Origin: Escherichia coli
Lineage (GTDB): Bacteria > Pseudomonadota > Gammaproteobacteria > Enterobacterales > Enterobacteriaceae
Reading direction: 5' to 3' (one strand)
Assembly: GCF_016026235.1 (NCBI RefSeq)
Contig: NZ_CP065613.1
Length of the DNA stretch: 64,000 bases
Both the position numbers and the translations under genes were made by a program. Shown one piece after another: positions 1 to 64,000 of this stretch; within the stretch, counting starts at the first letter, position 1, and every line of letters begins with the position of its first letter. Below the pieces are notes generated by a model, which worked only from the letters and a program-made list of their open reading frames with translations, had not been told where the DNA came from and did no database searches.

Positions 1-11543: not shown

Positions 11544-11664
11544 ATACTTTGGCTGACATTTTTTTCCCTTAAATTCATCTGACTTACGCATAGTGATAAA
11601 CCTCTTTTTCGCAAAATCGTCATGGATTTACTAAAACATGCATATTCGATCACAAAATGTCATA

Positions 11665-11676
11665 GTTAACGTTAAC
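11665..11676. promoter_or_regulatory. Putative CscR (LacI-family) operator, palindrome GTTAACGTTAAC (copy 1)
   Basis: Perfect 12-bp palindrome centred on CG in the cscA-cscK divergent control region. Confidence 0.5.
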
Positions 11677-11727
11677 ATTTGTGATATTCATCGCATTATG
11701 AAAGTAAGGGACTTTATTTTTATAAAA

Positions 11728-11739
11728 GTTAACGTTAAC
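11728..11739. promoter_or_regulatory. Putative CscR operator, palindrome GTTAACGTTAAC (copy 2)
   Basis: Second identical palindrome 63 bp from the first, 35 bp upstream of the cscA ATG. Confidence 0.5.
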
Positions 11740-11773
11740 AATTCACCAAATTTGCTTAACCAGGATGATTAAA

Positions 11774-13207
11774 ATGACGCAATCTCGATTGCATGCGGCG
11801 CAAAACGCACTAGCAAAACTTCATGAGCACCGGGGTAACACTTTCTATCCCCATTTTCACCTCGCGCCTCCTGCCGGGTGGATGAACGATCCAAACGGCC
11901 TGATCTGGTTTAACGATCGTTATCACGCGTTTTATCAGCATCACCCGATGAGCGAACACTGGGGGCCAATGCACTGGGGACATGCCACCAGCGACGATAT
12001 GATCCACTGGCAGCATGAGCCTATTGCGCTAGCGCCAGGAGACGATAATGACAAAGATGGGTGTTTTTCAGGTAGTGCTGTCGATGACAATGGTGTCCTC
12101 TCACTTATCTACACCGGACACGTCTGGCTCGATGGTGCAGGTAATGACGATGCAATTCGCGAAGTACAATGTCTGGCTACCAGTCGGGATGGTATTCATT
12201 TCGAGAAACAGGGTGTGATCCTCACTCCACCAGAAGGAATCATGCACTTCCGCGATCCTAAAGTGTGGCGTGAAGCCGACACATGGTGGATGGTAGTCGG
12301 GGCGAAAGACCCAGGCAACACGGGGCAGATCCTGCTTTATCGCGGCAGTTCATTACGTGAATGGACTTTCGATCGCGTACTGGCCCACGCTGATGCGGGT
12401 GAAAGCTATATGTGGGAATGTCCGGACTTTTTCAGCCTTGGCGATCAGCATTATCTGATGTTTTCCCCGCAGGGAATGAATGCCGAGGGATACAGTTACC
12501 GAAATCGCTTTCAAAGTGGCGTAATACCCGGAATGTGGTCGCCAGGACGACTTTTTGCACAATCCGGGCATTTTACTGAACTTGATAACGGGCATGACTT
12601 TTATGCACCACAAAGCTTTGTAGCGAAGGATGGTCGGCGTATTGTTATCGGCTGGATGGATATGTGGGAATCGCCAATGCCCTCAAAACGTGAAGGCTGG
12701 GCAGGCTGCATGACGCTGGCGCGCGAGCTATCAGAGAGCAATGGCAAACTCCTACAACGCCCGGTACACGAAGCTGAGTCGTTACGCCAGCAGCATCAAT
12801 CTATCTCTCCCCGCACAATCAGCAATAAATATGTTTTGCAGGAAAACGCGCAAGCAGTTGAGATTCAGTTGCAGTGGGCGCTGAAGAACAGTGATGCCGA
12901 ACATTACGGATTACAGCTCGGCACTGGAATGCGGCTGTATATTGATAACCAATCTGAGCGACTTGTTTTGTGGCGGTATTACCCACACGAGAATTTAGAC
13001 GGCTACCGTAGTATTCCCCTCCCGCAGCGTGACACGCTCGCCCTAAGGATATTTATCGATACATCATCCGTGGAAGTATTTATTAACGACGGGGAAGCGG
13101 TGATGAGTAGTCGAATCTATCCGCAGCCAGAAGAACGGGAACTGTCGCTTTATGCCTCCCACGGAGTGGCTGTGCTGCAACATGGAGCACTCTGGCAACT
13201 GGGTTAG
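11774..13207 (+). CDS. cscA: CscA sucrose-6-phosphate hydrolase / invertase (GH32)
   Basis: ORF MTQSRLHAAQNALAKLHEHRGNTFYPHFHLAPPAGWMNDPNGLIWF... with the GH32 WMNDPNG motif. Confidence 0.95.
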   Translation: MTQSRLHAAQNALAKLHEHRGNTFYPHFHLAPPAGWMNDPNGLIWFNDRYHAFYQHHPMSEHWGPMHWGHATSDDMIHWQHEPIALAPGDDNDKDGCFSGSAVDDNGVLSLIYTGHVWLDGAGNDDAIREVQCLATSRDGIHFEKQGVILTPPEGIMHFRDPKVWREADTWWMVVGAKDPGNTGQILLYRGSSLREWTFDRVLAHADAGESYMWECPDFFSLGDQHYLMFSPQGMNAEGYSYRNRFQSGVIPGMWSPGRLFAQSGHFTELDNGHDFYAPQSFVAKDGRRIVIGWMDMWESPMPSKREGWAGCMTLARELSESNGKLLQRPVHEAESLRQQHQSISPRTISNKYVLQENAQAVEIQLQWALKNSDAEHYGLQLGTGMRLYIDNQSERLVLWRYYPHENLDGYRSIPLPQRDTLALRIFIDTSSVEVFINDGEAVMSSRIYPQPEERELSLYASHGVAVLQHGALWQLG

Positions 13208-13214
13208 CATAATA

Positions 13215-14210
13215 TCAGGTGGAACAACGGATCAACAGCGGGCAAGGGATCCGCGTCACACTTCCCCCTTCACGACCTTCAATAATATGCAATGCAGCTT
13301 CCCGCCCGATAATGTCATGTGGAAGCTGAATTGTGGTCAGCGGCGGTAAAAACAGATGCCCGACACCAACCAGATTATCAAAGCCCATTACGGCGACATC
13401 CTGCGGGATACGTACCCCCTTCGCCAGGAGAACCTGATAAGCCACAAAGGCTGCGCGATCGTTACCACATATCAGAACATCAAAATCTGGTTTGCCCGAT
13501 TTGAAGTGGTCATTGAGTAAACTTGCGAGATCGGTGTAGTGATCATCACCTGTTGCCATGTGAAATTGTTTCACCTCAGCCAGATCTCGTCCAGCATCAC
13601 GCCAGGCCTGCTCAAATCCCTGCCGACGATACCCCGTTGCCAACGCACTTTCCGGTAGCCAGAAGCATAACGGTTGACGATAGCCCGCCGCGAGCAAATG
13701 CTGTGTTGATTCATATTGTGCAGTGTAATCATCAGGGATATAACTGGGTAACGCTGGGTCATCCGCCACACAGTTAGCCAATACAATATTTTCACCATAC
13801 AGAGACTCAGGTAGCGTGATATGTCGCAGCCCCATTGTAGTATAGATAATGCCATCCGGACGGTGGGCAAGCAGCTGACGTGCCGCGCGGGCAGCGTCAT
13901 CTTCAGAAAAAATATTGATTAAAAAACTATTCCAGCCGAACTCGCTGGCGGTTTGCTCAATGGCAAGCAGAATATCAACAGAGAAAGGAGTGGTAGCCGT
14001 GTCCTGCGCCAGCACGGCGAGAGTCGACGGCTTACGTCCTTGAGCGCGCATCTTACGGGCGGAAAGATCAGGAACATAATTCAGGGTCTGGATTGCCTGC
14101 AATACGCGGTCACGCGTTGCAGGACGCACAGATTCTGCATTATGCATCACCCGGGAGACTGTCATCATCGACACTCCCGCCAGGCGTGCGACATCCTTTA
14201 ATGAAGCCAT
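13215..14210 (-). CDS. cscR: CscR sucrose operon repressor (LacI family), 331 aa
   Basis: ORF trimmed to MASLKDVARLAGVSMMTVSRVMHN... (N-terminal HTH of LacI type). Confidence 0.9.
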   Translation of the reverse strand: MASLKDVARLAGVSMMTVSRVMHNAESVRPATRDRVLQAIQTLNYVPDLSARKMRAQGRKPSTLAVLAQDTATTPFSVDILLAIEQTASEFGWNSFLINIFSEDDAARAARQLLAHRPDGIIYTTMGLRHITLPESLYGENIVLANCVADDPALPSYIPDDYTAQYESTQHLLAAGYRQPLCFWLPESALATGYRRQGFEQAWRDAGRDLAEVKQFHMATGDDHYTDLASLLNDHFKSGKPDFDVLICGNDRAAFVAYQVLLAKGVRIPQDVAVMGFDNLVGVGHLFLPPLTTIQLPHDIIGREAALHIIEGREGGSVTRIPCPLLIRCST

Positions 14211-14440
14211 ATCCAAGCCGTTTGCCGTAAAACGGGCACTGTAGCAGAAACAGACGTCACTGGCGAGATCCAACGCCCTATCACCTGTCACGGCAATACA
14301 ATAAAAAATAACAATAATTGCCGAATAATTGTACCCAATTCCGCCTCTGTTCTCGCCAACGAGTAACCATATAGGCAAGTAAGTAAAACATGCCAACTGG
14401 CATCGCCAACCTGGAGAAGAAAATATAAATATGGATCATT

Positions 14441-14659
14441 GTGCTGCCGCTGTATCCCGACATCAGCCCGGAAATTATTGCGATTGCTATCGGTTCAGGT
14501 GCAATTGGCTGCACGATCGTTACGGACTCGCTTTTCTGGCTGGTGAAACAATATTGCGGCGCTACGCTCAATGAAACATTTAAATACTATACGACAGCGA
14601 CATTTATCGCTTCAGTCGTCGCTCTGGCGGGCACATTCCTGCTGTCATTTATCATCTAA
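14441..14659 (+). pseudogene. dsdX: dsdX remnant: only the C-terminal ~72 codons of the D-serine permease (GntP family)
   Basis: Frame opens right after a stop and reads ...[71 protein letters not shown], immediately upstream of dsdA. Confidence 0.8.
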
Positions 14660-14676
14660 GCGCAAAGAGACGTACT

Positions 14677-16005
14677 ATGGAAAACGCTAAAATGAACTCG
14701 CTCATCGCCCAGTATCCGTTGGTAAAGGATCTGGTTGCTCTTAAAGAAACCACCTGGTTTAATCCTGGCACGACCTCATTGGCTGAAGGTTTACCTTATG
14801 TTGGCCTGACCGAACAGGATGTTCAGGACGCCCATGCGCGCTTATCCCGTTTTGCACCCTATCTGGCAAAAGCATTTCCTGAAACTGCTGCCACTGGGGG
14901 GATTATTGAATCAGAACTGGTTGCCATTCCGGCTATACAAAAACGGCTGGAAAAGGAATATCAACAACCGATCAGCGGGCAACTGTTACTGAAAAAAGAT
15001 AGCCATTTGCCCATTTCCGGCTCCATAAAAGCACGCGGCGGGATTTATGAAGTCCTGGCACACGCAGAAAAACTGGCTCTGGAAGCGGGGTTGCTGACGC
15101 TTGATGATGACTACAGCAAACTGCTGTCTCCGGAGTTTAAACAGTTCTTTAGCCAATACAGCATTGCTGTGGGCTCAACCGGAAATCTGGGGTTATCAAT
15201 CGGCATTATGAGCGCCCGCATTGGCTTTAAGGTGACAGTGCATATGTCTGCTGATGCCCGGGCATGGAAAAAAGCGAAACTGCGCAGCCATGGCGTTACG
15301 GTCGTGGAATATGAGCAAGATTATGGTGTTGCCGTCGAGGAAGGACGTAAAGCAGCGCACTCTGACCCGAACTGTTTCTTTATTGATGACGAAAATTCCC
15401 GCACGTTGTTCCTTGGGTATTCCGTCGCTGGCCAGCGTCTTAAAGCGCAATTTGCCCAGCAAGGCCGTATCGTCGATGCTGATAACCCTCTGTTTGTCTA
15501 TCTGCCGTGTGGTGTTGGCGGTGGTCCTGGTGGCGTCGCATTCGGGCTTAAACTGGCGTTTGGCGATCATGTTCACTGCTTTTTTGCCGAACCAACGCAC
15601 TCCCCTTGTATGTTGTTAGGCGTCCATACAGGATTACACGATCAGATTTCTGTTCAGGATATTGGTATCGACAACCTTACCGCAGCGGATGGCCTTGCAG
15701 TTGGTCGCGCATCAGGCTTTGTCGGGCGGGCAATGGAGCGTCTGCTGGATGGCTTCTATACCCTTAGCGATCAAACCATGTATGACATGCTTGGCTGGCT
15801 GGCGCAGGAAGAAGGTATTCGTCTTGAACCTTCGGCACTGGCGGGTATGACCGGACCTCAGCGCGTGTGTGCATCAGTAAGTTACCAACAGATGCACGGT
15901 TTCAGCGCAGAACAACTGCGTAATACCACTCATCTGGTGTGGGCGACGGGAGGTGGAATGGTGCCGGAAGAAGAGATGAATCAATATCTGGCAAAAGGCC
16001 GTTAA
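14677..16005 (+). CDS. dsdA: DsdA D-serine dehydratase (PLP-dependent)
   Basis: 442-aa [47 protein letters not shown]... Confidence 0.95.
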
Positions 16006-16112
16006 TAACGTTTCAACGCAGCATCGCCATCCTTTCCCTGGGTGAGCGATGCTGCCGATGGCGCAGACTTAAGATCCCCAGTCTTACCCGCTATAACCCC
16101 CTGCTTTTACCA

Positions 16113-17651
16113 TCACCCAACGCCTTTCGCTGTAAACGGCGGTTTCGCAAACCACACCAAAACCGTAAGTAAGATAAAAGCAATAGCCGCCATACGGAAA
16201 ATCTCATTTGCAGAAATAGAAAGTGACTGCTGGGTTATTTCATTATTAATTTCATTAAGAACTCCTGAAAGCGAACCATAGTATTTATCCATAATTTGTG
16301 ACGATGAATTAAACACGGGGTTAAATTGATCGATGGTTGCTGTCAACTGACTATGGTGTAACGATTCGCGTCGTCCCCACAGCGTCATTGTCAACGACGT
16401 ACCAACGGATCCTGACAAGGTACGAAAAAAATTACTCATACTCGAGGCATTGGCAAATTTATTATCTGGCAAGCCTGAAAACGAAATCGTTGTTAAGGGT
16501 AAAAAGAAACAGGCAACGGCGAATCCCTGAAAAAACTGCGGCAAAATGATACCTGTAAAATCAATCGTTGGCATAAATGTCACAGAACGCCAGTAATAGC
16601 AAACCGCATACATCAAAAAACTAAATGTCACCAACACCCGCATGTCAATTTTGTTGCCATAACGTCCTATCAAAGGCGAAATCAATAGTGGCATGATGCC
16701 GATGGGCGCATAAGCAAGTCCGGCCCATATCGCATTATACCCCATCGTTTCCTGGAGTAACTGCGGCATAAGGACTATCGCTCCAGAGTAAAATAAATAC
16801 GCGCAGGTGATACTCACAATACCAATGGTGAAATTACGGGACTTAAACAAACTGAGGTCAAGAATCGGGTTCTCTGAGGTCGACTCCCAAATGACTAAAG
16901 AGATCAGAGAAATAACTGATACTACTGTTAATATTATTATTGTACTCGAGTTGAACCAATCCAGATCGCGCCCTTTATCAAGCATAATTTGCAAGCCACC
17001 AACACCGAGCACTAACAGGGTCAGTCCTGGTAGATTCATTTTGACCGGTGAAGTCTCAGTTTCTCTTCCTTTAAGTAAGGTTAAGCATAATGTCAGGACG
17101 ATAATCCCCATAGGGACATTGATTAAAAATATCCAACCCCAGCTAAAGTTATCGCAAATATATCCGCCTAATATCGGCCCACATATCGGAGCGATAATCA
17201 CGGTCATTGACCATAATGCCAGAGCAAATGTTCTTTTTTCTGGTGGATAATTCCTTAATAATAAACTCTGTGACAGTGGAATTAACGGCCCTGCCATTAA
17301 CCCCTGAACGACTCTAAAAAATATCAGCACATCAAGATTGGTCGATAAACTACACATTAATGAAGACAGCGAAAAAAAAGTGACTGAAAGTAAAAATAAC
17401 CTTAATTCGCCTATTCTTTGTGCCAGCCTGCCGGTAACAGGGATCGCAATGGCATTTGCTACGCCAAACGAGGTGATAACCCAGGTGCCTTCGTCTGTTG
17501 ATGCTCCCAGAAAGCCAGATATTGTCGGTATTGCGACGTTAGAAATAGTGGAATCCAACATTTGCATAAACGTCGCTAATGACAATGCAATAGTGACGCA
17601 CCATAACGTCCCACCGGTTAATGGTGCCGGAGTTGATTTAGTGATTGCCAT
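16113..17651 (-). CDS. emrY: EmrY multidrug efflux MFS transporter (14-TMS, EmrB-like)
   Basis: 512-aa membrane ORF MAITKSTPAPLTGGTLWCVTIALSLATFMQMLDSTISNVAIPTISG... Confidence 0.9.
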   Translation of the reverse strand: MAITKSTPAPLTGGTLWCVTIALSLATFMQMLDSTISNVAIPTISGFLGASTDEGTWVITSFGVANAIAIPVTGRLAQRIGELRLFLLSVTFFSLSSLMCSLSTNLDVLIFFRVVQGLMAGPLIPLSQSLLLRNYPPEKRTFALALWSMTVIIAPICGPILGGYICDNFSWGWIFLINVPMGIIVLTLCLTLLKGRETETSPVKMNLPGLTLLVLGVGGLQIMLDKGRDLDWFNSSTIIILTVVSVISLISLVIWESTSENPILDLSLFKSRNFTIGIVSITCAYLFYSGAIVLMPQLLQETMGYNAIWAGLAYAPIGIMPLLISPLIGRYGNKIDMRVLVTFSFLMYAVCYYWRSVTFMPTIDFTGIILPQFFQGFAVACFFLPLTTISFSGLPDNKFANASSMSNFFRTLSGSVGTSLTMTLWGRRESLHHSQLTATIDQFNPVFNSSSQIMDKYYGSLSGVLNEINNEITQQSLSISANEIFRMAAIAFILLTVLVWFAKPPFTAKGVG

Positions 17652-18814
17652 TAAAGTTGTCCATTATGCGAAATAATGTTGCTAATTTCTTTTTCTATCG
17701 GACTGGTATCGATAACTAAAGCCTTACTGGTATAAGCCGGCATGGACGTCACGGTTGAAGCCAGCTCAGGCATCTCAGCAATGTCTTCGTTCTTCGTATC
17801 AATAGTTGCAGTCATCGATAAACCAATGCGCAAGGGGTGTTCCATGAGTTCTTTTGGATCAAGAGAAACTTCAACCGGTACACGCTGAACGATTTTGATC
17901 CAGTTCCCTGTCGCATTTTGTGCAGGTAATAAGGAGAACGCATTGCCGGTTCCCATATTGATCCCTGTCACCCGGCCATGAAACACAACATTCTCACCAT
18001 AAAGATCGCTGATAATATTGACCGATTGACCAATCCGTACATCCGTGAGTTGTGTTTCTTTAAAGTTGGCATTAACCCACATTTGACGTGCTGGTACGAC
18101 AGCCATTAACGATTGTCCGGGACTCACTGTTTCGCCGACCTGAACACTTCGCTGGGCAATATAGCCGGTAACCGGACTCTTAATATCCGTACGTTTAAGC
18201 GCCAACCAGGCTTCTTTGGTTGCATCCGCAGCTTCAACGACTTGTGGCTGACGGTTTAATGGTGTGTTCATTACTAAAGCTTTATTCGCTTTATAAGCCT
18301 GGATAGCGGCATTCAATGCCGCTTTGCTACTTATTAACGTATCTTTGGTATGCTCCAGCGTTTCTTTTGAAATAACCCCCTGCTTCGCTAACGGCACACG
18401 ACGGTTATAATCTTCTAAAGATTGTTGATACTGAATACGTGCTGAAGCGACTTCGGCACTGTATTGTTTATCCTGTAAGTACAGTTTATTCGTTTGCCGA
18501 ACAATATTTGCCAGATTATTTTTAGCTTTATTGAGTGCGATAGTGGCATCAGTTTTATCCAGTGAAACTAAAATGTCACCCTGTCGAACGTAGTTTGTAT
18601 CTTTATGATTAACTACAGTGACACTACCTGAGACTTGTGCAGAAATTGGATCTGCATTCCCCGTGACATAGGCGTCATCTGTACTAATCATGTCTTCTAA
18701 TTCCATTGACCAATAGGCATAAGCACCTGAAAACGCAATAAATAAAACTATCGCCAATAAAGAAAAGTATTTTCTTCTGTTAGAATGTTTTTTATTTGAA
18801 TTAATCTGTTCCAC
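17651..18814 (-). CDS. emrK: EmrK membrane fusion protein (EmrA-like)
   Basis: 387-aa ORF MEQINSNKKHSNRRKYFSLLAIVLFIAFSGAYAYW...; overlaps emrY start. Confidence 0.9.
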   Translation of the reverse strand: MEQINSNKKHSNRRKYFSLLAIVLFIAFSGAYAYWSMELEDMISTDDAYVTGNADPISAQVSGSVTVVNHKDTNYVRQGDILVSLDKTDATIALNKAKNNLANIVRQTNKLYLQDKQYSAEVASARIQYQQSLEDYNRRVPLAKQGVISKETLEHTKDTLISSKAALNAAIQAYKANKALVMNTPLNRQPQVVEAADATKEAWLALKRTDIKSPVTGYIAQRSVQVGETVSPGQSLMAVVPARQMWVNANFKETQLTDVRIGQSVNIISDLYGENVVFHGRVTGINMGTGNAFSLLPAQNATGNWIKIVQRVPVEVSLDPKELMEHPLRIGLSMTATIDTKNEDIAEMPELASTVTSMPAYTSKALVIDTSPIEKEISNIISHNGQL

Positions 18815-18987
18815 TATTATCTCTCATTTCGCATAGATGAAATTTATGAATTGAATGAAAAGAGTATTCATTCTTCATATCAAACACAGTGCATGTGTTG
18901 CACATTATCCCAGGAACGTTGGAGGCCTAATTTAAATGAGGTGCAAAAAAAACAACAGAGGACTAAACCGTGGCTTTTGCAATACAA

Positions 18988-19005
18988 TTCTTACGCCTGT
19001 AGGAT
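18988..19005. promoter_or_regulatory. Putative EvgA box (TTCTTACG-CC-TGTAGGAT inverted repeat) in the emrK-evgA divergent region
   Basis: Matches the reported EvgA half-site pattern TTCPyTACA with a 2-bp spacer; identified by eye. Confidence 0.4.
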
Positions 19006-19229
19006 TAGTGAGAAGACTTATAGTGCTAACTTGAAACTATAAATCATCGGTATAATCCCTGATTTTATTGTTGACATTTCATATATGCCGACTATTTATA
19101 TGGTATACTTGTCGAATTATCTTAAAGGAAGCTCAAATTTTCTTATTTTTATTGAGAAAATGAGATGATGCCTTATGTCTGTATTACTACAGGGAGAAGG
19201 GAGATGCTTCATTGCAAAGGGAATAATCT

Positions 19230-19844
19230 ATGAACGCAATAATTATTGATGACCATCCTCTTGCTATCGCAGCAATTCGTAATTTATTGATCAAAAACGA
19301 TATTGAAATCTTAGCAGAGTTGACTGAAGGCGGAAGTGCCGTTCAGCGGGTGGAAACACTTAAGCCTGATATCGTCATCATTGATGTCGATATCCCCGGA
19401 GTTAACGGTATCCAGGTGTTAGAAACGCTGAGGAAGCGCCAATATAGCGGAATTATTATTATCGTCTCCGCTAAAAATGACCATTTTTACGGGAAACATT
19501 GTGCTGATGCTGGCGCTAATGGTTTCGTGAGTAAAAAAGAAGGCATGAACAATATCATTGCGGCTATTGAAGCTGCAAAAAATGGCTACTGCTATTTCCC
19601 TTTCTCTCTCAACCGGTTTGTTGGAAGTTTAACGTCCGACCAGCAAAAACTCGACTCCTTATCGAAACAAGAAATTAGTGTCATGCGCTATATTCTTGAT
19701 GGCAAGGATAATAATGACATTGCTGAAAAAATGTTCATCAGCAACAAAACTGTCAGCACTTATAAAAGTCGCCTGATGGAAAAATTAGAATGTAAATCAC
19801 TGATGGATCTTTACACATTCGCACAACGTAACAAAATCGGCTAA
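19230..19844 (+). CDS. evgA: EvgA response regulator (NarL/FixJ family)
   Basis: 204-aa ORF MNAIIIDDHPLAIAAIRNLLIKNDIEILAELTEGGSAVQRVETLKPDIVIIDVDIPGVNG... Confidence 0.95.
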   Translation: MNAIIIDDHPLAIAAIRNLLIKNDIEILAELTEGGSAVQRVETLKPDIVIIDVDIPGVNGIQVLETLRKRQYSGIIIIVSAKNDHFYGKHCADAGANGFVSKKEGMNNIIAAIEAAKNGYCYFPFSLNRFVGSLTSDQQKLDSLSKQEISVMRYILDGKDNNDIAEKMFISNKTVSTYKSRLMEKLECKSLMDLYTFAQRNKIG

Positions 19845-19848
19845 CCAC

Positions 19849-22800
19849 ATGAAGTTTTTACCCTATATTTTTCTTCTCTGTTGTGGTCTTTGGTCGACCA
19901 TAAGTTTCGCAGACGAAGATTACATCGAATATCGTGGCATCAGTAGTAACAACCGTGTCACACTTGATCCACTACGTCTGAGCAACAAGGAATTACGTTG
20001 GTTAGCGAGCAAAAAAAATCTTGTGATTGCAGTACACAAGTCCCAAACGGCTACGTTGTTGCATACCGATTCGCAGCAACGGGTTCGTGGTATTAATGCT
20101 GATTATTTAAATCTTTTAAAAAGAGCGTTAAATATCAAATTAACACTCCGGGAATACGCAGATCATCAAAAAGCAATGGACGCGCTGGAAGAAGGTGAAG
20201 TCGATATAGTGTTATCACATTTAGTTGCTTCGCCGCCTCTTAATGATGACATTGCTGCAACCAAACCACTGATAATTACCTTTCCGGCGCTGGTCACCAC
20301 CCTTCACGATTCAATGCGACCGCTTACCTCATCAAAACCAGTAAATATTGCTCGAGTAGCAAATTATCCCCCTGACGAGGTAATTCATCAATCATTTCCA
20401 AAAGCAACAATTATCTCTTTTACAAATTTATATCAGGCATTAGCATCCGTCTCAGCCGGACAGAATGATTACTTTATTGGTAGTAACATCATTACCAGCA
20501 GTATGATTTCCCGCTATTTCACTCACTCCTTAAATGTAGTGAAATATTATAACTCACCGCGTCAATATAACTTCTTCTTAACCAGAAAAGAATCTGTCAT
20601 TCTTAATGAAGTACTCAATCGATTTGTTGATGCTTTAACAAATGAAGTTCGCTATGAAGTATCACAAAATTGGCTTGATACAGGAAACCTGGCCTTTCTG
20701 AACAAGCCATTAGAACTCACTGAACATGAAAAACAGTGGATTAAGCAGCATCCCGATTTAAAGGTGCTGGAAAATCCTTACTCGCCCCCCTATTCTATGA
20801 CGGATGAAAATGGCTCGGTTCGGGGCGTTATGGGGGACATTCTTAATATTATTACCTTGCAAACAGGTTTAAATTTTTCTCCGATCACCGTTTCACACAA
20901 TATCCATGCTGGAACACAGCTGAATCCCGGCGAATGGGATATATTACCCGGTGCTATTTATAGTGAAGATAGAGAAAATAATGTTTTATTTGCTGAAGCC
21001 TTCATAACAACGCCTTACGTTTTTGTCATGCAAAAAGCGCCTGACAGTGAACAAACATTAAAAAAAGGAATGAAAGTTGCCATTCCATATTATTATGAGC
21101 TTCATTCGCAATTAAAAGAGATGTATCCGGAGGTAGAGTGGATAAAAGTCGATAACGCCAGCGCTGCATTTCACAAGGTCAAGGAAGGCGAACTTGATGC
21201 TCTGGTCGCGACACAGTTAAATTCACGTTACATGATCGACCATTACTATCCTAATGAACTTTATCATTTTCTTATTCCCGGCGTTCCGAATGCATCGCTT
21301 TCGTTCGCTTTTCCTCGCGGAGAACCGGAACTTAAGGATATTATTAATAAAGCACTGAATGCAATCCCCCCAAGCGAAGTTCTGCGCCTGACCGAAAAAT
21401 GGATTAAAATGCCCAATGTGACCATTGACACATGGGACCTCTATAGCGAGCAATTTTATATTGTTACGACATTATCCGTTTTATTAGTTGGCAGTAGCCT
21501 TTTATGGGGATTCTACCTGTTACGCTCAGTTCGTCGTCGTAAAGTCATTCAGGGTGATTTAGAAAACCAAATATCATTCCGGAAAGCGCTCTCGGACTCC
21601 TTACCGAATCCAACTTATGTTGTAAACTGGCAAGGTAATGTCATTAGTCACAATAGTGCATTTGAACATTATTTCACTGCTGATTACTACAAAAATGCAA
21701 TGTTGCCATTAGAAAACAGTGAATCCCCCTTTAAAGATGTTTTTTCTAATACGCATGAAGTCACAGCAGAGACGAAAGAAAACCGAACAATATACACACA
21801 GGTATTTGAAATTGATAATGGCATCGAGAAAAGATGCATTAATCACTGGCATACATTATGTAATCTGCCAGCCAGCGAACATGCTGTTTATATTTGTGGT
21901 TGGCAAGATATTACCGAGACGCGTGATTTAATTCATGCACTCGAAGTAGAGAGAAATAAAGCGATCAATGCAACTGTCGCAAAAAGTCAGTTTCTGGCAA
22001 CAATGAGTCACGAAATAAGAACACCAATAAGCTCCATTATGGGCTTCCTGGAACTTCTGTCGGGTTCTGGTCTTAGCAAGGAACAACGGGTGGAGGCGAT
22101 TTCACTTGCCTACGCCACCGGACAATCACTCCTCGGCTTAATTGGTGAAATCCTTGATGTCGACAAAATTGAATCGGGTAACTATCAACTTCAACCACAA
22201 TGGGTCGATATTCCTACTTTAGTCCAGAACACTTGTCACTCTTTCGGTGCGATTGCTGCAAGCAAATCGATCGCATTAAGTTGCAGCAGTACGTTTCCTG
22301 AACATTACCTGGTTAAGATCGACCCTCAGGCGTTTAAGCAGGTCTTATCAAATTTACTGAGTAATGCTCTCAAATTTACCACCGAGGGGGCAGTAAAAAT
22401 TACAACCGCCCTGGTTCACATTGATGACAACCACGCTGTAATCAAAATGACGATTATGGATTCTGGAAGTGGATTATCACAGGAAGAACAACAACAACTG
22501 TTTAAACGTTATAGCCAAACAAGTGCAGGTCGTCAGCAAACAGGTTCTGGTTTAGGCTTAATGATCTGCAAAGAATTAATTAAAAACATGCAGGGTGATT
22601 TGTCATTAGAAAGTCATCCAGGCATAGGAACAACATTTACGATCACAATCCCGGTAGAAATTATCCAACAAGTGGCGGCTGTCGAGGCAAAAGCAGAACA
22701 ACCTATCACACTACCTGAAAAGTTGAGCATATTAATCGCGGATGATCATCCGACCAACAGGCTATTACTCAAACGCCAGCTAAATCTATTAGGATATGAT

Positions 22801-23442
22801 GTTGACGAAGCCACTGATGGTGTGCAAGCGCTACACAAAGTCAGTATGCAACATTATGATCTGCTTATTACTGACGTTAATATGCCGAATATGGATGGTT
22901 TTGAGTTGACTCGCAAACTCCGTGAGCAAAATTCGTCCTTACCCATCTGGGGGCTTACAGCCAACGCACAGGCTAACGAACGTGAAAAAGGGTTAAATTG
23001 CGGCATGAACTTATGTTTGTTCAAACCGTTGACCCTGGATGTACTGAAAACACATTTAAGTCAGTTACACCAGGTTGCGCATATTGCACCTCAGTATCGC
23101 CACCTTGATATCGAAGCCCTGAAAAATAATACGGCGAACGATCTACAACTGATGCAGGAGATTCTCATGACTTTCCAGCATGAAACGCATAAAGATCTAC
23201 CCGCTGCGTTTCATGCACTAGAAGCTGGCGATAATAGAACTTTCCATCAGTGTATTCATCGCATCCACGGTGCGGCTAACATCCTGAATTTGCAAAAGTT
23301 GATTAATATTAGCCATCAGTTAGAAATAACACCTGTTTCAGATGACAGTAAGCCTGAAATTCTTCAGCTGCTGAACTCTGTAAAAGAACACATTGCAGAG
23401 CTGGACCAGGAAATTGCTGTTTTCTGTCAGCAAAATGACTAA
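19849..23442 (+). CDS. evgS: EvgS hybrid sensor histidine kinase (periplasmic domains, HK, receiver, HPt)
   Basis: 1197-aa ORF with H-box ...TMSHEIRTPISSIMGF..., receiver ...ILIADDHPTNRLL... Confidence 0.95.
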   Translation: MKFLPYIFLLCCGLWSTISFADEDYIEYRGISSNNRVTLDPLRLSNKELRWLASKKNLVIAVHKSQTATLLHTDSQQRVRGINADYLNLLKRALNIKLTLREYADHQKAMDALEEGEVDIVLSHLVASPPLNDDIAATKPLIITFPALVTTLHDSMRPLTSSKPVNIARVANYPPDEVIHQSFPKATIISFTNLYQALASVSAGQNDYFIGSNIITSSMISRYFTHSLNVVKYYNSPRQYNFFLTRKESVILNEVLNRFVDALTNEVRYEVSQNWLDTGNLAFLNKPLELTEHEKQWIKQHPDLKVLENPYSPPYSMTDENGSVRGVMGDILNIITLQTGLNFSPITVSHNIHAGTQLNPGEWDILPGAIYSEDRENNVLFAEAFITTPYVFVMQKAPDSEQTLKKGMKVAIPYYYELHSQLKEMYPEVEWIKVDNASAAFHKVKEGELDALVATQLNSRYMIDHYYPNELYHFLIPGVPNASLSFAFPRGEPELKDIINKALNAIPPSEVLRLTEKWIKMPNVTIDTWDLYSEQFYIVTTLSVLLVGSSLLWGFYLLRSVRRRKVIQGDLENQISFRKALSDSLPNPTYVVNWQGNVISHNSAFEHYFTADYYKNAMLPLENSESPFKDVFSNTHEVTAETKENRTIYTQVFEIDNGIEKRCINHWHTLCNLPASEHAVYICGWQDITETRDLIHALEVERNKAINATVAKSQFLATMSHEIRTPISSIMGFLELLSGSGLSKEQRVEAISLAYATGQSLLGLIGEILDVDKIESGNYQLQPQWVDIPTLVQNTCHSFGAIAASKSIALSCSSTFPEHYLVKIDPQAFKQVLSNLLSNALKFTTEGAVKITTALVHIDDNHAVIKMTIMDSGSGLSQEEQQQLFKRYSQTSAGRQQTGSGLGLMICKELIKNMQGDLSLESHPGIGTTFTITIPVEIIQQVAAVEAKAEQPITLPEKLSILIADDHPTNRLLLKRQLNLLGYDVDEATDGVQALHKVSMQHYDLLITDVNMPNMDGFELTRKLREQNSSLPIWGLTANAQANEREKGLNCGMNLCLFKPLTLDVLKTHLSQLHQVAHIAPQYRHLDIEALKNNTANDLQLMQEILMTFQHETHKDLPAAFHALEAGDNRTFHQCIHRIHGAANILNLQKLINISHQLEITPVSDDSKPEILQLLNSVKEHIAELDQEIAVFCQQND

Positions 23443-23456
23443 ATAGCGGCTCCCAC

Positions 23457-23483
23457 AATGTTCAAATGTGGGAGCTATTTACC
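23457..23483. terminator. Hairpin GCTCCCACA-N9-TGTGGGAGC between convergent evgS and yfdE
   Basis: Perfect 9-bp inverted repeat read from sequence. Confidence 0.55.
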
Positions 23484-23497
23484 AGCACATCTTACAT

Positions 23498-24643
23498 TTA
23501 TGATGAGAACTCCTGGCGAATTTGCTCCCCATGCTGGTCGAGCGTTGCCGCTCCCGGCATAACATGCGGGTCCGCGCAGCCACTGATTTTTATCGGATTA
23601 CCCGGCATCATTATTCCCCCGGCTTCAATCAACATATTTCTCGCCTGAGTTTGTGGCAAATTAATGGCCTCAGCCACACTTAATAACGGCGCGACGGGCA
23701 CACCAACTTCATGTATTCTGGCTAACCAAACTTCAGCTGCCTGTGTTTTTAACGTCCGCTCAATATATTGTTTAAGAATAGCCTGGTTTTGTACGCGTAA
23801 AATATTGCTGCTAAATCGGGGATCATTAACCAGTTCTGTAAGCTCCAGTGCCTGGCATAACGCAGAAAAAAGCTTGTCATTACCACAACAAATCGTAATC
23901 GACTTATCCTGAGTATCAAAAACATCAAAAGGTGCCATGTAGGGATGGCGATTTCCCAGGCGTTGTGGTGACTTCCCTGTCGCAATATATGCCATCAGAC
24001 CATGCTCCAGAAAACTCAGCGTGGCATCAAACATCGCTATATCGACATGCGCCCCTCTCTGGCTCTTTTCGCGGCCATAAAGTGCACTCACTATTCCGCT
24101 GAATAAATAGACACCGCCGCATAGATCCGCAAGAGAGGTACCAACACGCACTGGCGGAGCATCAGGGTACCCTGTTTCCATCATTATCCCGCTCATTGCC
24201 TGAATGATGGTATCGTAGGCAGGAGCATCTTTTAGCGGACCGGTATGTCCGAAACCTGACGATGAAGCATATATGAGGCGCGGGTTGATTTCTTGTAACC
24301 TTTCCCATGAAAACCCCAGTTTTTCCATTGTACCTGGGCGAAAATTCTCAGCTAATACATCAGCTTGTTTAAGCATATTTATAAATATACTTTTATCGTG
24401 ATCATTCTTTAGATCAAGAACCACACTCTCTTTGCCATGATTATTAAAACTGTAATAGAGTGACTGTCCATCCACATAGGGGCCAAATGTGCGGGTATCA
24501 TCACCATGACCCGGCGGCTCAACTTTAATTACCCTTGCGCCCATATTACAAAGAAGTTGAGTTCCGAAAGGCCCATTAAGGACATGCGTCATATCGATAA
24601 CTAATAAGCCTTCAAACGGCCCTTTGCTTTCATTATTTGTCAT
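23498..24643 (-). CDS. yfdE: YfdE acetyl-CoA:oxalate CoA-transferase (family III CoA-transferase), 381 aa
   Basis: ORF trimmed to MTNNESKGPFEGLLVIDMTHVLNGPFGTQLLCNMGARVIKVEPP... Confidence 0.9.
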   Translation of the reverse strand: MTNNESKGPFEGLLVIDMTHVLNGPFGTQLLCNMGARVIKVEPPGHGDDTRTFGPYVDGQSLYYSFNNHGKESVVLDLKNDHDKSIFINMLKQADVLAENFRPGTMEKLGFSWERLQEINPRLIYASSSGFGHTGPLKDAPAYDTIIQAMSGIMMETGYPDAPPVRVGTSLADLCGGVYLFSGIVSALYGREKSQRGAHVDIAMFDATLSFLEHGLMAYIATGKSPQRLGNRHPYMAPFDVFDTQDKSITICCGNDKLFSALCQALELTELVNDPRFSSNILRVQNQAILKQYIERTLKTQAAEVWLARIHEVGVPVAPLLSVAEAINLPQTQARNMLIEAGGIMMPGNPIKISGCADPHVMPGAATLDQHGEQIRQEFSS

Positions 24644-24716
24644 TTGCTTATGCCTTGAAAAAAGCCGAAGGTGAAAAGACACTTCGGCATTTATGTAAAA
24701 TCAATAACATGATTAA

Positions 24717-25661
24717 TTATGAAACCAGTCGACTGACATAAATCCACAAGGGAGCCGTGACGACAAAACCCAGTACGCTCACAGCCAATGACGCTGTACC
24801 AGTGCGGGTGTAGACATTAAACCGGCTGGCAATAATGATTCCGGAGAATGCCGGCGGTAATGCGCCTGCCAGTACCATCATCTGCAGATGTTCGCTGTTC
24901 AAATGACATGCCATACCAACAAGAAGCAGCGCCAGTGGCATCAGAATCAGCTTCAGGAAGGTGTTATAAGCAATTTCGGCACTGAACTCGAATTTATGTG
25001 CAGCCAGAGTCAACCCCGCAGCGAATACCGCTACCCCTGAGTTAGCCTTCGCAATCAGATTAAAGGTTGGGTCCCATGCTGCCGGAATTTTTACCCCAAC
25101 CAGCACCAGGATCGTTGCCAGAACAGGTGCCCATACTACAGGCTCCTTTGCCGCAGAAATTAATGCGCTCAGATTACTATTCTTCTTACCATCCGCTCCT
25201 GAGGAAGGATTCAGCAAATACAGACCAATAGGAATAGTAATTGCGTTAACAATAATAGAAATAATTGCTACAACTAAACCTGTTGATACGGAATCACCAT
25301 AAATAGGGTCGAGAACTGCAAATCCCAGGAATCCAATAGTAGGTGAACCTGCAATTAATGCACATACAGCTGCTTCTGCATGAGTACGTTTAAAAAATTT
25401 GTAGCAACCGAACCAGGAGAAAAAGAAACATCCGACAATAACCACAAGTGATACAAGGGTCAGACGAGTGTCCGCAAAAATCATTTCCCTGTTTGCCCGG
25501 GTAATAGAAACAAATAGGGCTGCAGGAAGCGCGTAGTTTAATACCAGTTTATTAAATGCCCGGGCTTGATCTTCTGAAAATGTTTCTCGTCTGCCGCTAA
25601 AATAACCCAACAGCATGATTACGATAATAGGCAATAAATCGCCAATAAAAAATGTTAGCAT
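24717..25661 (-). CDS. yfdV: YfdV transporter (auxin-efflux-carrier family)
   Basis: 314-aa hydrophobic [31 protein letters not shown]... Confidence 0.9.
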
Positions 25662-25730
25662 AATAGTATTTCCGATAAGGGTCCCCTCACCATCGCATAA
25701 TGAGTTGGCAAGAGGAGACGATGTCAGTAT

Positions 25731-27425
25731 TTAATTACCAGCGACTTGTTTTGGGTTAAGTTTGGTAATATGGCCACTTTCAGTTCCTGCTGCAGGGTCG
25801 ATGACCACGTTAATAATGGTCGGTTTGCGCGACTGAATACCGGTGGTTAAAGCATGACGAAGTTCATCTGTCGTGGTTACGTTATAGCCAACGCCACGAA
25901 ACGCATCCATTAATTTGTCATACCTTGCATGGTGCAACAGATCTGTTGGTGATGGTGCACCAGCGCCACTGAGATCAACACCGTCTCCTCTGTAGATGCC
26001 GCCATTATTAAAAATAACGATCGTCACCGGCAGGTTATATCGACAAATCGTTTCAATCTCCATCCCACTGAAACCAAAAGCACTATCACCTTCAATGGCG
26101 ACAACCGGAGAACCAGAGGTCACGCTAGCACCGATGGCATAGCCCATACCGATGCCCATGACACCCCAGGTACCACAATCCAGACGACGACGTGGTTTAT
26201 ACATATCAATAATATTTCGTGCATTATCCAGGGTATTTGCACCTTCATTAACTAAATAAATATCCTGGTTCTCACGCAATACATCGCGCACAGCACTTAA
26301 TGCATTAAAGTAATTTAATGGTTGGGTATCTGTACTTAATTTTTCATGCATTTTTTGTGCATTTTGCTGCTTGTGGATATTTAAAATATCGCGCCATACC
26401 AGTGGAGTCGTAAATGTGTTTTGTTTCAGTTCTGCCAGCATACCTTGCATACTGGATGCAATATCGCCAACGACTGGCACAGCAATGGGGCGGTTGCTGT
26501 CAATTTCCTGCGGTTCAATATCCAGTTGAATAAACTGTGTATCTGCCGCCCATCCTTTTTTACCGTGTGCCAGTAACCAATTCAGTCGTGCACCAACAAG
26601 CATGACAACGTCAGCATTTGCCAGGGCAAACGAACGCGCAGCTGCCGCAGAAAGTGGATGCGTATCTTCGAGGATCCCTTTCGCCATAGACATTGGCAGG
26701 AATGGAATCTGGGCACTTTCAATAAATTCACGAAGCTGTTCGTCAGCTTGTGAATACGCCGCGCCTTTGCCAAGGATAATTAATGGCCGTTCAGCTTTTG
26801 CTAAAAGCGAAATTGCGCTAGTGACTGACTTCGGGCATGGCAATAATGCTGGCGACGGATTTTCAACTTTTACAATCGTGGTTAACGCTTCGTCTTTTTC
26901 CATCGTCGCGGCCAGGACATTTGCTGGCAAATCAAGATAAACTCCGCCAGGGCGACCCGATACTGAGACCCGGATAGCGCGTGCCAATGCAATGCCAAGA
27001 TCCTGCGGCTGATTAACGCGAAATGCAGCTTTGGCATACGATTTTGCCGCATTCATTTGGTCCAGCTCTTCATAATCACCTTGCTGTAGGTCGACGATCG
27101 CGCGGTCGCTGGAGCCGCTAATCATGATCATCGGAAAACCATTTACCGTTGCGTTGGCCAATGCGGTCAAACCATTGAGGAATCCTGGCGCAGACACTGT
27201 CAGGCAGATCCCTGGTTTTTGGGTAAGAAAACCGCTTGCCGCAGCGGCATAGCCTGCCGACTGCTCATGACGAAAACCAATATAACGAATGCCTTCCGCC
27301 TGGGCATGGCGCGCCATATCCGTCACAGGAATACCTACAACACCATAAATAGTGTCAATATTATTCTGTTTTAATGCTTCAACGATGATATGCATACCAT
27401 CTGTCATTTGAAGTTGATCTGACAT
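25731..27425 (-). CDS. oxc: Oxalyl-CoA decarboxylase (ThDP-dependent)
   Basis: 564-aa ORF MSDQLQMTDGMHIIVEALKQNNIDTIYGVVGIPVTDMARHAQAEGIRYIGFRHEQSAGYAAAA... Confidence 0.95.
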   Translation of the reverse strand: MSDQLQMTDGMHIIVEALKQNNIDTIYGVVGIPVTDMARHAQAEGIRYIGFRHEQSAGYAAAASGFLTQKPGICLTVSAPGFLNGLTALANATVNGFPMIMISGSSDRAIVDLQQGDYEELDQMNAAKSYAKAAFRVNQPQDLGIALARAIRVSVSGRPGGVYLDLPANVLAATMEKDEALTTIVKVENPSPALLPCPKSVTSAISLLAKAERPLIILGKGAAYSQADEQLREFIESAQIPFLPMSMAKGILEDTHPLSAAAARSFALANADVVMLVGARLNWLLAHGKKGWAADTQFIQLDIEPQEIDSNRPIAVPVVGDIASSMQGMLAELKQNTFTTPLVWRDILNIHKQQNAQKMHEKLSTDTQPLNYFNALSAVRDVLRENQDIYLVNEGANTLDNARNIIDMYKPRRRLDCGTWGVMGIGMGYAIGASVTSGSPVVAIEGDSAFGFSGMEIETICRYNLPVTIVIFNNGGIYRGDGVDLSGAGAPSPTDLLHHARYDKLMDAFRGVGYNVTTTDELRHALTTGIQSRKPTIINVVIDPAAGTESGHITKLNPKQVAGN

Positions 27426-27478
27426 GATTAATAACCTCGAAATTTTTATAAATTGGGAGCCAGAAGCCCCCGTTAATA

Positions 27479-28729
27479 TCAGATGGCGTGGTTTTGCTTC
27501 ATTGCAGCAATTTCATCGTCGCTATAACCCAGCTCCTGCAATACAGCAGCGGTATGTTCACCTAATAGCGGCGCAGCTTTAATATCCGGCGTAAAGTCAG
27601 AGAATTTCATTGGACAACCAACTGTCAGATATTTTCCACGCAACGGTTGTTCCACTTCGACAACACTGCCACTTTGGCGCAAAGAGGGATCAAGTGAAAT
27701 TTCTTTCATACTTAAAACCGGTGCACAAGGAATATCAAATTGAGTCAAATAGGCCACCGCTTCATGTTTATCAATAGTGACAGTGTATTTTTCGATTTCA
27801 GCAAAAATATCGAAAATATGTGGCTGTCGGGCATGGGCTGTACTGTATGCCGGATCGGTAATCCAATCTGGTTTGCCGATGGCTTTACAGGTGTTTTCCC
27901 AGTTTTGCTCCTGAATAGTGAAATAAATATAGGCGTTAGGATCGGTTTCCCAGCCTTTACATTTCAGGATCCAGCCAGGCTGACCGCCACCACCCGCATT
28001 ACCTCCGCGGGGAACTGCATCACCAAATGTGCCATTCGGATACTGCGGGTATTCTTCCAGATAACCCAATTTATCGAGACGCTGCTGGTCGCGTAATTTC
28101 ACGCGGCAAAGGTTCAATACGGCATCCTGCATTGACATGGTGACTCGTTGCCCACGCCCCGTTTTTTCGCGATGCAGCAAAGCAGCAAGTAAACCGATCA
28201 GTAAATGCATTCCGGTGTTGCTGTCTCCTAACGCTGCAGCGCTTACCAGCGGCGGACCGTCCCAAAAACCCGTAGTGGATGCCGCGCCACCCGCTGCCTG
28301 AGCAACGTTTTCATAGGCTTTTACATTCACATAAGGCGAACACTCATCAAACCCTTTGATCGAACCAAAAATCAGACGTGGATTGATTTCTTGAATATGC
28401 TCCCAGGTGAAACCCATGTGATCAATGGCCCCTGGATGAAAGTTCTCGACTAAGATATCAGCTTCGCGGATCAGCTTTTCCATTACCTCTTTGCCTTCCG
28501 CTGTTTTGGTATTTAACTCAATAGAACGTTTGTTACTGTTAAGCATGGTGAAGTAAAGCGCATCGATATCAGGAATATCTCGCAGCTGGTGACGCGTTAC
28601 GTCACCAACGCCGGGGCGTTCAATTTTAATGACGTCAGCGCCAAACCAGGCCAGCATTTGAGTACAAGATGGGCCAGATTGCACACCGGTGAAATCGAGA
28701 ACTTTAATTCCTTGAAGTGGAGTTGACAT
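27479..28729 (-). CDS. frc: Formyl-CoA:oxalate CoA-transferase
   Basis: 416-aa [49 protein letters not shown]... Confidence 0.95.
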
Positions 28730-29240
28730 AGCAATACCTATTAGTTAATTAAATATGTGTTAATTTAGCGTTTATTTAAGGCATAACGCCTCTATAAATA
28801 ATCCGCAAAATATCGTCGTAGCGGCACTCGATATTTTTACATTCCTGTATCAAGTACTGAAAATCATTTCATCGCCACTTCCAATTCCTTTCTGCATGGT
28901 AAGTAGTGAGGACGAAAAGAAGAATATGATAAATATTGCTTCGCGGTAATCAGAGAGAGCCGCGAGATTTGTGATGTTATTCTTACAACTGTAAGAAGCG
29001 CCGGTGATTTACAAGAAAGGGTATGATTACGCTTTTTAAAGCGTACCATAAAATATAACATAATAAATGATTTGTGATGACGCGGGATTATTACGGTTTA
29101 CTTTGAGGAATATAAAATGCGAGTTTATAGCAGCGCGAGCGCCAAATAATTTTATGACCACAACCTGTCGTATTGTGGTCATAAAAAATTGTCGGCTGGA
29201 GGGAGTTAAATCCTTTACCTCAATATACTGCCTGTCAGCA

Positions 29241-29876
29241 TTAGTTCACAAACAGTGCTTCGCTATCGACGATGATTCCATCTTCCGCACCTTTAAGCGC
29301 CAGGTTTGCCTCGTAGTATTGCTTTTTATCAAGCAGTTTCTGCGCATCAGCAAGTGCATTACGAGTCTGTTTAAGCGGCATCAGATATTGGTTTTCCATT
29401 ACACCAACACCGGCCAGGCGAAGCTCTTCCATTGCGCCCTTTTTATCCCCTTTCGCCATTTTTTCATTGGCAATTTTTATCGCGGCTTCTTTTTCGGGTG
29501 TCGCTACATAACTCTCAGAAATTCCGACAGATGCATTAATGACAATATATTGGTCATCATTGACATTGGTCTTTTTACCTGGCTTAGCGAACTTTGCCCA
29601 TTCGGTACTGTCATCTGACAACAAAGCTGAAGCTTCATTGGTCAGTTCTTTTGCCTTTTCCGGATCGCCATGAAACAGAGCCAGGCGCGCTACCTGCACG
29701 TCACGCATCGCATATAAACCTTGTTCAGAGATACGCTCTGCTGCCGCTGCCGTTTTCTGGGTTTGCTGAACTTGCTGAGTTTGCTGTTGTGCCGCTACCG
29801 GTGCATTATCAGCAGCCCATACAGTTGAAGATGCCAGAATTGCTGTGACCATCGTAGCCATAATTAAACGTTTCAT
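29241..29876 (-). CDS. yfdX: YfdX periplasmic protein (EvgA-regulated in E. coli)
   Basis: 211-aa [44 protein letters not shown]... with signal peptide. Confidence 0.9.
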
Positions 29877-30171
29877 ACTTACCTCATTCTTTAACAGTTT
29901 TAGAAAACGCCGCCATCATATTGGGTGAGCATGAAATGAGAAATCAGAGAGCAACGGTCATTTTGAAAGGGTTATCTTACAGTTGTAGTTATTATCGCAA
30001 GAAGTATTTTAGTCTTACAATTGTAGGAATATGCTTCCTGTCACAGAGAACTATTCTTATGTACCACAAAGAGATGTCATTTATTATATCGATGTAAATA
30101 TTGATTAATTATATGTAAATACAGCCATAACATCGTACATTCTCAGTGAACCATTTTCAGGATAACTTTCT

Positions 30172-30447
30172 ATGAAAGTAAACTTAATACTTTTTAGCTT
30201 ATTTTTATTGGTATCTATTATGGCATGCAATGTTTTTGCATTTTCTAATTCTGGTGGTGGTAGTGAGACGAGCTATAAAGAGCCAGAAAAAACGTCAGCG
30301 ATGACGACAACTCACTCTACAAAATTTCAGCCATCACAGGCGATTTTGTTTAAGATGAGAGAAGATGCACCACCATTAAACCTCACAGAAGAAACCACGC
30401 CCCCTTTTCCGACAAAGGCGAGTTATCTTATTCATCCTGTGCGATAG
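30172..30447 (+). CDS. ypdI: YpdI lipoprotein
   Basis: 91-aa ORF MKVNLILFSLFLLVSIMACNVFAFSNSGGGSE... with lipobox MAC. Confidence 0.8.
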   Translation: MKVNLILFSLFLLVSIMACNVFAFSNSGGGSETSYKEPEKTSAMTTTHSTKFQPSQAILFKMREDAPPLNLTEETTPPFPTKASYLIHPVR

Positions 30448-30523
30448 CGTCTGTCACATGGCAGGTGAGCAATCATGTCTGATGCTGATGTGAACACCTG
30501 CCCAAATGAGCCATCCTGACCCA

Positions 30524-30766
30524 CTACCGCCTGCCATACCCCACCATAAAGCGAATCATCAAGCCACAAGCCGGGGCAAGAAACATAAATATCCCCGTCA
30601 CCAGTTCATTACCGCCTGTTAACCACATGGTGAAGTAATAAATGAGTGCAGCGAGGATCACCATGCCGAAGAAAGAAGAGACCGCCGATACCACGTTCAG
30701 TACCTGACCGATGTAGCCGCTTACGCAGACAATACACAGGGCGAGAAACATCCATAAATAAATCAT
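30524..30766 (-). CDS. yfdY: YfdY small inner-membrane protein
   Basis: 80-aa hydrophobic ORF MIYLWMFLALCIVCVSGYIGQVLNVV... Confidence 0.8.
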   Translation of the reverse strand: MIYLWMFLALCIVCVSGYIGQVLNVVSAVSSFFGMVILAALIYYFTMWLTGGNELVTGIFMFLAPACGLMIRFMVGYGRR

Positions 30767-31118
30767 AGCTCAACCTCCTGCCGCGCTAAAAAACCTGTAA
30801 CTTCAGTCACTTTAATAGTAAGACAATCCTTAACCTCTGGCAATTTTTGCTAAGCATCAATGAAAACAGCATGTTAAATGCAAGACTGTTGTGTACGGAA
30901 AAATATTTACTTTGCACGATTAATAATCAGTAGCTGAAAGCAGTCAGCGAGTGATAAAGTACAGATACCGCATTCATGCTCCTCGTGGTTATGTCCTGAC
31001 TAGTCTTTACACTCTTTACAGGAACCATTGTCGTACATGATGGCCTAATCAATTGAGTGTACCGCTGTCGACATGGAATCTTCTGCGATACAACAATTCG
31101 TATCTACAGAAGGTAACT

Positions 31119-32039
31119 ATGTTTCCACAATGCAAATTTTCCCGCGAGTTTCTGCATCCTCGCTACTGGCTCACATGGTTTGGGCTTGGTGTACTCTGGC
31201 TTTGGGTACAGCTTCCTTATCCTGTTCTCTGCTTTCTCGGCACGCGTATTGGCGCAATGGCGCGACCATTCCTGAAACGGCGTGAATCTATCGCCCGTAA
31301 AAACCTGGAACTTTGCTTCCCGCAGCATTCTGCGGAAGAACGCGAGAAGATGATTGCCGAAAACTTTCGTTCACTCGGCATGGCGTTGGTAGAAACCGGC
31401 ATGGCGTGGTTCTGGCCAGACAGTCGCGTACGTAAATGGTTTGATGTTGAAGGGCTGGATAACCTTAAACGCGCACAAATGCAAAATCGCGGCGTAATGG
31501 TTGTCGGCGTCCATTTTATGTCACTGGAACTGGGCGGCCGCGTGATGGGACTTTGTCAGCCAATGATGGCTACCTATCGTCCACATAATAATCAGCTGAT
31601 GGAATGGGTGCAGACCCGTGGTCGCATGCGCTCTAACAAAGCGATGATCGGCAGAAATAATCTGCGCGGCATTGTCAGTGCACTGAAGAAAGGTGAAGCG
31701 GTATGGTTTGCTCCCGATCAGGATTATGGTCGTAAAGGCAGCTCCTTCGCGCCGTTCTTTGCGGTAGAAAATGTCGCCACAACCAATGGCACCTATGTTC
31801 TCTCCCGTCTCTCTGGCGCAGCCATGTTGACCGTAACGATGGTAAGAAAAGCGGATTACAGCGGATATCGTTTGTTCATCACCCCAGAGATGGAAGGCTA
31901 CCCGACAGATGAAAATCAAGCCGCTGCCTATATGAACAAGATTATCGAGAAAGAGATCATGCGCGCACCGGAGCAGTACCTCTGGATCCACCGTCGCTTT
32001 AAAACGCGCCCGGTGGGAGAATCGTCGTTATACATTTAA
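31119..32039 (+). CDS. lpxP: LpxP palmitoleoyl-ACP lipid A acyltransferase (cold-induced), 306 aa
   Basis: ORF trimmed to MFPQCKFSREFLHPRYWLTWFGLGVLWLWVQLPYPVLCFLGTRIG... Confidence 0.9.
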   Translation: MFPQCKFSREFLHPRYWLTWFGLGVLWLWVQLPYPVLCFLGTRIGAMARPFLKRRESIARKNLELCFPQHSAEEREKMIAENFRSLGMALVETGMAWFWPDSRVRKWFDVEGLDNLKRAQMQNRGVMVVGVHFMSLELGGRVMGLCQPMMATYRPHNNQLMEWVQTRGRMRSNKAMIGRNNLRGIVSALKKGEAVWFAPDQDYGRKGSSFAPFFAVENVATTNGTYVLSRLSGAAMLTVTMVRKADYSGYRLFITPEMEGYPTDENQAAAYMNKIIEKEIMRAPEQYLWIHRRFKTRPVGESSLYI

Positions 32040-32067
32040 CAAACTGCTCTGACTCTTTACCTCCTCA

Positions 32068-32107
32068 CATAAGCCATAATAACCTCATGGTTTTTATGGC
32101 TTTTTTC
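32068..32107 (+). terminator. Hairpin (GCCATAA...TTATGGC) followed by T6 after lpxP
   Basis: Inverted repeat plus T-run 30 bp after the lpxP stop. Confidence 0.5.
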
Positions 32108-32394
32108 TTAAGGTTTTTTCCTTCGCTGAATCTCTAATTATTACCGTCAGAAATTAAACTGTCGCCGATATGAGACACCTGTAAGTTACTAAAAGTAAAT
32201 AAGAAAATGCCTCTTGTCTCGTTTCAGTTTTAGGCGTACATTAGCGCCGTCTCGAGCAGTTTAGCTCAGAATTCTGGGGTGATGCCCACGGTAAAATACA
32301 GGACTTTTAAGGTCGTTTTGCCCGGTGTCAACTCACTGTATCAGGTGTAATGAAGTCATTCAGGCGTAACAGCAATTACGCGGAGAGATGTAAA

Positions 32395-32466
32395 GTGAAA
32401 TATTTCTTTATGGGCATTTCTTTTATGGTCATCGTTTGGGCCGGTACTTTTGCCCTGATGATCTAA
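32395..32466 (+). CDS. ypdK: YpdK small membrane protein (23 aa, GTG start)
   Basis: GTG-AAA-TAT-TTC-TTT-ATG... reads (M)KYFFMGISFMVIVWAGTFALMI*; GGAGAG 7 nt upstream. Confidence 0.7.
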   Translation: MKYFFMGISFMVIVWAGTFALMI

Positions 32467-32530
32467 AAGCAAACTGTGCAATGAAAAACAGGAGCCATCA
32501 GGCTCCTGTTTGCATTTCTGACGACGGTGT

Positions 32531-33769
32531 TTATTCCGCGTTTTCGTGAATATGTTTGCTGCTGGCGGGTAGTAAACCGTCGGCACGGAACATCGCTTTA
32601 ATCCCACGAATCGCCTGACGAATACGGTCGCGGTTTTCAATCAGTGCAAAGCGCACATGCGTATCACCATAGTCGCCAAAGCCAATCCCCGGAGAGACAC
32701 AGACCTTCGCTTCGTTAAGCAATTTCTTGGCAAATTCCAGCGAGCCCATGGCAGCATACGGTTCCGGTATTTTCGCCCAGACATACATCGAAGCCTTCGG
32801 CATTTCGACCATCCAGCCCGCTTCATGCAGCCCTTTAACCAGTACATCACGGCGGCGTTTGTACTGTTCAGCAATGTCGCGCACGCACTGTTGATCGCCC
32901 TCCAGCGCCGCAATCGCCGCCACCTGCAACGGCGTAAAGGTGCCGTAATCGTGATAGCTTTTAATACGTGCCAGCGCACTGACCAGCGTTTTGTTGCCAA
33001 CCATAAAGCCGATACGCCAGCCCGCCATGTTGTAGCTTTTTGACAGCGTAAAAAACTCGACCGCCACATCGCGTGCACCCGGCACCTGCATGATTGACGG
33101 CGCTTTCCAGCCATCGTAGACGATATCGGCATAGGCCAGGTCATGGACCACCAGCACATCGTAGCGTTTCGCCAGCGCCACAACCTTTTCGAAGAACTCC
33201 AGTTCCACGCATTGCGCGGTTGGGTTCGACGGGAAGCCGAGGATCATCATCTTCGGTTTCGGATAACTTTCACGAATGGCGCGCTCTAGTTCGTTGAAGA
33301 AATCGACACCTTCCACCAGCGGCACTGAGCGTACCTGCGCCCCGGCAATCACCGCGCCATAAATATGAATGGGGTAGCTTGGATTCGGCACCAGCACCGT
33401 GTCACCATGATCCAGCGTCGCCAGCATCAGGTGTGCCAGCCCCTCTTTCGAACCAATGGTGACGATGGCTTCTGATTCCGGGTCGATTTCAACGTCGTAG
33501 CGATCCTGATACCAGCGGGAAATGGCGCGACGTAGCCGCGGAATGCCGCGTGAAGTGGAGTAACCATGCGTGTCCGGGCGCTGGGCCACAGTACATAATT
33601 TTTCGACGATATGCGGCGGAGTCGCACCGTCCGGGTTACCCATACTGAAATCGATAATATCTTCGCCGCGCCGACGCGCAGCCATTTTCAGTTCAGCGGT
33701 AATGTTAAAAACGTAGGGCGGGAGACGATCAATGCGCGTAAAGCGACGTTCAGGGCGAGTGTCAGCCAT
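32531..33769 (-). CDS. alaC: AlaC (YfdZ) glutamate-pyruvate aminotransferase (PLP fold type I)
   Basis: 412-aa [51 protein letters not shown]... Confidence 0.95.
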
Positions 33770-34145
33770 AATTTCCTCAGATTAACGTTAGCGCCCGGAC
33801 CGTCCGAGCGACGCTGCCACAATGGTGGCTGTTTTGAAAATAGCCTGATTAATTTCTGTCTGTCCAGCGTTTTAGAACATTTTTATCAATGGCTTTAAAT
33901 GAGGAACTCCACTTCAAAAACAGGAAATTTTTCTACGCTAACAAGAAAATTACCACCAATTTTATTAACATTATAATTTCAATAAATTTACCAGCCAGAA
34001 GTGCATTATCAAGAGATACATTGCTAATACACCATTTATCTATCAATCCCCTTTTAAAATTGTGGTTTTTCCTCAAAAACGGCCTGCTGGTCATCAGCCT
34101 TCAGGTTACCTATCATAGAGGTTTAATCCTTATTCAGAGTCACCC

Positions 34146-35843
34146 GTGCACGAAATATTCAACATGCTGCTGGCGGTCTTCGATCGGGCAGCGTTAATGC
34201 TTATCTGCCTGTTCTTTCTCATCCGTATCCGCCTGTTTCGCGAACTGTTGCACAAGTCGGCACACTCACCGAAAGAGTTGCTCGCCGTTACCGCCATTTT
34301 CTCGCTGTTCGCCCTGTTCAGCACCTGGTCCGGCGTTCCCGTAGAAGGCTCGCTGGTGAACGTACGTATTATCGCGGTGATGTCAGGCGGGATTCTGTTT
34401 GGCCCGTGGGTGGGCATCATTACCGGCGTGATTGCGGGTATTCACCGTTATTTAATTGATATCGGCGGCGTGACGGCGATCCCCTGCTTTATCACCAGCA
34501 TTCTGGCGGGTTGTATATCGGGCTGGATCAACCTGAAAATCCCCAAAGCACAGTGCTGGCGCGTCGGTATTCTCGGCGGCATGTTGTGTGAAACGTTGAC
34601 CATGATTCTGGTGATTGTCTGGGCACCAACTACCGAGTTGGGGATCGATATCGTCTCTAAAATCGGGATTCCAATGATCCTCGGCAGCGTCTGTATCGGC
34701 TTTATTGTGCTTCTGGTGCAAAGCGTTGAGGGCGAAAAAGAGGCCAGCGCCGCGCGGCAGGCCAAGTTGGCGCTGGATATCGCCAACAAAACGCTACCTC
34801 TGTTTCGCCATGTCAATAGCGAGTCATTACGCAAAGTTTGTGAAATTATTCGCGATGACATTCACGCCGATGCGGTGGCGATTACCAATACCGATCATGT
34901 GCTGGCCTATGTTGGCGTGGGTGAACATAACTATCAGAATGGCGATGACTTCATTAGCCCGACGACCCGTCAGGCGATGAATTACGGAAAAATCATCATT
35001 AAAAACAATGATGAAGCCCACCGCACACCAGAGATTCATTCCATGCTGGTGATCCCATTGTGGGAGAAAGGCGTTGTGACCGGAACGCTGAAAATTTACT
35101 ACTGCCACGCGCATCAGATAACCTCGTCATTACAGGAAATGGCGGTTGGTCTGTCGCAAATCATCTCCACGCAACTGGAGGTTTCACGCGCCGAGCAGCT
35201 ACGTGAAATGGCAAATAAGGCAGAGCTTCGCGCCCTGCAAAGCAAAATTAATCCCCATTTCCTGTTTAACGCTTTGAACGCTATTTCATCGTCAATCCGT
35301 CTGAATCCGGATACTGCTCGCCAGCTGATCTTTAATCTGTCGCGTTATCTGCGCTATAACATTGAATTAAAAGACGATGAGCAAATCGATATCAAAAAAG
35401 AGCTGTATCAAATTAAAGACTATATTGCCATTGAGCAGGCCCGCTTTGGCGACAAGCTGACGGTTATCTATGATATTGATGAAGAGGTGAATTGCTGCAT
35501 TCCCAGCCTGCTGATCCAGCCGTTGGTGGAGAATGCCATTGTCCACGGTATCCAGCCTTGCAAAGGTAAAGGCGTTGTCACCATCAGCGTTGCAGAGTGC
35601 GGCAATCGGGTACGCATTGCCGTGCGGGATACCGGGCACGGCATCGATCCAAAGGTGATTGAGCGGGTCGAAGCGAATGAAATGCCGGGCAATAAAATTG
35701 GCCTGCTGAATGTTCATCATCGCGTGAAGTTATTGTATGGCGAGGGGCTGCATATCCGCCGCCTGGAACCAGGAACGGAAATTGCGTTTTACATTCCTAA
35801 CCAACGCACCCCAGTCGCCTCACAGGCTACGTTATTGCTTTGA
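34146..35843 (+). CDS. ypdA: YpdA sensor histidine kinase (LytS-like, 5TM + GAF + HK)
   Basis: 565-aa ORF from GTG; C-terminal ...[14 protein letters not shown]... histidine kinase region. Confidence 0.9.
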
Positions 35844-35857
35844 GCCGGAGTGATATT

Positions 35858-36592
35858 GTGAAAGTCATCATTGTTGAAGACGAATTCCTGGCACAACAGG
35901 AACTGAGCTGGCTAATTAAAGAGCACAGCCAGATGGAGATTGTCGGCACCTTTGACGACGGTCTGGACGTGTTGAAGTTTTTGCAGCATAACCGCGTCGA
36001 CGCCATTTTTCTGGATATCAATATTCCGTCGCTGGATGGTGTGTTGCTGGCGCAAAACATCAGCCAGTTCGCCCATAAACCGTTTATTGTGTTCATCACC
36101 GCGTGGAAAGAACATGCGGTAGAAGCGTTTGAACTGGAGGCGTTTGACTACATTCTCAAACCGTATCAGGAGTCACGCATTACCGGGATGCTGCAAAAAC
36201 TGGAAGCGGCCTGGCAACAACAGCAGACCAGCAGCACGCCTGCCGCGACGGTAACGCGTGAGAATGACACCATTAATCTGGTGAAAGATGAGCGAATCAT
36301 CGTCACGCCAATTAACGATATCTATTACGCCGAAGCGCACGAGAAAATGACCTTTGTCTATACGCGGCGTGAATCCTACGTAATGCCGATGAACATTACC
36401 GAATTTTGCAGCAAACTGCCGCCGTCGCATTTTTTCCGCTGCCATCGCTCATTTTGTGTCAATCTGAACAAAATCCGCGAAATCGAACCGTGGTTTAATA
36501 ACACCTATATTCTGCGGCTGAAAGATCTGGATTTTGAAGTGCCGGTCAGCCGCAGCAAAGTTAAAGAATTCCGCCAGTTAATGCATCTTTAA
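35858..36592 (+). CDS. ypdB: YpdB response regulator (LytTR family), 244 aa, GTG start
   Basis: (M)KVIIVEDEFLAQQELSWLIKEHSQMEIVGTFDDG...; receiver plus LytTR domain. Confidence 0.9.
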   Translation: MKVIIVEDEFLAQQELSWLIKEHSQMEIVGTFDDGLDVLKFLQHNRVDAIFLDINIPSLDGVLLAQNISQFAHKPFIVFITAWKEHAVEAFELEAFDYILKPYQESRITGMLQKLEAAWQQQQTSSTPAATVTRENDTINLVKDERIIVTPINDIYYAEAHEKMTFVYTRRESYVMPMNITEFCSKLPPSHFFRCHRSFCVNLNKIREIEPWFNNTYILRLKDLDFEVPVSRSKVKEFRQLMHL

Positions 36593-36604
36593 TCGGGAAC
36601 TTTC

Positions 36605-37462
36605 ATGAAAGCACCAGGCTTGCCCGCCGATCAACAATTTTTCGCCGATCTGTTCAGCGGCCTGGTGCTTAACCCGCAACTACTGGGGCGCGTCTGGTTT
36701 GCCAGCCAGCCTGCCTCGTTGCCGGTGGGCAGTTTATGTATTGATTTTCCCCGTCTGGATATCGTGCTGCGCGGCGAATACGGCAATCTGCTGGAAGCAA
36801 AGCAGCAACGTTTGGTGGAAGGAGAAATGCTGTTTATTCCGGCGCGCGCGGCTAATTTACCGGTCAACAACAAACCGGTGATGCTGTTAAGCCTGGTGTT
36901 CGCTCCGACCTGGCTTGGGTTATCGTTTTACGATAGCCGTACCACGTCGTTGTTGCATCCTGCTCGCCAGATCCAGCTTCCCAGCCTGCAACGCGGTGAA
37001 GGTGAAGCGATGCTTACCGCCCTCACCCATCTTAGCCGTTCGCCGCTGGAGCAAAATATCATTCAGCCGCTGGTGTTAAGTTTGCTGCATCTTTGCCGTA
37101 ACGTGGTGAATATGCCGCCGGGCAATTCGCGGCCGCGCGGCGATTTTCTCTATCACAGCATTTGTAACTGGGTTCAGGATAATTATGCCCAGCCGCTCAC
37201 CCGCGAGAGCGTGGCGCAGTTTTTTAATATCACGCCCAATCATCTGTCAAAACTGTTTGCTCAGCATGGAACGATGCGTTTTATCGAGTATGTGCGTTGG
37301 GTGCGAATGGCGAAGGCGAGGATGATTTTGCAGAAATATCATCTGTCAATTCATGAAGTGGCACAGCGTTGCGGTTTTCCGGATAGCGACTATTTTTGTC
37401 GCGTTTTCCGGCGTCAGTTTGGTCTGACGCCGGGAGAGTACAGCGCCCGTTTTCAGGGCTAA
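36605..37462 (+). CDS. ypdC: YpdC AraC-family transcriptional regulator
   Basis: 285-aa ORF with C-terminal AraC HTH ...IHEVAQRCGFPDSDYFCRVFRRQFGLTPGEY... Confidence 0.9.
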   Translation: MKAPGLPADQQFFADLFSGLVLNPQLLGRVWFASQPASLPVGSLCIDFPRLDIVLRGEYGNLLEAKQQRLVEGEMLFIPARAANLPVNNKPVMLLSLVFAPTWLGLSFYDSRTTSLLHPARQIQLPSLQRGEGEAMLTALTHLSRSPLEQNIIQPLVLSLLHLCRNVVNMPPGNSRPRGDFLYHSICNWVQDNYAQPLTRESVAQFFNITPNHLSKLFAQHGTMRFIEYVRWVRMAKARMILQKYHLSIHEVAQRCGFPDSDYFCRVFRRQFGLTPGEYSARFQG

Positions 37463-37464
37463 CG

Positions 37465-39960
37465 TCAGAAGGTTAATTCTGTTTCCAGCAGCGTCAGGAT
37501 ACTTTGTGCATCTTGCGCGGCAAACAACGACTGGCGGAAGTTTTTATTCACCAGTTTACGCGCCAGCTGCGAGAAGACTTTCACATGATTCATCCCTTCG
37601 TTAGCACCCAGCGTCAGCATGATCACCAGTTCGACTTCGCCCATTTCTGACTGCCAGTCAACCGGTTTCGCCAGCCGGGCAATGCTGATACTGGAATGAC
37701 GGATCCACTGAGATTTGGTGTGCGGGATCGCCACGCCAAAACCAACGCCAGTGGTGACAATCTCTTCCCGCTGCCAGACATCCTCTTCCAGCTCGAACGG
37801 ATGTTCAGTGCGCCCGTTAACGCCGAGGTTACCGCACAGGAACTGGATCGCCTGCTCTTTATTGCTAAAGGCCTGATCAACGAAGATATTCTCCAGCGCC
37901 AGCAGCGGGCGAACGTCTTCTTCCGGCGTAAAGGCGGTGAGTAACGCTTCAATTTCCTGCGCGCTGCGACATTCACACGCCTGACGTGCCAGTTCCCGAC
38001 ACGCCTCGCTATCCAGTTGACGAAGCTGGCTTTTCACCGCCGGAATGCGCGGGCTACTCATACTCAGCTCATCCAGGCCCAACCCAAGCAGTAGCGGCAG
38101 ATAACGGCTTTCACCGCCCAGTTCACCGCAAATGCCTACCCATTTGCCCCGCTGATGCGCAGTGGTAACTATTTGCTGCAACATGCGCAGGAACGATGGC
38201 GTAATCGGGTTATATAGCGGCGATACGCGCGGGTTATTACGATCGACCGCATACAGATACTGGGTCATATCGTTGGAGCCGATACTGAAGAAATCGACCT
38301 CATCGCAGAAGTGATCGATGATGTAGCACACCGACGGCACTTCCACCATGATACCCAGCGTAATCGTCTCTGCATGACGCAGGCCATCGCGCTTAAGCTC
38401 AACGATCGCTTTTTGGATCTCGCCCTTCACCCATAAGATCTGATCGAGGCTGTGGACCATCGGGATCATCAACTGGGCGTTGCCGAAACTGGCGGCGCGC
38501 AAAATGGCCCGCAGTTGAGTGCGGAACAGGCCAGCAAATTCCGGGTAAATACGTACCGCGCGATAGCCGAGGAACGGGTTCTCTTCCTGGGGAATATTCA
38601 GATAAGGAATGCTTTTATCGCCGCCGATGTCCATTGTGCGGAAGATAATCGGCTTGTCGCCCGCTGCCAGTAGCACCTGCTGGTAGGCTTCAAATTGCTC
38701 CTGCTCGTCCGGCGCGCTGTCGCGATCCATATAGAGCATTTCGGTACGGAACAGCCCGACGCCTTCCGCGCCGTTGGCAAACGCGCCAGGCGCTTCCAGA
38801 GCGGTGCCAATATTCGCCGCGATATCAATACGCTTGTTATCACGGGAATAAGCCAGCTGCGCGGCAGCCTGCGCCTGTTGTTTTTGGCGTTTATCCGCCA
38901 GCGTCTGCGCGACCTGATAATAACCGCTCACCGCGTCATTCGGGTTAATCGCCAGCACGCCGCACTGGGCGTCAAGCACTGCAGGTTGCCCGGCATAACG
39001 GGCAATCGCATCCAGCGGCAGGCCGCTCAGTACCGGGATCGCCGAGGCGCGGGCCAGAATCAGGGTATGCGAGGTGCGCCCGGTTTTCTCCAGAATCATG
39101 CCCGCAAGATTTTTTAAATCCAGGCTTAAAAACTGGCTTGGGGTTAAATCCTCGGCCACCAGAATAGTCGGTTTTTCCAGCACCAGATTGTTGCGCGGCT
39201 TCAGTTCCGGCCAGGTAATATGCAGCAACTGTTCGCTAATATCGCGAATGTCGCTAACACGTTCGCGCAGATAATCGCTGGCAGAAGCAGAAAGTTTGGC
39301 GCAAACCTGCTCCATATTGCTGATGATCGCCGCCCCCAGCCCCTGATGCTGTTCTGTCATCAGGCGACGGATATTGCCTGCAAATTCATCATCCTGAATC
39401 AGCGACAAATGGGCGCTGAGGATAGTTTTGCTTTCGCCGTCACGCTCACGCAATTGCTGGTTCAGTTGCTCGGCAAGCGTTGCCAGACTGTGCTCCAGCC
39501 GGGTGGAATCTTGCGCACTGGCGGGGATTGCCCGATAACTGTCGAGGCTGTCGCTTTGTAACAGGGTCAGCGTACCCACGCCGACGCCGCTTGCCAGCAC
39601 ATTGCCGTACAGTAAATCCGGGTTAAGGCGGCTTAATGAACGCGGCAGCGGATGCGCCGTCAGTTCTGCCTGCGTAGGCTGAACGCTGTCGCTGTCGATA
39701 AAGCGCACCTGGATGTACTCTTCCAGCACGCGCCGCGCCTGCTCTTCATCGCTGCCGCTAATGTTCAGGCTGCAACTGTCATTAAATAGGGTGCCGGTGC
39801 CAATCAGCGCCAGCGAGCTTTTGGCATCGGCCTTTGCGTTCTGTCGATGGTTAATAAAAGTGATTTCGCTTTGCCACTGGCTGCACTGTTCTTTAAGTTC
39901 CCACGCCGGACGAGCATGTAGACCGTTAGGCAAAGGACAGAGAAATTGAATCGTTAACAT
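37465..39960 (-). CDS. fryA: FryA multiphosphoryl transfer protein (PTS EIIA-HPr-EI fusion, fructose-like)
   Basis: 831-aa ORF MLTIQFLCPLPNGLHARPAWELKEQCSQWQSEITFINHRQ...; EI-like C-terminus. Confidence 0.9.
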   Translation of the reverse strand: MLTIQFLCPLPNGLHARPAWELKEQCSQWQSEITFINHRQNAKADAKSSLALIGTGTLFNDSCSLNISGSDEEQARRVLEEYIQVRFIDSDSVQPTQAELTAHPLPRSLSRLNPDLLYGNVLASGVGVGTLTLLQSDSLDSYRAIPASAQDSTRLEHSLATLAEQLNQQLRERDGESKTILSAHLSLIQDDEFAGNIRRLMTEQHQGLGAAIISNMEQVCAKLSASASDYLRERVSDIRDISEQLLHITWPELKPRNNLVLEKPTILVAEDLTPSQFLSLDLKNLAGMILEKTGRTSHTLILARASAIPVLSGLPLDAIARYAGQPAVLDAQCGVLAINPNDAVSGYYQVAQTLADKRQKQQAQAAAQLAYSRDNKRIDIAANIGTALEAPGAFANGAEGVGLFRTEMLYMDRDSAPDEQEQFEAYQQVLLAAGDKPIIFRTMDIGGDKSIPYLNIPQEENPFLGYRAVRIYPEFAGLFRTQLRAILRAASFGNAQLMIPMVHSLDQILWVKGEIQKAIVELKRDGLRHAETITLGIMVEVPSVCYIIDHFCDEVDFFSIGSNDMTQYLYAVDRNNPRVSPLYNPITPSFLRMLQQIVTTAHQRGKWVGICGELGGESRYLPLLLGLGLDELSMSSPRIPAVKSQLRQLDSEACRELARQACECRSAQEIEALLTAFTPEEDVRPLLALENIFVDQAFSNKEQAIQFLCGNLGVNGRTEHPFELEEDVWQREEIVTTGVGFGVAIPHTKSQWIRHSSISIARLAKPVDWQSEMGEVELVIMLTLGANEGMNHVKVFSQLARKLVNKNFRQSLFAAQDAQSILTLLETELTF

Positions 39961-39984
39961 AACCGCTCCGGGTTAATCAGGAGA

Positions 39985-41022
39985 TCATCTGAAATCCGTC
40001 AGTTGAACAACCGTCTCACGCGTAAGACGTTGAATAAGGGCAGATAAAAGTTGCTCCATCTGCAAAATGTCGCGGCAATCGGCAATCGACGCGGCGCAAT
40101 GTCCGTGGCGGGTGGCAGGCCCCATCACCACTGTGGGTACGCCAGTACCGGTTAAGTGCACCGCTCCACCGTCCGTGCCGCCGTTACTGAACATATCTGC
40201 CTGCAACGGCACGCCAATTTCTGCCGCCACGGTTTCGATCCAGGCGGTGAGTTTTGGCGGCGCAATCAGTGACTTGTCGCTTAACACCAGCATCGGGCCG
40301 TTACCAATCTGGCGATGGTTAGCCGCGCCATAATCAAAGTTTTTCGCCCAGCAGGCGGTATCAAGGACAATGGCGACGTCCGGCGACACCGCGCGGGTGG
40401 CAGTTTGCCCGCCGCGTAATCCCACCTCTTCGCTGGAACTTGCCACCAGCCACACTTCCGCAGGCAGTTCGACGTCGTGCAGCTCACGTAGTAACGTCAC
40501 CAGCAGATAGCAACCGAGGCGGTCATCAAAGGCTTTCCCCATCACTCGCTGGTGGGGGAGAACCTGAAAAGTGGTATCGAACGTGACGCGATCGCCTGGA
40601 CGAATTCCCGCCTGCATCACTTCGTCATACGAGCGCGCGCCAATATCCACGCGCATGGCGCTGACATCATTCCCCTGCCGGTCGCCGTCAAGCAGGCCTG
40701 GAATTTTGCACTCTTCACGGGTGGTGATGCGCACCGGCTGCAGCTGGCGGGCAGCCATGCGTACATTGCCAACCGGCAGCACATCAATCGCCCCTTCGCG
40801 GGAGATACTGCGCACCATAAATCCAACTTCGTCCATATGCGCACAGATCATCACTTTCGGACCTGTCGATTCATTGAGGCGGATCAGCACCGATCCCAGC
40901 CCATCAAATCGCACTTCTTTTTGCAGGCGATCCGCTTCTTCCAGCAGGATCTGCCGCACTTCCTGTTCCGAGGAGGCGATCGCATCTGCCTCGCTCAACG
41001 CTTTTAATAGCGATAAATCCAT
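39985..41022 (-). CDS. ypdE: YpdE aminopeptidase (M42 family)
   Basis: 345-aa [52 protein letters not shown]... Confidence 0.9.
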
Positions 41023-42107
41023 TATGCCTCTCCCGTGAGCAACACTGTTTTCGGCATGGCGTAGAGCACTTCTGCGCCTTGCGGGGTGACCAGCACAACA
41101 TCCTCGATGCGCACGCCCCCTTGCCCTGGCAAATAAATCCCCGGCTCCACGGTCAGTAACATGCCTGGCTGTAGCGTCGTGGTATCCCGCGGTGAAAAGC
41201 GCGGATCTTCGTGTACTTCAATGCCAATAGCATGACCGGTGTTGTGACCAAAATAGTCGCCAAATCCTGCCTCGGTAATCACCCGACGCGCGGCTTCGTC
41301 AACCTGCTGGCAGCGCACACCGGGGCGAATTGCAGAGATTGCTGCGAGCTGTGCCTGCAAAACAATCTGATAGACGTTAAACAGCGGATGAGATTCGGCG
41401 CTCACCCCTTCGCCATTCACCAGCAAGGTGCGCGTCATATCAGAGCAGTAGCCCTGATACAGCGCACCGAAATCGAGAGTGACAAACTCGCCCGCTGCAA
41501 CAATCTTGTCGCTGGCTTTGCCGTGCGGCAGCGCCCCACGCCAGCCACTGGCAACAATGGTGTCAAAAGAGGTTTTTTCTGCGCCCTGCTGGCGCATAAA
41601 CCACTCCAGTTCAGCGGCTATCTCGCGCTCGCTCATCCCCGCCTGAATAAAGCGGCGAATATGCTCTGCACCGCGATCGGCAATCCCACAGGCAAGGCGG
41701 ATTTTCTCCACCTCCTCTGGCGTTTTGATTTGCCGCAGCACATCCGGCGTGGCGCTAACCAGTTTCGCATTGAGTTCAGACTGCCAGCGGTGCGCGGTTT
41801 CCCAACTCACCTGCTGGCCTTCAAAACCGAGCGTTTGCAACTGTTCATCGGCAATGATTTCATTGACGATGGTTGCAAGCGTGTGTGTCGCGTCAAGCAA
41901 ATGCAGCTGGTAACCTTGCGTACGAGCTTCTACATCCGCGTAATAGCGCGAGTCCACCAGAATGTGCGCACTTTCACGGCTAATCAGCACATAGCCTGAT
42001 CCGGTGGAGATCCCCAGATGCGGCTGTTTGTTCTGCCGTGAGGAGAGAAGCACTGCATCCAGTTGTTGCGCCTTAAGCCAGTCGCGCAGCGAAGCGAGTA
42101 ATGTCAT
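41022..42107 (-). CDS. ypdF: YpdF Xaa-Pro aminopeptidase (M24 family)
   Basis: 361-aa [59 protein letters not shown]... Confidence 0.9.
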
Positions 42108-42121
42108 CTGGATTTTCCTTC

Positions 42122-43121
42122 TTACAGGCTATCGATTAACAATTTGCCTTTGCGGAACATCATCAGACGCAGGAACACCACCATCAGCGCAGTTATGACT
42201 GCCCCCAGCGCGATCCCCGCCATATAGACGCCCAGGTTAGTGACCAGCGGCCATGCCCAGATAGCGGATTCCGGGAACCATTGCACTGCGCCCAGCCAGA
42301 CAGCGGCGGTTGAGCCGACAATCGCGCCGACCATATACGACGGAATGGCGGTGATGGGGCTTTCCAGCGCAAACGGAATCGCACCCTCACTAATCCCCAT
42401 AAAGGCAAGGAACATCGCGGTCTTACCCTGCGGATAAAGCTGAGCATTGAACAGGCGTTTGCCGGTTAAACGACGGTCGATAATGGTCGCCAGACCCAGA
42501 CCAATCGGCGGAATAACGATAGCGATAGAACGTGCGGTGACCGGTAATACGTGGTCAGTGGTAAAGCTGAAGGCAACAAAACCTGCGGCTTTGTTGATCG
42601 GGCCACCAAGGTCGATTGCTGTCGCCGCGGCGATCCCCATTGCGTACATCAGCGCGCCCTTCTCACCTGCAGCAGTCAGTACGGTACGGATACCGCCGTT
42701 GATCCAGCCGCCAAACGGGGTGATGACGTAGTACATCGCCAGCATGACAAAAATGGCGGAAAGAATCGGTAGCAAAAATGTGGTTTTGAACGCTAACAGG
42801 AAATCCGGTAACTGGATTTTCTGGTTCATCCATTTCACAAGGTAACCGGCAACGATAGAAATAATCAGCGCACCAATGAAGGTGGACGGCACCGGCGAAG
42901 AGGTCGCCCATTGCATAGTGCTGGGATCGAAGTTCAGCAGTTGCGTCGGCTGGGTAGACATCAAGCCGCCGATAAAACCAGCCGGGAACGCCAGTTTGCC
43001 ACCGATAGAGTTCGCCACAAAAGCAGCAAACATCGGAATGGCAAAACCAAACAACACGCCGCCGAAGGACTGCGACAGCCAGGCAAATTTCAGTAAGGAG
43101 AGGTCGAAACCGGAGAATTTC
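42122..43121 (-). pseudogene. fryC: fryC C-terminal portion (PTS EIIC, fructose-like), separated from its 5' end by an IS186-like insertion
   Basis: Frame reads (K)FSGFDLSLLKFAWLSQSFGGVLFGFAIPMFAAFVANSIGGKLAFPAGFIG... to the stop at 42122; no start codon on this side of the IS. Confidence 0.85.
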
Positions 43122-44417
43122 CCTGAGGGATCCCCAGAAAATTTAGTAAACCATTATCATATTGGTATACCGTTGCTGTAGAACTTTCAGCCCTGCGTCA
43201 AGTGACAGTGTGTTTAGTATGAGTGGAGAATGTCGAATCACATTCTCCGCCAGTTTTAATAACGAGATGACTCGCCTGTGCTTCACTGTATTTGCCTGAT
43301 ATTTATGATGTATCCCTTTGTTTTCCAGGCTGAAACCGCTTAACCACATAATGATACTGGCTAATGTTGCGATCAGACTCAATACCGTGACCCGCCCGGA
43401 TGAATGACTGGCACCAAACCGTAGTCCAAATCCCCAGCGAGGATTTTTTTCATCCCTGAAATTTTGCTCAATTTGCATTCTACGGCTGTATAATTTCATT
43501 ACCTGTTTTGGCGAGAACTCAGTACTGTTTGTGAAAATAAACCATGGTGATTTCCCGGCAGTACGAGCTTTAGCCGTCACCGATGGTCTGGTTGCTCTTT
43601 CCTTCGAGCGTTTAAATCAACGACCTTTAGGCTTACTTTTATAAAGATAAAAATGCCCTTCATGTTGTGCATTTTTATCTCGACCCAGCAGGCCTTCACC
43701 TAAATAAATTGCTGTCGTTGATGCTTTTGTGCCTGAGTCCGACACCTTTTCCCAGCCATTACCAACATTGTAATAATGATTGCCCAGTACCCGGCAAATA
43801 TAGGTCCAGCCACGGGAGCGGAGCTGTTGGAACCATCGCCCCTGAAAACCGGCATCTGTAATAACAATGACATCAGTCCCGGGGGAAAAGCACTCAGCAA
43901 GCGATTCCAGAAAACGCTCATGTACATCTGCATTCGCTGTCTGTGATGATGGAACGACACAACTCATCAACGGTAAAGAACGCCCGTCACATGCCAGGCT
44001 TGCCCGCAAAAGCTGAAAACGAGAGGCATGATAAGCACTCCAGTCAATGAGTATCACAACACGAGACATTCCCCGCGTAATCTTTTGGGTAATTCGCTGA
44101 AAAATGGTGGAAACCTCATTTTGCAAATGTCGATTCCCCAACAGTCGATCCACCCGCTTTATTTTGTTTTTAACTGATGCCGTACCGGTTAAATGACGCC
44201 CGATACTGGTAAGTGTGAGGGAAGCGCCATTTATTACAGCATTAGTTGCGTCAATCAGTGATTTTTGACGGTAAAGATGCAAAGGGGCCAGTATGTTGTT
44301 AAGGAAATTTTGGCATAATGAACGTGCAGGCATAGTGGTGATCTCCTTGAAATTGTTAGCACAATCAATTAGATCACATCTCACTATGCCTGTCTTGTTT
44401 TCTGGGGATTCCTCAGG
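43122..44417 (-). mobile_element. IS186-like insertion sequence (IS4 family), about 1.3 kb, copy 1, inside fryC; about 11-bp target duplication GGAAATTCTCC
   Basis: Ends CCTGAGG(A/G)ATCCCCAGAAAA inverted; same element as at 51053-52348; flanking fryC codons KFS are duplicated on both sides. Confidence 0.85.
43143..44333 (-). CDS. IS186-like transposase; frame contains an in-frame TGA (revcomp of 43617-43619) between N-terminal ~238 codons and C-terminal 145 codons
   Basis: MPARSLCQNFLNNILAPLHLYRQKS...IKRVDRLLGNRHL...LYKSKPKGR*...YSRRMQIEQNFRDEK (Y-x2-R-x3-E-x6-K); reminds me of the IS10 transposase. Confidence 0.75.

Positions 44418-64000: not shown

Follow-up and report, generated by a model that had tools for sequence, protein, structure and literature searches.

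Two identical palindromes lie between cscK and cscA in the Escherichia coli DNA analysed here, a stretch of 64,000 nucleotides that we refer to as the window. With high probability, they are operators of the repressor CscR and belong to a fixed, CRP-dependent promoter module that is now cut off from cscK-cscB. The assignment of the palindromes to CscR has been published before, so that our result is a rediscovery and not a discovery. A publication of 2002 already described the operators together with the CRP site and the repressor, and they were taken up again in 2024. What the window holds is an ordinary known regulatory element, the cscK-cscB side of which is cut off by an IS4 insertion.

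Palindromes in the cscK-cscA control region

The genes of the locus are arranged in the order cscB (minus strand), cscK (minus strand), IS4, control region, cscA (plus strand), and cscR (minus strand). The sucrose permease gene cscB (7888–9135, minus strand) encodes an intact protein of 415 amino acids (NCBIfam oligosaccharide MFS transporter, E = 2e-176) and is 100% identical to its counterpart in the uninterrupted csc locus of E. coli FDAARGOS_943 (L001). The cscA gene (11774–13207, plus strand) codes for an intact sucrose hydrolase/invertase of 477 amino acids (NCBIfam scrB_fam, E = 1.3e-143). Its start, which is preceded by the Shine-Dalgarno sequence AGGA at 11762–11765, agrees with the RefSeq annotations. 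The convergent cscR gene (13215–14210, minus strand) encodes an intact LacI-family repressor of 331 amino acids with the Pfam domains LacI HTH and Peripla_BP_1, and the match to the sugar-binding domain ends at residue 329 of 331. CscR is 100% identical to the FDAARGOS_943 protein, RefSeq WP_001301925.1, and the same accession is found in ATCC 8739. A full-length match to CscR was also obtained for PDB entry 6ndi, chain A, a protein of 334 amino acids labelled "Transcriptional regulator" (E = 1e-113), which makes this entry a close structural model for a CscR-type repressor. Just past cscR, a dsdX remnant is followed by an intact dsdA gene (14441–16005), in a region near argW that is known as a hot spot of csc/dsd replacement. 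In EHEC, deletions at the csc/dsd region place dsdA under the cscA promoter, and CscR was judged not to act directly on dsdA (PMC7486766).

The control region comprises the 214 bp between the start codons of cscK and cscA (11560–11773). An exact-match scan of the window detected exactly two copies of GTTAACGTTAAC, the cscA-distal O1 at 11665–11676 and the cscA-proximal O2 at 11728–11739, which are 63 bp apart from start to start and from centre to centre. The coordinates and limits given for this pair in the initial annotation were thus all correct. Both copies share the 14-mer AGTTAACGTTAACA, and the extended repeat (11664–11680 versus 11727–11743) is identical at 16 of 17 bases. Given the base composition of the window, 0.0043 exact copies are expected per 64 kb, and the chance of finding two of them within 214 bp is approximately 1e-10. 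With up to two mismatches allowed, the motif gave 8 matches in the window versus 2.1 expected, a number reached by none of 100 shuffled sequences. No third exact copy was found in the window, including the upstream regions of unrelated sugar genes, and no site with two or fewer mismatches was found upstream of cscR or dsdA.

Both O1 and O2 are even-length palindromes of the form GTTAAC|GTTAAC with a CG centre, and this type of symmetry is characteristic of LacI-family sites, over 75% of which are located 30–140 bp upstream of a start codon (PMC4052901). O2 lies 35–46 nt and O1 98–109 nt upstream of the cscA ATG, and O1 lies 106–117 nt upstream of the cscK ATG. Perfect symmetry in the window extends over 12 bp, compared with a usual length of 16–22 nt for sites of this family. 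The cross-species consensus extends the palindrome to 18 bp, AATGTTAACGTTAACATT, to which the window flanks of O1 and O2 (ATA..ATT and AAA..AAT) match in part; O1 in its extended form covers approximately 11662–11679. In an alignment of E. coli and Citrobacter control regions, O1 forms an invariant block and O2 is likewise conserved, and both palindromes are unchanged in all nine Escherichia and Citrobacter sequences aligned.

In PMC11251922, Jahreis et al. (2002) are credited with two 12-bp inverted repeats between cscA and cscK, which they considered putative CscR operators, and with an up-mutation that falls in one of the two. The same article describes the repeats as flanking the −35/−10 region of cscA, with the downstream repeat overlapping the start site and a cAMP-CRP site adjoining the −35 region. 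Conservation of the control region is shown there across five species. According to PMC3938415, an operator mutation allows growth on low sucrose, and the csc promoter is bidirectional with two cAMP-CRP sites. A cyaA::Tn5 mutant was unable to use sucrose, both transcription units responded to cAMP, and strain W admits sucrose at a low level through TreB (PMC3938415). In EHEC, loss of cscR raised the expression of cscA 58-fold, of cscK 156-fold, and of cscB 28-fold (PMC7486766), and our alignment revealed the same palindromes in the EHEC control region as in the window. PMC11382391 and PMC12465659 contained no detail on the csc promoter. In PMC3938415, PMC11251922, and PMC7486766, the evidence for the assignment of both sites to CscR is genetic and consists of operator mutations and cscR deletion. 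The CG-centred symmetry, the adjacent intact cscR gene, and the conservation of the motif beside csc genes agree with this assignment, and the proposal of the initial annotation that the palindromes serve as operators of the LacI-family protein CscR is probably right.

CRP-type sites and the cscA promoter

A TGTGA-type motif beside O1 had been taken as a sign of co-regulation by CRP. The sequence quoted for it, TTTGTGATATTCATCGCA (11678–11695), holds TGTGA-N6-TCGCA, and the proximal CRP site TGTGATATTCATCGCA (11680–11695; centre 11687.5, 17 bp from the O1 centre) matches the CRP core TGTGA-N6-TCACA at 9 of 10 positions. With two or fewer mismatches, the core occurs 34 times in the window versus 28 expected, which is not significant on its own. 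We accepted the proximal site because its position is conserved across species, and not for the core match alone. Of 59 orthologous modules (described below), 48 have a proximal site with a score of 7/10 or more. Its centre lies 17 bp from that of O1 in most modules and 18 bp in Gilliamella, and the gap of 3 nt between O1 and the site is kept in 45 of the 59. This fixed offset and the published cAMP-CRP dependence of the csc genes (PMC11251922, PMC3938415) support the proposed co-regulation.

A distal CRP-like site, TGCATATTCGATCACA, is located at 11639–11654, with its centre (11646.5) 24 bp from that of O1. It matches the core at 7 of 10 positions, one half being a strong TCACA and the other weak. 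In all of the 41 modules in which the distal site reaches at least 7/10, the distance to the O1 centre is exactly 24 bp, and in random sequence the best of 29 positions attains a score of at least 7 in 8.7% of cases. O1 is therefore placed between two CRP-type sites, 24 and 17 bp from its centre, and this geometry is kept in 41 modules. Furthermore, ATCACAAA (11649–11656) and TTTGTGAT (11678–11685) form a perfect 8-bp inverted repeat around O1.

The cscA promoter itself is less clearly delimited. Just upstream of O2, the block CTTTATTTTTATAAAA (11712–11727) is conserved in Escherichia and represents the sole conserved A/T block upstream of this operator. It would supply the −10 element of cscA, for which TATTTT (11715–11720) and TATAAA (11721–11726) on the plus strand are the candidates (11715–11726). 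C. amalonaticus retains TATTTT, not TATAAA. The −35 region of cscA is poorly conserved. A consensus sigma-70 scan of positions 11400–11900 returned a single match, versus 0.9 expected from shuffled sequences, and called neither a cscA nor a cscK promoter in this interval. This match, TTAACA-16-CATTAT (11672–11699, plus strand), overlaps with O1 as well as with the CRP site and lacks conservation in other species, and we rejected it as the cscA promoter. The cscK promoter candidates picked by eye on the minus strand were all weak, and we name none of them.

The most variable stretch of the Escherichia and Citrobacter alignment lies between the CRP site and the −10 region. It is here that the window carries a 1-bp deletion (11696–11697, TT versus canonical TTT), because of which O1 and O2 are 63 and not 64 bp apart. 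The control region of the window is 97–100% identical to that of the 2,662 RefSeq E. coli genomes that carry it. Among the best 40 matches from these 2,662 genomes, FDAARGOS_943 is the only one that is 100% identical to the region of the window; the other 39 matches are 232 bp long with one gap each, which corresponds to the 1-bp deletion. As judged from these alignments, the 63-bp spacing results from a lineage-specific 1-bp deletion, and 64 bp is the canonical value. The deletion would move CRP by 1 bp relative to the −10 region.

Conservation of the module beside CscR orthologues

Our scan for CscR, with one genome per species, yielded 80 loci, 73 of which contained orthologues with 48–96% identity. 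In the 0.97 Mb covered by these 73 loci, the palindrome with at most one mismatch was found 152 times, compared with approximately 2 expected. It was present in 72 of the 73 loci, and as a pair in 57. Wherever csc structural genes were on the fetched stretch, the palindrome always preceded the operon with cscA, in spite of differences in gene order. The order is cscR-cscA<>cscK-cscB in Escherichia, Citrobacter, and Pluralibacter and cscA<>cscB in Rosenbergiella. In Klebsiella, Enterobacter, Raoultella, and Serratia, an operon of a cscB-like gene and cscA is divergent from cscR, and in Pectobacterium, Samsonia, and Rahnella, cscR stands beside a cscA-cscB operon. Read toward cscA, the module consists of the distal CRP-like site, O1, a gap of 3 nt, TGTGA-N6-TCACA, approximately 30 variable bases, and O2. 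The spacing of the pair is 64 bp in 37 loci, 63 bp in 6, and 62 bp in 1, with outliers of 57 bp in 4 loci (Gilliamella) and 68–69 bp in 9 (Proteus). The recognition helix of CscR (VSM/LMTVSR) and its hinge (YVPDLSARK) are conserved wherever the motif is conserved. Upstream of the regulator gene of Lachnospiraceae homologues (26–28% identity), the closest matches have the sequence GTTAGCGCTAAC instead.

The csc-type regulon was present in Klebsiella, Enterobacter, Raoultella, Proteus, Providencia, Gilliamella, and others. On the basis of these sequence comparisons, a csc-type regulon with this operator appears to be far wider than the E. coli, Shigella, and Citrobacter of a recent report. Csc-like loci in which both the operator pair and the CRP geometry recur are common in Enterobacterales, Orbaceae, and Aeromonas (L029–L075). 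Their proteins are 52–57% identical to CscR and 54–57% to CscA, and their MFS transporters are 38–60% identical to CscB. Examples are K. oxytoca (L052, 5790–5865), Raoultella (L038), Serratia (L031), Yersinia (L057), and Aeromonas (L061). Many pairs in L029–L075 lie between the transporter-cscA operon and cscR, which implies autoregulation of cscR. The Providencia loci have one canonical palindrome only. In these loci (L013–L018 and L065; e.g., L013, 8498–8736), TAACGC-N2-GCGTTA is conserved near the expected O2 position and may be either a variant of the site or a target of a different regulator. In Orbaceae, including Gilliamella, a second set of two palindromes is found between the cscB-like gene and cscR (L034, 5707–5732; L048, 5739–5770; L035, L041, L044, L066, and L073, approximately 5820–5850). 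Their spacing of 14–20 bp is far tighter than that of the 57–64-bp pair.

The pair could be divided between the two transcription units, with O1 serving cscK-cscB only and O2 serving cscA only, in which case O1 would have become a relic after the IS4 insertion. O1 is the operator nearer to cscK, and both operons are derepressed without CscR (PMC7486766), as such a division would have it. We nevertheless consider it doubtful, because the series O1-CRP-promoter-O2 points to the cscA-containing operon in every gene order examined, and O1 abuts the CRP site on the cscA side with the 3-nt gap that most modules share (45 of 59). In Rahnella, moreover, both operators are kept 64 bp apart together with the distal CRP site, while nothing is transcribed divergently, and PMC11251922 places both sites around the cscA promoter.

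A spacing of 63–64 bp corresponds to approximately six helical turns and is the commonest one (43 of 57 pairs), as would suit two sites on the same face of the helix that are joined by a CscR-mediated loop in the style of LacI or GalR. Such looping is improbable in our view. Orthologous modules also have out-of-phase spacings of 57 bp (5.4 turns) and 68–69 bp (6.5 turns), and CscR ends two residues after its domain match (329/331), which leaves no room for a C-terminal tetramerization helix of the LacI type. The CRP site and the core promoter between the operators account fully for the distance. We therefore rejected helical phasing or looping as the cause of the 63-bp spacing, given that orthologues use 57, 62–64, and 68–69 bp. 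That the palindromes have nothing to do with CscR, being chance tandem HpaI-type hexamers (the 12-mer can also be read as GTTAAC twice, and simple duplication of this 6-bp palindrome could give the symmetry) or sites for Cra/FruR or CytR, can practically be dismissed in view of the chance probability given above, the association of the motif with CscR orthologues in many genera, even where the locus is rearranged, the lack of further copies in the window, unrelated sugar genes included, and the published operator mutations that derepress csc (PMC3938415, PMC11251922).

The reading that we favour, in which both palindromes are CscR operators of one module, would work as follows. The elements succeed each other in the order distal CRP-like site (11646.5), O1 (11670.5), CRP site (11687.5), −35 region, −10 region (approximately 11715–11726), and O2 (11733.5), and the cscA start codon follows 34 nt past O2. 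Without inducer, CscR dimers would occupy both O1 and O2. CscR at O2, on or just past the cscA transcription start, would block RNA polymerase, and CscR at O1, abutting the CRP site, could hinder CRP in activating cscA and the divergent cscK-cscB promoter. On sucrose without glucose, CscR would dissociate, and cAMP-CRP would activate transcription. With the first base of O2 as the transcription start, the centre of the CRP site would be at −41.5 in the 64-bp allele, a class II geometry, and at −40.5 in the window. A start at the first bases of O2 would let the operator span about −1 to +11. The overlap of O2 with +1 and the position of CRP at −41.5 are geometric inferences, and the exact start sites and the division of labour between O1 and O2 are likewise deduced from the layout of the sequence.

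Viewed from cscK, O1 is located upstream of the distal CRP site, and simple occlusion does not explain how cscK-cscB would be repressed from there. Because it is placed between CRP sites, O1 could hinder activation in both directions, which would explain the control of cscK-cscB by CscR. CscR at O1 might even act as an anti-activator that competes or cooperates with the tandem CRP pair, which would be the logic of CytR applied to a strong operator. We put this forward tentatively and regard it as rather unlikely. It is suggested by the invariant 24/17/41-bp geometry, which is shared by at least 41 genomes at the species level, ranging from Escherichia to Aeromonas and including Rahnella. In the CytR promoters deoP2 and cdd, a LacI-family site lies between tandem CRP sites with a spacing of approximately 52–53 bp, and CytR relies on contacts with the CRP protein. 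The csc region resembles deoP2 and cdd in that its repressor site is sandwiched by two CRP-type sites. It differs from the CytR promoters in that these sites are 41 bp apart, the palindrome is perfect and strong, and a second operator lies at the predicted start site. We know of no contact between CscR and CRP.

Among described sucrose systems, the csc region of E. coli EC3132 and W (Jahreis 2002; Sabri 2013; PMC11251922) is the same element as that of the window, from which it differs by the 64-bp spacing and by a cscK-cscB side that is not severed by IS4. At the scrY promoter of pUR400 and Klebsiella, the downstream one of the two ScrR operators (O1 and O2) overlaps the start, as is predicted for csc, and a CRP site is found farther upstream (Cowan 1991; Jahreis and Lengeler 1993; both as cited in PMC11251922). 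In csc, by contrast, the CRP site is located between the operators, with a further CRP-like site on the far side of O1. ScrR also belongs to another orthologous group than CscR, has another 14-bp motif, and serves a PTS-based pathway. The fixed CRP-O1-CRP-promoter-O2 module has a footprint of dozens of genera, which is much broader than the published five-species alignment. We consider this wider footprint and the CRP-O1-CRP geometry to be modest additions to what has been described.

IS4 insertion and probable uncoupling of cscK-cscB

To the left, the control region is bordered by IS4 (10118–11543, transposase on the plus strand), as the initial annotation had noted. The element is 1426 bp long, is bounded by 18-bp terminal inverted repeats (TAATGCCGATCAGTTAAG / TAATGCCAGTCAGTTAAG), and encodes an IS4-family DDE transposase (E = 1.5e-90). 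It is flanked by a 12-bp target duplication, ATACTTTGGCTG, at 10106–10117 and 11544–11555. These values are those of a genuine IS4, for which a length of 1426 bp, 18-bp terminal inverted repeats, and a target duplication of 11–13 bp are expected. Comparison with the uninterrupted FDAARGOS_943 locus (L001) places the insertion after codon 5 of cscK. The orphaned 5' end of cscK (11544–11559, minus strand; ATG TCA GCC AAA GTA T..., with the ATG at 11559–11557) holds the right copy of the target duplication and is still joined to the control region. The body of cscK (9207–10121, minus strand) has an intact frame and has lost its promoter and ribosome-binding site. The fusion to IS4 replaces ATG TCA by ATT ACA at the start, so that CscK is altered at residues 1 and 2 only. 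Since cscB is located downstream of cscK, it is also disconnected from the control region.

The right end of IS4 contains a terminator-like hairpin (11514–11539, minus strand) with an 11-bp G+C-rich stem followed by UCUUUUUC. Its predicted fold has −26.6 kcal/mol (z = −4.3), and none of 200 shuffled sequences was as stable. A leftward transcript would enter IS4 antisense to the transposase and meet this hairpin approximately 20 nt past the old cscK start. It is thus predicted that leftward transcription terminates inside the element. At the far (left) end of IS4, no outward sigma-70-like promoter was found on the minus strand. From the separation by IS4, the terminator-like hairpin, and the lack of an outward promoter, it is a reasonable inference that cscK-cscB are uncoupled and that the operators now govern cscA only. 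The remaining cscA probably stays repressed, because the inducer would hardly enter the cell without the CscB permease.

The same IS4 site with the 12-bp duplication (10106–11555 in the window; 2727–4176 in L002) is found in six RefSeq E. coli genomes (789, ST865, ST866, CE0021a, JNEC-KY173, and RMDEC465). Their IS4 copies and flanks are each approximately 1% diverged from the window, the best being 98.9% identical. FDAARGOS_943, in contrast, is without IS4, yet its flanks are identical to those of the window except for a 3-bp indel in cscA. The junction shared by the former and the IS4-free state of the latter suggest that IS4 either inserted repeatedly at a hot spot or was excised precisely. 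The target lies in the context AAAA-CCC-[ATACTTTGGCTG]-ACA-TTTTTTT. A preference for AAA-N20-TTT targets has been reported for IS4, and the context in the window fits it. In strain 789, PGAP calls a full-length "aminoimidazole riboside kinase" at the IS4-cscK junction, which masks the disruption. Elsewhere in the window, parts of positions 40000–60000 match dozens of places per genome as well as many plasmids, and the best RefSeq E. coli match to this interval has 87% coverage and 98.7% identity, which suggests that it holds several IS copies.

Shigella csc loci have intact cscA and cscR genes and an IS1, IS3, or IS4 element in cscK or cscB (PMC11251922). The locus in the window is alike, with cscA and cscR intact and cscK interrupted by IS4, and the phenotype that we would expect from it is deduced from the sequence. 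With the IS4 element in cscK and the 1-bp deletion in the promoter, it represents a decayed csc locus of the kind reported for Shigella. Such decay helps to explain sucrose-negative phenotypes despite intact cscA and cscR genes.

Follow-up and report, generated by a model that had tools for sequence, protein, structure and literature searches.

An intact dsdA gene beside the csc-for-dsdCX replacement at argW in Escherichia coli, and what could transcribe it

A complete D-serine deaminase gene, dsdA, is found in the 64,000-nucleotide stretch of Escherichia coli DNA analysed here (the window) next to the tail end of its permease gene, dsdX, and with its activator gene, dsdC, missing, which raises the question of what now drives its transcription. 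The locus is an example of the classical csc-for-dsdCX replacement at argW, already known from descriptions published between 1979 and 2006, and we consider it very probable that this argW-csc/dsd polymorphism left dsdA as an intact, promoterless and effectively silent orphan that can be reactivated. The question of its transcription is no longer open, having been experimentally addressed in 2020 for the same junction in O157:H7; silence and reactivation are carried over here from that junction, and by analogy the present lineage would be expected to behave in the same way. The window dsdA brings nothing new in principle and is a matter of reading a well-known polymorphism correctly. What is specific to the window is an IS4 element that cuts cscKB off from their promoter, three substitutions in DsdA (M87I, A392T and Q228H) and a hint of constraint on dsdA.

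Architecture of the csc-dsdA locus

The features between the left edge of the variable island and its right flank, with the evidence for each, are the following:

7372..7446, plus strand: argW, tRNA-Arg (anticodon CCU), a recombination and integration hotspot and the left edge of the variable island (ARAGORN; a tRNA-Arg is at the same place in FDAARGOS_943)
7888..9135, minus strand: cscB, sucrose:H+ symporter, 415 aa (NCBIfam TIGR00882, 586.7 bits; annotated in relatives as oligosaccharide MFS transporter or cscB)
9207..10117, minus strand: cscK, fructokinase (NCBIfam NF006957, 471 bits, match from profile position 15)
10118..11543, plus strand: IS4, 1426 bp, with its transposase at about 10202-11530 (BLAST against FDAARGOS_943; NCBIfam IS4 transposase, 303.7 bits)
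11556..11773: divergent cscK-cscA control region (pattern search for CscR operators)
11774..13207, plus strand: cscA, sucrose hydrolase (invertase), in the same orientation as dsdA (NCBIfam TIGR01322, 479 bits; the corresponding place in L019 has a 477-aa gene call)
13215..14210, minus strand: cscR, LacI-family repressor of csc (NCBIfam LacI-family matches; 331-aa CDS in relatives)
14211..14441: csc-island spacer of 231 bp, with the cscR 5' region, up to the dsdX breakpoint
14441..14659, plus strand: dsdX remnant, the last 72 codons (K-12 residues 374-445) with a GTG start, a pseudogene fragment
14677..16005, plus strand: dsdA, D-serine ammonia-lyase, 442 codons, ATG start (TIGR02035, 811.5 bits)
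16113..17651, minus strand: emrY, conserved right flank, convergent with dsdA (NCBIfam EmrB-family match; emrY in all relatives)

The order and orientation of cscB, cscK, cscA and cscR between argW and the shortened dsdX are the published ones, in agreement with the annotation of relatives, and cscR and cscA stand tail-to-tail with their stop codons 7 bp apart. On the downstream side of dsdA, emrY is followed by emrK and evgAS, as seen from open reading frames, profile matches and the annotation of relatives.

With a K-12 dsdC-dsdX-dsdA query, BLAST homology begins exactly at window position 14442, in dsdX codon 374, and runs at 99.08% identity over 1733 bp, placing the breakpoint between csc island and dsdX at 14441/14442, while the first 373 dsdX codons, the dsdC-dsdX intergenic region and dsdC gave no match in the 64-kb window. 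The 72-aa product covers only positions 374-445 of the 445-position DsdX model PRK09921 (146 bits, against a cutoff of 618); what is left of the full-length 445-residue permease is its C-terminal tail alone, and RefSeq annotates this remnant in relatives as a pseudogene ('D-serine transporter DsdX, incomplete, missing N-terminus'). In the 64 kb, tblastn with DsdC gave one match only, an HTH similarity of 60 residues at 58852-59031. The LysR gene at 58171-59070 was ruled out as DsdC, being a different LysR regulator (PRK09986, 532 bits). The anatomy proposed by the first-pass annotation was in this way confirmed: dsdA is a complete 442-codon ATG frame on the plus strand (14677-16005) that matches the full TIGR02035 profile, the gene upstream of it is a 72-codon permease tail, dsdC has neither a BLAST nor a tblastn counterpart in the 64-kb window, and the csc genes upstream are supported by profile matches for cscR, cscA, cscK and cscB.

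Distribution of the replacement and precedents for a silent dsdA

Of 5426 complete E. coli genomes, 2639 cover at least 80% of the 9.9-kb csc-dsdX'-dsdA-emrY block, and for a 400-bp junction query centred on the breakpoint the same coverage threshold (at least 80%) is reached in 2687 of them, O157:H7 included. K-12 dsdC is present in 2734 of the 5426, at 2936 places. Compared as totals, and not genome by genome, the 2687 junctions and 2734 dsdC genomes add up to 5421 of 5426, which suggests an almost clean either/or split. Among the matches listed, all 20 junction-type genomes carry a single copy of the dsdX tail. We aligned the junction of the window with those of 11 csc-type genomes picked across the identity range and from diverse backgrounds, O157:H7 included, and observed the identical breakpoint, ending in GGATCATTG on the csc side and continuing with TGCTGCCGCTG on the dsdX side, in 12 of 12 loci. 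One shared breakpoint points to a single ancestral event, which would by now have spread over much of the species.

In this event, one ancestral recombination would have swapped cscB-cscK-cscA-cscR for dsdC, the dsdC-dsdX control region and the first 373 dsdX codons. The lost control region would have held the DsdC/CRP-dependent dsdXA promoter, and dsdA would have survived because it lies beyond the breakpoint. Deprived of its sole strong inducible promoter and of its activator, dsdA would have become an orphan, effectively silent, and the cell is predicted not to grow on D-serine and to be sensitive to it. The gene may nevertheless constitute a latent resource, since loss of cscR by deletion, with cscAp or another promoter brought alongside, would switch it on.

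Published work on csc-type strains agrees with this scenario. In O157:H7 EDL933 the sucrose locus substitutes dsdC and part of dsdX at the argW hotspot, a replacement that the same paper credits to Jahreis (2002), Moritz and Welch (2006) and a 1979 report; dsdA was present in 1561 of 1591 genomes, and wild-type EHEC and EPEC showed no growth on D-serine and grew with plasmid-borne dsdA (Connolly, 2015; PMC4366372). The wild-type dsdA of EHEC O157:H7 was termed a 'silent' or 'previously nonfunctional' deaminase, and gfp fusions gave 63-134 RFU in the wild-type context and 2001 and 257 RFU in deletion contexts, the value of 2001 RFU belonging to a cscR deletion that fuses cscAp to dsdA (O'Boyle, 2020; PMC7486766). 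Spontaneous D-serine-tolerant mutants had deletions of 1,120 bp or 5,637 bp, by which cscR was removed and cscAp or z3622p was brought upstream of dsdA, and dsdA mRNA was up 33-fold in a deletion mutant (O'Boyle, 2020; PMC7486766). A 2026 study found D-serine use to be strictly tied to the dsd configuration, the two configurations being typed by triplex PCR on cscR, dsdX and dsdA (PMC13054288).

The window shares with O157:H7 EDL933/TUV93-0 the gene order and orientation, the breakpoint at dsdX codon 374, the 442-codon dsdA and the downstream emrY. Its 400-bp junction query is 95% identical to O157:H7; in the alignment with O157:H7 F7386, through which the junctions were compared, the window is without a 12-bp cscR-leader segment, ACGAAATTCTCG, and has several SNPs there too. 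The DsdA proteins of the two differ at seven residues, and IS4 at cscK codon 2 is a feature of the window. E. coli W and EC3132 carry the same csc replacement between argW and dsdX. For E. coli W, the genome paper reports the same csc insertion with loss of D-serine use (PMC3032704), dsdX and dsdA are regarded as pseudogenes or dispensable (PMC6599523), and evolution on sucrose led to a 1403-bp deletion in which cscR, dsdX' and part of dsdA were lost (PMC6599523). Between the window and K-12, which like UPEC CFT073 has dsdCXA, identity is 99% over the dsdA coding sequence, the ribosome-binding region and the 235 bp immediately upstream; unlike these two strains, the window has neither dsdC nor the DsdC/CRP-dependent promoter nor 373 of the dsdX codons, so that induction by D-serine is impossible.

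The choice between csc and dsd at argW is recognised as determining niche. Strains positive for dsdCXA (UPEC, NMEC and Crohn's-associated isolates) use and tolerate D-serine. In csc-type strains, to which most EHEC/EPEC and many commensals belong, sucrose is used, and D-serine acts as an inhibitor that represses type III secretion as well. The source strain is csc-type, is predicted to be D-serine-negative and is possibly sucrose-negative through IS4. A silent but intact dsdA matters in this context because single deletions can reactivate it and shift the niche range.

The DsdA enzyme and constraint on its gene

Residues 9-438 of DsdA align with positions 1-431 of the 431-position TIGR02035 profile, at more than twice the cutoff score (811.5 against 368.25 bits), and the protein is identical to PDB 3SS7 at 439 of 442 residues. 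The ribosome-binding region is the same as in K-12. The exact window protein was found in about 31 assembly blocks; its context was csc-type in 5 of the 5 inspected, with IS4 in the 3 of 3 that reach far enough upstream, and these occurrences in csc-type contexts mean that the allele belongs to a real clone.

It could be argued that dsdA of this lineage is starting to decay, with its frame still open and the enzyme impaired by lineage-specific substitutions, which we regard as unlikely. Three of the eight nucleotide differences from K-12 alter the protein (M87I, Q228H and A392T, relative to the K-12/PDB 3SS7 protein), and two of these alter positions conserved in full-length homologs from other genera, position 87 being Met in 113 of 113 and position 392, located six residues past the EPSALAG segment, being Ala in 111 of 113; the same 113 homologs have Glu or Gln at position 228. 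Among 19 E. coli sequences, I87 and T392 are common to the window and its closest relative, FDAARGOS_943, only, and H228 is confined to the window. Another csc-type genome, NT1N25, has a frameshifted dsdA. However, all three substitutions are conservative, the PLP-binding Lys118 (invariant among 113 homologs) is kept, the glycine-rich phosphate-binding loop GVGGGPGG is identical to that of PDB 3SS7, and three changes are too few to prove relaxed selection.

The opposite reading seems to us improbable as well. In it, purifying selection would maintain the orphan dsdA in the csc carriers, roughly half of E. coli, because expression under some condition lets it clear low levels of D-serine; as candidates, sucrose could induce read-through from cscAp, or transcription could begin weakly and without DsdC in the dsdX tail. 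Coverage of the gene reaches at least 80% in 5377 of the 5426 complete E. coli genomes. It was intact in all 12 csc-type copies first sampled, the frameshifted NT1N25 being one further csc-type genome, and it is annotated as intact in 11 of 12 csc-type RefSeq loci inspected, NT1N25 being the exception. Retention alone is weak proof of function, because the useless dsdX remnant is retained too. Variants private to csc-type genomes comprise about 8 nonsynonymous and 22 synonymous changes in dsdA (omega about 0.11; binomial p = 1e-8 against neutrality) and 6 nonsynonymous and 4 synonymous changes in the dsdX remnant (omega about 0.5, compatible with neutrality). When dsdA is set against the remnant, the difference has the expected direction but does not reach significance (Fisher p = 0.12), and ancestral polymorphism and recombination confound it. 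Pairwise dN/dS is 0.069 among csc-type dsdA copies and 0.035 among dsdCXA-type copies, values that are confounded by the large share of dsdA variation held in common with dsdCXA-type strains (ancestral polymorphism, recombination). We did not accept purifying selection on dsdA after the replacement as proven, given the confounded dN/dS and the p value of 0.12 for the private-variant contrast, and take the substitution pattern as a hint that constraint on dsdA may continue in csc-type genomes. An entirely useless dsdA would be expected to drift, and to that extent the apparent constraint counts against the gene being a silent orphan.

Candidate sources of dsdA transcription

In a consensus scan of 13100-16200 on both strands, no sigma-70-like site was found, against 3.3 expected by chance. 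A position-weight scan, built on approximate consensus frequencies and read against a background of about 4.9 sites of at least 6 bits per kb in the window, gave no promoter-like site above background in 14211-14676, the 466 bp before dsdA; its top site (6.7 bits) has a -10 that overlaps the dsdA ATG. A strong constitutive promoter in the remnant or the spacer was rejected, both scans having yielded nothing above background, and a very weak one may still be present there. The first-pass annotation had called for promoter prediction upstream of dsdA, to which these scans answer with none; among the sources of transcription that it listed, a constitutive promoter in the remnant finds no counterpart in them, and its last option, none, if taken to include very little, agrees with the 63-134 RFU of the O157:H7 fusions at the same junction. 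A structured or known RNA upstream of or within dsdA was also considered and discarded, as Rfam (E <= 1) returned a spurious snoRNA of 19 bits for a gathering threshold of 37.

Direct action of CscR on dsdA can be set aside. The CscR operator palindrome, GTTAACGTTAAC, occurs at exactly two places of the 64 kb, 11665-11676 and 11728-11739, both of which belong to the cscK-cscA control region, upstream of cscA. This confinement agrees with the published negative result, in which CscR expressed in UPEC left dsdCXA unrepressed, indicating that it is not a direct regulator of dsdA (O'Boyle, 2020; PMC7486766).

A weak, DsdC-independent start in the dsdX tail, giving low constitutive deaminase that would suffice for selection, is a rather improbable alternative. 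An element 115 bp upstream of dsdA, conserved at 114 bp between EHEC and UPEC, was described as a promoter element (O'Boyle, 2020; PMC7486766), and among 19 E. coli sequences we counted 3 variable sites in the 125 bp before the dsdA ATG and 13 in the distal 110 bp (p = 0.0075); within dsdA itself, any 125-bp window has a minimum of 6. A weak extended -10-like motif, TGa-AACAAT, ends at 14552, but it scores 3.7 bits, far under the background matches, and the consensus scan is empty. A conserved nucleotide element in the 125 bp was rejected, because third-codon-position identity in other genera (Citrobacter, Klebsiella and Kluyvera) is alike in the proximal (0.29) and distal (0.28) parts, which speaks against such a start too, as do the low reporter output of the wild type and the accumulation of D-serine by wild-type EHEC. 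The low-diversity 125 bp match the remark on conservation made for the 115-bp element (O'Boyle, 2020; PMC7486766), and near -115 of dsdA we observed a single, very weak motif.

The sucrose genes bear on the next alternative. IS4 is inserted at cscK codon 2, where ATG TCA GCC of an IS4-free relative has become ATT ACA GCC, and it parts the cscK ATG and promoter from the body of the gene, so that cscKB are cut off from their promoter. The insertion is bordered by a 12-bp target duplication, 10106-10117 being the same as 11544-11555, which is the duplicated form of positions 8307-8318 of the FDAARGOS_943 locus (L001). FDAARGOS_943 (labelled E. coli) is the nearest complete genome, 99.9% identical and without IS4, and the cscK-cscA control region (11556..11773) is identical to that of the IS4-free relative, with the cscA promoter side and both operators intact. 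Seven less similar genomes (96-98.8% identical) gave full-length matches to the query in which an IS4-family transposase is annotated; the one inspected, CE0021a, carries the insertion at the same point as the window. Judged from this arrangement, sucrose uptake, and hence induction, is probably lost through IS4; in E. coli W, by contrast, cscKB are working and the strain grows on sucrose. A comparable state is reported for the csc genes of Shigella, in which cscA and cscR are intact and IS1, IS3 or IS4 is found in cscK or cscB (Stephens, 2024; PMC11251922).

Read-through from the cscR side, the first source proposed in the initial annotation, has the wrong direction: cscR lies on the minus strand and points away from dsdA, and its transcripts cannot extend into dsdA. 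Of the upstream genes, cscA alone runs in the direction of dsdA; its stop codon is 7 bp from that of cscR, and any read-through from it must therefore cross about 1 kb of antisense cscR. In a conditional form of read-through, which we hold to be very unlikely, sucrose would lift CscR repression and transcripts from cscAp would cross cscA and antisense cscR into dsdX'-dsdA, making dsdA a sucrose-co-induced gene kept by selection. The shared strand of cscA and dsdA, the 7 bp between cscA and cscR and the lack of a terminator-like hairpin on the plus strand between 13207 and 14624 would permit this, and the substitution pattern of dsdA appears constrained; dsdA read density follows that of cscA in the O157 deletion mutant (O'Boyle, 2020; PMC7486766). 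The one weak terminator-like hairpin on the plus strand in the scan of 13100-16200, at 14625-14644, is also found in K-12, where dsdX and dsdA are co-transcribed. Against conditional read-through, the wild-type cscAp-to-dsdA fragment gave background-level gfp, measured without sucrose (O'Boyle, 2020; PMC7486766), and the RNA of about 1 kb would be untranslated, antisense and moderately C-rich, with a C/G ratio of 1.2-1.4 over most of its length, a good substrate for Rho termination, the same stretch also favouring collision with cscR transcription. With IS4 severing cscKB from the promoter, sucrose uptake and induction would probably be disabled in this lineage, and the loss of sucrose induction would leave cscAp repressed and read-through minimal, which makes this alternative even less likely.

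That the window dsdA is still activated from elsewhere in the genome, by a dsdC or by a second dsdCXA copy, is extremely unlikely: some E. coli do have two dsdCXA copies (2936 dsdC places in 2734 genomes), K1 strains being named in the title of Moritz and Welch (2006), but such a copy would be of no help because the cis target of DsdC, the dsdC-dsdX intergenic promoter, is itself deleted, as seen by BLAST, the counts of junction-bearing and dsdC-bearing genomes are almost complementary, one dsdX-tail copy is seen in each of the 20 junction-type genomes among the matches listed, and the only LysR gene of the window similar to DsdC belongs to a different family. The rescue by a distant dsdC that had been put forward as a counter-possibility thus falls.

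The reading that we prefer, dsdA as an intact, promoterless orphan that can be switched on, resembles the situation of the cryptic bgl operon, an intact catabolic system that is silent in the wild type and is activated by upstream rearrangements. The bgl operon is silenced by H-NS and has its own promoter present; unlike bgl, dsdA has had its promoter and activator physically deleted.

Variation in dsdA and directly upstream

Three amino acid substitutions in DsdA (dsdA, 14677–16005, plus strand) are lineage-specific:

14935–14937, plus strand: codon 87, M87I
15358–15360, plus strand: codon 228, Q228H
15850–15852, plus strand: codon 392, A392T

Among 113 homologs from other genera, positions 87 and 392 vary hardly or not at all. 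The final 125 bp before dsdA (14552–14676) contain three variable sites among 19 E. coli sequences and are, within this species, less variable than every 125-bp window inside dsdA itself; across Citrobacter, Klebsiella and Kluyvera, no added conservation of synonymous sites was observed in this stretch. At 14546, codon 409 of the dsdX remnant (the last 72 codons of the permease gene) has changed synonymously from AAG to AAA; this substitution, found only in the window and in FDAARGOS_943, the nearest complete genome, converts TGAAGCAAT to TGAAACAAT. The latter is a slightly improved extended -10-like motif, ending at 14552, near the position of the published '-115' dsdA promoter; any effect of this single change on the putative motif is purely speculative.

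The dsdX remnant and dsdA in other genomes

In WP8-S17-ESBL-12 and AF40 (2412–2630 in each locus), both of the csc-type, that is, with csc genes replacing dsdC and most of dsdX, amino-acid-changing substitutions in the dsdX remnant are clustered in its distal part (P376A, I386F and A387T, common to the two genomes, with A389D and G393S additionally present in WP8-S17-ESBL-12), and dsdA is intact in both. The cluster fits a remnant that is decaying neutrally. Loss of dsdA is rare: in the csc-type genome NT1N25 (2501–3828) the gene is frameshifted by the loss of 1 bp, possibly an artefact of assembly, and in BKQWHE (4002–4106) just the last ~105 bp are left, adjoining phage genes.

IS4 in cscK and the cscA–cscR region

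The csc genes of the window are interrupted by an insertion sequence:

10106–11555, including a 12-bp target duplication: IS4 element of 1426 bp, inserted at cscK codon 2

Since this insertion separates cscK-cscB from their own promoter, the csc locus of the window is predicted to be sucrose-negative. IS4 is absent from cscK in FDAARGOS_943, which is 99.9% identical, whereas the full query was matched in seven genomes of lower similarity (96–98.8%), with an IS4-family transposase under each match; in CE0021a, the one of the seven that was checked, the insertion point is identical to that of the window. This distribution suggests either an insertion hotspot or spread via recombination.

In the cscR 5' region, a 12-bp segment (ACGATATTCTCA/G, with a flanking ACG repeat) is missing at 14275/14276, as it is in FDAARGOS_943 and RM9245; it is found in the other nine aligned csc-type loci, and in O157:H7 it reads ACGAAATTCTCG. 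A distinct 13-bp deletion, closer to the junction, is present in one strain, DCE7. The convergent cscA and cscR genes have stop codons just 7 bp apart (13207–13215), leaving no space for an intergenic terminator, and thus each transcript must end within the opposite gene.

Other elements in the window

Between argW and cscB, a short fragment of a DUF4942-domain ORF (7626–7808) is presumably a relic of an element once integrated at the argW hotspot. An IS1 copy (59144–59917), which shares 99.6% identity with the IS1 in FDAARGOS_943, adjoins a LysR-family regulator gene (58171–59070); FDAARGOS_943 carries an extra IS1 near fadL, missing at the matching site of the window (~4180).
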